A stretch of DNA of 41,249 nucleotides from positions 1 through 41,249 of the forward strand of contig JBDGSJ010000012.1 of assembly GCA_042217585.1 (NCBI GenBank). The letters are read 5' to 3'. Of the stretch, positions 1 to 41,249 are shown one piece after another. The stretch comes from Candidatus Nanohaloarchaea archaeon. Its GTDB lineage: Archaea; Nanohalarchaeota; Nanosalinia; Nanosalinales; Nanosalinaceae. The position numbers and the translations under genes are program-made. Numbering within the stretch: position 1 is the first letter of the stretch; the number at the start of each line of letters is the position of its first letter. Below the pieces are notes generated by a model that ran no database searches, had not been told where the DNA came from, and saw only the letters and a list, made by a program, of their open reading frames with translations.

Positions 1-1503
1 TGGTTCGATCCCCGTCCGACGAGGGATGAAGGCACCTACTCGTTCTCGATAAACGCCGAGTCGCAGGCCACAGGAAATGTATACTCGACAAGCGCGACAG
101 TCACGGTCGTCAAGGACCACGAGGTAGAACTGAGGGCCTACGACAGACGGAAAGATGCCTGCCTGGGTGAAAAGACCCGGTACACGGTCACAGTTACAAA
201 TTCGGGCATACAGAGGGAGACCTTTGATCTCTCGTTCAAGAACGCGCAGGGCCTGGATACCAAGAAGATATCCCAGAGGAACCTGGATCTAGACGCAGGA
301 CAGTCCGTCAACGTGACAGTGACAGTCGGTTCAGATACCGCAGGTGACAGGAGCTTCGATGTAAGAGTAAGCTCGACCTCAAGCTATGCTTCAGACGTTA
401 AGACTTTCGAGCACAGGTCTGTAAGGTGCTTCGGTTCTGATATCTCGATAACACCGGGCAGTCAGAGAGTGGCGGTTTTCAACCAGGCCAGTTTCAACGT
501 AACGGTAAGGAACACCGGGACGCACAGCGACAGTTTCGTGCTGTCGACATCCGAGGGCAACCTGTCGAGGACCCGGTTCAACCTGACGAGCGGAGCAGCC
601 AGGACCGTACAGCTATCGGTAAGCCCCGAGACCGTCGGAAAGAAGACGGTGACGGTCACTGCGGATTCAAGGGTGAAAAGTTCCGCGAAGGCAACTCTCG
701 ATGTCTACAACGGCAACGCGGTTACCGTGGGATTCCCCGAGAACACGAGGAAAGTATGTGAGAACGGGATGTTCAGGTACGATTACCGGATAACCAACAC
801 CGGGAAGGCATCCGACACCTACACGGTGCAGGTCCTGAGGCCGGAGCAGGGAAGGATGACCACGACGCTCGACCTCAGGCCGGGCCAGTCGAGAGAGGTA
901 TCCCTGACGTTCGACGCAGAGAACTACGAGATAGGGAAGACCCGGCAGGTCGAGATCAGGGCGGAATCAAAGACCTTTGAATCGGTCTCCGACTCAGCGA
1001 CCGCCTCTTTCACCGTCCAGAACTGCTGGGACCTCAAGATGAGGATCCTTCCCGAGGTCTCCAGCGCCGGCAAGAACATGAGCGTCGTCTACGAGATAAA
1101 GCTCAACAACACCGGCGCCCGGGAGAACACGTACGTGCTCTCCCACGAGGGACCCGAGTGGGTCTCCATCAGACCAAAGAACATCACCATACCTGCAGGA
1201 GAGGGCGCCACGGCCTACATCTTCGCGGGAGTTCCCTACGAGGAAAGAGGCCAGGTCAACATCACCGCCCGGGCGGTGGGCACGGACGTGAAGAGGACCG
1301 AGAGCCTACAGCTCGTGATCGGTGAGAACATCACAGCGGCGATCAAGAGCAACAAGACGAACACCAGGTTCACAGGACAGTTCACCGAGTCCTTCGGCAA
1401 CATCTTCAGCGCGGCAAGAGGCGCTGGCACCCCGCAGAAGATCATGGGGTCGATACTGCTGGGGCTCCTGATAACGGTCTACGTCCTTTACAGGGAGTGG
1501 TAG
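1..1503 (+). CDS. Large cell-surface protein with tandem Ig-like (CARDB/NEW3-type) repeats and C-terminal membrane anchor; 5'-truncated by window edge
   Basis: Frame is open from base 1 (WFDPRPTRDEGTYSF...). Repeated 'V.V.NTG...D.F.L' and 'L.PG.S..V.L' units; hydrophobic C-terminal helix IMGSILLGLLITVYVLY. Confidence 0.8.
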   Translation, partial: WFDPRPTRDEGTYSFSINAESQATGNVYSTSATVTVVKDHEVELRAYDRRKDACLGEKTRYTVTVTNSGIQRETFDLSFKNAQGLDTKKISQRNLDLDAGQSVNVTVTVGSDTAGDRSFDVRVSSTSSYASDVKTFEHRSVRCFGSDISITPGSQRVAVFNQASFNVTVRNTGTHSDSFVLSTSEGNLSRTRFNLTSGAARTVQLSVSPETVGKKTVTVTADSRVKSSAKATLDVYNGNAVTVGFPENTRKVCENGMFRYDYRITNTGKASDTYTVQVLRPEQGRMTTTLDLRPGQSREVSLTFDAENYEIGKTRQVEIRAESKTFESVSDSATASFTVQNCWDLKMRILPEVSSAGKNMSVVYEIKLNNTGARENTYVLSHEGPEWVSIRPKNITIPAGEGATAYIFAGVPYEERGQVNITARAVGTDVKRTESLQLVIGENITAAIKSNKTNTRFTGQFTESFGNIFSAARGAGTPQKIMGSILLGLLITVYVLYREW

Positions 1504-1549
1504 ACTCCCTTACCTTCTCCATTTTAATCCTCTGGTCCCAGTTTTTCCC

Positions 1550-2767
1550 ATGGAGATAGACGCAGATTTCCATATACACGGTAAACATTCCGCAGGGGTC
1601 TCGCCCGACATGGAGCTGGATGTCCTCTCTGAACAGGGCAGAAAGAAGGGTCTGGACCTCATAGGTACAGGAGATGCCCTCAACCCCAAGTGGCTCTCAC
1701 ATATCGAGGAGGGAACGGACAGAAAGCGCGACGGTATATACACCACTGGGTCGATGGACTTCATCATCACCGCGGAGGTGGAGGATAACGACGGGGTCCA
1801 CCATCTGATGATTTTCCCATCTCTCCAGTCAGTAAAAGACGTTTTCCACGATATCAAAAAGTACAGCGATGATATAAGGAGAGAGGGAAGACCACGGATA
1901 GACCGGTCGGGTGAGAAGATCGCCGAGATAGCCAAAAAACACGGCTGTCTCATCGGTCCTGCCCACGCCTTCACCCCGTACACCGCCGTTTACGGAAGTC
2001 ATGACTCTCTGGAAGAATGCTACGGAAGCCAGACCGACCGCCTTGACTTCCTCGAGCTGGGTCTCTCCGCCGATACCGGTCTGGCGGATCGTATATCCGA
2101 CCATCATGACATGGTCCTTCTCTCGAACTCTGATGCTCACAGTCCCTGGCCTCACCGGCTCGCACGGGAGTTCAACAGGATAGAGGTCCCCGAGAAATCG
2201 TTCAACGCTGTAGAAAAGTTGTTCAGCGGTGGAAGGGGCGAGATAGTCCTGAACGCCGGACTGGATCCGAGAGAGGGAAAATATCACTGTTCTGCCTGTA
2301 ACGAGTGCCACCAGAAGTACAGCCTGGAGCAGGCCAGAGAGTTCGGGTGGTCATGTCAGGAGTGCAGCGGCAGTATCAAGAAGGGGGTCCGTGACAGGAT
2401 CGATGAGCTTTCAGACGTCGAAAGCCGCCCGGAAAGACCGCCTTACCTTCATCTCCCGCCCCTGGCCAAGATAATCCAGGAGGTCGTCGGTCACTCGTCT
2501 CCCACCACGAAGACCGTCCAGGAGAGATGGGAGAAAATGAACCAGGCTCACGGACCTGAGATAGATATACTCGTGGAGAAAGAAATCAGGGATCTCAGGA
2601 AAACCGATGAAGAAGTCGCTGAAGCCATAATGAAGTTCAGGGAGGAGAAGACCATCATGGTGCCCGGCGGAGGAGGCAAGTACGGAGAACTCGTCATACC
2701 TGAGGATGAGGAGGAAGAGAACGATATAAGGGAAAAGAGGAGGAAGGAGCTGGAGTGCCGTTACTGA
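1550..2767 (+). CDS. endoQ: Endonuclease Q family (TIGR00375-type) PHP-domain DNA repair nuclease with Zn finger
   Basis: DADFHIHGKHS, GLDLIGTGD, IGPAHAFTP, ELGLSAD, SNSDAHS, REFN, GKYH-CxxC...CxxC-IKKGVRDRI, PGGGGKYG. Confidence 0.88.
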   Translation: MEIDADFHIHGKHSAGVSPDMELDVLSEQGRKKGLDLIGTGDALNPKWLSHIEEGTDRKRDGIYTTGSMDFIITAEVEDNDGVHHLMIFPSLQSVKDVFHDIKKYSDDIRREGRPRIDRSGEKIAEIAKKHGCLIGPAHAFTPYTAVYGSHDSLEECYGSQTDRLDFLELGLSADTGLADRISDHHDMVLLSNSDAHSPWPHRLAREFNRIEVPEKSFNAVEKLFSGGRGEIVLNAGLDPREGKYHCSACNECHQKYSLEQAREFGWSCQECSGSIKKGVRDRIDELSDVESRPERPPYLHLPPLAKIIQEVVGHSSPTTKTVQERWEKMNQAHGPEIDILVEKEIRDLRKTDEEVAEAIMKFREEKTIMVPGGGGKYGELVIPEDEEEENDIREKRRKELECRY

Positions 2768-3769
2768 TCAGTTGGGGGTACCCTTAACCGTCATCACGGC
2801 CGACGTACTCTTCATATAGCCGTACGTCGCGTTAAGCGTGATAGGTACGGTCCTGCTGGCACTGCCGGTACCCAGTTCAGGAGGATTCATCTCGTAACAC
2901 GTCCTGGCGGTCTTCCTGCTCCTTGGGATGTCTACCTCGGCTACCTGTCCGCCATCGCTCACGTGCTCGAAGTTTACTCCGCCCGCGTCGTTAACTCTGA
3001 TCTTCACGTACTTCCTGAACCTTGGTCTCATGTCGTACTCGACCTGTCCATCCCTCCCGGCTGAAGCCGCGGGGTTGAAGGTCGTTCCTCCGCCGACGTT
3101 CCTGATCCTTATACACATCCTATCGTTTGAACCCCTGCCTGTTATTATCGGCGTGGTGGTCATGATCTCGAGCTTCACAGGCGCGGCAGTGTTCTCAAGT
3201 TTTGGTGTGTTTCTCTGCGGCGTACCCTGGGTCCTCCACTCACTCATCGTCATGAACGTGAGTTTGGTCTGGGCCTGAGTCGAGTACTTGAAGTACACAG
3301 TGGAATCGAACGTGTAATCGATGGTCCTGTCGCCCCTGTCCGGAGGCGTCAAGGACCAGCTTCTGGTCTTCGGTATCGCAGGGATGTTGGCCTCCTTGTC
3401 GCCAGGCTTCATGTCCCCGAACGTCACGAAGTTACAGGGCTCTCCCTCCGAGTCTTCGAAGGAGTTAGTGGGGTTCTCGTCCTGACATGCCCAGTCAATC
3501 GGAGGTCCTCCGAGCCTTGCTGCCACATCCTCCGCTGTGCTCTCTCCCGTGTTCTTCAGCGAGAGCCTCAGCGTCACCGGGTTCCCGTTGCTGTACGCCA
3601 CCATCGGAGTGATGGTGAAGTTCTGTACCGTGATCGCCTTCTGGCTCGTAAATGTGATGTCCGAACCATCCGTATTGTTGGTGTTGTTGGCGTTGTGAGT
3701 GCAACCTGAAGCCACTAACACCAGGGCCAGAACTGCGAGCCCCGGTCTCTTCCTGATATGCTCTATCAT
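2768..3769 (-). CDS. Predicted lipoprotein, beta-rich (paralog 3 of surface family)
   Basis: Basic N-region, h-region and lipobox LVASG|C; Asn/Thr linker; motifs shared with neighbours. Confidence 0.75.
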   Translation of the reverse strand: MIEHIRKRPGLAVLALVLVASGCTHNANNTNNTDGSDITFTSQKAITVQNFTITPMVAYSNGNPVTLRLSLKNTGESTAEDVAARLGGPPIDWACQDENPTNSFEDSEGEPCNFVTFGDMKPGDKEANIPAIPKTRSWSLTPPDRGDRTIDYTFDSTVYFKYSTQAQTKLTFMTMSEWRTQGTPQRNTPKLENTAAPVKLEIMTTTPIITGRGSNDRMCIRIRNVGGGTTFNPAASAGRDGQVEYDMRPRFRKYVKIRVNDAGGVNFEHVSDGGQVAEVDIPRSRKTARTCYEMNPPELGTGSASRTVPITLNATYGYMKSTSAVMTVKGTPN

Positions 3770-4593
3770 GGTTTCACGAGCTCCACATTCTTGTTTCGTT
3801 CTTTGACGTATTTATATCGTGCGGAGAAGAAAAGGTTTCTGGTCGCCTCTACATCGGACTTCAGCTTGCACTGGAAATCCACCTTGTCCTCTATGACCGG
3901 GGTATCGGAATCAGGGCAGTCATGGAAGAGGGACTCCGGGCTGTAGGAGAAACTGTAATCGCCAACCACGTTGCCGTCGCCGGCGTTCCTGACCGTGAAC
4001 TCTATCGTCTTGCCCTCAAAGTCTCCTTCCCTTGGGAAACCTATCGGGTTTTCGGTCTCCATCTTCACCCTTACCTCCCCGTTGTTGAAGGACTTCGTAA
4101 CGGAGCTGGTCCTGTTGATATCTGAGATAGGTTTGAAAGTTATCTTCAGGGGGTTGCTGTTCCTCACGTTGGAATCGTACGACAGTCTCAGGGTGAAGGT
4201 GAGGTCCTTGCTCTCGAAGTTCTCTATGTAGTCCTCGGAGGGGGCTGTTATACGCCAGTTGCAGATCATCACCGGATTGGTGCTGGCCGTCGCCTTCTGG
4301 AGCTGGCCGGGAGTGCACCCTCTTTTCTCTGCCGTTATCTTTCCAAGGTTATAGAGTTTTATCTCGTTCAGGGATATCTCCTTCGTGTGGTAGTTCTTGA
4401 GTCCCACCGTCACTTCTGCCCTCTGTCCGGGCCTGAGCGTCGAATCCGTGATGCTGAACTGGGTGATCTCAAGACCTTTTCCTGATGGCTCCGGATTGTC
4501 GTTGATGGGAGGGTTATTCGTGTCGGTGTTCTGATGAATACATCCTGTAGCGACAACTACAACTGCAAGTATCGCAAGTGTCCTAGCTTCCAC
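3766..4593 (-). CDS. Predicted lipoprotein, beta-rich (paralog 2)
   Basis: Lipobox VATG|CIH; 4-bp ATGA overlap with downstream gene. Confidence 0.75.
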   Translation of the reverse strand: MEARTLAILAVVVVATGCIHQNTDTNNPPINDNPEPSGKGLEITQFSITDSTLRPGQRAEVTVGLKNYHTKEISLNEIKLYNLGKITAEKRGCTPGQLQKATASTNPVMICNWRITAPSEDYIENFESKDLTFTLRLSYDSNVRNSNPLKITFKPISDINRTSSVTKSFNNGEVRVKMETENPIGFPREGDFEGKTIEFTVRNAGDGNVVGDYSFSYSPESLFHDCPDSDTPVIEDKVDFQCKLKSDVEATRNLFFSARYKYVKERNKNVELVKP

Positions 4594-5530
4594 GGTTCTT
4601 CACCTCTATAGTGATGGGTCCGACCTCCTTCCGGTACTGGTAATCCAGGTTGGCGGATATCTGTGTCCTGATACTTTTCGCCGGCAGTGGCTCTCCCTCC
4701 GCCTGACCGGGATACATGTAATCACACCTTATCGTCTCTGATTCGCCCTCTACCATCGTTATCTCGTTGTCTCCGCCTGCACTGCAGTTGGTGACCTCTC
4801 CTCTGGTGGCCGTGATCTGCTCCTCGAAATCCCCGTAGATCCTGTAAAGGCTGTTGTAGGCTCCCTTCTTGTTCTCCGTGTCCTCTATCTGGAGCAGGAT
4901 GTCTACGCTGTCCCCGTGTATAAGGACCGAGTCACGGTTCTCCTCCGCACTGCTACCCACCATCTCTACGTAAATGTTCAGGGGACCCCGCGAGGAACGA
5001 CTTTCAAGTCCGGTAAGCGTATTTGTTTCAGTGGTGTTTTTTATCTGCAACTGCTTGTAGGCCGTGACGGAGTAGTTAAAGACTATATTCGCCGTCACAT
5101 CACACTCTATCGGCTGCTGTGGTATGTCCCCCGTCGCCGTCAGCCTCCACTGGAACTTGGCCCGGTCCTCGGGCTTTAGAGTGTAAGTGTGCCTCTTCAT
5201 GTCAGTCACTGAGGTACTGACCTCGAAGTTCTCCGGACTCAGAGTGAAGACTCCTGGACAGTAGTTGGAGAGAAGCTTTCTCCCGGCGATCTGGTCCTGT
5301 GGTACATCCTGTCTGGCGATTGATATCTCCGCAGGTATCTCACCCGTGTTCCTTATCTCCAGGTCCACGATTGTGTGGGCTCCTTCCATGACCGAGTTGC
5401 TACCAGCCGAGAACTCCTGTATCGTTATGGCGCCTGTATCGCCCACTACGTTATCACCGCCGTCGTGGATACATCCTGAACCCACCACTGCCAGAAACAA
5501 CAGACTTAAAGCTGCCAGACGTTCCTGCAT
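4583..5530 (-). CDS. Predicted lipoprotein, beta-rich (paralog 1)
   Basis: Lipobox VGSG|CIH; overlaps next gene by 11 bp. Confidence 0.75.
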   Translation of the reverse strand: MQERLAALSLLFLAVVGSGCIHDGGDNVVGDTGAITIQEFSAGSNSVMEGAHTIVDLEIRNTGEIPAEISIARQDVPQDQIAGRKLLSNYCPGVFTLSPENFEVSTSVTDMKRHTYTLKPEDRAKFQWRLTATGDIPQQPIECDVTANIVFNYSVTAYKQLQIKNTTETNTLTGLESRSSRGPLNIYVEMVGSSAEENRDSVLIHGDSVDILLQIEDTENKKGAYNSLYRIYGDFEEQITATRGEVTNCSAGGDNEITMVEGESETIRCDYMYPGQAEGEPLPAKSIRTQISANLDYQYRKEVGPITIEVKNRGS

Positions 5531-5539
5531 GTATGGCCT

Positions 5540-6331
5540 ATGTTCTCAGGAGTTAAAAACTTTGTAGTTGAGAACTTCTGGAAACCGGCTCTCGGCGCCG
5601 GCTTCAGATACAACATATTCAACACGTCCGTCTACGCACTCATCTCAGGTCTTGTCGCGGTCTACCTGTATCCTCTCTCCAAGAGGATGGGAGTGAGGTA
5701 CAGCAGGCAGTTTCTCCTGTCTGTGACACCGTACATCGTAATGACCGGGATACTGGCGGCGACGGCGGCTTCCGGGGAGGTCGCAGGCCTGCCCTTCAGC
5801 AAACCCCTGGCGGTGCTCTCAGCTCTTTCGCTCACCGTGGTCCTTTACAGAGTATCTTCCCGACTCTCCAGGCTGACGGGATACAGCACTGAAAGATGCT
5901 TTACGGTTTCAGGGATTCTGATGGTTCTGCTTTTCCTTATACCTTTAACCCCCATGATAACATGGCCGTTTATCAGGACGTTCCTGTTTACTTTCGCCTG
6001 GGCTGTTCCACTCCTTCTTTTCTGGAGGTACGGGGTCTCTCCGCTTTCAAAGTCGGTCTACCTGGCGCCCATGGCCGCCCACCTGTTCGATGCCACCACA
6101 ACCGTCGTATCTCTGGGTAGAGGAGGGATCGAGAAAAACCTGGTCGCGAGGTATTTCATCCAGTTTATGGGCCCTTCTGGTATATTTGTCCTTAAGGCTG
6201 TCGCCGTCCTGCCCGCCGTTTACTATATTGAAAACGTGATGGAGGGAGATCGAAAGAGGTACTATCTTCTGATGGTTACCGCCGTGGGTGTCGCGGTGGG
6301 AGTCAGAAACCTGGTCCTCATGTCTTCCTGA
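5540..6331 (+). CDS. DUF63 family integral membrane protein
   Basis: YNIFNTSVYA, AHLFDATTT, IEKNLVA and C-terminal GVAVGVRN motifs; multiple TM helices. Confidence 0.75.
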   Translation: MFSGVKNFVVENFWKPALGAGFRYNIFNTSVYALISGLVAVYLYPLSKRMGVRYSRQFLLSVTPYIVMTGILAATAASGEVAGLPFSKPLAVLSALSLTVVLYRVSSRLSRLTGYSTERCFTVSGILMVLLFLIPLTPMITWPFIRTFLFTFAWAVPLLLFWRYGVSPLSKSVYLAPMAAHLFDATTTVVSLGRGGIEKNLVARYFIQFMGPSGIFVLKAVAVLPAVYYIENVMEGDRKRYYLLMVTAVGVAVGVRNLVLMSS

Positions 6332-8470
6332 TCACGGACAGGCCAGGAACAGGGTGTCCTCGAATCCGTTCCGGTCCTCCCAGTCGCTCACCCATGAGTC
6401 ACTGCCGCACGTGGAGCTACTGATCGGGGCGTACTCCACGTCGGCCTCACCGGTATATCCTATGCCGCCTCCCTGTTTCTTGAGCATACTGACCTCCTCG
6501 CTCGTGAGGCCTATCGCTCCCCAGTTGGACCTACCTATCGTCTTCCCTGAAGCGGTGATGGTCTGCGGGTAATGTACCTGAGACTTCGTGTCATCGAGCT
6601 TTGGAATAAGGTTCGTGGCCACGAATCCCGTCTCACCGTCCTCGACTATCTTGTCAAGGTTCCTGTTGTTCAGGATGTTGGCAGTCACCCATCTCTCCCC
6701 GCCCTTCCGGACCACACATCCATCCCTTGCGTCAATTCTCCAGAGGGAGTCGCATGTGGACCTGAAGTTTCTCTCCTCTCCGATGCTCTGGTTCGCGAGA
6801 AGCATCGGGCAGTTCCTGTTCTCGCAGTTCGTGTTCCAGACGCTGAACCTCTTGGTGAAGTCCTGCAGGACTACAGTGTAGTTCACCTCGACGCTCAGCG
6901 TAAGTGTCTCGCCGCTGGGTGAGATGCTCTGAGGGTTCTCAAGCGCCATCGTACAGAACGATATCGGGGGCGGTGAGTTCATCGTGAACCACTCGTCCTG
7001 CTTGTACTGTATGTCCTTGATCCTCTCCTGTAGGGTGCCGTTCAGTTTGTAAGTGTTGTCGTTTATCTTCTTCAGGTCGCATCTGGCCCCCTCGAAGCCC
7101 TCAAGCTTCCAAGCAGGTTCCAGAGCCCCTGAGAGATCGTGTATCTTTACCTCGCCGGGCTGAATTCTGTACTTCACGTTCGCCTTGTCCGTACTGAACC
7201 CGACTCTGGCTCTCACTATCCTCCGGGTCCTCTCCCCATCCACTACCTCGTAGGTAATCGGTGAGCCGATGTTTATGTAGCTCTCGACCGGTGTGTTCAG
7301 GGTCTTGGACTTCTTCGGGTCTGGAAGCTTCCCGAGCGAATCCATCTGCTTCCAGGACATGGCCTGGATCTGGACCCAGGACTGTGACGAGAAGTTGTAC
7401 TTCATCTGGACCTCCAGGTTCCTTGATATACCGAGGGATGGCTGCATCAGGTTGCAGTTGGCCATAGTCATGTTGGCCAGGTTCTGTCTGGACCCTCTCA
7501 TTATCGCGAGTCCTCCGCTCGGCAGTTCGCCTCTCTGCCCTGTGCTCCCGGCTATCGGCGTCCAGGTCGTGTTGCAGTAGGATGTTGCGGCCGGTCCCAG
7601 GACTCTCATCCTGTACTTGACCCCGTACGCGTCTATACCCTTGTATCCCTGATTCCGATCGTAGTACTCGGGGTTCTGGATCTGGAAGTAGATCGGTATA
7701 GTTTTGTTAGGTCCGTAACTTCGTATGTCTATTTTTTCCCCGTTATTGACCGTGAGCTCCGAGATCTTGAGTTTGAATGTCTCGCCGACGTCCTCCGCTC
7801 CCGGTCTCACGGACTGGTTGAGTCTCTGCTGTCTGAGACATGTGGCGCTCAGCATGCAGGTGAAGTCGTTTATCGCGGAGTTTACGGTATGTATCTCGTC
7901 CTGGAAATTGATGCCCGTGAAGGACAGGGCCGCGCTCTTACCGAGGATGATGCCGTATCCGCTGAAGAAAAGGAATCCTATCACGGCGATGATGGCAAGG
8001 GCGAATATCTTGCCCTTCGTCGGCGAGAGGGCCTTCCCCACAGCGGCGCCTGCGTCCACGTCCATGCCTCCCTTCTCCTTCCACTGTCTGTACTGTTTCT
8101 TGGAGGGCATGGGGTCGAACCTCTCAAGGAAACTCAGGAAAATCGCCGCGAGCTTCAGCCACTCTGTGTCATTCAGGTAAGGTATAGGCAGTACGAATAT
8201 GGCTAAGGTTGCAAGTTGCCCGGCGTTCAACTTGGTTACGTAGATAGGTCGGACCTCCGGCAACCACCTGAAAGGTATACCCAGGACCGGTATCCTGGCA
8301 AGCAGACCAAGGTACTCCAGGTCAAGGTAGGGAATAGCTGCGTATATAAGCAACCATATTATACTCCCTCCTATGCTTTCCTCGTCATCTCCGGGCTTCT
8401 CTATATCTTCGTAGACGCCGTCACCGCCGTTTCCACCGGGTCCCTCCTGGTTCGGGCGTCTTTCTGGCAT
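6332..8470 (-). CDS. Membrane-anchored protein with several N-terminal TM segments and a large Cys-containing extracellular region related to the lipoprotein family
   Basis: Hydrophobic segments within residues ~35-185; SD AGGTGA upstream of ATG; shared motifs in the C-terminal region. Confidence 0.7.
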   Translation of the reverse strand: MPERRPNQEGPGGNGGDGVYEDIEKPGDDEESIGGSIIWLLIYAAIPYLDLEYLGLLARIPVLGIPFRWLPEVRPIYVTKLNAGQLATLAIFVLPIPYLNDTEWLKLAAIFLSFLERFDPMPSKKQYRQWKEKGGMDVDAGAAVGKALSPTKGKIFALAIIAVIGFLFFSGYGIILGKSAALSFTGINFQDEIHTVNSAINDFTCMLSATCLRQQRLNQSVRPGAEDVGETFKLKISELTVNNGEKIDIRSYGPNKTIPIYFQIQNPEYYDRNQGYKGIDAYGVKYRMRVLGPAATSYCNTTWTPIAGSTGQRGELPSGGLAIMRGSRQNLANMTMANCNLMQPSLGISRNLEVQMKYNFSSQSWVQIQAMSWKQMDSLGKLPDPKKSKTLNTPVESYINIGSPITYEVVDGERTRRIVRARVGFSTDKANVKYRIQPGEVKIHDLSGALEPAWKLEGFEGARCDLKKINDNTYKLNGTLQERIKDIQYKQDEWFTMNSPPPISFCTMALENPQSISPSGETLTLSVEVNYTVVLQDFTKRFSVWNTNCENRNCPMLLANQSIGEERNFRSTCDSLWRIDARDGCVVRKGGERWVTANILNNRNLDKIVEDGETGFVATNLIPKLDDTKSQVHYPQTITASGKTIGRSNWGAIGLTSEEVSMLKKQGGGIGYTGEADVEYAPISSSTCGSDSWVSDWEDRNGFEDTLFLACP

Positions 8471-8479
8471 CTTTCTTGA

Positions 8480-9616
8480 TCACCTTGTCGAGAGCACTTT
8501 CAGGTCTGTCAGCTGGTAGGTCCCGTTGCTCCTAATATGAATCTTGTTTTCTCCTTTAAGGGTCTTTTCCGGGATGGTCACATTGACATCGCCGGATGGG
8601 TTTATCTTCCTGCTGAAATCGTTGACCTGGACCACCATCTGGTTGGTCGATGGCAGGAGGCTGGTGAAGTCGAACCTTATCCACTCCGTCGTGTCTTTCA
8701 GGTCGGCGAACCTCACCTGTCTCCGGCTCATGTTGAACTCGGTCCTTATCTGACCCGAGCTGACCCTTGTCACGTACCGGACCGTCACCTCTGCGTTCTT
8801 GATCTCGTACCTTGACTCTCCCTCCGTGCTGAACTTGATGGTATTCATCCCGGTGTGAAGGCCTCCTTCCGAGGGATTGGTCGTCAGTTCCACGCTCTGG
8901 GTGGACCTCCCTATCGTCTCATGGAAGACTGTGTTGCCGTTCACCGTCACCTGCAGGGGCTTTGTCGGTGTCGAACTCCCGATAGGTACCGTGAACGAGA
9001 GGTTCGCTGCCACCATGTTCGCTATCTCGTGGTCGTAGAGCCTGAAGGTATCCTCGTGGTCGCTGAACTTCCTGTCATTCACGACCGCCTCTACATCCTC
9101 TATCCTGTAACTTGTCGAGTCGAACCATCCACCCTTCGTGGTGCCTACCGTGAAACGGTTTATCCCGGGGTGCAGGTACTGGCTTGATATCCTTATCTCG
9201 GGTGTGGCGGTGACCACCAGTTTTTCCTTGTAGACCTCTCTACCGTTCGCCTTCACGTATATCTTTCCGGGTCCGCTCTTACCCAGGACATCAAACGAAA
9301 GGACCGCGTACTTAGGTGAGGTCGCGTTGTACTTGAAGCTGAGCCATTTGCCGCCGAGGAACTTGTTCATGACGCGGGCCTGGTCCTTCCTGAAGGCCGT
9401 GACTTCGCCACGTCCCTCCCCGACCTTGAAGCTTCCGAGTCCTATCGATCGGAAGTCCTGGTTCGATTCACCGACCGTGCCGAAGCTCTGTTCCGTGAAT
9501 ATCATCTGGCGTTTTTCAGGTGCTTCCTGGCCGAGCGGCATCCCCTGTGAGGCGATGAAGAATACCCCGAATACTGCGAGGCCTGCCAGCAGGGAGACGA
9601 CAAAACTGTCCGCCAT
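8480..9616 (-). CDS. Hypothetical exported protein with N-terminal signal anchor and repeated beta-sandwich units
   Basis: N-terminal hydrophobic helix; internal repeats V.(A/V)NG..V(Y/F) and LH.G.N.(F/I). Confidence 0.7.
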   Translation of the reverse strand: MADSFVVSLLAGLAVFGVFFIASQGMPLGQEAPEKRQMIFTEQSFGTVGESNQDFRSIGLGSFKVGEGRGEVTAFRKDQARVMNKFLGGKWLSFKYNATSPKYAVLSFDVLGKSGPGKIYVKANGREVYKEKLVVTATPEIRISSQYLHPGINRFTVGTTKGGWFDSTSYRIEDVEAVVNDRKFSDHEDTFRLYDHEIANMVAANLSFTVPIGSSTPTKPLQVTVNGNTVFHETIGRSTQSVELTTNPSEGGLHTGMNTIKFSTEGESRYEIKNAEVTVRYVTRVSSGQIRTEFNMSRRQVRFADLKDTTEWIRFDFTSLLPSTNQMVVQVNDFSRKINPSGDVNVTIPEKTLKGENKIHIRSNGTYQLTDLKVLSTR

Positions 9617-9669
9617 ATACCCTCATTTTGGTTCTAACCTTTTATTTGTGGTAGTGGATTTCCTGTAAC

Positions 9670-10656
9670 GTGAAGCTTCTCAGGACGGACAGGAACGAGG
9701 GATACGCTGAGATAGAGGTCGAGAACAGGGATGACCTCTGGTACCTCAAGGACATACTCAGGGAGGGCGACGAGGTCCGGGCAAAGACCATCAGGACCAA
9801 GCTGGACGGGAGGGAGAAGAAGACGTGTACGCTGACCGTCCGGATCGAGAAGGTCGATTACCAGGAGGACCGCCTCAGGCTGACCGGGGAGATAACCCGG
9901 GCGCCGGATGATGTGGAGCTCGGTTACCACACCTTCAACCTCGAGGAGGACAAGGAGTTCGAGGTCTGGAAGGACTTCACGGAGGAGGAGTGGGAGAGAC
10001 TTCAGGAGGCGGAATCGAACCGGTCCTACAGCGTTCTATTCGCACTGGTAGAGAAAGAGGGAGCTGATTTCTACATAGTGGAGGAATCAGGCATAACCGA
10101 CCTTTCAGGGGTTGAATCCAATATACCGGGAAAGATGTACTCCTCCGAGATGAGCCAGGAGGACTTTCACAGAGAGGTCAAGGACATAATAGATAGGACC
10201 GCAGGAAAGGTCGACCACGTGGTCCTGGCAGGACCCGGGCACCAGAAGAACAGGGTGATGAACATGCTTGACGATGAGGTCCAGGACAAGACCTTCCTGC
10301 AGGACACCTCGGTCACGGGGAAGACCGGTCTCCACGAGGCGATAAAGCGGGGAGCCCTCAAAAAGGTCGTTGAGTCGTCCAGGATCTCCGACGAGACATC
10401 TGCAGCTGAAGAGTTTTTCGACCGACTGAGGTCCGATGACAGGGTAGCTTACGGCGATGAGGTCCGGGGACTGGCGGAACAGGGAGCTGTGGAGAAATTA
10501 CTGATAACACAGCAGAAGATGAGGGAGGAGCCAGGGCTCGCGGAGAAGGTCGAACAGATGGGAGGAGAGGTCCAGACCATCCACACGGATCACGAGGCAG
10601 GAGAGCGAATCGAGAACTTCGGTGGGGCCGTGGCACTGCTACGTTACGAGACCTGA
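9670..10656 (+). CDS. pelA: Pelota/Dom34 ribosome rescue factor
   Basis: DDLWYL, RLRLTGEI, LGYHTFNL, VAYG..EV, GAVEKLLI, HEAGERIENFGGAVALLRY; GTG start. Confidence 0.93.
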   Translation: MKLLRTDRNEGYAEIEVENRDDLWYLKDILREGDEVRAKTIRTKLDGREKKTCTLTVRIEKVDYQEDRLRLTGEITRAPDDVELGYHTFNLEEDKEFEVWKDFTEEEWERLQEAESNRSYSVLFALVEKEGADFYIVEESGITDLSGVESNIPGKMYSSEMSQEDFHREVKDIIDRTAGKVDHVVLAGPGHQKNRVMNMLDDEVQDKTFLQDTSVTGKTGLHEAIKRGALKKVVESSRISDETSAAEEFFDRLRSDDRVAYGDEVRGLAEQGAVEKLLITQQKMREEPGLAEKVEQMGGEVQTIHTDHEAGERIENFGGAVALLRYET

Positions 10657-10657
10657 T

Positions 10658-11782
10658 CTACTCCTTGGGCCTTGATTGGAGTGTGAGCTGGAGGGTCTTC
10701 CTCTCCCCGTCTCTTATCACTGTTATCGGCACGGTCTCCCCTACCTTTGTCTCCTGAGTCAGCGTTGTGAGTACGTCCGTCAGGTCGGTGACTTTCTCTC
10801 CATCGATGCCCACAATGATGTCTCCGCCGACGGTAAGTGGTCGACCGTAAAGCGTTACCTGCCTGCTGCCTCCCTGAAGTCCTGCTTTCTCCGCGGGTCC
10901 ACCCTTGACGACCTCGATAACTAGGAACCCGGTGTCGTTCTTCAGTCCCATCTCACTGGCTATCGCCGGATCAACGTTCACACCCCTGACGCCTATCCAG
11001 GGATGTTTGTATTCTCCCTTCTTGATTATGCTGTCCGCCACGACCTCTACCTTGTTGGACGGAATGGCGTAGCCTATACCCGAGAAGGTGCCGGTCTGGG
11101 TCTCGATGGCTGTCGTGACTCCGATCACCTCTCCCTTTATGTTCAGCAGAGGTCCACCGGAGTTACCCGGATTTATGGCGGCGTCGGTCTGTATGACGTT
11201 CGGTATCGAGAAACCGCCGTCGACCCTCAGAGTCCTGTCGGTCTGGGAAACTATGCCTGCGGTCATCGTCCCCGGGAGGCTGAAAGGATTCCCGATCGCG
11301 ACAGCGGTCTGACCTACCTTCACTTTCGAGGAATCCGCTAGCTCCAGGGGATCAAGGCCCTCCTTTTCAACCTTCAAGACCGCGATGTCCGAGTAGAGAT
11401 CGCTGCCCACTATCTCGGCCTCGACGGTCTCTCCATCGCTGAACGTTACGAAGACCTTGTTCGCTCCGCTTATCACGTGCTCGTTCGTTATGATGTGCCC
11501 CTTCTTGTCGTAGATGAAACCCGAACCCTGGGAACTTGGCCCGGTAGTCCTGATCGATACGACGGACTCCCGGGTCCTCTCGAAGAGGTTCACGAACAGT
11601 TCCTGCCGGCTGGAAGTATTGATGTAGACGACCTTCTGCCGGGACTGAAGCGTGTCAACCCTGTTCTCCAGTGAGTTCAGGCGGTGGTCCATCTGTTGAT
11701 ACGTCACCACACCACCTGCCACGGCACCGAAGAGCAGGACCGCCGCTATCCCGAAAAGGTCGATCTTTCTTGAAGTATCCAC
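10658..11782 (-). CDS. htrA: HtrA/DegP-like membrane-anchored serine protease with PDZ domain (start uncertain: GTG 11782 or ATG 11812)
   Basis: GSGF, TNEHVI, DIAVLK, QTDAAINPGNSGGPL, C-terminal PDZ; N-terminal TM and coiled coil. Confidence 0.92.
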   Translation of the reverse strand: MDTSRKIDLFGIAAVLLFGAVAGGVVTYQQMDHRLNSLENRVDTLQSRQKVVYINTSSRQELFVNLFERTRESVVSIRTTGPSSQGSGFIYDKKGHIITNEHVISGANKVFVTFSDGETVEAEIVGSDLYSDIAVLKVEKEGLDPLELADSSKVKVGQTAVAIGNPFSLPGTMTAGIVSQTDRTLRVDGGFSIPNVIQTDAAINPGNSGGPLLNIKGEVIGVTTAIETQTGTFSGIGYAIPSNKVEVVADSIIKKGEYKHPWIGVRGVNVDPAIASEMGLKNDTGFLVIEVVKGGPAEKAGLQGGSRQVTLYGRPLTVGGDIIVGIDGEKVTDLTDVLTTLTQETKVGETVPITVIRDGERKTLQLTLQSRPKE

Positions 11783-11800
11783 AGGATTCTCTTTAGATCC

Positions 11801-11810
11801 AATATTTATC
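11801..11810. promoter_or_regulatory. Probable shared AT-rich TATA element of the divergent htrA/NUDIX pair
   Basis: AATATTTATC is the main AT-rich block in the 52-bp gap between the two inferred start codons. Confidence 0.4.
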
Positions 11811-11834
11811 ATGGTTCCGCCCGGAGAATTCAAC

Positions 11835-12275
11835 ATGGTCGAGACAACCAGGCACTTCACCGCCACCACTTTCATCGTTAACGAGGGAAAGGTCCTGCTC
11901 CACCTTCACAAGAAACTGGACAAGTGGCTTCCGGTAGGAGGGCATATCGATAGAGACGAGCTCCCCCACAAGGCAGCCGAAAGAGAGGCCAGGGAGGAAT
12001 CAGGTCTGGAGATAAGTATAGAGGGAAGGAGAGAGCTTTCAGAGGATACCGATGAGCTTCCCCGTCCGGACACGGTTCTCCTGCAGGATATAAACGAACA
12101 CCACCAGCACATAGACAGCGTTTTCTACGTTGAGTCAGACGGCGACGATCTGGACCCTGAGAACGGAATCGAGAAGATGGAATGGTTCACGGTCCGTGAC
12201 CTTTCGGAGAGTGATCTGGATGAAGAGATCGAGAAGCACGCCAGGGAAGCGATAGAGAAGTTCGACGGTCAGTGA
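11835..12275 (+). CDS. NUDIX hydrolase
   Basis: Nudix box GGHIDRDELPHKAAEREAREESGL; ATG 11835 lies ~25 bp after an AT-rich box. Confidence 0.9.
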   Translation: MVETTRHFTATTFIVNEGKVLLHLHKKLDKWLPVGGHIDRDELPHKAAEREAREESGLEISIEGRRELSEDTDELPRPDTVLLQDINEHHQHIDSVFYVESDGDDLDPENGIEKMEWFTVRDLSESDLDEEIEKHAREAIEKFDGQ

Positions 12276-12322
12276 CCACCCTTCCCCGGTAAAACTTAAG
12301 CGGCCGCCTGAAAAGGATAGTT

Positions 12323-12694
12323 ATGGACCTCAAAAGAGGTCTCTTTCACCTGACGCCGCTCGGGAGGGCGGACCAGGAGGTACTTGAATTCGTCAGTGAC
12401 AGGGTGGAGGAGAAAGATGTCGAAAGGTATCAGAAATCCCTGAACAGGTACAGGAGGGTCAAACTCCTCCGCGTGAACTTCAGGGTCCTGGTTTATGCCG
12501 GTCTGATAACTTCGGCCGCCACCACATTCGGGCTGAGTCAGGCCCAGGTCCTGCAGCGGATCGCCTCTTACCTTGGCACAGGCATACTTTTCACGGTTTA
12601 CATACTGCTTGGCTACGTCGTTATGCTCTACAGGGAGCAGTACCATGTCTTCAGAGAGATACTCGTGGCAAGGGCCGCCTCATCAGGTTCCTAG
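12323..12694 (+). CDS. Hypothetical small membrane protein (2 TM)
   Basis: ATG preceded by AT-rich element; two hydrophobic helices. Confidence 0.65.
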   Translation: MDLKRGLFHLTPLGRADQEVLEFVSDRVEEKDVERYQKSLNRYRRVKLLRVNFRVLVYAGLITSAATTFGLSQAQVLQRIASYLGTGILFTVYILLGYVVMLYREQYHVFREILVARAASSGS

Positions 12695-13011
12695 ATCACT
12701 CCAAAGGACCTGAGCAGGTCCGTAATCCCCATGAAGACCAGCAGGAACCCTGCGATCTGCGGTGTCACCGCGTAAAGCTTGGACCATGTGAACGGCTGGT
12801 GGTTGAGGACCACCGCGAATCCCATTATCTCCGCCAGGAGTATGAAGAACAGTCCAAGTGCGAACTTGCTAGAGGCGTTGCCGACCGAACCTCCTACATC
12901 TACGCTCCTGTAGATTTTCACGGACCTGTAAAGGAAGAAGCCCGTAAGCACCACCAGCATGGCCTGGAGCCATACGTCCACCGGCATGTAGGATACGAAT
13001 TTCATGCTCAT
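12691..13011 (-). CDS. Hypothetical 3-TM membrane protein
   Basis: Three hydrophobic helices; ATGA coupling to upstream gene. Confidence 0.65.
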   Translation of the reverse strand: MSMKFVSYMPVDVWLQAMLVVLTGFFLYRSVKIYRSVDVGGSVGNASSKFALGLFFILLAEIMGFAVVLNHQPFTWSKLYAVTPQIAGFLLVFMGITDLLRSFGVI

Positions 13012-13337
13012 ACGTCGGCAAACCTCTCGAAGTATCTCAGCCCTGACCAGAAGATCAGGGTGTAGGATACGAGTTCAAGGGTTTGAGTAGTCGTTCTTAG
13101 TGAAGGTATGTACTTCACGGTCTTGAAGTGATGGATAGGGCCGTGAACGAATGAAAGTATCTGCGCTCCCGTGAAAAGAACAACCCCGATGAACAGGGTC
13201 TGGAACACCATGGAGTCTTCCCCTACCTCATCCATCAGTTTGTAGAGGCTTACCGCCATCGCCAGGCCCATCAGGCTGACGATAGCTACTCCTGGTATGC
13301 AGAGGCATTGAAGTGCAAATATCGCGCTTATAGCCAT
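13008..13337 (-). CDS. Hypothetical 3-TM membrane protein
   Basis: Three hydrophobic helices; SD GGAGGTGA upstream. Confidence 0.65.
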   Translation of the reverse strand: MAISAIFALQCLCIPGVAIVSLMGLAMAVSLYKLMDEVGEDSMVFQTLFIGVVLFTGAQILSFVHGPIHHFKTVKYIPSLRTTTQTLELVSYTLIFWSGLRYFERFADV

Positions 13338-13765
13338 TCCGAGTCACCTCCTAGGAAGTGTGCGGCCAGGCCCAGCAGGGACCACGCCGCAAGGGAGGCG
13401 TAGAAGTTCATGGTGTTTATTATGTTCGCAACCTTGGTTATCTGGAGGACCTTAAGTACCGAGAACGTGAAGGAGGTCACTATGAACCCTGTTGCAGGTA
13501 TCATAACAGCCCTCTCCGGCCAGAGCGGCTTCTCCCAGAAGAATCCGAACGAGAGGAATCCGCCGACCACTATGCTCATCAGGCTCCACCAGCCAATCCA
13601 CGAAAGGGCGGTGCCGCCCGGCGGTATCGCGTCATTCGCAAGCTTCTTGTCAAAGGCTGCCTCCTTCTTTGAAGGAATGCCTTTTCCCACCCATCCGAAC
13701 AGGCCTACCAGTACCGCAACTACGGTCATAACTGAGATGGCCTTCACGAACAGGTCTTCGTTCAT
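13328..13765 (-). CDS. Hypothetical 4-TM membrane protein
   Basis: Four hydrophobic helices; SD AGGAG upstream. Confidence 0.65.
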   Translation of the reverse strand: MNEDLFVKAISVMTVVAVLVGLFGWVGKGIPSKKEAAFDKKLANDAIPPGGTALSWIGWWSLMSIVVGGFLSFGFFWEKPLWPERAVMIPATGFIVTSFTFSVLKVLQITKVANIINTMNFYASLAAWSLLGLAAHFLGGDSEWL

Positions 13766-13889
13766 ACTCCTTCTAATCGAATGATATACTCATCTTCCTT
13801 TAAAAAAGCTGTCCTGTCTGTTAGGAAGTATCTCCGGGGCCATCCATGATTCAAAAATATGCGGGACCCACGTTAACTGTGGCGTCTGT

Positions 13890-13978
13890 GCCGGGGTGAC
13901 GGAGTCTGGCTGAACGTGCCGGTCTTGAGAACCGGTGGGCCGTACCGGCCCTCCTGGGTTCAAATCCCAGCCCCGGCG
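13890..13978 (+). tRNA. tRNA-Ser(TGA), intronless, CCA not encoded
   Basis: Acceptor GCCGGGG/CCCCGGC with G discriminator; anticodon stem CCGGT/ACCGG and loop CT-TGA-GA; long variable arm GGGCC/GGCCC; T-arm CTGGG-TTCAAAT-CCCAG. Confidence 0.96.
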
Positions 13979-14109
13979 TCCCACATTTCAACCTTGTACA
14001 GGACCTTGTCGCAGTTACGGGTACAGGTCCGGCGTCCCTCGATACCGGGAAAAGTTAGAACTGGCTCTTCTAGACCGGATAAATTTCAGAAGTTAGAATG
14101 GAGGCGTGT

Positions 14110-14418
14110 TTACTCCATGAGTTCTATCTCGATGTCCACTCCTTCAGGTACATGGACCCTCATAACCTGTCTCAGCGCTCTTTCGGACTCGGTGATGTCG
14201 ATGAGTCTCTTGTGGACGCTCATCTCGTACCTCTCTATCGTGGAGCTTCCCTCTCCGTCCGGAGCCTTCCTTGTCGGGATGTCCATCTTCTCCGTCGGGA
14301 GCGGGACAGGTCCGGAGACCTCTGCGTTGTACTCGTCTCCGATGTCAAGTATCTCTTCCGCGAGCTCGTCCACCTTTTCCTGATCGGTGCTCCTGAGCTT
14401 CACTCTTGCCTTCTGCAT
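14110..14418 (-). CDS. rps10: 30S ribosomal protein uS10
   Basis: SGPVPLPT, TRKAPDGEGS, HKRLIDI. Confidence 0.97.
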   Translation of the reverse strand: MQKARVKLRSTDQEKVDELAEEILDIGDEYNAEVSGPVPLPTEKMDIPTRKAPDGEGSSTIERYEMSVHKRLIDITESERALRQVMRVHVPEGVDIEIELME

Positions 14419-14441
14419 AGGTATACCCGGGTGGCCAAATC

Positions 14442-14448
14442 TTATAAA
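14442..14448 (-). promoter_or_regulatory. TATA box for rps10 (likely leaderless transcript)
   Basis: TTTATAA on minus strand ~24 bp upstream of the ATG. Confidence 0.55.
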
Positions 14449-14460
14449 TTGTAAGAGGGT

Positions 14461-14916
14461 TTATCGGTCGTATCCCCCTGATTCACTCTGTCCGGGTGTA
14501 TCCGCTGATTCCTGGAGCTTCCGGTATTCGTCGTGCGCCCTTTCAATCTCGGTGGCGTGGTCCCAGTCATCTGCCCGGGTGGCCATCTCCATCGAGTAGC
14601 CCATGCCCAGCCCGGCAATTCCGGCTATCATGTTTCCGGCCAGTGCTGCTCCTGCTCCCGCGGCTCCCAGCGTCAGGGCGCTGACCCTTGTAAGGTTCAT
14701 GTAGGTGAACTCCCGGTCCTGGAACCAGGTTGAGAGGTATCCATCGGGAAGTTCGCTTTTCTTCCTCCGGCCTTCACTGTACATTTCGGCCGTTCCTATC
14801 ATCTTTTGCTCGACTGCTTCCGCTCCATCCTCCAGGAGGTCCCTCAGTTTTTCGCCGCTTTTCCTGATGGTCCTCTCCGTAGCAGTTCCCCGGTCCACGA
14901 TATTTTCATTCTCCAT
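14461..14916 (-). CDS. Hypothetical protein with Gly/Ala-rich hydrophobic hairpin
   Basis: Acidic ORF with LTLGAAGAGAALAGNMIAGIAGLGMG; TTTTAAAA upstream. Confidence 0.6.
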   Translation of the reverse strand: MENENIVDRGTATERTIRKSGEKLRDLLEDGAEAVEQKMIGTAEMYSEGRRKKSELPDGYLSTWFQDREFTYMNLTRVSALTLGAAGAGAALAGNMIAGIAGLGMGYSMEMATRADDWDHATEIERAHDEYRKLQESADTPGQSESGGYDR

Positions 14917-14959
14917 TTGTTACACGATGGGAACAAGTAAGGATCGATTTTTAAAAATC

Positions 14960-15460
14960 TCAGTTTGTGGTTATCGAGAGTCCTGAAGGTGCTGAAGGTG
15001 GAGAGGTCGCTCCCATATCGATGGAGGAGGTCACAGATCCCGAGACCTCCTGGTTGCTCAGTCCTCCTATCTGGTCGTACTCGATGTTGATTGAAAAGCT
15101 GTTACAGCCGAACATACCCGCCTGCCTGAACTGGACGTTCTCTACTGTGAACTCTTCCGAGTCCGCGACAGGTATCATCTTCCCCTCCCACGAAGACGCA
15201 TTCCTGCCGTTCCCGTTCAGTACCTCTATCCGGGTGACGTTGACCGGTTCTCCGGCTCCGTTCCTGAGTATGAACTGGAGGTGTCCATCCGTGTTCACCC
15301 CGAACTGTGCTATCTGGACCGCCTCTCCCCCGAAGCCCATGCTGGATTTCTGGCACTGGCCCTGGCTGAAGGCGAAGAAGGCGGCGCCGACGACGGCCAC
15401 TACCACGAGCATCCATCCGTAAGACATCAGGTACTCTATGGCTGACTGTCCCTTCTTCAT
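14960..15460 (-). CDS. Archaeal type IV pilin-like protein (class III signal peptide) with C-terminal PPSAPSGL tail
   Basis: MKKG|QSAIEYLMSYGW with E at +5, followed by a hydrophobic helix; 4-bp overlap with upstream adhesin. Confidence 0.88.
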   Translation of the reverse strand: MKKGQSAIEYLMSYGWMLVVVAVVGAAFFAFSQGQCQKSSMGFGGEAVQIAQFGVNTDGHLQFILRNGAGEPVNVTRIEVLNGNGRNASSWEGKMIPVADSEEFTVENVQFRQAGMFGCNSFSINIEYDQIGGLSNQEVSGSVTSSIDMGATSPPSAPSGLSITTN

Positions 15461-18400
15461 CTGCTGATCACCCCGCAGTCCTGGACGGATGAACTGCCTG
15501 CTCCGTTGAACGCCGTCACGTTGAAGCAGACGTAGTCGCCGTCCTTTATGTTCAGGGCGTTGTAGCTGAAGGACTTCTCGTTGGGACCTGTGGATCCCAC
15601 CTTCCTGAAGGAGCCTGTCGAATTAGTGTAGACCCTGAACCCGTTCTCGTTGTTCGATCTGTCCTTCCACGAGAGATCTATCACTATGCCGCCGTACTTC
15701 ACCCTGAAGATTTTTTCCGCGGACCTGGTCACGTCTCCGTTGCTCTGAGTGACCGTCAGGAAGCCTCTGAAGGTCTGTGGAAGTTTGCCTGACCTGTAGT
15801 CGTATCTGAGCACTCCGGCAGTCCCGTTCTCGATATCCGTCACCACTTTCCTCGACTTCATCACCTCGCTGTCGTAGTATGTCAGGTTGAACCTGGTCAG
15901 TTTCGGGGACCTGTCGTTGTTTGTTGACATCGAGACCCGGTATTTCAGGAACCTGGTCTGCGGGACGCTGTCTATATCGGAGTGAGAGATCCATGTCCCG
16001 GAGCTGTTCTCTAGGAAGCTGACTGAAAGACCTGTGCCAGCTGGCTCTACAGTCTCGGTCCTTACCTGTCTGGGGTCGAACTTCTGGCTGTCGCTCAGGA
16101 CCGGTGAGGTGTAGGTGCCCGAGTCCTCGTACCTGAGCCTGTAAAACCTGTCCGATGGTATGACCTGGAAGCTTGATTCGCCGGGCCTCTTCCACGCGAC
16201 GGACACACCGCTTCCTCCGGTATGTTCCTGTACCCGGACCCTGAAGGTGTGGTATCCTTTATCGAGCTGTATCGTATCGCTGTGGACGTAACTTCCCGAG
16301 ACACCGTGACCTCCGTACCAGGAGACGGCTCTTTTCCCGTCGATGAATACGTCTGATGCGTCGTCGGAGTCTATTCCTATGGTGTAGGTCCCTGACTCCG
16401 GTGCGTACAGGTAACCGGATGCCTTCCACGAGAAATGGTCTCCCGGCAGGTAAGATGGCTTCGCGTTCCAGCCTCCGCCGCTCTGCCAGTGGACGGAACC
16501 CGAGTGGTTCCCGGTTCCCTGGAGAGAGACACCGCTCCTCGAAGGGTTGAAGAACTTGTCCATGGCGTCCTCGCTGTCCGCGTAGTTGTCCTCCTGGTTC
16601 AGGCCCTGGGTTTCATACCACCGGTAGGCCAGCTTTCCCTGTGCACCCACAGATGACTCGAGTCTCAGGTCCCCTGCCGAGATCTCCGTGCCCGAGAGGG
16701 TCCCTGAGTTCCAGTCATCGCCGTCGCTGAAAGTCCAGTTAAGGACCTTGCCGGTGCTGTTGAAGTGGAGGGCCACGTCGTAGCAACCATACCTGCTGTA
16801 GCATTCAGGTCTGAAGCTGAAGTTCACCGGGTTCCTGGTGGAGTTCCGGTCCGCGGGGCTGGTCCAGTCTATCGTGGGCGAGGGGAAGTCTTTCGGCCTG
16901 ACCGTGATGTTCCGGGCGTAGGACCTGTTTGTCGTGCCATCCTGTTCTGTTACCTTTATCGCCCACCTGAACGTGGACGGGAGGGAGTAGCTTGAGAAAT
17001 CGTAGGTTATGCTGTTGGTCTGGCCGCTGTCTACGTTCGATACGGTCTTCATCTCCCTGAACCTGGTCTGAGTGTTGGCATAAGATAGGTTTACCTTTCT
17101 CACTGTCGGGGTCTTCAGGTTGTCCGATGTCTCGAGATGTGCCCTGAACCTGAGGAACCTGGACGCAGGCACGTCATCGAGCGATTCGTTGTATATCCAT
17201 GTACCTGAGCTGTTATGCCCGAAGTCGATGTCATAACTCGTTGAGGCTCCGGTTGAACCGGTTACCCGGGAGTTCCTCCAGTCCACATCCCTCGCCGCGG
17301 CGAAAGTTCTGGATGTGTAGTTGCCTGAATCAGGGTAGACCCGTGGATAGTATCTTGTCGAAGGTATGACCTGGAAGCTTGATTCGCCGGGCCTTATCCA
17401 GGCGACAGACACGCCATCTCCTCCGGTGTCCTCCTGCATGCGGACCCTGAACCGGTGGAAGCCCTTCGAGAGCGTTATCTGGCCGCTGTGGCCGTAGCTT
17501 CCCGAGGTCCCGTGCGGTCCGTAGTACGATGCGACCCTGTTCCCGTCGATGAATACGTCTGATGCGTCGTCGGAGTCTATTCCTATGGTGTAGGTCCCTG
17601 ACTCCGGTGCGTACAGGTAACCGGATGCCTCCCAGGAGTAATGCTCGGAGGACAGGTAGGATGGTTTTGCGTCCCATGAACTGCTGTGCCAGTGGACCCT
17701 TCCCGAGTGGATTCCCTCGCCACCTCTGCTGACCCCGTTGGTTCCGGGATCTGTGAACATGTCCATCTCCTCCTCATCGTTCGCGTAGCCGTTGACCTGG
17801 TTCAGCTCTGAGGTGTCGTACCAGTGATACCTGAGTCTTCCCTGCTGGCCCGGTACGGATCTGCTCAGGGAGATACCGCCGTTTTCTACGGTCGTGTTCC
17901 GGACCTCGCCTGTGCTCCACTCGTCCCCGGAGTCCGTCACCCAGTGGAAAACGCTGTTGGTGGGCAGGCTGTACTTCACCGAGATGGAACGGACCTCGGG
18001 GGCCTGGTAGACATCACCCGTTGATAGGGTCACGTTGAGCTTTATCCTCTCCGTCTGCGGCACCTCCTCTATGCTCTCGTGGTAGGTCCAGCCGTTCTTC
18101 CCCTTGCTGGCGTAGTCCACATCCACCGACGTACCGGAGGGAGTCAGAGCCTTCACCTCTGCCGATCTCCAGTAGGCCGGGGCCCTTACGGTTTTTGGCT
18201 CTGTCTCATAGCTTCCTGGGCTCTGGAACTCCATGCTGGCGTTCGCGTAGCGATCATCAGGTATAACTTTGAAATCTGATTCCCCAGGTTTCTTCCAGGC
18301 GAGAGAGACTCCGTCCTGCCCTCCTCCCTCCTCCATCCTTACCTTTATCGGGTGCCATCCCCTGGAGAGGGTTATCTGGCCGCTGTGGCCGTAGCCGCCT

Positions 18401-19029
18401 GCCACTGCGTGTCCCCCGTACCACGAGGCGATTTTCTGTCCTTCTACGAATACGTCTGATGCGTCGTCGGAGTCTATTCCTATGGTGTAGGTCCCTGACT
18501 CCGGTGCGTATATGTAGCCCTCGGCTTTCCACGAGTAACCTCCGGAGGGGAGATAGGAGGGTTTCTCGTCCCAACCGGCATCGTACCAGTGTATCCTCCT
18601 CTGGAACATGCCCGTGCCGCCGAACTCCACCCCCGGCTTCGAAGTATTGAAGAACTGGTCGAACTGTTCCTCCGTTTCAGGATGGCCGTTCTCGCTGTAG
18701 TAGGTCCCGGTATCGTACCAGGTATAGTTCAGGTTCTCCTTCGCCCCCGTGCTCTTCAGTGTCAGGTTCCCGGAATCTGTCTTAACGGCGTTACGGTCAC
18801 CTTCTTTCCACGAGCTGGTCTCCCAGGAGAGAGTAAGGTTGCCGGTCGTGTTGAACATCAGGCTGGCCGTACTGCATCCTGAACCACACTCAGGTTTGAA
18901 ACTGAATGTCACAGGGTTCTCTACATCAGCGTCCTCCGCCGGGGGACCTACCTGGACGATAGGGAGAGACAACCCGGAAAACGTCAGCAGAAGTACACAG
19001 AGGGGGAGAAAGATGTTTTTCTTCTCCAT
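15457..19029 (-). CDS. Large secreted adhesin/lectin: three PA14 domains, Ig-like domains and a C-terminal FN3-like domain
   Basis: Sec-type signal peptide; three copies of W.A.GY.YAPESGTYTIGIDSDDASDVF...GH...L.KG.H...VR.(Q/E)E..G..G..(L/V)AW..PG; C-terminal IDLSWKDRSNNENGFRVY...VTAFNGAGSS. Confidence 0.88.
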   Translation of the reverse strand: MEKKNIFLPLCVLLLTFSGLSLPIVQVGPPAEDADVENPVTFSFKPECGSGCSTASLMFNTTGNLTLSWETSSWKEGDRNAVKTDSGNLTLKSTGAKENLNYTWYDTGTYYSENGHPETEEQFDQFFNTSKPGVEFGGTGMFQRRIHWYDAGWDEKPSYLPSGGYSWKAEGYIYAPESGTYTIGIDSDDASDVFVEGQKIASWYGGHAVAGGYGHSGQITLSRGWHPIKVRMEEGGGQDGVSLAWKKPGESDFKVIPDDRYANASMEFQSPGSYETEPKTVRAPAYWRSAEVKALTPSGTSVDVDYASKGKNGWTYHESIEEVPQTERIKLNVTLSTGDVYQAPEVRSISVKYSLPTNSVFHWVTDSGDEWSTGEVRNTTVENGGISLSRSVPGQQGRLRYHWYDTSELNQVNGYANDEEEMDMFTDPGTNGVSRGGEGIHSGRVHWHSSSWDAKPSYLSSEHYSWEASGYLYAPESGTYTIGIDSDDASDVFIDGNRVASYYGPHGTSGSYGHSGQITLSKGFHRFRVRMQEDTGGDGVSVAWIRPGESSFQVIPSTRYYPRVYPDSGNYTSRTFAAARDVDWRNSRVTGSTGASTSYDIDFGHNSSGTWIYNESLDDVPASRFLRFRAHLETSDNLKTPTVRKVNLSYANTQTRFREMKTVSNVDSGQTNSITYDFSSYSLPSTFRWAIKVTEQDGTTNRSYARNITVRPKDFPSPTIDWTSPADRNSTRNPVNFSFRPECYSRYGCYDVALHFNSTGKVLNWTFSDGDDWNSGTLSGTEISAGDLRLESSVGAQGKLAYRWYETQGLNQEDNYADSEDAMDKFFNPSRSGVSLQGTGNHSGSVHWQSGGGWNAKPSYLPGDHFSWKASGYLYAPESGTYTIGIDSDDASDVFIDGKRAVSWYGGHGVSGSYVHSDTIQLDKGYHTFRVRVQEHTGGSGVSVAWKRPGESSFQVIPSDRFYRLRYEDSGTYTSPVLSDSQKFDPRQVRTETVEPAGTGLSVSFLENSSGTWISHSDIDSVPQTRFLKYRVSMSTNNDRSPKLTRFNLTYYDSEVMKSRKVVTDIENGTAGVLRYDYRSGKLPQTFRGFLTVTQSNGDVTRSAEKIFRVKYGGIVIDLSWKDRSNNENGFRVYTNSTGSFRKVGSTGPNEKSFSYNALNIKDGDYVCFNVTAFNGAGSSSVQDCGVISR
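16334..16424. repeat. Intragenic exact repeat in the C-terminal PA14 (91 bp identical to 17540-17630)
   Basis: Direct comparison of TTCCCGTCGATGAATACG...CCGGATGCCT. Confidence 0.9.
17540..17630. repeat. Intragenic exact repeat in the middle PA14
   Basis: Identical to 16334-16424. Confidence 0.9.
18448..18510. repeat. Intragenic exact repeat in the N-terminal PA14 (63-bp core common to all three copies)
   Basis: GAATACGTCTGATGCG...CCGGTGCGTA is identical in all three copies. Confidence 0.9.
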
Positions 19030-19132
19030 ACTCCTGTCTACGGCCCCTACAAATAAAGAACTTTCCCAGGAAAGCTTCCTTTCTCTTCAGGAAATGAAAC
19101 AGAAAAGAGGAGAAAATATAGGGGGAAGGGGT

Positions 19133-20419
19133 TTATTCCTTCTCGTTTACGGAGAGAGCCTGTCCGGCGCCGACCGTCTGTCCCATGTCCCTGATCGCGA
19201 AACGGGCGAGCTGAGGGATGTCATCGTTCTCCTCGATGACCAGCGGCTGCTGGGGAGTGATCTCGACGACAGCGGCCTGACCCTGCTTGATGTAGTCAGG
19301 GTCCTCTTCCAGCGTCTCACCGGTCTTCGGGTCCATGGTCTTCTTCAGGTCAGTGAAGGTGCATGAGACCTGAGCGGTGTTGACGTGGAATACAGGCGTG
19401 TAGCCCTCCGAGATGACGTTCGGGTGGTTCAGGACGATTACCTGAGCCTCGAAGGAGTCGACGACCGTAGGAGGATTGTCCGAAGGTCCTGCGACGTCTC
19501 CCTTCTTGATGTCGTCCTGTCCTACGCCACGCGTGTTCCATCCGATGTTGTCACCGGGCTCGGCGTGGTCGATTTCCTCGTGGTGCATCTCGATGGTCTT
19601 GACCTCTCCGCCGACGTTCTGGTTAAGACGGGTGGAGGCAGGTTCGAAGACGACGCTGTCTCCGGGCGAAAGGTCCCCTGTTTCGACCCTTCCGACGGCT
19701 ACGGCTCCGATCCCGGAGATCTTGTAGACGTCCTGTACCGGGATGCGTCCTGGCAGGTCAACCGCCTTCTCTGGCTCTTCGAAGTCGTCAAGAGCGTCCA
19801 GCAGTGTAGGTCCGTCGTACCAGTCCATCTCGTCGGAGTCGTTCGCGACTCCCTCTCCCTCGAAGGAGGATACAGGTATGAACTGGACGTCGGAGGTATC
19901 GTATCCGACTCCCTGGAGGAGCTCGGAGACGTCTTCCTTGAGGTCGTTGAAAGCGTCCTCGCTGTAGTCCTCGAGGTCCATCTTGTTGACGGCGACCGTC
20001 AGCTGGTCGATTCCAAGGGTCTTCGCCAGGTAGGCGTGCTCCTTGGTCTGCGGCTGGATCCCGTCGTCAGCCGCGACGACCAGTACAGCAGCGTCAGCCT
20101 GAGATGCGCCCGTGATCATGTTCTTGATGAAGTCACGGTGTCCAGGAGCGTCGATGATGGTGAAGTAGTAGTTGTCAGAGTCGAAGTCCTGGTGGGCGAG
20201 GTCGATTGTAACACCTCTCTCCCTCTCTTCCTCAAGGGAGTCCATGGCGAAAGCGAAGCCGAAGGTCTCCTTTCCTGCCTCCTCGGCTGCTTCCTCAAGC
20301 TTCCTCATTTCCTCTTCTGGTAGGTTTTCGGTATCCCACAGAAGTCTTCCGATAGTGGTAGACTTTCCGTGGTCAACGTGTCCGATGAATACTAGGTTAA
20401 TGTGTGGTTTGTCAGCCAT
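19133..20419 (-). CDS. tuf: Translation elongation factor EF-1alpha
   Basis: [42 protein letters not shown]. Confidence 0.98.
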
Positions 20420-20581
20420 TTTTGATCACACCTTTAATGCGTATATTTTGGAATAACCCTGTTAAACTTTAAAAAGGGTTCCGATAGAACTCTGGTTTTT
20501 TCGTTATCGGAAGGGCAAAACACCGGCAGGACGGGAGAGTGAAGAACAGGTATGGGAAGAAAAGGAAGGCGCGGGGAGGAT

Positions 20582-22768
20582 TCACTCCTCTATGCTCGGG
20601 AGTTCCTCCTTCATGCCCTTGCGCTCCCTGATCTCCAGGATCTTCTCCTCCTGGAGGTTCTTGTCGATGGGCTCGAAGACGACGTCCTTCGGGTTGAAGA
20701 ACCCTTTGCCGTTGGTGGCTGACTTGAGGTCCGCCTCGAACCCGAACATCTCGGCGACCGGGACCTTGCACTGGATTATGGAGGAGTCTCCCTCCTCTTC
20801 CATGTTCATGACGTCTCCTCTCCTGTTGGAGACCTCCGTCATCGCCGATCCCATCGTGTCGCTCGGCGTATCGATCCTGATTATCCTGACAGGTTCGATG
20901 AGCTCCGGACGGGAGTTGAGGAACCCTCTCCTCATCGCGTCCTTCGTGGCCGGTATCATCTGTGCCGGTCCACGGTGGATGGCGTCCTCGTGGAGCTTCG
21001 CGTCGTGGAGCTTGACCTTGAGACCTATCACGGGCTCGTTTGCCAGCGGTCCCTCGTCGCAGAACTCGTGGAACGCGTCGACGAGGTACTCCTCGATCTC
21101 TCTGAGGTTCTTGATACCTCTGGAGGCGTTTACGAACATGTTCTCCTCGTATACGTCCATGATGTTGTCCGCCTCGTCCTTATCCATCCCTGCCTCGACG
21201 AGTGCGTCACGGACCTCGGTCTCGTCGTCCGCCTGCATCTTGAGGTCCTCGTACTCATCCTTCAGGAACTTCCTGACCTCCTCGTCGATGGGCTCGACCG
21301 AGATCTCAAGCTTGTTGTGCCTGTTCGGGGATTTCCCGACGTAGACATCGCTCTCGTCCTGTATTCCCTCTCTGAAGACGACGATCGGCTCGGAGACGTG
21401 TATGTCGATGCCCTTCTCCTCGAGGTGTCTCTCGACCTTTGCCTCGATGTGCAGCTCTCCGAGTCCGGAGACCAGGGTCTCTCCCGTCTCCTCGTCGATG
21501 TCCACCTTGATGGTGTTGTCCTCCTTCGCTCGCTTCCTGAGCTCCTCGATCAGCTTCGGGAGGTCCGAAGTGTTCTTCGGCTCGATGGACTTGGTAACCA
21601 CGGGCTCGAAGACGTGCTCGATCTGCTCGAACGGCTGGATCTCGTCCTCTCCCTTCAGGATGAAAGTCTCTCCCGTGGAGAAGTCAGGTCCTGTTATCGC
21701 GGTGATGTTGCCCGCGGGGACCGAGTCGACGGTGAGCTTTCGCGGTCCGGAGTAGATGCCGACCTGCTGGGCCCGCTCCTCCTTGTGGGAGCCGATCCCG
21801 TAGAGCTCGTCTCCCTCCTCGACCGTTCCGGAGAACAGTCTCGCGGTCGCGATCGTGCCGGCGTGCTCGTCGTCCTCTACGTTCGTGACGACACCGACCA
21901 GGGGTCCGTCGGCGTCCTGGTTGGCCATGGACTCACCTACCTCGCTGTCGGGGTCGCCGGGCCATACCTTGGGTATCCTGTAATCTGCGGCCTCCCGCGG
22001 GTTCACCAGGTGCTTGACGACCATGTCCAGGACCACTTCCTCGATCGGTGCGTCCTCTGCAAGGCCCTCATGGTCGCCATCGTTCACCCTGTCGATTATC
22101 TCCTCGAAGGAGATCCCTGTCTCCTGCATGAAAGGCATTGAGATCGCCCAGTTCTTCAGTGCGGAGCCGAAGGCGACCGTGCCGTCTTCTACTCCCATCT
22201 TCCATTCTTCCGCGGTCTCATTGTCCGCGTACTTTCTCAGGGCGGTGTTGACTTCTCTTATTATCTTCTTGAACCTTTTCTGCATTTCCTCCGGGGTGAG
22301 CTGCATCTCCTCGATCAGCCTGTCGACCTTGTTGATGAACAGGACCGGCTTGACTCCCTCGTTCAGCGCCTGTTTCATGACGGTCTCTGTCTGTGGCATG
22401 ACGCCGTCGACTGCGTCGACGAGGACCACTACTCCGTCGACAGCCCTCATAGCTCTTGTCACGTCTCCTCCGAAGTCGACGTGGCCGGGTGTGTCGATGA
22501 GGTTGATCAGGTAGTCGTCTCCGTCGAACTCGTGGACCATCGAGATGTTTGCGGAGTAGATCGTGATTCCACGCTCCGCTTCCTGGTCGTCGAAGTCCAT
22601 GAACCTCTGTTCTCCGGCGAGCTTGTCGGATATCATGCCCGCACGTGCGAGGAGGTTGTCAGTTAGTGTAGTTTTTCCGTGGTCGATATGCGCCGCTATA
22701 GCAATGTTTCTGATGTGCTCGGGGTCGTTGATGACCTCTTTAATCGCATCAAGCTCTTTGTCAGACAT
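20582..22768 (-). CDS. fusA: Translation elongation factor EF-2
   Basis: AHIDHGKTT, ERGITI, DTPGHVDF, NKVD; diphthamide loop HEDAIHRGPAQ. Confidence 0.98.
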   Translation of the reverse strand: MSDKELDAIKEVINDPEHIRNIAIAAHIDHGKTTLTDNLLARAGMISDKLAGEQRFMDFDDQEAERGITIYSANISMVHEFDGDDYLINLIDTPGHVDFGGDVTRAMRAVDGVVVLVDAVDGVMPQTETVMKQALNEGVKPVLFINKVDRLIEEMQLTPEEMQKRFKKIIREVNTALRKYADNETAEEWKMGVEDGTVAFGSALKNWAISMPFMQETGISFEEIIDRVNDGDHEGLAEDAPIEEVVLDMVVKHLVNPREAADYRIPKVWPGDPDSEVGESMANQDADGPLVGVVTNVEDDEHAGTIATARLFSGTVEEGDELYGIGSHKEERAQQVGIYSGPRKLTVDSVPAGNITAITGPDFSTGETFILKGEDEIQPFEQIEHVFEPVVTKSIEPKNTSDLPKLIEELRKRAKEDNTIKVDIDEETGETLVSGLGELHIEAKVERHLEEKGIDIHVSEPIVVFREGIQDESDVYVGKSPNRHNKLEISVEPIDEEVRKFLKDEYEDLKMQADDETEVRDALVEAGMDKDEADNIMDVYEENMFVNASRGIKNLREIEEYLVDAFHEFCDEGPLANEPVIGLKVKLHDAKLHEDAIHRGPAQMIPATKDAMRRGFLNSRPELIEPVRIIRIDTPSDTMGSAMTEVSNRRGDVMNMEEEGDSSIIQCKVPVAEMFGFEADLKSATNGKGFFNPKDVVFEPIDKNLQEEKILEIRERKGMKEELPSIEE

Positions 22769-22893
22769 CTTCAGTTTTCACCAGGTTCTATGTCTAACGA
22801 ACCGGTTACAAGTTTTAAAAGGCCTCCCGAGACCAGCCGGTCCTTTCGTCGAATGATTTTAATCCGTCGACCCGCAAACCTTTCTGTGAAAAG

Positions 22894-23880
22894 ATGAAGA
22901 CCCGTTTCATAGGTCCATACTCCTCCGGCAAGACGACGATAATCAACCTGCTGAAGGAGGCGACTGACCTCTCCACGGACCCCACACCTGTTTACGAGGA
23001 CCAGGGGGAAGTCGAGCTTTCGTTCCTCGGCGAGGTGGAGGAGGAGTCGCTGGACCTCGTCCCGGATGAGAAGGTCCCCATCACCGAACTCGGGGGTCAG
23101 GAGAAGTTCTGGGAGAAGCACAGGGAGGACTCTGACAAGTTCACGGCTGACGTGGACCTGATCGTGGGAGTCTTCGACCTGAAGGACCCGGAGGACCCTG
23201 AGAGGTACGGGGAGATGCTTGAATCCTACAGTTCCTACATCGAGAGCTTCCTCGAATCCGCGGAAGAACTTGACAGGGATATAGACTGGGGATTCCTCAT
23301 GAACAGGGTGGAGAGAGGAGAACTTAACAGCGAAAAGTACTCGGAGCGGAGAGAGATGATCGAGCAGATGCTGGAGGAGGCCTTCTCGGATTACGACGAT
23401 GGATACATGCTCGAGACCGTGTACGACATGAACCCGAGGTCCGCGCGCAGGGCGTTCTTCAACATATATCTCGAGAGCGCCGGCAGGGAGGACGTCGTCG
23501 ACGGTCTCTGCGAGAAGATATCGGAGAACGTACAGGCCCAGCAGGTATCAATAATGAACAGCGAGGGAGTGACACTGGGAAGATATCCGCCCGATGAGTC
23601 ATCCCTGGGAGAGGAACTCGAGGGCATAGGAGAGCTCATGAAGGCCTTCCCGGCTGACCGGAGGGACTTCGCCATCTTCTCCCAGGTCGGCGACCTGTCC
23701 AGCTCCTACCTAAGGCCCTCAAGCGACATGAACTACGATCTCGTGGTGAGGACCGAGGTCAACGGGGAACAGCTCCTGATACTGGTAAGGACCGACATGA
23801 GAGTGGGTGCGGTCCTCCTGAGGATCCAGGGGATAAAGGAGAACATAAGAGAGATAATGGAGGACTTTCTCGAGGAGTGA
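22894..23880 (+). CDS. Ras-superfamily small GTPase (Rag/Gtr-like) fused to a C-terminal roadblock-like domain
   Basis: G1 GPYSSGKTT, G3-like ELGGQEKF, LIVGVFDL, G4-like FLMNRVE, ETVYD; C-terminal VSIMNSEGVTLG...LLILVRTDMRVGAVLLRI. Confidence 0.72.
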   Translation: MKTRFIGPYSSGKTTIINLLKEATDLSTDPTPVYEDQGEVELSFLGEVEEESLDLVPDEKVPITELGGQEKFWEKHREDSDKFTADVDLIVGVFDLKDPEDPERYGEMLESYSSYIESFLESAEELDRDIDWGFLMNRVERGELNSEKYSERREMIEQMLEEAFSDYDDGYMLETVYDMNPRSARRAFFNIYLESAGREDVVDGLCEKISENVQAQQVSIMNSEGVTLGRYPPDESSLGEELEGIGELMKAFPADRRDFAIFSQVGDLSSSYLRPSSDMNYDLVVRTEVNGEQLLILVRTDMRVGAVLLRIQGIKENIREIMEDFLEE

Positions 23881-23896
23881 AAACAGGGTCCGGTCG

Positions 23897-24520
23897 TTAC
23901 CGGGCGCCCTCTGCCTCTCTTTCCCTTCTCTCCTTCTCGCGGACCGCTCTTATGTCCTCGTCGCCGTTGCTGGCGCTGATAAGTTCCTGTGCGAGGACCT
24001 CTGCGGCCGAGTTGTCTTCGGCAAGCCTCTTCTCGTATGCTCCCTGTGCGAGAAGTCTGAGGGCGAGGTCGACCCTTCTCTGGGGGGCCACGAGTACTGC
24101 TTTCCTGGCTCGGACTCCACCTCTCTGGTAGGTGACGACCTCTTCGACCGGGGCGGAGTTCTCGATCGCGTCGACGAGGACCTGGATGGGGTTCTCGCCG
24201 GTCTCCTCCTCGATCATCTCGAAAGTTTCTTCGATCATGTTCCAGAGTTTCTCGGAGTCCCCGGTGTTATGTCCGGAGCTGATGTAGTGTTTCTTTCCGC
24301 GGTGTCCCGCGACGTAAAGCTTGTTGAGAAGTCTCTCGACTATCGGTACGTCTGCCTTGTAGAACTGTTTCTCGCTGTGCCTTCCCTTGGACCGTGGGGC
24401 GAGGATGTTCTCCAGGTTGATGTACCTGACGAGTCCTTCATCGTTTATATCTGCCTCGTCCGCATCCCATCTTCCAAGGGTCTTCAGTTCGTCTTCAAGT
24501 TCAAGTTTGGCATCGCTCAT
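23897..24520 (-). CDS. rps7: 30S ribosomal protein uS7
   Basis: PIVERLLNKL, ENPIQVLVDAIENSAP, PQRRVDLALR. Confidence 0.97.
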   Translation of the reverse strand: MSDAKLELEDELKTLGRWDADEADINDEGLVRYINLENILAPRSKGRHSEKQFYKADVPIVERLLNKLYVAGHRGKKHYISSGHNTGDSEKLWNMIEETFEMIEEETGENPIQVLVDAIENSAPVEEVVTYQRGGVRARKAVLVAPQRRVDLALRLLAQGAYEKRLAEDNSAAEVLAQELISASNGDEDIRAVREKERREREAEGAR

Positions 24521-24527
24521 TCATTTA

Positions 24528-24950
24528 TCACCTTGTCGGCTTCTGCTTGTTGCCTCTTACGAGTTCCTTGAGGCTTACGCCGTTCACCTTGATAACCTTG
24601 TAGCGCACGGTAGGGATGTCGCCCTTGGGTCCTGCGTCCGCTCCACCGATTCCCTCGATCATGACCTCGTCGTGCTCGTCGATGTGGTCGATCGCTCCGT
24701 CTCCGGGCACGAACGCGGTGAGCTGTTTGCCGTTCTTGAGCAGCTGTACCCTTACACATTTCCTGAGCGCCGAGTTAGGCTGCTTCGCTTCGATTATACG
24801 TTTCTCGAGGACGATGCCTCTTCCCTGGGGTGATCCCTCGAGGGGGTCTGCCTCTTCCTTCAGGTTCAGCATCCTTCTCTTGTAATCCTTGTCGCTCCAT
24901 CTGTACTGCTGCCTTTTCTTGCGCATCTTCCGTGCGTTGTACAAGCCCAT
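24528..24950 (-). CDS. rps12: 30S ribosomal protein uS12
   Basis: [28 protein letters not shown]. Confidence 0.98.
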
Positions 24951-24995
24951 ATCACCGTACCCGAAGTTAAACTTTTTATACCGGAGGGGAGAGGG

Positions 24996-26579
24996 TCAGC
25001 GGTAGAACCAGAACACCATCAGGGCCGCTGCTATCTCCAGCGCACCCAGTAGGAAGAGGTATCTGTCGGGCACGACCGGGGCCATAAGTATGCCCGAGGA
25101 AATCAGCAGCGCGGCGGTCACGGTCTGGTTCATCGACCTCGAGTTCTCGTTCACGACCCGGACCTCGGTCTTTTTCTTCTCCGTCAGTTCGTCCAGCTTG
25201 GACGGCAGCTCGGTCACGAGGTCCTCGTTCTCAAGCAGGTCTATCGCGAACCGGTCCGCCATCTTCTCGGGGCTGTGCTGTTCGTAGAGCACCTTCTTGA
25301 TCTCCCTCGCGTAGGTGTCCTTCATCTGGAGCCCGGGATGCAGGTCCATCGCCACTCCCTCCATGGTCACCATGGTCTTCAGCATCAGGATGTACGAGGA
25401 AGGTATCCTGAGGCCGTGGCGGGAGGCGAAGACGAGCAGTTCGAATATGTTCTGCGTGAAGCTCTCCTCCTCGAGTGTCGCGTCCCTGAGGACCAGTATC
25501 TTCTCCTCGACCTTCTCCTTTATCAGTCCGCGGTCCGCCTCGTCCTCGAGGCTTCCTATCTCCTCCAGCAGCCCGGTCACGGATTCGACGTCCTCGTTCG
25601 CGGCGTGAACGATCAGCAGGCCTATCCTCTTCCTCTGCTCCGGTGTCAGCTTTCCCATCATCCCGAAGTCGAGGTATATCAGTCTTCCCTCGCCGTCTAT
25701 CAGAAAGTTCGATGGATGCGGGTCCGCGTGGAAGAAGCCGTCCCGGATTATCTGTTTTATCGAGGACCTCGCCATCGTGTCGGCTATCCTGTCCCCCTCT
25801 ACGTCCATCTCCCTGAGTCCCTCCTCGTCGTCGCACTCCACGCCTTCAACGTACTCCATCACCATGACCTTTTCCGTGCTCATCTCGGAGTAAACGTACG
25901 GTATTCTGATATCCTCGTCGTCCTTCATGTTCTCCCTGAATATCCGTGCGTTGCGCGCCTCCTTCTTCAGGTCCAGTTCTTCTCTCGTCCATCTGGCGAA
26001 CTCCCTGACGTTCCTGCTGACGTTGAAGTCATTCAGGCCCTGGAACTGCTCGTCGGCACGGTCAGCGAAGAACTGAAGTATGTCCAGGTCCCGCTCCACC
26101 TCCTGCTTTATCCCCGGCCTCCTTATCTTGACTGCGACCTCCTTCCCGTTCTTCAGTTCGGCCCTGTGGACCTGTGCTATCGAGGCCGAACCTATCGGGT
26201 CCTCCTGGAACTCCGAGAAGTTTTCCTCCACCGGTCCGAGCTCCTTCTCCAGTATCTCCCGGGCCTTCTCCGGACTGAAGCTCTCGACAGATTCCTCCAG
26301 CTCCTTCAGTTCGGCGGCGTACTCCTCCGGTATCAGGTCCGGCCGCTCCGCCAGTATCTGGCCGAACTTTATGAAGGAGGGACCGAGTTCTTCGAGGAGT
26401 TCCCGCAGTCTCTCAGGGGGAGGGGTATCATCCGTCTCCGGAAGGATCCTTTTCGCAATCGGAAGCCGGTTGTCGAGGTCCAGGGCGTCCAGCAGAAAAT
26501 TGAAGCCCTCCTCTGAGGCCTTCCTTACTATCTCGTCCAGCCTCTTGACATCCTCGACCCTTTCCTCGACTATATCCAT
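24996..26579 (-). CDS. ABC1/UbiB (AarF) family atypical protein kinase with C-terminal TM helices
   Basis: LGPSFIKFGQ, SASIAQVH, VAVKIRRP, GFFHADPHPSN, LDFGMMG. Confidence 0.93.
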   Translation of the reverse strand: MDIVEERVEDVKRLDEIVRKASEEGFNFLLDALDLDNRLPIAKRILPETDDTPPPERLRELLEELGPSFIKFGQILAERPDLIPEEYAAELKELEESVESFSPEKAREILEKELGPVEENFSEFQEDPIGSASIAQVHRAELKNGKEVAVKIRRPGIKQEVERDLDILQFFADRADEQFQGLNDFNVSRNVREFARWTREELDLKKEARNARIFRENMKDDEDIRIPYVYSEMSTEKVMVMEYVEGVECDDEEGLREMDVEGDRIADTMARSSIKQIIRDGFFHADPHPSNFLIDGEGRLIYLDFGMMGKLTPEQRKRIGLLIVHAANEDVESVTGLLEEIGSLEDEADRGLIKEKVEEKILVLRDATLEEESFTQNIFELLVFASRHGLRIPSSYILMLKTMVTMEGVAMDLHPGLQMKDTYAREIKKVLYEQHSPEKMADRFAIDLLENEDLVTELPSKLDELTEKKKTEVRVVNENSRSMNQTVTAALLISSGILMAPVVPDRYLFLLGALEIAAALMVFWFYR

Positions 26580-26618
26580 AAATCGTTCATGCCGGTCCTT
26601 ACAGATAAGTTGAAGGGT

Positions 26619-26906
26619 TCAGGTAAACGTCCGGAGCAACAGGTAGAAAGCCAGGATCGGCAGGACAACGTAGAAGACGTACTTCGCATAGGCCGGTCCG
26701 AACCCTGTGTACTCACGGCTGTAGCTTTCCTCCACCTCGAACTCTGCGTCTTCAGGTGGTTCGCCCTCAGGCATCGGACCTGTGTAACCACATGACCTGC
26801 ACTGCCAGTTCACGGGGTCTCCGCCGCCGTACGCGGTCATGGCCCTGTTCGAGGTATCCGGCTCGACCCAGTCGCTGCCGCAGTTAGGACAGAATCTCTT
26901 TCTCAG
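26619..26906 (-). CDS. Small Zn-ribbon protein with C-terminal TM helix; probable CTG start
   Basis: Frame upstream of ATG 26840 continues LRKRFCPNCGSDW..., supplying the first CxxC for WQCRSCGY; AAGGTG lies 7 nt before CTG 26906. Confidence 0.65.
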   Translation of the reverse strand: MRKRFCPNCGSDWVEPDTSNRAMTAYGGGDPVNWQCRSCGYTGPMPEGEPPEDAEFEVEESYSREYTGFGPAYAKYVFYVVLPILAFYLLLRTFT

Positions 26907-26947
26907 TGGTCCGCACCTTCAACCTCCGGTAGAATGGTTTGTGGACC

Positions 26948-27370
26948 TCACTCCACGTTTACTTCATCAACACTGTGGGTCCGCTTCAGTATCTCCCTTA
27001 TCGAATCGATCTTCTTGCCGTTCTTTCCGACTACTCGTCCCTTGCTCTCCCGGGGTACGTTGATGTCCACAGTCTTCTCTCCCTCGTCCTCGTTGACATC
27101 GACACCCCTCAGGTTCGTCGGCACCAGGTTGTTGATGAACTTGCCCAGGTTCTCGCTGTACTCGTAGATCTTGACATCCCTTCCCAGTCTGTCCTGGACC
27201 TTCTTGACGACTTTACCTCCTTCTCCTATGGCCATTCCGGCCTTCCCTTCCGGGACGATGAAGTAGGCTTCATCTTCCTTTATGATGGCGTCTCTGGCTT
27301 CTACGTCCGTGATTGATTCAAAGAGGTTGATTGCACGGATCATTTCGGTGTCATAGGTTGCTGTAGCCAT
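26948..27370 (-). CDS. nusA: Archaeal NusA-like transcription factor (KH domains)
   Basis: GMAIGEGG and KGRVVGKNG KH motifs; position after rpoA''. Confidence 0.93.
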   Translation of the reverse strand: MATATYDTEMIRAINLFESITDVEARDAIIKEDEAYFIVPEGKAGMAIGEGGKVVKKVQDRLGRDVKIYEYSENLGKFINNLVPTNLRGVDVNEDEGEKTVDINVPRESKGRVVGKNGKKIDSIREILKRTHSVDEVNVE

Positions 27371-27457
27371 GGATAATATCCCTTAGAACTTAATCCTTCT
27401 GTACCTTAATAGTAGTCCCAGGTTTTATAAATGAAGTGTTGTTGGAGTGGTCTCCGG

Positions 27458-28564
27458 TCATTCCTCTCCGTACCTCGGTTTGAGGTCGACCTCCCCGGTC
27501 CCGATCGGAACCGGCTGACCGACCACTATGTTCTCGACCACTCCCTCGAGGTCGTCGTTTTCTCCCCGCAGCGTTCCCTCGCGGAGGTGCTTCTTGGTCT
27601 CCTCGAATACGGACCGTGCGAGCAGTGACTCCTTGTCGCCGACGAGACCGTATCTCGTCGTTCCCTTGAGTTCTCCGTCTCGCGTCATCAGGTCCGCAAG
27701 GAGCATTATGTGCCTGTCGTCGACTCCGATGCCCTGGGCCTCGAGCGTCTTGTTGGTCTCCCTGATTATCCTCTGTCTCAGGGCCTCGATCCCGAGCACT
27801 CTTCCAATCTCGAACAGGTCGTTGCTTATAGTTCTTGAACCGTCCACTTCCTCGATCTTCAGCGTCTTTCTGAGGGCAGTTCCTGCGGTCTGCAACTGCC
27901 ATTCGCCGTCTTCCTCGTTTATAACTACCTGCTCGATCCCTTTAACACCCTTTATCCGGGCTTCTTCTGTGTCGTTCTTCAGGTCCTTCAGGTCCCTGAG
28001 ATCGTAGTCCTCCTCTGATGATTCCAGGGTCATCGTGTCCCCTTCAAACGTCAGCTTGGACTTCTTGACCGATTCCTTTATCCGTGACCTGAGGTCCTCC
28101 TGGTCGATGTCGTAGTCATCCATCAGTTCCTGGTTGATCTCGAACTCGACCTCCAGCTGCATGATGTCGATCGTGTCGGCCTTCACGAGGTCCTCGAACT
28201 TGACCTCTCTCAGCTTCCTCGCAAGCTTCTTCGCGTCCTCCTTCGAGTTGTATTCCTCCTTCAGGTATATCTCCATCATCGGGGTCTTCGGTTCCCTTCT
28301 AGCGTCGACGATCTCTATGAGCCGTGGAAGCCCTGCGGTCAGTGATACCTGGGCGCCTCCTGCCTGGTGGTATGTCTCCATAGTCAGCTGTGTGGCTGGC
28401 TCTCCCAGGGACTCCGCGGCGACGAGACCGACCGCCTCGCCTGGCTCGTACTGCATGTTCCTGTAACGTTCCTTGAGCCACTCGCGTGTGTCTTCGTCCA
28501 GGTCCAGTGTTTGGTACTTTGGCGGAAGTTCTTCCGCTCGGTCCTTCCAGTTGAGTCCTGTCAT
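27458..28564 (-). CDS. rpoA2: RNA polymerase subunit A'' (Rpo1C)
   Basis: [53 protein letters not shown] 28564 follows SD GGTGA. Confidence 0.96.
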
Positions 28565-28568
28565 CTTT

Positions 28569-31037
28569 CTATTCACCAGTTGAGATCTTGGTGGAGATCT
28601 TTCCTCTGTCTGATTTCTGCGGATCTATGCCGTCTTCCCCGGCGCGGAACTGGACTATCTCGTCCTGCGCGTTACGGACCGTCTGGTCGTACTTGACCTT
28701 GAGGTCCTGGAGGGCGTTCGAGAGCCGCCTGTACATGTATCCGGAGGTCTTCGTGTTCAGTGACTTGTCCGTCAGAGCCTTTCTCTGGGACATCTGGTGG
28801 AAGAACATCTCCACCTCGTCCAGCCCACCGATTATGCTGGATTCGACGAAACCTCTCGACTCGGGACTGAGCTCTCCCTTCTTGAAGTGGGAGAGCGTGC
28901 GGTCCTTGTAACCTCTCTGGATCCTCTGATCCCTGACAGAGTTCTGCCCGAGCAGACCTGCCATCGTCGTGACGTTCTGCATGGATCCTCTTGCCCCTGA
29001 ATCCGCCATGACGTAGGCGGAGGATTCCTCGCTGAAGTTCTCGGCTATCAGGTCTCCGATCTCCGTGAAGACCTCGTTGAGCTTCTTGGTGAGCTTGATC
29101 TCTCTCGTCTCCTCGACGGTCTTTCCGGTGATCGGCTCCATCTCTCCTTCCTTGTATTCCTCGAGTATCTCGTCCGTGTCCTCCAGGGTTCCGTTGATCA
29201 TCTCCCTGATCTTCTCAGTCGCCTCGTCCGATACCTCGAGGTCCTCGAGACCGATCGAGAAACCTCGGGCCGTCAGGAATATTGCTCCCACGCGGGACAC
29301 CCTGTTGAGGAACTCCGCGACCTTGTCAGGTCCGTATTCGATCGAGAGCTGCTGGATTATCTCGCCCCCGTAGTCGCCGAGAGCGTCCTCGTCCAGCACT
29401 CCCTTCTTCAGTTCTCCCTGCTCGATCACTACCTCGTCCTCTTCTCCCTCGTTGATGGTCAGTGAAATGTCCTCAGGGATGAACAGCGATACGAGCTCTT
29501 TTCCGGTTATCTCTTCCTTGTCGGGGAGTTCAGCTGTGTACTCGCCTGCCTCTGTCAGCAGGTTGAAAGCTTTCTCTCTTGATACTGTTTTATCGGGCTG
29601 TGTCAGCAGGTAGAGTCCTGATACGTAGTCCTGGAGCATGCCGACGATAGGTCCTCCCATCTTCGGCGACTTGATGTGCTCCTGGACCTGCATCAGCTCC
29701 TCGGCCTCGGCCCTCGCCTCTTCCGTCTGCGGGACGTGGAGGTTCATCTCGTCTCCGTCGAAGTCTGCGTTGTAGGGTGCGCAGACGTTGAGGTTCAGCC
29801 TGAAGGTCCTGTACGGGAGTACGCGGACCTTGTGGGCCATTATGGACATCCTGTGGAGCGATGGCTGTCGGTTGAACAGTACGGTGTCTCCGTCCTTGAG
29901 ATGTCTCTCGACCTTCCACCCCTCGCCGGGTTCGATCGTTTCCAGGAGCTCCTCCTGGTTCTCCTCGGTCACTCTTCTCCGGCTTCCGTCGGGCTGGAAG
30001 ACGTAGTTCGCGCCAGGGTGCTCCTCCGGACCGTTCTCAAGATGCTTTCTTATCCTGTCGTAGTTCCTCTCCGTCACTTTCTCCGGTATGGTGAGCTTCT
30101 TCGCCACCATGAACGGCACTCCGACCTCGTTGATACCGATGTTAGGGTCCGGTGAGATGACCGTCCTCGCGGAGAAGTTGACACGTTTACCTATAAGGTT
30201 CTGCCTGAACCGTCCTTCCTTGCCCTGGACACGCTCCATGATCGACTTTAGCGATCTTCCGGAGCGGTGCCTGGCCGGTGGGACGCTTGACATGTCGTTG
30301 TAGAAGGCTGTCGCGACGTGGTACTGGAGCAGTTCCCACAGGTCGTCGATGATGAAGTCCGGCGCCTCGATCTCTATGTTGTTCTGGAGGCGCTTGTTGA
30401 TCCGGATCACGTCGACCAGTTTGTGAGTCAGGTCGTCCTCAGACCTCTCGCCGGTCTCCAGCGTTATCGACGGTCTCATCGTCACGGGCGGGACCGGGAT
30501 GTGTGTAAGTATCAGGTCCTCAGGTCTTCCGCCTTCGATACCGATCTTCTCCGCGACGTCGTCAGGTATCTGTTTGAACCTTTCCTGTATCTCATCGGGC
30601 TTCAGCTCTTCTCCGTCCTCTATAAATGTGTATGGCTTGTCGAGCTTGACGTCCTCGACCTCGTGCCCGCACTCCGGGCACTCGTTCATCATGTTGGACT
30701 TCCTGTAGGGCTTGTCCTCGTCCTTCATGACGAGCGACTGGCACTCCTTGCAGGCGAACCTGAGGAGGTCTCTGACCTTCTTCGCGTAAAGGACGTGGAC
30801 CACAGGACGGGAGAGCGTTATTATCCCGAAGTGGCCCTTGCACTCTCTTATCTTGCCGCCGCAGGTCTGGCATTTCATGCCGGGGTCTATGACCCCGAGC
30901 GAAGGGTCCATGACTCCTCCCTCTACAGGGAAGCCGTCTGCGTCGTAGACCTCTGCCTTGTCGATCTCCTTCACGGCGATCTTCTGGAGTTTTTCCGCGT
31001 CCAGTATTCCGAAGTCCAGGCTCTCGATGTTCTTCAT
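28569..31037 (-). CDS. rpoA1: RNA polymerase subunit A' (Rpo1N)
   Basis: Catalytic [32 protein letters not shown]. Confidence 0.98.
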
Positions 31038-31041
31038 GTTA

Positions 31042-32844
31042 TCAGTCCTCGTCCTCCAGGTTGATCTCGGTATCCATCATCATGGATTTGAGCTCGTTCA
31101 GGAGGAGCAGGAAGGCGTGCGGAACCTCGGTCTCCCCGAGGTCGCTGGACTCACAGTTCGGACAGTAGGTCTTGTTCTCCGTCCGGTCCTCGAGCCCTAT
31201 CTCGCCGCAGTTCTCACACACCTTGATCTCGGTCGAGTCGGCACCGAACCGCTCCTTCAGCAGGAGCGAGGCGCCGTGCCCGACGAAAACGTCCTTTTCC
31301 ATCTCTCCCAGCCTGAGACCTCCCTCCTGGGAGCGTCCCTCGGTCGGCTGCTTGGTGAGCAGTGTGACAGGTCCTCTGGCACGTGCGTGTACCTTGTCGC
31401 CGACCATGTGGCTGAGCTTCAGGTAGTATCCCGGTCCGACCAGTATGTCGGCGTCCATCTCCTCTCCGGTGAGGCCGTTGTACATCGTCTCCTTCCCGGA
31501 GCTCTGGAAGCCGAGGTCCTCGAGCTGGTCTCTCAGGTCGTCCTTGTCCTCGCCGTGGTAGGCTGTCCCGTCAACGGGTTCTCCCCTCAGGGCGCCGACC
31601 TTTCCGGCGAGCAGTTCTATTATCTGTGAAACTGTCATACGGCTCGGGATGGCGTGTGTTGACAGGATTATGTCAGGTGTAACGCCGTCCTTCGTGAAGG
31701 GCATGTTCTCCTCCGGCACTATCATGCCGATGACTCCCTTCTGTCCGTGCCGGGTGGCGAACTTGTCCCCGAGCTCGGGTATCCTGTACTCCCTCATCTT
31801 CGTCTTGATCAGCTTGTCTCCGTCGCTGGTCTCAGAGATCATCACTGTATCTATCTTCCCTCTCTCACCGTGTCTCACGGTCAGCGAAGTCTCTCTTCTC
31901 TCCGCCAGTCCCATCTTGACCTCTTCTCCGCCGCCCGATCCCAGGAACTTCGGCGGTGAGGTCTTACCGACAACGACGTCGTCCGACTCCACCTCGGTCT
32001 CCGGGTTGGCGATACCGTCCTCGTCAAGGTGGCTGTATGCCTCCTCTCTCCGGTATCCGCGGACGTCCTTGTCCGGTATGCACATATCGTCCTTCTGTCC
32101 TCCCCAGTACCTCTGTGCCTCGGTCTGGTAGGTCCTCATGTAGGTGGTGCGGGCAAGACCTCTCTCGATGGACGCCTTGTTCATGATGACCGCGTCCTCG
32201 ATGTTGTAGCCGTCAAACGAGGCGAGCGCGATCGTCATGTTCTGCCCGATCGGGTGGTCCCCGAGAAGAGTGTCGTAGGTATTCGTTTCTACTATCGGCT
32301 GCTGTGCGTAGGTCAGGATGTTGGCCTGGGTGTCGAACCTCTGATGGAACTCCCGTGAAGGCATCCCGAGGCCCTGTCCCGACATCTTCGCACCGAAGTT
32401 CACACGGTCTCCCCTGTTATGCTCGGGGTAGACCACGAGCGAAGCCGAAACCCCGTTGATTATCTCGGGGTCAAGCTCCTTGTGAGTATGCTCCTCGGTC
32501 GGTTCCTCGTCGGCGAGCGCCACGTAGGCGTTTTCCTCTTCCTCCGCGTCGAGGTACTCGATAACTCCCTGCTCCTCAAGTTCCTCGAGGGTTATCTCTC
32601 CGTCCGTAAGCTTATCCATCTGCTCCTCGGTGAGCTGTGCCTCGCCGTCGTCGACTATGATCAGCGGGCGGAGCACTCTTCCGGAGTCCGTGTTGATGCG
32701 GACCTCGTCCCTGTCCTCCGCGTAGTAGACGCTGGCTTCCTTGTCTAAGTCGCCGGACCGCCGCTTCTCGATGAGTTTCTCCCTGACTTCTCCAGGGTCC
32801 TCAGCCTCACCGATTATCTTTCCGTCAAGAAATACTTCGGTCAT
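31042..32844 (-). CDS. rpoB1: RNA polymerase subunit B' (C-terminal part of split Rpo2)
   Basis: GDKFATRHGQKG, GGLRLGEMEKD, C-terminal Zn site. Confidence 0.97.
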   Translation of the reverse strand: MTEVFLDGKIIGEAEDPGEVREKLIEKRRSGDLDKEASVYYAEDRDEVRINTDSGRVLRPLIIVDDGEAQLTEEQMDKLTDGEITLEELEEQGVIEYLDAEEEENAYVALADEEPTEEHTHKELDPEIINGVSASLVVYPEHNRGDRVNFGAKMSGQGLGMPSREFHQRFDTQANILTYAQQPIVETNTYDTLLGDHPIGQNMTIALASFDGYNIEDAVIMNKASIERGLARTTYMRTYQTEAQRYWGGQKDDMCIPDKDVRGYRREEAYSHLDEDGIANPETEVESDDVVVGKTSPPKFLGSGGGEEVKMGLAERRETSLTVRHGERGKIDTVMISETSDGDKLIKTKMREYRIPELGDKFATRHGQKGVIGMIVPEENMPFTKDGVTPDIILSTHAIPSRMTVSQIIELLAGKVGALRGEPVDGTAYHGEDKDDLRDQLEDLGFQSSGKETMYNGLTGEEMDADILVGPGYYLKLSHMVGDKVHARARGPVTLLTKQPTEGRSQEGGLRLGEMEKDVFVGHGASLLLKERFGADSTEIKVCENCGEIGLEDRTENKTYCPNCESSDLGETEVPHAFLLLLNELKSMMMDTEINLEDED

Positions 32845-32848
32845 TTTA

Positions 32849-32914
32849 TCACTTCAGCAGTTTTTTCTTCATTTTTTCGATCCGTTTCTCGAGTTTTGAG
32901 ATCATAGTATCCAT
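32849..32914 (-). CDS. Putative 21-aa basic mini-protein (MDTMISKLEKRIEKMKKKLLK) between rpoB'' and rpoB'
   Basis: ATG 6 nt after a strong SD (GAGGTGA); ORF fills the spacer and stops 4 nt before the rpoB' ATG. Confidence 0.35.
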   Translation of the reverse strand: MDTMISKLEKRIEKMKKKLLK

Positions 32915-32920
32915 TTCTGA

Positions 32921-34378
32921 TCACCTCACGTCTATCCCTGCCTGCTGCAGCTTGGATTTGAGCGAGTTCTTCTCCATGTCGCTCAGACCGGTTGAGACGT
33001 TGGCCGACATCGCAAGATGGGTTCTCAGGCCGATGTTCATGCCCTCCGGTGTCTTGATCGGGCAGACACGACCCCACTGCGTCGGGTGGAGGTCACGTGC
33101 CTCGAAGTGCTGCCGGTCAGAGCTGAGCGGCGAAACGATATTTCTCAGGTGGCTGAGCGTCTTGATCCTGTTGTTCCTTTCGAGCCCCTGGCAGATACCG
33201 GTCCTTCCGCCCACCCAGTTCCCGGTCGCCATCGCACCCATTATCTGTTTCGTCAGGGTGTCAGCGACCACCGTGGACTGGAGAGAAGGCAGACGTCCCC
33301 GCTTGGCCGATTTCTGGAAGTTGTATTTCATCCGGGCTACAAGACCCCACTTGCCGAGGAAGACGGACCTGAACTGCATCTCCAGAAGCTCTCCTGCGAG
33401 GTTGAGCCTCTTGTTCGCGTAGTGGTCCATGTCGTCCTCCTTGATGTCGCCCTTTCCCAGTGCTATGGTGTTCCTGATGAGGTTCGCGAGGAACTCGGCC
33501 TTCTCCTCCCGGGAGTCCTTCTCCTGCCCGAGGTGGGGAAGAAGGTACTCGTCAAGTATGTTGCTTACACGCTCCTGGACGTCGTTCGTTATACCTGCCT
33601 GGTTAGCCAGGTACTCGAACGCCTCCTCCTGGTTCGCGGCGTCGACCTCGTAGATGTTCAGGTAGACATCGGAGGAGTAGTCCTCTCCGATAGCCTCCAC
33701 TATCTCCTTGTCGGTCTCATAGCCGAGAGCCCGGATCAGTGCGACCGCGGGAGTCTTCTTCACGTTCGCGAAGGAGATGTTCACGATATCCTTGTCACGC
33801 CTCAGGATGTGTCTCTGGACGTAACCCGCGTTCTCCGAGTTTATCCGGCAGATCTGCTCCCCGTCGTCGTTCTGGTAGACGGGCTTGTTGTTCGCCATCT
33901 CCTCCATCGCGATGATGGTCTTCTCCGAACCGTTGATTATGAAGTATCCGCCTGGGTCCTTCGGGTCCTCTCCCTCTTCACGCATCTTTTCCTCGTCCCA
34001 TTCGGAACTCCAGCAGAGCTCTGAACCGACCATTACCGGGATCTCCCCTATGGTGACGGTCTCGGATTCCTGCTGGACCCCCTCGAAGATAGGAGTCATC
34101 TCCACCTTTATCTCCGAGGAGTACGTGAGGTCCCTCATCCGGGCCTCTCTCGGCGTGATCTTGCGGACCGAGCCGTCGGCCTCGTGGATCTTCGGCCTCT
34201 TGATATCGACGTCGACTATCTTTATGACCAGTTCCTCCCCGTCCGGGAGTTCGGGCTCTATCGAGCCGACCTCGTTCAGTATCTTCTGTACTCTTTCCTC
34301 GACGAAGCGGTTGTAGGATTCTATCTGGTGTTTTACGAGGTTGCGGTCTATCAGCTGCTTCAGGAATTCTTCTTCCAT
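32921..34378 (-). CDS. rpoB2: RNA polymerase subunit B'' (N-terminal part of split Rpo2)
   Basis: DPGGYFIINGSEK, DHYANKRL, ARDLHPTQWGRVCPIKTPEG. Confidence 0.97.
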   Translation of the reverse strand: MEEEFLKQLIDRNLVKHQIESYNRFVEERVQKILNEVGSIEPELPDGEELVIKIVDVDIKRPKIHEADGSVRKITPREARMRDLTYSSEIKVEMTPIFEGVQQESETVTIGEIPVMVGSELCWSSEWDEEKMREEGEDPKDPGGYFIINGSEKTIIAMEEMANNKPVYQNDDGEQICRINSENAGYVQRHILRRDKDIVNISFANVKKTPAVALIRALGYETDKEIVEAIGEDYSSDVYLNIYEVDAANQEEAFEYLANQAGITNDVQERVSNILDEYLLPHLGQEKDSREEKAEFLANLIRNTIALGKGDIKEDDMDHYANKRLNLAGELLEMQFRSVFLGKWGLVARMKYNFQKSAKRGRLPSLQSTVVADTLTKQIMGAMATGNWVGGRTGICQGLERNNRIKTLSHLRNIVSPLSSDRQHFEARDLHPTQWGRVCPIKTPEGMNIGLRTHLAMSANVSTGLSDMEKNSLKSKLQQAGIDVR

Positions 34379-34381
34379 ACG

Positions 34382-34621
34382 TTATCGGGCCTCGATCACG
34401 TGCCTGTAGTAAGTGGATTCTCCAGCGGTAGGGCTCTCACGTGTTATCTCGATCACGTCCCCGACCTCGACATCCATGCTCTTCAGCGCCGCGTCGGTCC
34501 TCTCGATCTTCGGAAGCTTCTCCTTCTCAGTATCGTACCTCTCCAGAAGCTCCTCCACCTCGTCTTCATCCATTTTGCGGTGTTCCGGGACAGCCTCATG
34601 TTCGTCGACATCTATAGCCAT
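34382..34621 (-). CDS. rpoH: RNA polymerase subunit H (Rpo5)
   Basis: HEAVPEH, LPKI..TD, GDVIEITRESPTAG. Confidence 0.96.
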   Translation of the reverse strand: MAIDVDEHEAVPEHRKMDEDEVEELLERYDTEKEKLPKIERTDAALKSMDVEVGDVIEITRESPTAGESTYYRHVIEAR

Positions 34622-34738
34622 TGTATTTCGCCCTCACCCTGAGAAATCCGTCGAGTTAGACAATAGGGAAGGGGTAAGTAAACTTTAAATAGGTGGTGAG
34701 CTGGACCGAAAGGTATTAAAGCGGTCCTTCAACGAGCT

Positions 34739-35404
34739 TCAGAAGTCGAGCTCAGGTCTTCTCCGCATGCTGGAAACGGAGTCACCGACCACCACGTGGT
34801 CCAGGACGTCGATCCCGAGACTGGACCCTGCCTCGATCAGTTCCCGGGTCGTCTGGATGTCCGCCTCCGTCGGCTCGGGGTCCCCGGACGGATGGTTGTG
34901 AGCGAGGACCACCGCGGCGGCGTTGGAGATGAGGGCGGGCCGGAACACTCTTCTCGTGTCGAGTTCAACGGAGTCGACGCCTCCCTCCAGTTCCTCCTCG
35001 TCAACTACCTCGTTCCCGGAGGAGAGACAGAAGACCCTGAGGACCTCCGACTCGAGGTACTTCATGTCCTGGACCTGCCCCCTCAGGTCGCCCAGGTCCT
35101 CTATCTTCTCTGATTCCTCCCGCTCCATCCTCCTCGCCAGCTCCCCGAGGGCCTTGAGTTGTCCTGCCTTCACCCGGGAGATCCCGTCGAACTTCTTGAG
35201 CTCCTCGAGTTCCCGGCTTCCCAGTTCCGATACGCTGTGCTCCTCAAGTATCTCGGCGGAGAGCTCCTTCACGTTCTTCCCCTTCGTCCCGGTCCTCAGG
35301 ATTATGGAGAGCAGTTCGACCTCTGATAGCTCCGATGCGGACCTCTCCTCCAGTTTCTCCCGCGGTCTTTCGCTTTCCGGCAATTCCTTTATGGTGTAGT
35401 CCAC
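34739..35404 (-). CDS. radC: RadC/UPF0758 family protein (HhH plus JAB/MPN domain)
   Basis: ERPREKL, ELLSIILRTG, LAHNHPSGDPEPTEAD, VLDHVVVG. Confidence 0.93.
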   Translation of the reverse strand: MDYTIKELPESERPREKLEERSASELSEVELLSIILRTGTKGKNVKELSAEILEEHSVSELGSRELEELKKFDGISRVKAGQLKALGELARRMEREESEKIEDLGDLRGQVQDMKYLESEVLRVFCLSSGNEVVDEEELEGGVDSVELDTRRVFRPALISNAAAVVLAHNHPSGDPEPTEADIQTTRELIEAGSSLGIDVLDHVVVGDSVSSMRRRPELDF

Positions 35405-35525
35405 TGGAAGAATTAAGAGGTCCGCAGGAACTTAAAGAGGACGCTCAGAATTTTATCGTGGTGAAAAACCAGTTCTTTCTCCCGCGAGCTCAGGTCCTAA
35501 AAAGCCTTGCCGGACAATCCCATCT

Positions 35526-36311
35526 GTGGAAGAGGTAATCGAGGACCCGGGCATGGAAGAGGCGGAGAAGGTACTCGAGGAGTACCTGAAGCGGGATTAC
35601 ACGGTCCAGGTGAACGGCCTCTGCTCGGTGAACTATCAGGGGCGCGCCAAGTCCAAGCTGGACCGTGGAGAGAGGCTGGTGATCAAGAAACAGGACTCCG
35701 CCCTGCTTGTCCATGGACCGGAGAACTACCAGCCGAAGAACTGGCAGCCCGAGGTCGACTCGTACTCGGTGGAGTACCGGGAGGAAAATGAGATTCTAAT
35801 GCTGGAGGCCCGGAGGACCAACCCGGAGGAGGTGGTCGAGATAAGGTTCGAGGATCTGGACCTGGTCACTGTCAGCAGGCTCGTCGACCGATCAGAGCTG
35901 AAGATAAGGGGTCACGAGGTCGACATCCATGAATCGATAGAGGAGGATCCGGAGATAGTTGAGGAGGGTATGAAGGTGATAGAGCGGGAGAGGGAGACTC
36001 CCGCCGGGTTCATCGATGTCTTCGCCCGCGACTCGGAGGACACCTACACCGTCATAGAGGTGAAGAGGAACCCGGACTACAACACGGTCCTCCAGCTCCA
36101 GAGGTACGTCGACGAGATAGAGGACGAGTTCAAGGGCGAGATAAGGGGTATACTGGTCGCTCCCAAGATGACGGACAAGGTCCTCGACTACCTGGAGGAG
36201 CGGGGACTGGAGTTCGTCGAGGTCGAGATGGAGGACGTAATCGCGTCCTACGAAGCTATAGATGACTCTCAGAAAGGACTCTCCGACTTCGGACCGTCCT
36301 ACTCCGACTGA
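35526..36311 (+). CDS. nucS: Endonuclease NucS/EndoMS
   Basis: YQGRAKSKL, LLVHG..YQPKNWQP, GFIDVFARD, VIEVKR, QLQRY, IRGILVAP. Confidence 0.93.
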   Translation: MEEVIEDPGMEEAEKVLEEYLKRDYTVQVNGLCSVNYQGRAKSKLDRGERLVIKKQDSALLVHGPENYQPKNWQPEVDSYSVEYREENEILMLEARRTNPEEVVEIRFEDLDLVTVSRLVDRSELKIRGHEVDIHESIEEDPEIVEEGMKVIERERETPAGFIDVFARDSEDTYTVIEVKRNPDYNTVLQLQRYVDEIEDEFKGEIRGILVAPKMTDKVLDYLEERGLEFVEVEMEDVIASYEAIDDSQKGLSDFGPSYSD

Positions 36312-36583
36312 TCCCCGAGGTACTTCTGCTGGAGGTCCTCGGCGTACTCGATCGCGCTCTCTACATCGCTCGCCATCTCCTCCTCGTCCCGGTCCTCGAG
36401 CTCTCCTCTCAGGTCCTCGAGCCGGTCCCTGACGCTCTCCAGCTCTTCGCCTGCCTCCTCGAGGTCGCCGTCCTTCTTCGATGCGTCTATCAGGTCGGAC
36501 TGGACGATATCGAGCTCGTACTTCAGTATCTGCTCGTACTCCTCCAGCTCCTCGGTCGACTTGTCGCCGTAGTCCTCGCCCAT
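36299..36583 (-). CDS. Hypothetical acidic helical protein
   Basis: 94-aa ORF with host-like codon use and D/E-rich composition. Confidence 0.65.
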   Translation of the reverse strand: MGEDYGDKSTEELEEYEQILKYELDIVQSDLIDASKKDGDLEEAGEELESVRDRLEDLRGELEDRDEEEMASDVESAIEYAEDLQQKYLGDQSE

Positions 36584-36647
36584 GTAACTTGATTAGTGCT
36601 GAAGGTTTTTACCTCGAACTCTCAAGAAGTGAAAAAAGGGGACGGAT

Positions 36648-36845
36648 TCAGAAGTCGTAGTGAATCCAGTACCGCTCCACCTTGTCGAGGTCCAGCCAGT
36701 GAACCTCGTCGTCCGCGTCGACCTCGACGACACCGTCGTCCTTGAAGTCCGCGTTGTGCTTGTGGAGCTCGAAGTCCTCGCCGGAATCCGTACGGATCAT
36801 CACTTCTCCGTACTTCTCAACGGCTTTTCTTATCCTGTCTTCCAT
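36648..36845 (-). CDS. Hypothetical small acidic protein
   Basis: 65-aa ORF with AGGCGA SD-like motif upstream and a T-run downstream. Confidence 0.65.
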   Translation of the reverse strand: MEDRIRKAVEKYGEVMIRTDSGEDFELHKHNADFKDDGVVEVDADDEVHWLDLDKVERYWIHYDF

Positions 36846-36913
36846 CGGATATCGCCTGTAGAACTTCAGGGCGTGTGGAGATAAAAGGATGTTGTTTTAG
36901 GCGAGCCTAAACA

Positions 36914-37672
36914 TCAGCTTTTTTCCTGGCTGTCTGTATCGCCGTATATCTCGTCTTCGTCGACTTCATCGCTTGGAAAGTAGTTCTGGTCCATCTCACG
37001 GCCTCTGATGTAGTGGTCGGTGTACGCCTTCACGTAATCGAGGAAGAGCGGAACGTAGCCGCGTCCCTCCTGTCTTCGAGGGGACGTCCGGACCCACGCA
37101 TCGCTGTCGTAGATCACTTCTCCGCGTTTCCTGATCCTCATCGATAGCTCGGTGTCCTCCATCATTGGAAGCTCCTCGTCGAAACCTCCCTCATCGAGGA
37201 AAGTTGAACGCCTGTAACTCCCGTTGACACCGCTTATCTGCACGAAACCGAAAGGCCAGGAGATCCTGTACCAGTAATCCGACAGCAACCGGAACATCAC
37301 CCTGTGCTTCAGGCTTTCGTCCCGTGAGAGGACCGGTCCTCCGACAGCCACGACCTCTTCATCCGAATAGTGCCGGAGATGACGCTCGACCCAGTCATCA
37401 CAGACCTCGCTGTCCGCGTCCGTGAAGAGCACCACCTCGGACTCGACCTCTTCAGCCCCGAGATTCCGTGCGTGACCCGGCCCTGACCCCTCTTCATCTT
37501 CCACGACCCGGTCCGTCGCCGGATGACTCCTGGCGACTTCTGCAGTACGGTCATCCCCGCTCGCCACGACGACCACTTCGGCCTCCTGACCCTCCAGAGA
37601 GTCCAGGGACCTGTCGATCTTGTCCTCCTCGTTGTGCGCAGGGATCACGACCGAACCATCGATCTCTTCCAT
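36914..37672 (-). CDS. Family 2 glycosyltransferase
   Basis: SVVIPAHNEE, GHARNLGA, FTDAD, GGFDE, EDTEL, TSPRR. Confidence 0.9.
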   Translation of the reverse strand: MEEIDGSVVIPAHNEEDKIDRSLDSLEGQEAEVVVVASGDDRTAEVARSHPATDRVVEDEEGSGPGHARNLGAEEVESEVVLFTDADSEVCDDWVERHLRHYSDEEVVAVGGPVLSRDESLKHRVMFRLLSDYWYRISWPFGFVQISGVNGSYRRSTFLDEGGFDEELPMMEDTELSMRIRKRGEVIYDSDAWVRTSPRRQEGRGYVPLFLDYVKAYTDHYIRGREMDQNYFPSDEVDEDEIYGDTDSQEKS

Positions 37673-37724
37673 GACTCTAACTTCTGGTGCTGTATTCAAA
37701 AGCCTTCAGACCGAACACCGGTCC

Positions 37725-39665
37725 ATGTGCGGAATAGCAGGGGGAGAGAAAGCAGAGAAGCTGGTCGGTCACCTGGACCACAGAGGCGGGACCACGACCT
37801 GCACCGGAGAGGGTATGCCGCTGGGACACGTGCTCCACTCCGTCGTCGGACACGTCGAACAGCCCCTGAAGGGCAGGGGCGTCCTCGCCGCGAACTGTGA
37901 AATATATAACTGGAAAGAACTGGCCGGGAAACACGGCATCGAGGCCCGGAACGACGCGGACCTCCTGCTGGAACTGCTGGACCAGAAAGGGGTCGAGGCG
38001 CTGAAGGAGCTGGACGGGGTCTACGCCCTCGCCTACATCCGGGACGGCGAACTTGTACTGGCCCGGGACCTGCTCGGGGTCAAACCGGTCTGGTACTCGC
38101 CAGGGGACTTCCACTTCGCGTCGGAGAAACAGGCGCTGGAGAAGGAGGGCTTTGAGGCCCGTGAACTCCACCCGAGAAAGATACTCCGGTACGACCTCGA
38201 ATCGGGCGAGATAACCCTGGAGGACCGCGAGTTCTTCGAGGTCGACGTCGAGGAGAAGGACGTCGAGGAGGCGGCGGAGGAGGTTAAGGACCGTTTCCTG
38301 GACGCAGTAGAGAAGAGGGTTCCCGATGGAGAGGTCGGGCTGCTGTTCTCGGGCGGAGTGGACTCGACGATGATAGCCGCAGCCCTGGAAGAGCTCGGGA
38401 CAGATTTCACGTGTTACACCGCAGGCATACAGCACGGGAACGTTGACTCCCCGCGGGATATGGACTGGGCAGAGATGGTCGCCAGCGACATGGGACTGGA
38501 CCTCGAGTCGTACGAGGCGACGCTGGAAGAGGTTGAGGAGGAACTTCCCAGGATAGCGGACTGGATATCCTCCACCAGCGTCGTGAAGAACGGCGTCGCA
38601 CTGCCGTTCCACTTCGCCCTGAAGAACTCCCGCGGCGAGAAGGTCCTGCTCTCCGGACTGGGCTCGGAACAGCTCTACGCCGGGTACCACCGCCACCAGG
38701 GATACCTGAACCGTGAATGTCTCTCCGGCCTGAGGACCATCTTCGAGGGCGACCTCTACCGCGACGACGTGGTATCGATGAGGAACGGCTACGAACTCAG
38801 GGTCCCGTTCCTGGACCACGAACTGGTACGCCACGCCCTCACCATAGACGCCGACATGAAACAGAGGGACGGCTACCGGAAGTACGTGGTCAGGAAGGCC
38901 GCAGAGAAGCTTGGAGTGCCGGAGGAGGTCGCCTGGCGGAAAAAGACCGCGGCCCAGTACGGCTCCAACTTCGACAAGGCGATCTCCCGGCTCGCGAAGG
39001 ACTCAGGTTTCGACCACAAGCAGGAGTACCTGAACTCGTTCAGGGACCGGCCGAACAGGAAACTGGCCGGGCTTACCTCGGGCGGAAAGGACTCGAACGC
39101 CGCGGTCTACAGGATGAAGAGGAGGAACAACGAGATAACCTGTCTCCTGAACCTCCAGAGCAGGAACCCGGACAGCTACATGTTCGACCCGAAGGAAGAG
39201 GAGACGGTCCGCGAACAGGCAGAGAAGCTCGGGATACCGCTGATCGTCCAGCAGACCGATGGCGAGAAGGAGGAGGAACTGGAGGACCTGGAGAGAGGTC
39301 TGAGGAAGGCGAGGGAACAGTACGGCGTGGAAGGTGTCGTCGCGGGCGCACTGGCCTCCACGTACCAGAGGGACCGCGTCGAGGAGGTCGCCGAACGCGT
39401 CGGCCTGAAGGTCTTCGCCCCTCTCTGGAGAGAGGACCAGGAGAACTACATGAAGTGGCTGGTCCGTGAAGGATTCAGCGTCGAGATAACCGAGGTCGCG
39501 GCACGGGGACTGGACGAGAGCTGGGAGGGAACAGTGCTGGATATGGAGAAGGTGGAGGAACTGGTAGAGCTGTCACAGGAGTACGGCTTCAACGCCGCGG
39601 GAGAGGGCGGCGAGTACGAGACAAGGGTAGCGGAGTTCCCGTCAGGTATGACGGACCGGAGATAA
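37725..39665 (+). CDS. Fusion: asparagine synthase (glutamine-hydrolysing)-like region plus diphthine-ammonia ligase (Dph6)
   Basis: N-terminal MCGIAG, NCEIYN, LARDLLGVKP, LFSGGVDS, RVPFLD; second PP-loop SGGKDS, SYMF, GALASTYQ, PLW, GEGGEYET. Confidence 0.9.
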   Translation: MCGIAGGEKAEKLVGHLDHRGGTTTCTGEGMPLGHVLHSVVGHVEQPLKGRGVLAANCEIYNWKELAGKHGIEARNDADLLLELLDQKGVEALKELDGVYALAYIRDGELVLARDLLGVKPVWYSPGDFHFASEKQALEKEGFEARELHPRKILRYDLESGEITLEDREFFEVDVEEKDVEEAAEEVKDRFLDAVEKRVPDGEVGLLFSGGVDSTMIAAALEELGTDFTCYTAGIQHGNVDSPRDMDWAEMVASDMGLDLESYEATLEEVEEELPRIADWISSTSVVKNGVALPFHFALKNSRGEKVLLSGLGSEQLYAGYHRHQGYLNRECLSGLRTIFEGDLYRDDVVSMRNGYELRVPFLDHELVRHALTIDADMKQRDGYRKYVVRKAAEKLGVPEEVAWRKKTAAQYGSNFDKAISRLAKDSGFDHKQEYLNSFRDRPNRKLAGLTSGGKDSNAAVYRMKRRNNEITCLLNLQSRNPDSYMFDPKEEETVREQAEKLGIPLIVQQTDGEKEEELEDLERGLRKAREQYGVEGVVAGALASTYQRDRVEEVAERVGLKVFAPLWREDQENYMKWLVREGFSVEITEVAARGLDESWEGTVLDMEKVEELVELSQEYGFNAAGEGGEYETRVAEFPSGMTDRR

Positions 39666-40031
39666 TATCAGGCTGTCGCCGTCCTCCAGTCCGAGTTCAT
39701 CCCTCAGTTTCACCGGGGCGACGATCTCCGCGATGCTCAACGGGTGATCGGTCTTCTCCAGCCTCAGCAGGCCCGCCCTGATGCCACGGACCTCCACCGG
39801 AGTAACTTCTACGTCGCTGAGCCGGTCATCTCCCTCGTAAACGTCCTCTATGCTGCGGGATTCAGTCTCTTTCTCGAAAACTTCTCTCTCCTCAGAGTCC
39901 ACCTCGAGGTTAAGGGTGCCGGGAAACGGCCTGAAGCCGAGGACCTCCTCGAACCGGTCCTGGTAGACCTCCTTCCCGATGTAGTCCGCTCCCTCGCCTA
40001 TGCCCTCAGTGACCTCTCCCTCGAGCTCCAT
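39642..40031 (-). CDS. ribK: CTP-dependent riboflavin kinase (DUF120), no N-terminal HTH
   Basis: GEVTEGIGEG, LGFRPFPGTLNL, EIVAPVKLRDELGLEDGD. Confidence 0.9.
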   Translation of the reverse strand: MELEGEVTEGIGEGADYIGKEVYQDRFEEVLGFRPFPGTLNLEVDSEEREVFEKETESRSIEDVYEGDDRLSDVEVTPVEVRGIRAGLLRLEKTDHPLSIAEIVAPVKLRDELGLEDGDSLILSPVRHT

Positions 40032-40053
40032 ACGGTTGTTCAGCCCGCCGGAG

Positions 40054-40330
40054 TTAAACCATTAACGCGACGAGGAACGCCACCAGTATCGCAAGTGTGA
40101 GGAGGAACTGGACCGCCGCCGAGGCCAGCATGCCCGCGGTCGCGTAGAACGCGGCGTCCAGACTTCTCCCGCGGTCACGGGTCCTGAGGAATTCGGACAG
40201 GAAGACCGTTGACGCCACTCTGAGTACTATGCCGAAAGGACCGGCCACGAAGAACAGCAGGAAGCCTACCGCTCCCGCCGCCACCATGGTCCTGTTCGAG
40301 GCACCGCCCGCCCTCGCCGAGACAGCGCCG
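40054..40330 (-). pseudogene. C-terminal half of a DUF456-type membrane protein gene, 5' part missing
   Basis: Frame reads GAVSARAGGASNRTMVAAGAVGFLLFFVAGPFGI...AAFYATAGMLAS...; resembles haloarchaeal DUF456 C-termini as recalled. Confidence 0.6.
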
Positions 40331-40676
40331 CAAGCACCACAGGAGGGAACGCAGCGGCGGATAGAGCAAAGACGAACCTGAGCCCGAGCACGGAAACCAC
40401 GTCACCCATCAGCGGGAACAGGACGAAGGCGACAGAGGGCAGACCTATGCCCGCCAGCAGGAAAGGACGTTTCAGCCCTGATTCGTCGGACATCGCTCCC
40501 CAGAGCGGTGCAAAGAAGAACATCCCGCTCCAGAGGACCGCCTCAGCAAGGCTCACCTCGAAGGAACTGGCGCCCAGGCTGTCCATGTACAGCTGGAGCG
40601 CGATACCCGAACCCATGAAAAGCGTCATGTGGAGCAGGTTCGGCAACACAAGCGGAAGATTCTCCCGGTATTTCAC
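40266..40676 (-). pseudogene. Truncated MFS transporter (about TM1-TM4 only)
   Basis: GTG start KYRENLPL; motif-A-like PLWGAMSDESGLKRPFLL; TM4 LRFVFAL; then out-of-family tail and stop. Confidence 0.7.
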
Positions 40677-40844
40677 CGGTTCGAATGAACGCGTGAGTGT
40701 CTTAATTCTTTGGTCCGGGAGAAAAGGAGCTGGCGGAAAAAGCGCTGGAAATGGGATCTCTGGGCAGTAATTTATCTGCCGCTGATATAAAGTTTCGGCA
40801 AAGTTAAAAACCGCCTCTCGGCTTAACAACGGAGAGGGGAAAGT

Positions 40845-41189
40845 ATGGTAGCACAGACCGCCTACGCGGAACAGGAAAAGGACAGAAACACCGGAGAAAT
40901 CACGGGGGAAGCGCTCGAAGAAGACGGGAGAGGCTGGAGCTTCGGGATGCTGACCGCGGAAGGCAAGGAAGCCCGGCGGATAGCCGACGACCTCGGCGAA
41001 CTCTACATCCAGGAAACCCGGGAATGGGAGGACAGGGAACACGAATACGAGGTCCGTTACCGGGAGGGAAGACTCGGACCCGGCGAGACCCTGAGATACG
41101 GTGAGTTCGACGACCTCGCCAGGGCGCACGAGTACGCCGAGCTGGTCCGCGAGGGCGAGGCAGAGGTCGAGGACCTGCTCGGGTCCTGA
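40845..41189 (+). CDS. Hypothetical acidic protein
   Basis: 114-aa ORF with GGAG-rich upstream region and host-like composition. Confidence 0.6.
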   Translation: MVAQTAYAEQEKDRNTGEITGEALEEDGRGWSFGMLTAEGKEARRIADDLGELYIQETREWEDREHEYEVRYREGRLGPGETLRYGEFDDLARAHEYAELVREGEAEVEDLLGS

Positions 41190-41227
41190 AGATGTTTGGG
41201 GCCAGACCCCGCGTTTGTAGAAAGGTT

Positions 41228-41249
41228 TGGGCCAGACGGGATTTGAACC
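41228..41249 (-). tRNA. 3' end of a tRNA cut by the window edge (identity not determinable)
   Basis: Minus strand GG-TTCAAAT-CCCGT-CTGGCCC-A gives T-loop, T-stem, acceptor 3' strand and discriminator A. Confidence 0.85.

Follow-up and report, generated by a model that had tools for sequence, protein, structure and literature searches.

The window, a 41,249-nucleotide stretch of Candidatus Nanohaloarchaea archaeon (GCA_042217585.1, contig JBDGSJ010000012.1, positions 1 to 41,249), a tiny salt-lake archaeon, carries on its minus strand a gene for a large secreted adhesin and, overlapping its end, a gene for a type IV pilin-like protein. The features of this gene pair are listed below with window positions; negative column numbers refer to an FN3 register described in the next section.

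15457-19029, minus strand: adhesin ORF, 1190 aa; predicted to be secreted, with three PA14/GLEYA modules, Ig-like spacers and a putative C-terminal FN3 domain without strand A
16159-16473, minus strand: third PA14 module, aa 853-957, the top-scoring Pfam stretch (nucleotide coordinates computed from residue numbers)
15460-15693, minus strand: putative C-terminal FN3 domain without strand A, aa 1113-1190; predicted strands B, C, C', E, F and G
15457-15460, minus strand: ATGA overlap, in which the adhesin stop (15459-15457) and the pilin ATG (15460-15458) share 4 bases
14960-15460, minus strand: type IV pilin-like protein, 166 aa; class III signal motif, N-terminal helix, globular domain and tail
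15368-15460, minus strand: pilin N-terminus, about aa 1-31; prepilin cleavage motif and hydrophobic helix
14963-15010, minus strand: pilin tail, last 16 aa, the last 12 of which match FN3 strand-A columns -20 to -9
14963-14998, minus strand: P-S-A-P-S-G-L-S-I-T-T-N, the last 12 pilin residues and the strand-A match

An adhesin and a pilin coupled by an ATGA had been described in the first-pass annotation, and both ORFs were recovered at the coordinates given there; the overlap indicates translational coupling of the two genes. The identical -4 overlap was found between the adhesin and pilin genes of a related genome (G040:C68), and a 4-base overlap was also present in G026:C52, but with the gene order reversed. 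Contigs from two DNA runs, which are not independent because they may come from the source sample itself, crossed the adhesin/pilin junction without indels, and one 1260-base contig covered positions 14927-16186 with 0 differences. A scan for sigma-70 promoters and intrinsic terminators, which does not cover archaeal promoters, gave none above shuffles. None of the ORFs read around the pair was suggestive of a chaperone or usher.

Domains of the adhesin and tail of the pilin

The adhesin was matched by PA14 (PF07691) in 3 stretches (E 1.6e-42, 145 bits against a cut-off of 24) and by GLEYA (PF10528; E 3.1e-16), and by these domain matches it is assigned to the PA14 lectin-domain adhesins. Orthologues of 1193 and 1196 aa were found in G040:C68 and G041:C70, and relatives are named at source 'PA14 domain-containing protein [Candidatus Nanohalobium sp.]'. 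In agreement with the earlier claim of a signal peptide and no anchor, an N-terminal signal-like hydrophobic segment was read from the sequence and a hydrophobic C-terminal anchor was absent.

The last 78 residues of the adhesin open with G-G-I-V-I-D-L-S-W-K-D. The Pfam fn3 alignment that had been suggested for displaying the split coverage failed, the model (PF00041) matching neither the whole protein at E <= 1 nor its last 87 or 147 aa at E <= 10; PF00041 was present in more distant relatives (P0165-P0168) matching the C-terminal part of the adhesin. The single tail sequence matched FN3con (4u3h) from residue 30 onward (E 0.0068). A 4-sequence profile matched contactin-1 FN3 (best E 1.3e-5), FN3con and titin FN3 chains in the PDB, and in a 1.84-billion library it matched 19263 proteins at E <= 0.001, with giant tandem-FN3-repeat proteins at the top. 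The FN3 core signature was present, with Trp in strand B, an aromatic residue in strand C and Tyr/Cys-x-x-V-x-A-x-N in strand F, and a Cys pair (in strand F and after strand G) was at least 90% conserved in 17 sequences. By this similarity and by its modelled beta-sandwich fold, the C-terminal domain is classed as FN3, though it has no Pfam fn3 match. A search of the own genome with the adhesin tail returned only itself.

The pilin begins with the class III signal motif K-G-Q-S-A-I-E-Y-L, and its short basic leader, K-G / Q cleavage motif and hydrophobic helix have the predicted make-up of a class III leader. Residues Q5, E9, Y10, Y14 and W16 were invariant across 27 aligned pilins. No Pfam family matched the protein, and NCBIfam UpsA reached E 0.03 (14.4 bits against a cut-off of 130); the pilin family itself was present in 48 of the 70 genomes of the phylum. 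Contig depth was 258-404 at positions 15411-15457 versus 8-17 elsewhere, which shows that this N-terminal stretch is common to many pilins in the community. A prepilin peptidase A24 (PF01478, C6:20052-20375) was found above cut-off in the genome, together with four T2SSE ATPase matches (PF00437, on C6, C5, C11 and C25), also above cut-off. A C-terminal extension was present in 13 of the 27 aligned pilins, and the remaining pilins stop directly after the globular domain. One pilin bears three tandem tails; the paralogue on C13 of the own genome has neither a tail nor an adhesin neighbour. The tail of the window pilin is rich in Pro, Ser and Thr, like linkers or glycosylated stretches.

A W-anchored FN3 register was built from 584 unrelated repeats; the search of a representative library was swamped by giant tandem-repeat proteins and was used solely for this canonical register. 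The pilin tail agreed with the consensus at -20, -18, -17, -16, -15 and -14 and filled columns -20 to -9, and the FN3 domain of the adhesin begins at column -8. The genome has 4058 stop-to-stop ORFs with a length of 100 aa or more; when their C-termini were scored with columns -20 to -10 as a strand-A PSSM, the pilin tail ranked first with 21.7 bits, the next C-terminus scoring 11.5 and the median being -15.5. The earlier identification of the tail with FN3 strand A was thus upheld by exact register and rank. The adhesin's own residues scored -18.4 in the same register and sequence matches to its C-terminal domain begin at strand B, as expected from the claim that this FN3 lacks strand A. The adhesin chain consequently does not hold all seven FN3 strands, and the strand-A P..P..L sits on the pilin instead.

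Recurrence of the tail and the A-less FN3

At 13 loci, 9 in the 70 nanohaloarchaeal genomes and 4 in metagenome contigs, the gene of a P..P..L-tailed pilin was found next to that of a large secreted protein whose C-terminal domain is an A-less FN3; both the cargo (PA14, LamG-like, GLUG and others) and the gene order varied among the loci. Because it recurs in this way, the FN3 split is no artefact; the first-pass annotation had considered that the split might be unique to one genome, and the neighbour search of DPANN genomes that it proposed proved productive. In the 70 genomes, 13 of 20 matches to the acceptor profile lay within 8 residues of the ORF C-terminus. Twelve of these 13 C-terminal acceptors were scored and gave own-register strand-A values from -19.0 to -1.6; four internal FN3 domains of the same phylum gave +4.1 to +15.9, with P..P..L visible.

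The association was also followed from the pilin side. Among 64 short pilins, 11 scored at least 5 on the tail PSSM, and 6 of these 11 abut an A-less-FN3 ORF. Of the pilins scoring below 5, none of 53 did so in the flanks examined, which were mostly 1.5-3.5 kb, so that a downstream adhesin in pilin-first order would be missed. Three further pairs were more loosely arranged or called: a divergent pair about 1 kb apart (G048:C12), a pair with one ORF in between (G053:C1) and a pair with a weak FN3 call (G026:C66). In the metagenome set (78 loci, 65 short pilins), all 4 loci with a C-terminal A-less FN3 ORF abut a P..P-tail pilin. Independence of the loci is supported by the reversed gene order, by the differing cargo and by the tree of pilin bodies, on which the tail label has to change 9 times; well-supported branches force 5 or more of these changes. 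In register, rank and co-occurrence, the putative donor strand on the partner pilin fits the strand missing from the adhesin.

The pairing was not universal. Seven A-less-FN3 proteins had no pilin in the flank examined (three in G006 and one each in G062, G063, G064 and G038), and two of the seven sit at contig ends. No significant match to the pilin family was found in G062-G064 (one match at E 0.02 in G062, none in G063 and G064), and the weak pilin matches in the five genomes with such proteins included no new tail-bearing one. Likewise, the tail-bearing pilins G055:C3, L121 (on a 1.7-kb contig) and L141 had no detectable A-less-FN3 neighbour.

In related modular pilins, LamG-like, GLUG, PQQ-like or DUF285 modules are fused at the pilin C-terminus. 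Between the LamG-like cargo of one paired locus (G040:C5) and the C-terminal extension of a modular pilin, identity was 30% over 389 aa (E 1e-29). In the metagenomic modular pilin P0157, the pilin part was 60% identical to the tail pilin of G026:C52 (E 2e-61) and the GLUG part matched the adhesin of the same locus (E 7e-33 and 4e-23). The first-pass annotation had held that homologous pilins with whole FN3 domains would speak against a split domain, and other cargo was found in all 5 long pilin matches and in 6 long pilins. A whole FN3 directly after the pilin domain occurred in 0 of the 5 long matches, which is weak evidence because that search was crowded by chance word matches.

Structure predictions and the proposed split domain

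In the AF2 model of the window adhesin, model residues 155-230 had pLDDT 81-92 and the upstream 150 residues had pLDDT below 50. Compared with solved FN3 domains (VIA-align), this model gave Z 8-10 over 72-81 aligned residues with rmsd 2.0-3.1, and single-domain FN3 templates were covered only from template residue 14-18 onward. Foldseek with the first model was weak (best E 5.1e-4), owing to the 150 poorly predicted residues. A deeper search with the last 231 residues of the adhesin found only 2 orthologues, so that its preceding domain stays below pLDDT 50. The AF2 model of a homologue was better (mean pLDDT 87.5, pTM 0.70). Its upstream domain (residues 27-122) was complete, 84-93 residues being superposed on entire single domains at Z 10-11, and its FN3 part was aligned from residue 121 over 71-75 residues at Z 9.2-9.7 and rmsd 1.5-2.1. 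In the models, the acceptor appears as an incomplete Ig-like fold of six strands, B to G, covering the templates only from strand B.

Whether the adhesin's own upstream residues complete the FN3 had been named earlier as a decisive point. The homologue model argues against such completion, but 2 of 50 structural alignments of the window model (ranks 1 and 27) start at residue 145 and take in the adhesin's own I-F-R-V strand, which lies there in or near the strand-A position, in a low-confidence region. Sterically, F-R-V-K-Y / G-G / I-V-I-D-L could plausibly form a tight hairpin.

The multimer check suggested in the first-pass annotation gave an ipSAE of 0.52 (runs 0.53, 0.36 and 0.52) versus 0.00 for the best of 3 controls, with at least 68% contact agreement between runs and a partner pLDDT of at least 68; it separated the pair from the controls and did not yield the placement of the strand. 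Of 157 solved complexes 116 attained the pass mark, as did 2 of 215 mismatched pairs; these counts hold only roughly, because the author's own alignments were used. The pair falls in the weak class: the band up to 0.60 held 18 of the 157 solved complexes and both passing mismatches, and calls in it are usually wrong without a good prior.

The own strand in those two alignments and the weak pass of the complex prediction both favour an alternative, which we regard as unlikely, that the FN3 domain needs no partner. As a disulfide-clamped six-strand sandwich, or with the gap closed by the final strand of the domain before it, it would have another use such as envelope binding or spacing; the tail, unconnected with it, would be a Pro-rich spacer or a site of glycosylation, and the two genes would be neighbours through surface or pilus biology. 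The conserved Cys pair could indeed stabilise an A-less domain, and the seven proteins without a pilin neighbour, with the lack of a significant pilin-family match in G062-G064, point the same way. However, this explanation does not account for the sole strand-A-like C-terminus of 4058 ORFs sitting on the overlapping gene, for the tails across pairs ending at -11 to -8, where the acceptor starts, or for the co-occurrence of tail and A-less FN3 in 13 loci and 5 or more lineages of pilins, with no tail-less pilin so paired in the flanks examined. The confident homologue model also speaks against it, since there the domain before the FN3 is whole and the FN3 alignments begin beyond that domain.

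Slightly less likely still, in our judgement, is an interaction of tail and FN3 in another geometry, with the tail as an extra edge strand beside an own strand, bound at another site of the adhesin or joined covalently by an enzyme. The linkage and fusion data show a functional tie and leave its geometry unfixed, and the complex prediction gave a score without an interface. Against this, the Pro residues at -20 and -17, the Leu/Ile at -14 and the end in the A-B loop suit a vacant strand best, and no Lys, Asp or Asn was conserved across the tails as read from their alignment, which counts against an isopeptide link. A third alternative, very improbable and largely refuted, is that the pieces have no present function and are the decayed remains of an ancestral arrangement joining FN3 to pilin or to adhesin, or that they arose by mis-assembly. 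The pilin-cargo fusions do show that fission and fusion happen in this pilin family, but simple fission of a pilin-FN3 gene would not have left strands B-G on the upstream side of the pilin. Orthologues whose pilins are 40-45% identical retain the pattern, as do paralogous pairs carrying different cargo, and it occurs with either order of the genes. Within the tails, conservation is confined to key positions, contigs of two runs cross the junctions indel-free, and independent genomes share the same -4 overlap.

We consider it rather probable that the two genes form a docking pair, in which one FN3 domain is split between adhesin and pilin and the strand is donated in trans. The anatomy and gene coupling put forward for this reading in the first-pass annotation were corroborated, and the exact register, the conservation across loci and the fusion relatives were established in addition; since the complex prediction gave weak support, the donation in trans, and with it binding, strand insertion, presence on the pilus and a role in host attachment, is what we infer. 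The adhesin, bearing its three PA14 lectin modules, would leave the cell via Sec; in the six-strand FN3 (B to G) at its end, the slot for strand A would hold no canonical strand of the adhesin's own. The pilin would be processed by the class III (prepilin) peptidase and then built into a type IV pilus, its 12-residue tail representing the missing strand A. Outside the cell, the tail would lie antiparallel to strand B with its conserved Leu in the FN3 core, so that the sandwich is completed and the lectin head is tied non-covalently to the pilin; the tail would stop at -9, since from -8 onward the domain is made by the adhesin chain. The same kind of tail-and-acceptor pair would serve other cargo in related genomes, and the split FN3 would stand in for the covalent pilin-cargo fusion of the related modular pilins. 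As a speculation, the pair might serve host capture by a DPANN symbiont; of this proposal, the nanohaloarchaeal origin is the part backed by the source names of relatives.

The chances seem about even that the pair belongs to a portable split-FN3 'tag and catcher' system, in which any Sec-exported cargo ending in a six-strand FN3 is clipped, free of enzymes and chaperones, onto pilins with a strand-A tail of 10-13 residues, and genomes mix and match the cargo (PA14, LamG-like, GLUG and giant multi-domain proteins). In that case the three-tailed pilin could hold several cargo molecules, and a tiny symbiont could re-arm one pilus scaffold with exchangeable binding heads. No earlier case is known to us in which a type IV pilin donates the strand that links it to a non-pilin protein, and the system would be the first of this kind.

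Comparison with known adhesin-carrying pili

The means by which type IV pili bear large adhesins that are not pilins are, to our knowledge, only now being worked out in bacteria and are not known for archaea. If the docking pair is correct, a split FN3 with a pilin donor would be a new and simple answer to this question. It would also explain how anchor-less secreted lectins are retained on DPANN cells that depend on host contact, and would provide a recognisable C-terminal sorting domain for annotating the surface proteins of the phylum. A natural, salt-adapted pair of a 12-residue peptide and a domain would in addition be a possible protein-coupling tool.

The nearest known parallels are chaperone-usher tip adhesins and the PilC/PilY adhesins of type IV pili. 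In chaperone-usher tip adhesins such as FimH/FimG and PapG/PapF, a lectin head is joined to a strand-deficient Ig-like domain, and the next pilus subunit supplies the strand. In the FimH/PapG type it is the C-terminal G strand that is missing; an N-terminal extension acts as donor, and the system needs a chaperone in the periplasm as well as an outer-membrane usher. The two-part adhesin logic proposed here is the same, with a strand coming from a pilus subunit, and no homology is implied; in contrast, the strand here would be the N-terminal strand A of an FN3, and the donor the C-terminal tail of an archaeal type IV pilin. Strand donation between archaeal surface proteins is itself established in threads, cannulae, bundling pili and Tat-fimbriae, but these are homopolymers of non-type-IV subunits, and in the portions of those accounts drawn on here no pilin-to-adhesin donation is described. 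The literature covered, with subscription journals outside its scope, contained no description of strand donation from a type IV pilin, either to an FN3 or to an adhesin. PMC13278184 was considered as a precedent and set aside, as the portion consulted describes a different donor-strand pilus, of CPR bacteria. Type IV pili have been proposed, in the part of PMC11291902 used here, to facilitate the interaction of a nanohaloarchaeon with its host.

Pilin-borne lectin or adhesion modules likewise arm the pilus in Streptococcus sanguinis PilB, as far as the excerpted account goes, and in the modular pilins of the same family described above; unlike in these, the module here is a separate Sec-exported protein, and the split FN3 would replace the covalent link. 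The closest likeness in type IV pili is with the PilC/PilY adhesins, whose last 10 residues, according to the part of the source available, insert into a minor-pilin complex by beta-strand augmentation with the minor pilin PilX (PMC13711793). There too, one short terminal strand, joining a beta-sheet of the partner, ties a large adhesin that is not a pilin to the type IV pilins, and multimer modelling was the start (PMC13711793, same part). The window adhesin has no free tail of the PilC/PilY type described there, ending in a folded FN3 with 0-8 residues after it, and the free tail is on the pilin. The polarity would thus be reversed, with the last 12 residues of the pilin entering the adhesin and a truncated FN3 in place of a pilin sheet as the acceptor, in proteins unrelated to those of the PilC/PilY system as described in that part of the source (PMC13711793).

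The adhesin and pilin genes of the window

Two adjoining genes, encoding a triple-PA14 adhesin and a class III pilin, were located:

15457-19029, reverse strand: adhesin ORF (1190 aa), upstream of the pilin ORF
14960-15460, reverse strand: pilin ORF (166 aa), directly after the adhesin ORF

The pilin ATG and the adhesin stop have four bases in common (ATGA). The adhesin starts with a hydrophobic, signal-like N-terminus and contains three PA14/GLEYA modules (Pfam E 1.6e-42, 3 stretches), and a hydrophobic C-terminal segment was absent from its sequence. The pilin starts with the class III motif K-G-Q-S-A-I-E-Y-L followed by a hydrophobic helix, and its family was present in 48 of 70 genomes of the phylum. 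Relatives are named Candidatus Nanohalobium in source records. Curated models gave the pilin no name (Pfam, none; NCBIfam UpsA at E 0.03, far under cut-off). An A24 prepilin peptidase and four T2SSE-type ATPases, all over cut-off, were identified in the 980-kb genome. In two salt-lake runs, contig depth rose from 8-17 to 258-404 over the pilin N-terminal motif (15408-15457), and a 40-50-base stretch at this motif was nearly unchanged in many community pilin genes.

The first-pass annotation had considered that the split described below might be unique to this genome or an artefact. This was not the case, since the same layout was found in orthologous loci of two other genomes and the pattern was repeated in metagenome contigs. 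Both junctions were also covered without indels by contigs of two DNA runs, which may be the source sample. The pilin is separated from the ribosomal protein S10 gene (14110-14418) by a 151-aa ORF (14461-14916, reverse strand) whose product has a hydrophobic segment rich in Gly and Ala; because S10 directly follows the pilin in contigs G040:C68 and G041:C70, this ORF was regarded as an insertion or local gain. A tRNA-Ser (anticodon TGA; 13889-13981, forward strand) separates the S10 gene region from three ORFs for small membrane proteins.

Register and fold of the split FN3 domain

For the strand-A register, 1342 repeat starts from 150 giant proteins were reduced to 584 by keeping at most 4 per protein, and aligned gap-free on the invariant strand-B Trp (column 0). 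The consensus was P at -20, A at -18, P at -17, S/T at -16, G/N at -15, L at -14, A at -12, S at -8, I at -4, L at -2, W at 0 and D at +2. The pilin C-terminus, P-S-A-P-S-G-L-S-I-T-T-N (the tail), fills columns -20 to -9, and its 21.7 bits on the strand-A matrix of columns -20 to -10 (the tail matrix) ranked first among the 4058 stop-to-stop ORFs of 100 aa or more in the window's genome (next 11.5, median -15.5). The adhesin domain starts with G-G at columns -8 and -7, then I-V-I-D-L-S-W, and the adhesin's own sequence over columns -20 to -10 scored -18.4 bits. As proposed from the sequence, the pilin tail thus matched strand A and the adhesin strand B onward, and the split-FN3 observation is real, far beyond chance.

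The adhesin was likewise confirmed to end in an FN3 domain without strand A (A-less FN3). The Pfam fn3 alignment suggested for showing the split coverage gave no match on the adhesin end, but other profile and single-sequence matches supported FN3: the adhesin end alone matched the designed FN3con from its residue 30 on (E 0.0068), and a profile of four such adhesin ends matched contactin-1, FN3con and titin FN3 chains (best E 1.3e-5). With this profile 19263 proteins were matched in a 1.84-billion library, the top matches being giant proteins in which this FN3 subtype is repeated in tandem up to 36 times. Two Cys residues, one in strand F and one following strand G, were at least 90% conserved (alignment A5 of 17 A-less FN3 domains; window 15460-15560), and the strand-F position was Tyr or Cys in the giant-protein repeats that were read. 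The Cys pair is plausibly a disulfide clamp stabilising the incomplete domain.

In the AF2 model of the last 230 adhesin residues, pLDDT was 81-92 at 155-230 and below 50 before. Structural matches started at model residue 150-155 in 48 of 50 cases, and single-domain FN3 templates were covered only from their residue 14-18 (for example 2h45 18-95 and 3teu 15-92); the other two matches started at 145, thus taking in the adhesin's own low-confidence strand. A model of the final 200 residues of a homologue, the G048:C12 protein, made from a 17-row alignment, was confident, with mean pLDDT 87.5 and pTM 0.70. Its residues 27-122 formed a complete seven-strand domain (Z 10-11, 84-93 aligned), and for residues 121-200 only 71-75 residues were aligned to FN3 (rmsd 1.5-2.1), beginning after the last strand of the preceding domain.

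Complex prediction was performed with an adhesin fragment (138 aa) and the pilin without its helix (133 aa), using custom alignments. The score was 0.52 (runs 0.53, 0.36 and 0.52) against 0.00 for the best of 3 controls, and the runs agreed in at least 68% of contacts with partner pLDDT of at least 68. Of 157 solved complexes 116 attained the mark, as did 2 of 215 mismatched pairs, counts that are rough for custom alignments; at 0.60 or below these were only 18 of the 157 and both passing mismatches. For the expected completion of the sandwich by the pilin tail the verdict was weak support, and no interface was returned; the score raises the odds a little and does not locate the pilin.

Tail-bearing pilins and A-less FN3 domains

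A search of the 70 genomes with the profile of adhesin ends revealed 20 places in 15 genomes. In 13 of them the FN3 domain lay at most 8 residues from the ORF C-terminus, directly after the last strand of the preceding domain and with no P..P motif before it; own-register scores of the 12 re-scored were -19.0 to -1.6. Another four lay inside proteins and had an ordinary P..P..L strand A (+4.1 to +15.9), and three were doubtful short matches. The 13 and the four indicated that the phylum has ordinary internal FN3 and a distinct C-terminal A-less form. An HMM of 13 A-less domains detected further, more diverged ones in G026:C51, G053:C1 and, weakly, G026:C66.

The loci examined contained 64 short pilins that were distinct and complete. 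Scores of 5 or more on the tail matrix were reached by 11, two of which (L079, L100) were chance matches within the pilin body without extension. Six of the 11 adjoined an ORF ending in A-less FN3, compared with 0 of the 53 low-scoring pilins. The G048:C12 pilin, outside the 64, had a tail score of 13.3.

Arrangement of tail-bearing pilins and A-less FN3 proteins
Window, G040:C68, G041:C70, G040:C5: adhesin then pilin, overlap or gap of at most 11 bases
G026:C51: adhesin then pilin
G026:C52: pilin then adhesin, 4-base overlap
G048:C12: 2583-aa protein, divergent, about 1 kb away
G053:C1: 194-aa ORF between adhesin and pilin
G026:C66: weak FN3 call

In the genome set only G055:C3 had a tail but no candidate partner in its flanks, which contain masked stretches. 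In G053 and G055 the gene immediately upstream of the tail pilin (L038:8369-8950, L037:8253-8834) encodes a conserved 194-aa protein with a membrane segment at the N-terminus, a low-complexity acidic stretch and a beta-rich C-terminal part. In the 198-aa G040:C5 pilin (L042:7848-8441) a tail-like unit occurs three times in tandem, first as two repeats of 21 residues that begin P-x-P-P-N-G and last as a P-S-S-P-S-G tail; this pilin might accommodate several cargo molecules or serve as a spacer.

The metagenome set comprised 78 loci fetched with the pilin alignment, with 65 short pilins. In four of these loci a C-terminal A-less FN3 ORF was present, and each time it adjoined a pilin with a P..P tail. 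Tails of L117, L120 and L123 scored at least 5, and acidic variants in L124 and the first pilin of L123 were missed by the tail matrix. Tail pilins without a partner were found in L121 (a 1.7-kb contig) and L141.

Seven A-less FN3 proteins had no pilin in the flanks examined, which counts against strict coupling. In G062, G063 and G064 (one genus; L050, L051, L048), small proteins ending in A-less FN3 measured 139 to 264 aa in the part covered, and no significant match to this pilin family was found (one match, E 0.02, in G062). If A-less FN3 needs a donor, the donor there would be something other than this family.

Pilin lineages, fusions and known systems

A maximum-likelihood tree was built from 72 pilin bodies (first 140 residues); pilins above 230 or below 130 aa, those with masked residues, and metagenome loci except six with tails or partners were left out. 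The tail label required 9 changes, at least 5 forced by well-supported branches (shuffled labels: mean 14.7, 0 of 500 as low as 9), so the tail is scattered over the family. An A-less FN3 neighbour was present in nearly every tail-bearing lineage.

The cargo differed by locus: the window has PA14, G040:C5 a LamG-like module, G026:C52 GLUG repeats, and other loci giant multi-domain proteins. Two of these cargo types were also found fused to pilins. The modular pilin of G048:C31 has a C-terminal extension that shares 30% identity with the G040:C5 cargo over 389 aa (E 1e-29). In P0157, a 634-aa metagenomic pilin, the pilin part shared 60% identity with the tail pilin of G026:C52 (E 2e-61) and the GLUG part matched the G026:C52 adhesin (E 7e-33 and 4e-23). 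That some lineages have a covalent fusion where others have a tail and an A-less FN3 argues most strongly for the split domain serving as the link. Modular pilins were frequent in the family (L008, L010, L011, L017, L024, L028; P0157-P0161), their C-terminal modules being LamG-like, GLUG, PQQ-like, DUF285/BspA-like or unassigned, and some genomes (G023, G026, G046, G048) contained 10-15 pilin genes.

A functional tie between pilin tail and A-less FN3 is probable and well supported by the comparative evidence. Strand completion in trans is the best-fitting mechanism and is somewhat favoured, judging from sequence register, fold models and the weak complex score. No description of such a split-FN3 link between pilin and adhesin was found in the literature searched. 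Tip adhesins of chaperone-usher pili work in a manner like that proposed here, and the window pair is not a member of that system. The pair, likewise no member of the PilC/PilY system, resembles it with polarity reversed: in PMC13711793 it is the PilC/PilY tails that join minor pilins.

Follow-up and report, generated by a model that had tools for sequence, protein, structure and literature searches.

The window, i.e. the whole stretch of 41,249 nucleotides analysed here, contains a gene (P0001) for a Rag-derived variant, in which a Ras-superfamily G domain is followed by a roadblock domain, and which is not a canonical Rag because G4 HKxD and G5 TSI[WY] are replaced. Two further copies, one on contig C30 of the genome carrying the window (G000) and one in a second carrier genome (G040), are each linked to a partner gene for a longin-like domain fused to an MFS fold. 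These two copies and their linkage to the partner gene are new here.

Genomic context

P0001 is encoded on the opposite strand to rps7 and EF-2, as described in the earlier note on this DNA, and overlaps with neither (Table 1), with 125 bp between its start and the divergent EF-2 start. TATA-like boxes similar to the one found here lie at -28 of the C30 copy and at -35 of the G040 copy. All motifs quoted in that note were present in the translation, i.e. GPYSSGKTT (residues 7-15), ELGGQEKF (65-72), FTADVDLIVGVFDL, FLMNRVE (134-140), ETVYD...RRAFFNI, VSIMNSEGVTLG and the C-terminal LLILVRTDM... stretch; its ~120-aa C-terminal domain does exist, albeit with a length of about 130 aa (198-328).

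Table 1. Features of the P0001 locus (positions in the window; residues of P0001)
Feature	Positions	Strand	Remarks
EF-2, divergent neighbour	20582..22768	-	Pfam; same arrangement in genome G040
TATA-like TTTTAA, putative own promoter	22857..22862	+	37 nt before ATG
Rag-like protein gene P0001	22894..23880	+	328 aa, ATG start; G domain and C-terminal roadblock domain
Ras-superfamily G domain, residues 1-196	22894..23481	+	closest to Rag/Asgard RagGtr; 75% identity with G040 copy
G1 P-loop GPYSSGKTT, residues 7-15	22912..22938	+	intact GxxxxGK[ST]; invariant in five nanohaloarchaeal sequences
G2 switch-I Pro30-Thr31	22981..22986	+	invariant in 51/51 aligned sequences
Longer switch-I/interswitch segment, residues 32-58	22987..23067	+	partly conserved in all copies; low pLDDT
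G3 ELGGQE, residues 65-70	23086..23103	+	Asp to Glu; catalytic-type Gln69 kept
Degenerate G4 NRVE, residues 137-140	23302..23313	+	NQLT in C30 paralog; HKxD in 46/46 aligned relatives
Degenerate G5 ETVY, residues 174-177	23413..23424	+	nanohaloarchaeal E-x-V-Y vs T-[ST]-I-[YF] in relatives
Roadblock domain, residues 198-328	23485..23877	+	DSSP on model; whole-length superposition, RagC and LokiRagO
Gap from P0001 to rps7 stop, 16 bp	23881..23896	no strand	no remnant of longin-like/MFS partner
rps7 (uS7), convergent neighbour	23897..24520	-	Pfam PF00177, E 2.6e-29

An assembly chimera or contamination is excluded for P0001 by contigs from runs X1 and X2, which belong to a single study and possibly represent the source sample, and by its host-like composition. 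In run X2, a single contig extends across positions 22659-24316 (EF-2 start, P0001 and rps7) with two differences and a depth of 9.7, compared with 9.5-9.9 in the flanking near-identical contigs; in run X1, one contig (22966-24620) joins P0001 to rps7, and another (22541-22916) takes in the start of EF-2, the intergenic region and the first 23 bases of P0001.

At the position of the 16-bp gap before rps7, G040 has the partner gene (longin-like/MFS) along with two additional ORFs. The rps7/EF-2 site is a hypervariable insertion hotspot, which rules out a functional link to translation via gene position; the position itself is without functional meaning.

Fold and family assignment

Searches of Pfam with P0001 alone gave nothing above cut-off, with Gtr1_RagA unlisted and no Robl_LC7, and PDB sequence searches with P0001 or a nanohaloarchaeal-only profile returned chance matches only. 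By contrast, an Asgard-type profile of 10 proteins with G and C domains and zero nanohaloarchaeal rows, searched against 8373 six-frame peptides of G000, matched P0001 with 48.0 bits (E 4.6e-13), a score that is biased because the profile rows came from a search seeded with nanohaloarchaeal proteins. The C30 paralog (36.2 bits) was the only other match in G000, and across 201 genomes from an unrelated phylum of bacteria this profile scored no higher than 25.3 bits. The C30 paralog also clears the Pfam Gtr1_RagA cut-off (26.4 bits vs 22), and hhalign placed query columns 2-234 on an Asgard-type G-roadblock profile with a probability of 98.

The structural comparisons point in the same direction. 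The ESM Atlas's own model reached a TM of 0.74 over 289 aligned residues to a Promethearchaeota Gtr1_RagA cluster, with a feature score of 0.96, compared with TM 0.59-0.65 to eukaryotic Rag clusters (best eukaryotic pair 0.93 features and 0.65 TM). Foldseek with an AF2 model (pLDDT 74.8) listed LokiRagO 8yl2 first (E 8e-14), then Gtr/Rag chains; among the matches listed, ranks 1-39 were Rag/Gtr/LokiRag and Arf1 appeared from rank 40. The AF2 model is not independent of the Asgard-type family, because 46 of the 51 rows in its alignment were Asgard-type, and the Atlas model alone is independent. Superposition with VIA gave Z 19.8 for both RagC and LokiRagO 8yl2 (275 aligned residues, rmsd 4.1 and 4.7), while the G domain alone tied between the Arl2-type CIN4 (Z 17.4) and RagD (Z 16.6). 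For residues 198-328, DSSP on the model predicts the order helix-strand-strand-helix-strand-strand-strand-helix, and the roadblock call rests on the whole-length superposition and the Atlas TM over residues 1-328, not on the domain alone.

Three other families named in the earlier note were rejected. MglA/MglB membership does not agree with a single fused ORF, and MglA scored far under Rag (Z 12.8 over 157 residues vs 19.8). SRP receptor beta consists of an N-terminal membrane anchor and then a single G domain; the first strand of P0001 begins at residue 3, without an anchor, and the Z was again far lower (14.0 over 160 residues). GPN-loop GTPases are marked by a Gly-Pro-Asn loop motif, and neither this tripeptide in P0001 nor PF03029 among its Pfam matches was found; GPN-type structures were also absent from the best 50 VIA matches, which is no exclusion by itself. 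The fusion of a Rag/Gtr-type G domain with a roadblock domain, as first proposed from the sequence, is thus borne out by two structure predictions, the Foldseek and profile-profile comparisons and the Gtr1_RagA match of the paralog.

The linked partner gene

The window copy has no adjacent partner gene, and the earlier note, made from the window alone, could not have recognised one; directly after the Rag-like gene on C30 of G000 and on C46 of G040 the partner is present, so that these two loci form a two-gene module of which the partner was lost here. A third pair of relatives, P0002 and P0008, both list the same 8398-bp longest contig. The partner N-domain occurs in the same two of 70 genomes, apart from one weak match of 30 residues. 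In G000, profile searches yielded only two Rag-like proteins and a single longin-like domain, whose gene adjoins one of the Rag-like genes, and no further roadblock or longin protein.

The partner C-domain is a predicted 12-helix, two-bundle MFS fold with putative transport function: the Pfam MFS_1 match is weak and under cut-off (E 3e-4), but MFS structures fill the Foldseek and VIA lists (best Z 18.0, 306 aligned), with 12 helical segments in the model and 11 hydropathy peaks. The N-domain is marginally assigned as a longin, on predicted structure and motif order and with marginal sequence statistics. Its best structural matches are 154- and 164-aa Promethearchaeota clusters without family name (TM 0.80 and 0.85, by target), its predicted order is strand-strand-helix-strands-helix-helix (partner model pLDDT 42), and it is colinear with four longins adjoining Asgard-type Rag genes. 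A GP motif (G15-P16) between strands 1 and 2 is invariant in the partner copies and in these four aligned longins. No longin match was found in Pfam or PDB for the nanohaloarchaeal N-domain; the Asgard-type neighbour longins match Folliculin, under cut-off. With hhalign, the probability was 0.1 against all 33 collected longins, the E-value was 0.05 against a three-sequence longin subfamily (1 of 100 column shuffles scored higher), and 0.001 was reached only with a five-sequence longin set picked afterwards. A first iterative longin profile was discarded, as it drifted into GTPase domains.

GP-motif longins are catalytic GAP domains for eukaryotic Rags, and therefore the Rag-like gene and its partner look, by analogy, like a two-gene sensor-switch module. 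Longin ORFs also lie within 10 kb at 25 of 80 Asgard-type Rag loci, which are mutually related and not independent. Of the 33 longin candidates, three were dropped on inspection; among the 30 counted, 24 were fused to a G1 motif and none had at least two predicted membrane helices, so that the longin-MFS fusion is unseen in any putative donor. According to PMC12290439, Rag/Arf-GAP longins are recognised by the GP motif together with an Arg finger, both of which are found in longins of Asgard archaea as well. The partner lacks this Arginine finger and has Lys68, invariant in the three aligned partner sequences, in its place, opposite the Arg of the xRG motif; taking that Arg as the finger follows the same source and not a superposition. 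A complex prediction with the C30 G domain, two partner N-domains, GTP and Mg gave a median of 0.13 (mark 0.32) and favours neither side.

Altered guanine-recognition motifs

The G3 and G4 motifs had both been called unusual. This holds for G4, given HKxD in all 46 aligned relatives, while the first residue of G3 was Glu in four (and Asp in 108) of 112 Asgard-type matches. From the alignments, what is truly unusual in P0001 is G4, G5 (T/S-[ST]-[IV] in its wider pattern among aligned relatives) and about 11 extra residues that follow switch I; the G1-to-G3 spacing is 51-54 residues, as compared to 40-47 (median 42) in 46 relatives. Since the guanine-reading motifs are altered, the Rag-like protein is probably no longer strictly GTP-specific. 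As reported in PMC7952092, changes in G4/G5 converted Era and SpoIVA from one nucleotide to the other (GTP and ATP).

An ordinary GTP/GDP switch, working like that of the Asgard Rag-like GTPases and with NRxE as a conservative, salt-adapted G4 (Lys to Arg, Asp to Glu), appears improbable to us. N-basic-x-acidic is indeed kept in four of the five nanohaloarchaeal sequences, the whole protein is acid-shifted like the host proteins, and the four relatives with a G3 Glu retain [HN]KxD at G4. However, the C30 paralog, with NQLT, lacks both the basic and the acidic residue, none of the five sequences keeps the G5 motif, and the G4 Asp is invariant in the 46 aligned relatives.

The protein could also be a pseudo-GTPase scaffold, i.e. 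a kept Rag fold that does not cycle nucleotides and acts as a static adaptor attached to the membrane partner, with the window copy as a partnerless structural duplicate; we consider this rather unlikely. It would account for the replacement of both G4 and G5, differently in the two paralogs (NRVE and NQLT), for the Asp-to-Glu change in G3 and for the exchange of the partner's finger Arg by Lys, and the combined changes in G4, G5 and finger would fit a dead enzyme equally well. For the AAGAB pseudo-GTPase, PMC12490416 describes loss of G4/G5 together with loss of nucleotide binding. On the other hand, the G1 Lys-Thr, Thr31 and Gln69 do not vary even among copies that share just 48% identity, and the G domain of P0001 is much better conserved in the G040 copy than the roadblock domain (75% vs 49% identity), which is the pattern expected if phosphate binding is selected.

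Distribution, selection and origin

The synteny check suggested in the earlier note revealed the G040 copy at the same rps7/EF-2 site, while the Rag-like gene is confined to two of 70 genomes of the phylum, the nanohaloarchaeal profile matching nothing in the other 68. Nanohaloarchaeal profiles found nothing in metagenome and viral contigs and plasmids, and among 1.84 billion representatives the only non-nanohaloarchaeal matches were two Arf/Gtr1_RagA-type proteins, one named Helarchaeota. A PF04670 family search missed the G000 copies and gave weak matches in two genomes (open frames of 432 and 465 aa). In the genome-contig profile search, which had one true locus besides, a weak clostridial match was rejected. 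Six weak matches from a separate search, all restricted to profile positions 14-74, were discounted as probable generic P-loop similarity. The literature searched contained no report of a Rag-type GTPase with a longin-like/MFS partner in nanohaloarchaea.

P0001 and the G040 copy are 65% identical, implying orthology, vs 48-49% otherwise (P0001 and C30 paralog 48%), and P0001 is only 17-21% identical to 10 G-roadblock relatives. The gene is under purifying selection, as estimated from the alignment of the G domain with that of G040 (dN 0.19, dS 1.65; rps7 0.14 and 1.67). Recent transfer between G000 and G040 is excluded, as synonymous sites are saturated as in rps7. With GC3 of 0.79 and 23% Asp+Glu, the composition resembles that of host genes, compared with 13-16% Asp+Glu in the 10 Asgard-type relatives, in agreement with the halophilic DPANN setting assumed at the outset (family of the Ca. 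Nanohalobium record, 0.98 Mb genome). The C30 contig, checked only by composition and neighbour-gene homologs, ranks 31 of 82 chunks in tetranucleotide distance, and a neighbour gene has 49%-identical homologs in four of 20 relatives.

In a tree of Asgard-type sequences and three viral Arf-like genes, which were found in a viral scan with the Asgard-type profile and taken as outgroup, the nanohaloarchaeal clade lies outside the three viral rows and within an open polytomy of Asgard-type sequences, with a stem as long as 2.24 substitutions per site; no donor lineage was found among these rows, which include neither eukaryotic Rag nor MglA. As rooted, this tree pairs the C30 copy with the G040 copy (100/86), in conflict with the orthology that identity and synteny imply. 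Both carriers fall inside one supported subclade of nine genomes, among the 30 closest genomes treed, which argues for gain and not deep inheritance.

Lateral arrival together with the transporter-like partner gene is likely, and the donor of the pair was probably of Asgard type. It seems quite improbable that the gene instead came from the Rag of a halophilic eukaryote, or was inherited from early archaea and then lost in most lineages of DPANN: the VIA tie between human RagC and LokiRagO would allow it, and the long stem in a tree without eukaryotic Rag hides the source, but the Atlas scores favour Asgard, the (biased) Asgard-type profile recognises P0001 where Pfam Gtr1_RagA does not list it, the partner N-domain matches Promethearchaeota clusters, and the narrow subclade of the carriers speaks against deep inheritance.

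Proposed mechanism and implications

We are evenly divided on whether the protein is, as a whole, a Rag-type G/roadblock protein from an Asgard-type donor that came with its partner and acts as a relaxed-base nucleotide switch regulated by this membrane partner. Through the G1 Lys/Thr, the switch-I Thr and the G3 Gln, the pocket would still bind Mg-NTP and sense the gamma-phosphate, while the replaced G4/G5 would weaken or abolish guanine selection. The 12-helix domain of the partner may carry or sense a solute, and its cytoplasmic GP-motif longin may act on the G domain, as FLCN/NPRL2 longins do on Rags; since Lys replaces the Arg finger, it would serve as a GAP of low activity, as a GEF or as a platform for docking. 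The roadblock domains presumably dimerise. Having lost its adjacent partner, the window copy would rely in trans on the partner encoded on C30, pair with its 48%-identical C30 paralog as RagA does with RagC, or both. More tentatively, a DPANN symbiont may have captured an Asgard-derived module of Rag-like switch and GP-longin/MFS transceptor as a minimal prokaryotic Rag/FLCN-GATOR1/transporter-sensor circuit, which was salt-adapted, rewired from guanine specificity and duplicated to a RagA/RagC-like pair.

The literature consulted assigns Rag GTPases to eukaryotes and Asgard archaea; in 10.1101/2024.02.28.582541, eukaryotic members of the RagGtr clade branch within their Asgard relatives. The copy described here, which is under selection and ameliorated in a nanohaloarchaeon with a genome of 1 Mb, shows that such signature proteins can enter, or persist in, other archaea usefully. 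Whether Rag or ArfR is the partner of Asgard GP-motif longins is left open in PMC12290439, and G000, in which profile searches gave two Rag-like proteins and one longin-like domain, offers a two-component system for this question; if the module is real, the conserved linkage of its two genes would demonstrate directly, at the genome level, that in archaea the partners of GP-motif longins are GTPases of the Rag and not the ArfR type. The longin-MFS fusion further suggests a way of coupling solute sensing to a Rag switch where there are no lysosomes, and the naturally altered G4/G5 provide a test case for base specificity in the Rag family.

Comparison with known systems

The Asgard Rag-like G-roadblock proteins (8yl2 LokiRagO, 8zla/9m28 LokiRagM) are the best structural and profile match of P0001 over its full length, with a G domain and C-terminal roadblock in 300-330 aa, P-T in switch I, xGGQE at G3 and GP-motif longins nearby or fused. 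Both G-RB and longin-G-RB architectures are described for Asgard archaea in PMC10933270. Unlike these, P0001 is acid-shifted and comes from a nanohaloarchaeal host, has other residues in place of G4 HKxD and G5 TSI and carries an insert of about 11 residues, and the longin-like domain is fused to an MFS fold and not to the GTPase.

The two-domain fold and the two divergent paralogs in G000 resemble eukaryotic RagA/B-RagC/D (Gtr1-Gtr2). SLC38A9, the membrane sensor of eukaryotic Rags, has an APC fold and is a separate protein, whereas in the nanohaloarchaeal partner an MFS fold and the longin-like domain are parts of one protein. The linked longin-like domain with its GP motif recalls the FLCN-FNIP and GATOR1 longin GAPs (PMC12290439), but differs from the GAP longins of eukaryotic Rags in having Lys for the finger Arg.

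As in MglA/MglB, a small GTPase goes with a roadblock domain, although these are separate genes there and fused in P0001. The small GTPase ArvA is widespread in Halobacteria and DPANN including Nanohaloarchaeota, according to PMC10927574; the nanohaloarchaeal Rag-like protein, in two of 70 genomes of the phylum, is set apart from it by distribution and not by sequence comparison. Finally, SpoIVA, a TRAFAC GTPase turned ATPase, likewise keeps G1-G3 with altered G4/G5 and is (PMC7952092) a functional precedent for changed base specificity; in contrast to P0001, it is Era-derived, with an unrelated architecture and altered motifs of NSxR and SxE vs NRxE and ExVY.

Fold and family of the Rag-like protein

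All the motifs quoted in the earlier note were found in the translated ORF (Table), and the Rag/Gtr-like G domain followed by a roadblock that it had proposed is agreed on by the ESM Atlas model, the AF2 model, Foldseek and structure superposition (VIA). By itself, the protein gave zero Pfam families above cut-off and zero PDB sequence matches. Atlas features placed it with Gtr1_RagA clusters (0.96 for Promethearchaeota, 0.91–0.93 for eukaryotes), and the Atlas' own model reached TM 0.74 with an Asgard cluster (289 residues aligned) vs 0.59–0.65 with eukaryotic Rags. A profile of three nanohaloarchaeal clusters, run against 1.84 billion representatives, returned its own cluster and only two weak matches (E 5e-4 and 7e-4), both of Arf/Gtr1_RagA type and one named Helarchaeota. 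Widened with these two, the profile gave 114 hits, those with taxon names being Helarchaeota, Lokiarchaeota, Promethearchaeota, Hodarchaeota and one partial protein labelled Desulfobacterales. Ten hits share the G-plus-C-domain layout. Gtr1_RagA is the best Pfam family in 10/10, and one cluster member is named Promethearchaeota; the ten match the nanohaloarchaeal profile with probability 98 over columns 2–234, and a profile of these ten alone matches just two ORFs in the window's own genome (G000).

The AF2 model (pLDDT 74.8), built on 51 alignment rows that include 46 Asgard-type ones, shows a G domain, then residues 198–328 in the roadblock order helix-2 strands-helix-3 strands-helix. Foldseek ranked LokiRagO (PDB 8yl2) first and Gtr/Rag chains next, with Arf1 only from rank 40. 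In VIA, RagC and LokiRagO each scored Z 19.8 (275 residues aligned), Arl2-type CIN4 scored 17.4 and the G domain of RagD 16.6; the grouping with MglA or SR-beta that the earlier note had named as a counter-case scored below these, at 12.8 and 14.0, respectively. The AF2 model depends on its alignment, of which the concordant Atlas model is independent. As modelled, the architecture is almost certainly a Rag-type G domain plus roadblock.

Active-site motifs

G1, Pro30-Thr31 and Gly-Gly-Gln69 are intact. The motifs had been called unusual, which holds for G4 but not for G3, as the Asp-to-Glu change in G3 also occurs in 4/112 Asgard-type relatives (P0011, P0074, P0094 and P0114, all with G4 intact). 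G4 reads NRVE in four nanohaloarchaeal sequences and NQLT in the paralog on contig C30 of G000, vs HKxD in 46/46 aligned relatives and [HN]KxD in 111/112 hits, the exception being a 152-aa sequence with a C-terminus unlike the rest. G5 is ExVY vs T-[ST]-I-[YF] in relatives, and 51–54 residues separate G1 and G3 vs 40–47. Conservation thus extends over the phosphate-handling half of the active site but not over the half that reads the base. Changes at G4/G5 are described as moving the specificity of Era and SpoIVA between GTP and ATP (PMC7952092), and in AAGAB, G-motif loss is described as accompanied by complete absence of binding (PMC12490416). We favour relaxed nucleotide specificity as a prediction, since G1–G3 are invariant, the G000 copy and that of the related genome G040 are 75 % identical in the G domain and 49 % in the roadblock domain, and dN is 0.19 with dS 1.65 (rps7, 0.14 and 1.67). 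The protein is a real Rag-derived variant, not a canonical member, since G4 and G5 depart from the family pattern.

Locus, distribution and gene history

The gene lies between EF-2 (divergent, 125 bp apart) and rps7 (convergent, 16 bp apart), both named by Pfam. Contigs of two sequencing runs, both from one study, cover the locus, and a single read-derived contig spans 22659–24316 at the depth of its flanks. The nanohaloarchaeal genome G000 comprises 0.98 Mb in 38 contigs (completeness 89.7 %, contamination 0.3 %). With GC3 at 0.79 and Asp+Glu at 23 %, the gene agrees with host genes such as EF-2 (0.82 and 22 %), vs 13–16 % Asp+Glu in the ten Asgard-type relatives. Among 29 other rps7 loci, EF-2 follows after 96–1132 nt in 19 (nine gaps ≤315 nt, ten ≥561 nt), eight have no EF-2 start within ~1.5 kb and two stop at a contig edge. 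The ORFs in the 13 inspected gaps are diverse and unrelated, and by motif we take them to include HAD-like, small membrane, Zn-ribbon and other types. The gap is an insertion hotspot; therefore, the placement between rps7 and EF-2 stands, but says nothing about a link to translation. An ABC1/UbiB homolog lies inside the 3.6-kb rps7 loci of 17/30 genomes. The repeated modules of the secreted-looking ORF (Table) are presumably PA14-like.

Table. Positions of the features (window positions unless a contig or fetched locus is named)
Feature	Position	Strand	Remarks
Rag-like protein gene	22894-23880	+	ORF, 328 aa
Second Rag-like gene and longin-like/MFS fusion gene	G000:C30:235-2894 (L006) and L004:850-3540		same order at both loci
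rps7/EF-2 interval	22769-23896 and L012-L040		hypervariable in this family, 96 nt to >1.5 kb
ABC1/UbiB atypical kinase	24996-26579	-	between NusA and rps12; Pfam E 6e-78
Secreted-looking ORF	15457-19029	-	1190 aa, three repeated modules
Two tandem G-roadblock genes, then directly a longer gene	L103:5179-9593		longer gene open at contig end, at least 755 aa: longin, G domain, second longin-like domain

The Rag-like gene was found in 2/70 phylum genomes (1/28 of those at least 90 % complete), a second scan contributing only six short P-loop matches; five nanohaloarchaeal sequences are recorded, which fall into three 90 % clusters. The two G000 copies are 48 % identical. The G040 copy, from the same family, shares 65 % identity with the window copy. 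It occupies the same site, divergent from EF-2, and its contig has a 55-nt overlap with the one that carries rps7. An rps12+rps7 tree was built for the 30 genomes that gave the best rps7 hits; in it, the two carriers belong to one supported 9-genome subclade without being sisters (AU p 0.003). The gene is absent from the two congeners of G040, one of which is assembled as a single contig, and synonymous sites of the two copies are as saturated as those of rps7. The gene was therefore either gained long ago and then lost several times, or moved long ago inside the subclade.

In a 70-row G-domain tree, containing neither eukaryotic Rag nor MglA, a stem of 2.24 substitutions per site joins the nanohaloarchaeal clade to an open polytomy with Asgard-type sequences, and three viral Arfs lie outside it. 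An Asgard-type source is the best reading, and a probable one. The tree roots the clade with the C30 and G040 copies as sisters (100/86), at odds with identity and synteny. By path, P0011, from a Helarchaeota-named cluster, is the row nearest to the clade, without support. The giant-virus-type contigs L121, L122 and L123 encode ordinary Arf/Arl GTPases and served as outgroup only.

A proposed longin-like/MFS partner

At the C30 locus a partner ORF directly follows the Rag-like gene, stop and start overlapping; in G040 it follows after 6 nt. It encodes 558–565 aa (47 % identity between copies) and is single-copy in G000; its N-domain was detected only in the same two genomes, save one 30-residue match. 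Residues 180–555 are modelled as an MFS fold. Residues 1–165 gave TM 0.80–0.85 to unnamed Promethearchaeota clusters of 154 and 164 aa. In a model of low quality (pLDDT 42) their elements follow a longin-like order, and no longin name was found in Pfam or PDB. The domain opens with a GP motif and is colinear with four Asgard-type longins (GP; helix 1; xRG, here MKG; K-[GA]-[FL]-Y in helix 2); by profile statistics, comparison with all the longins collected was negative, and that with the subfamily marginal. Against 804 ORFs from 80 Asgard-type Rag loci, themselves related to one another, the four best scores of the partner N-domain were all GP-motif longins, all weak (E 0.08–0.8). We consider residues 1–165 likely to be a longin domain.

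The window copy has no adjacent partner, the 16-bp gap holding no remnant. Because the partner is lost, yet a putative TATA-like box at -37 and selection remain, the window copy may use the C30-encoded partner in trans, or it may heterodimerise with the C30 paralog. We propose, at roughly even odds, that the MFS domain would receive a solute signal and that the cytoplasmic longin-like domain would relay it to the G domain of the Rag-like protein. For this it would serve as a GAP, either weak or with Lys as its finger, as a GEF or as a docking site, and the roadblock domains would dimerise. Profile searches of G000 found no further roadblock or longin protein, and this analysis of G000 gave no effector candidate.

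Comparison with known systems

For a Rag-derived protein the host is unexpected, and the partner architecture is undescribed in the literature covered. Among the papers listed by full-text searches, no title or abstract shown reports a longin-MFS fusion, or any Rag-like or longin protein from Nanohaloarchaeota or elsewhere in DPANN; genome-wide tables of signature proteins in supplements, and subscription papers, among them any on PDB 8yl2/8zla, could mention one. MK-D1 is described as having G-roadblock and longin-G-roadblock proteins, and also a pair encoded in one operon for which a heterodimer is predicted (PMC10933270), and NPRL2-like longins joined to two-component domains are described from Asgard archaea (10.1101/2020.10.19.343400). 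In the GAP complexes FLCN, GATOR1 and CSW, a GP motif together with an Arg finger is described as the mark of the catalytic longins; both features are also described from Asgard longins, whose partner, Rag or ArfR, is posed as a question (PMC12290439).

A GP-motif longin lies within 10 kb in 25/80 of the related Asgard-type loci (17/28 of those >8 kb) and within 500 nt in five of the 80. Fusion to a G1 motif was seen in 24/30 Asgard-type longin ORFs, and two or more membrane helices in 0/30. The L103 genes form an operon-like Rag pair with a longin. Five loci (L061, L064, L072, L078 and L086) carry two distinct longin-GTPase fusion genes near the G-roadblock gene, with GP in both and the xRG finger motif in one only, and these fusion pairs resemble the catalytic/non-catalytic longin pairing of FLCN/FNIP.
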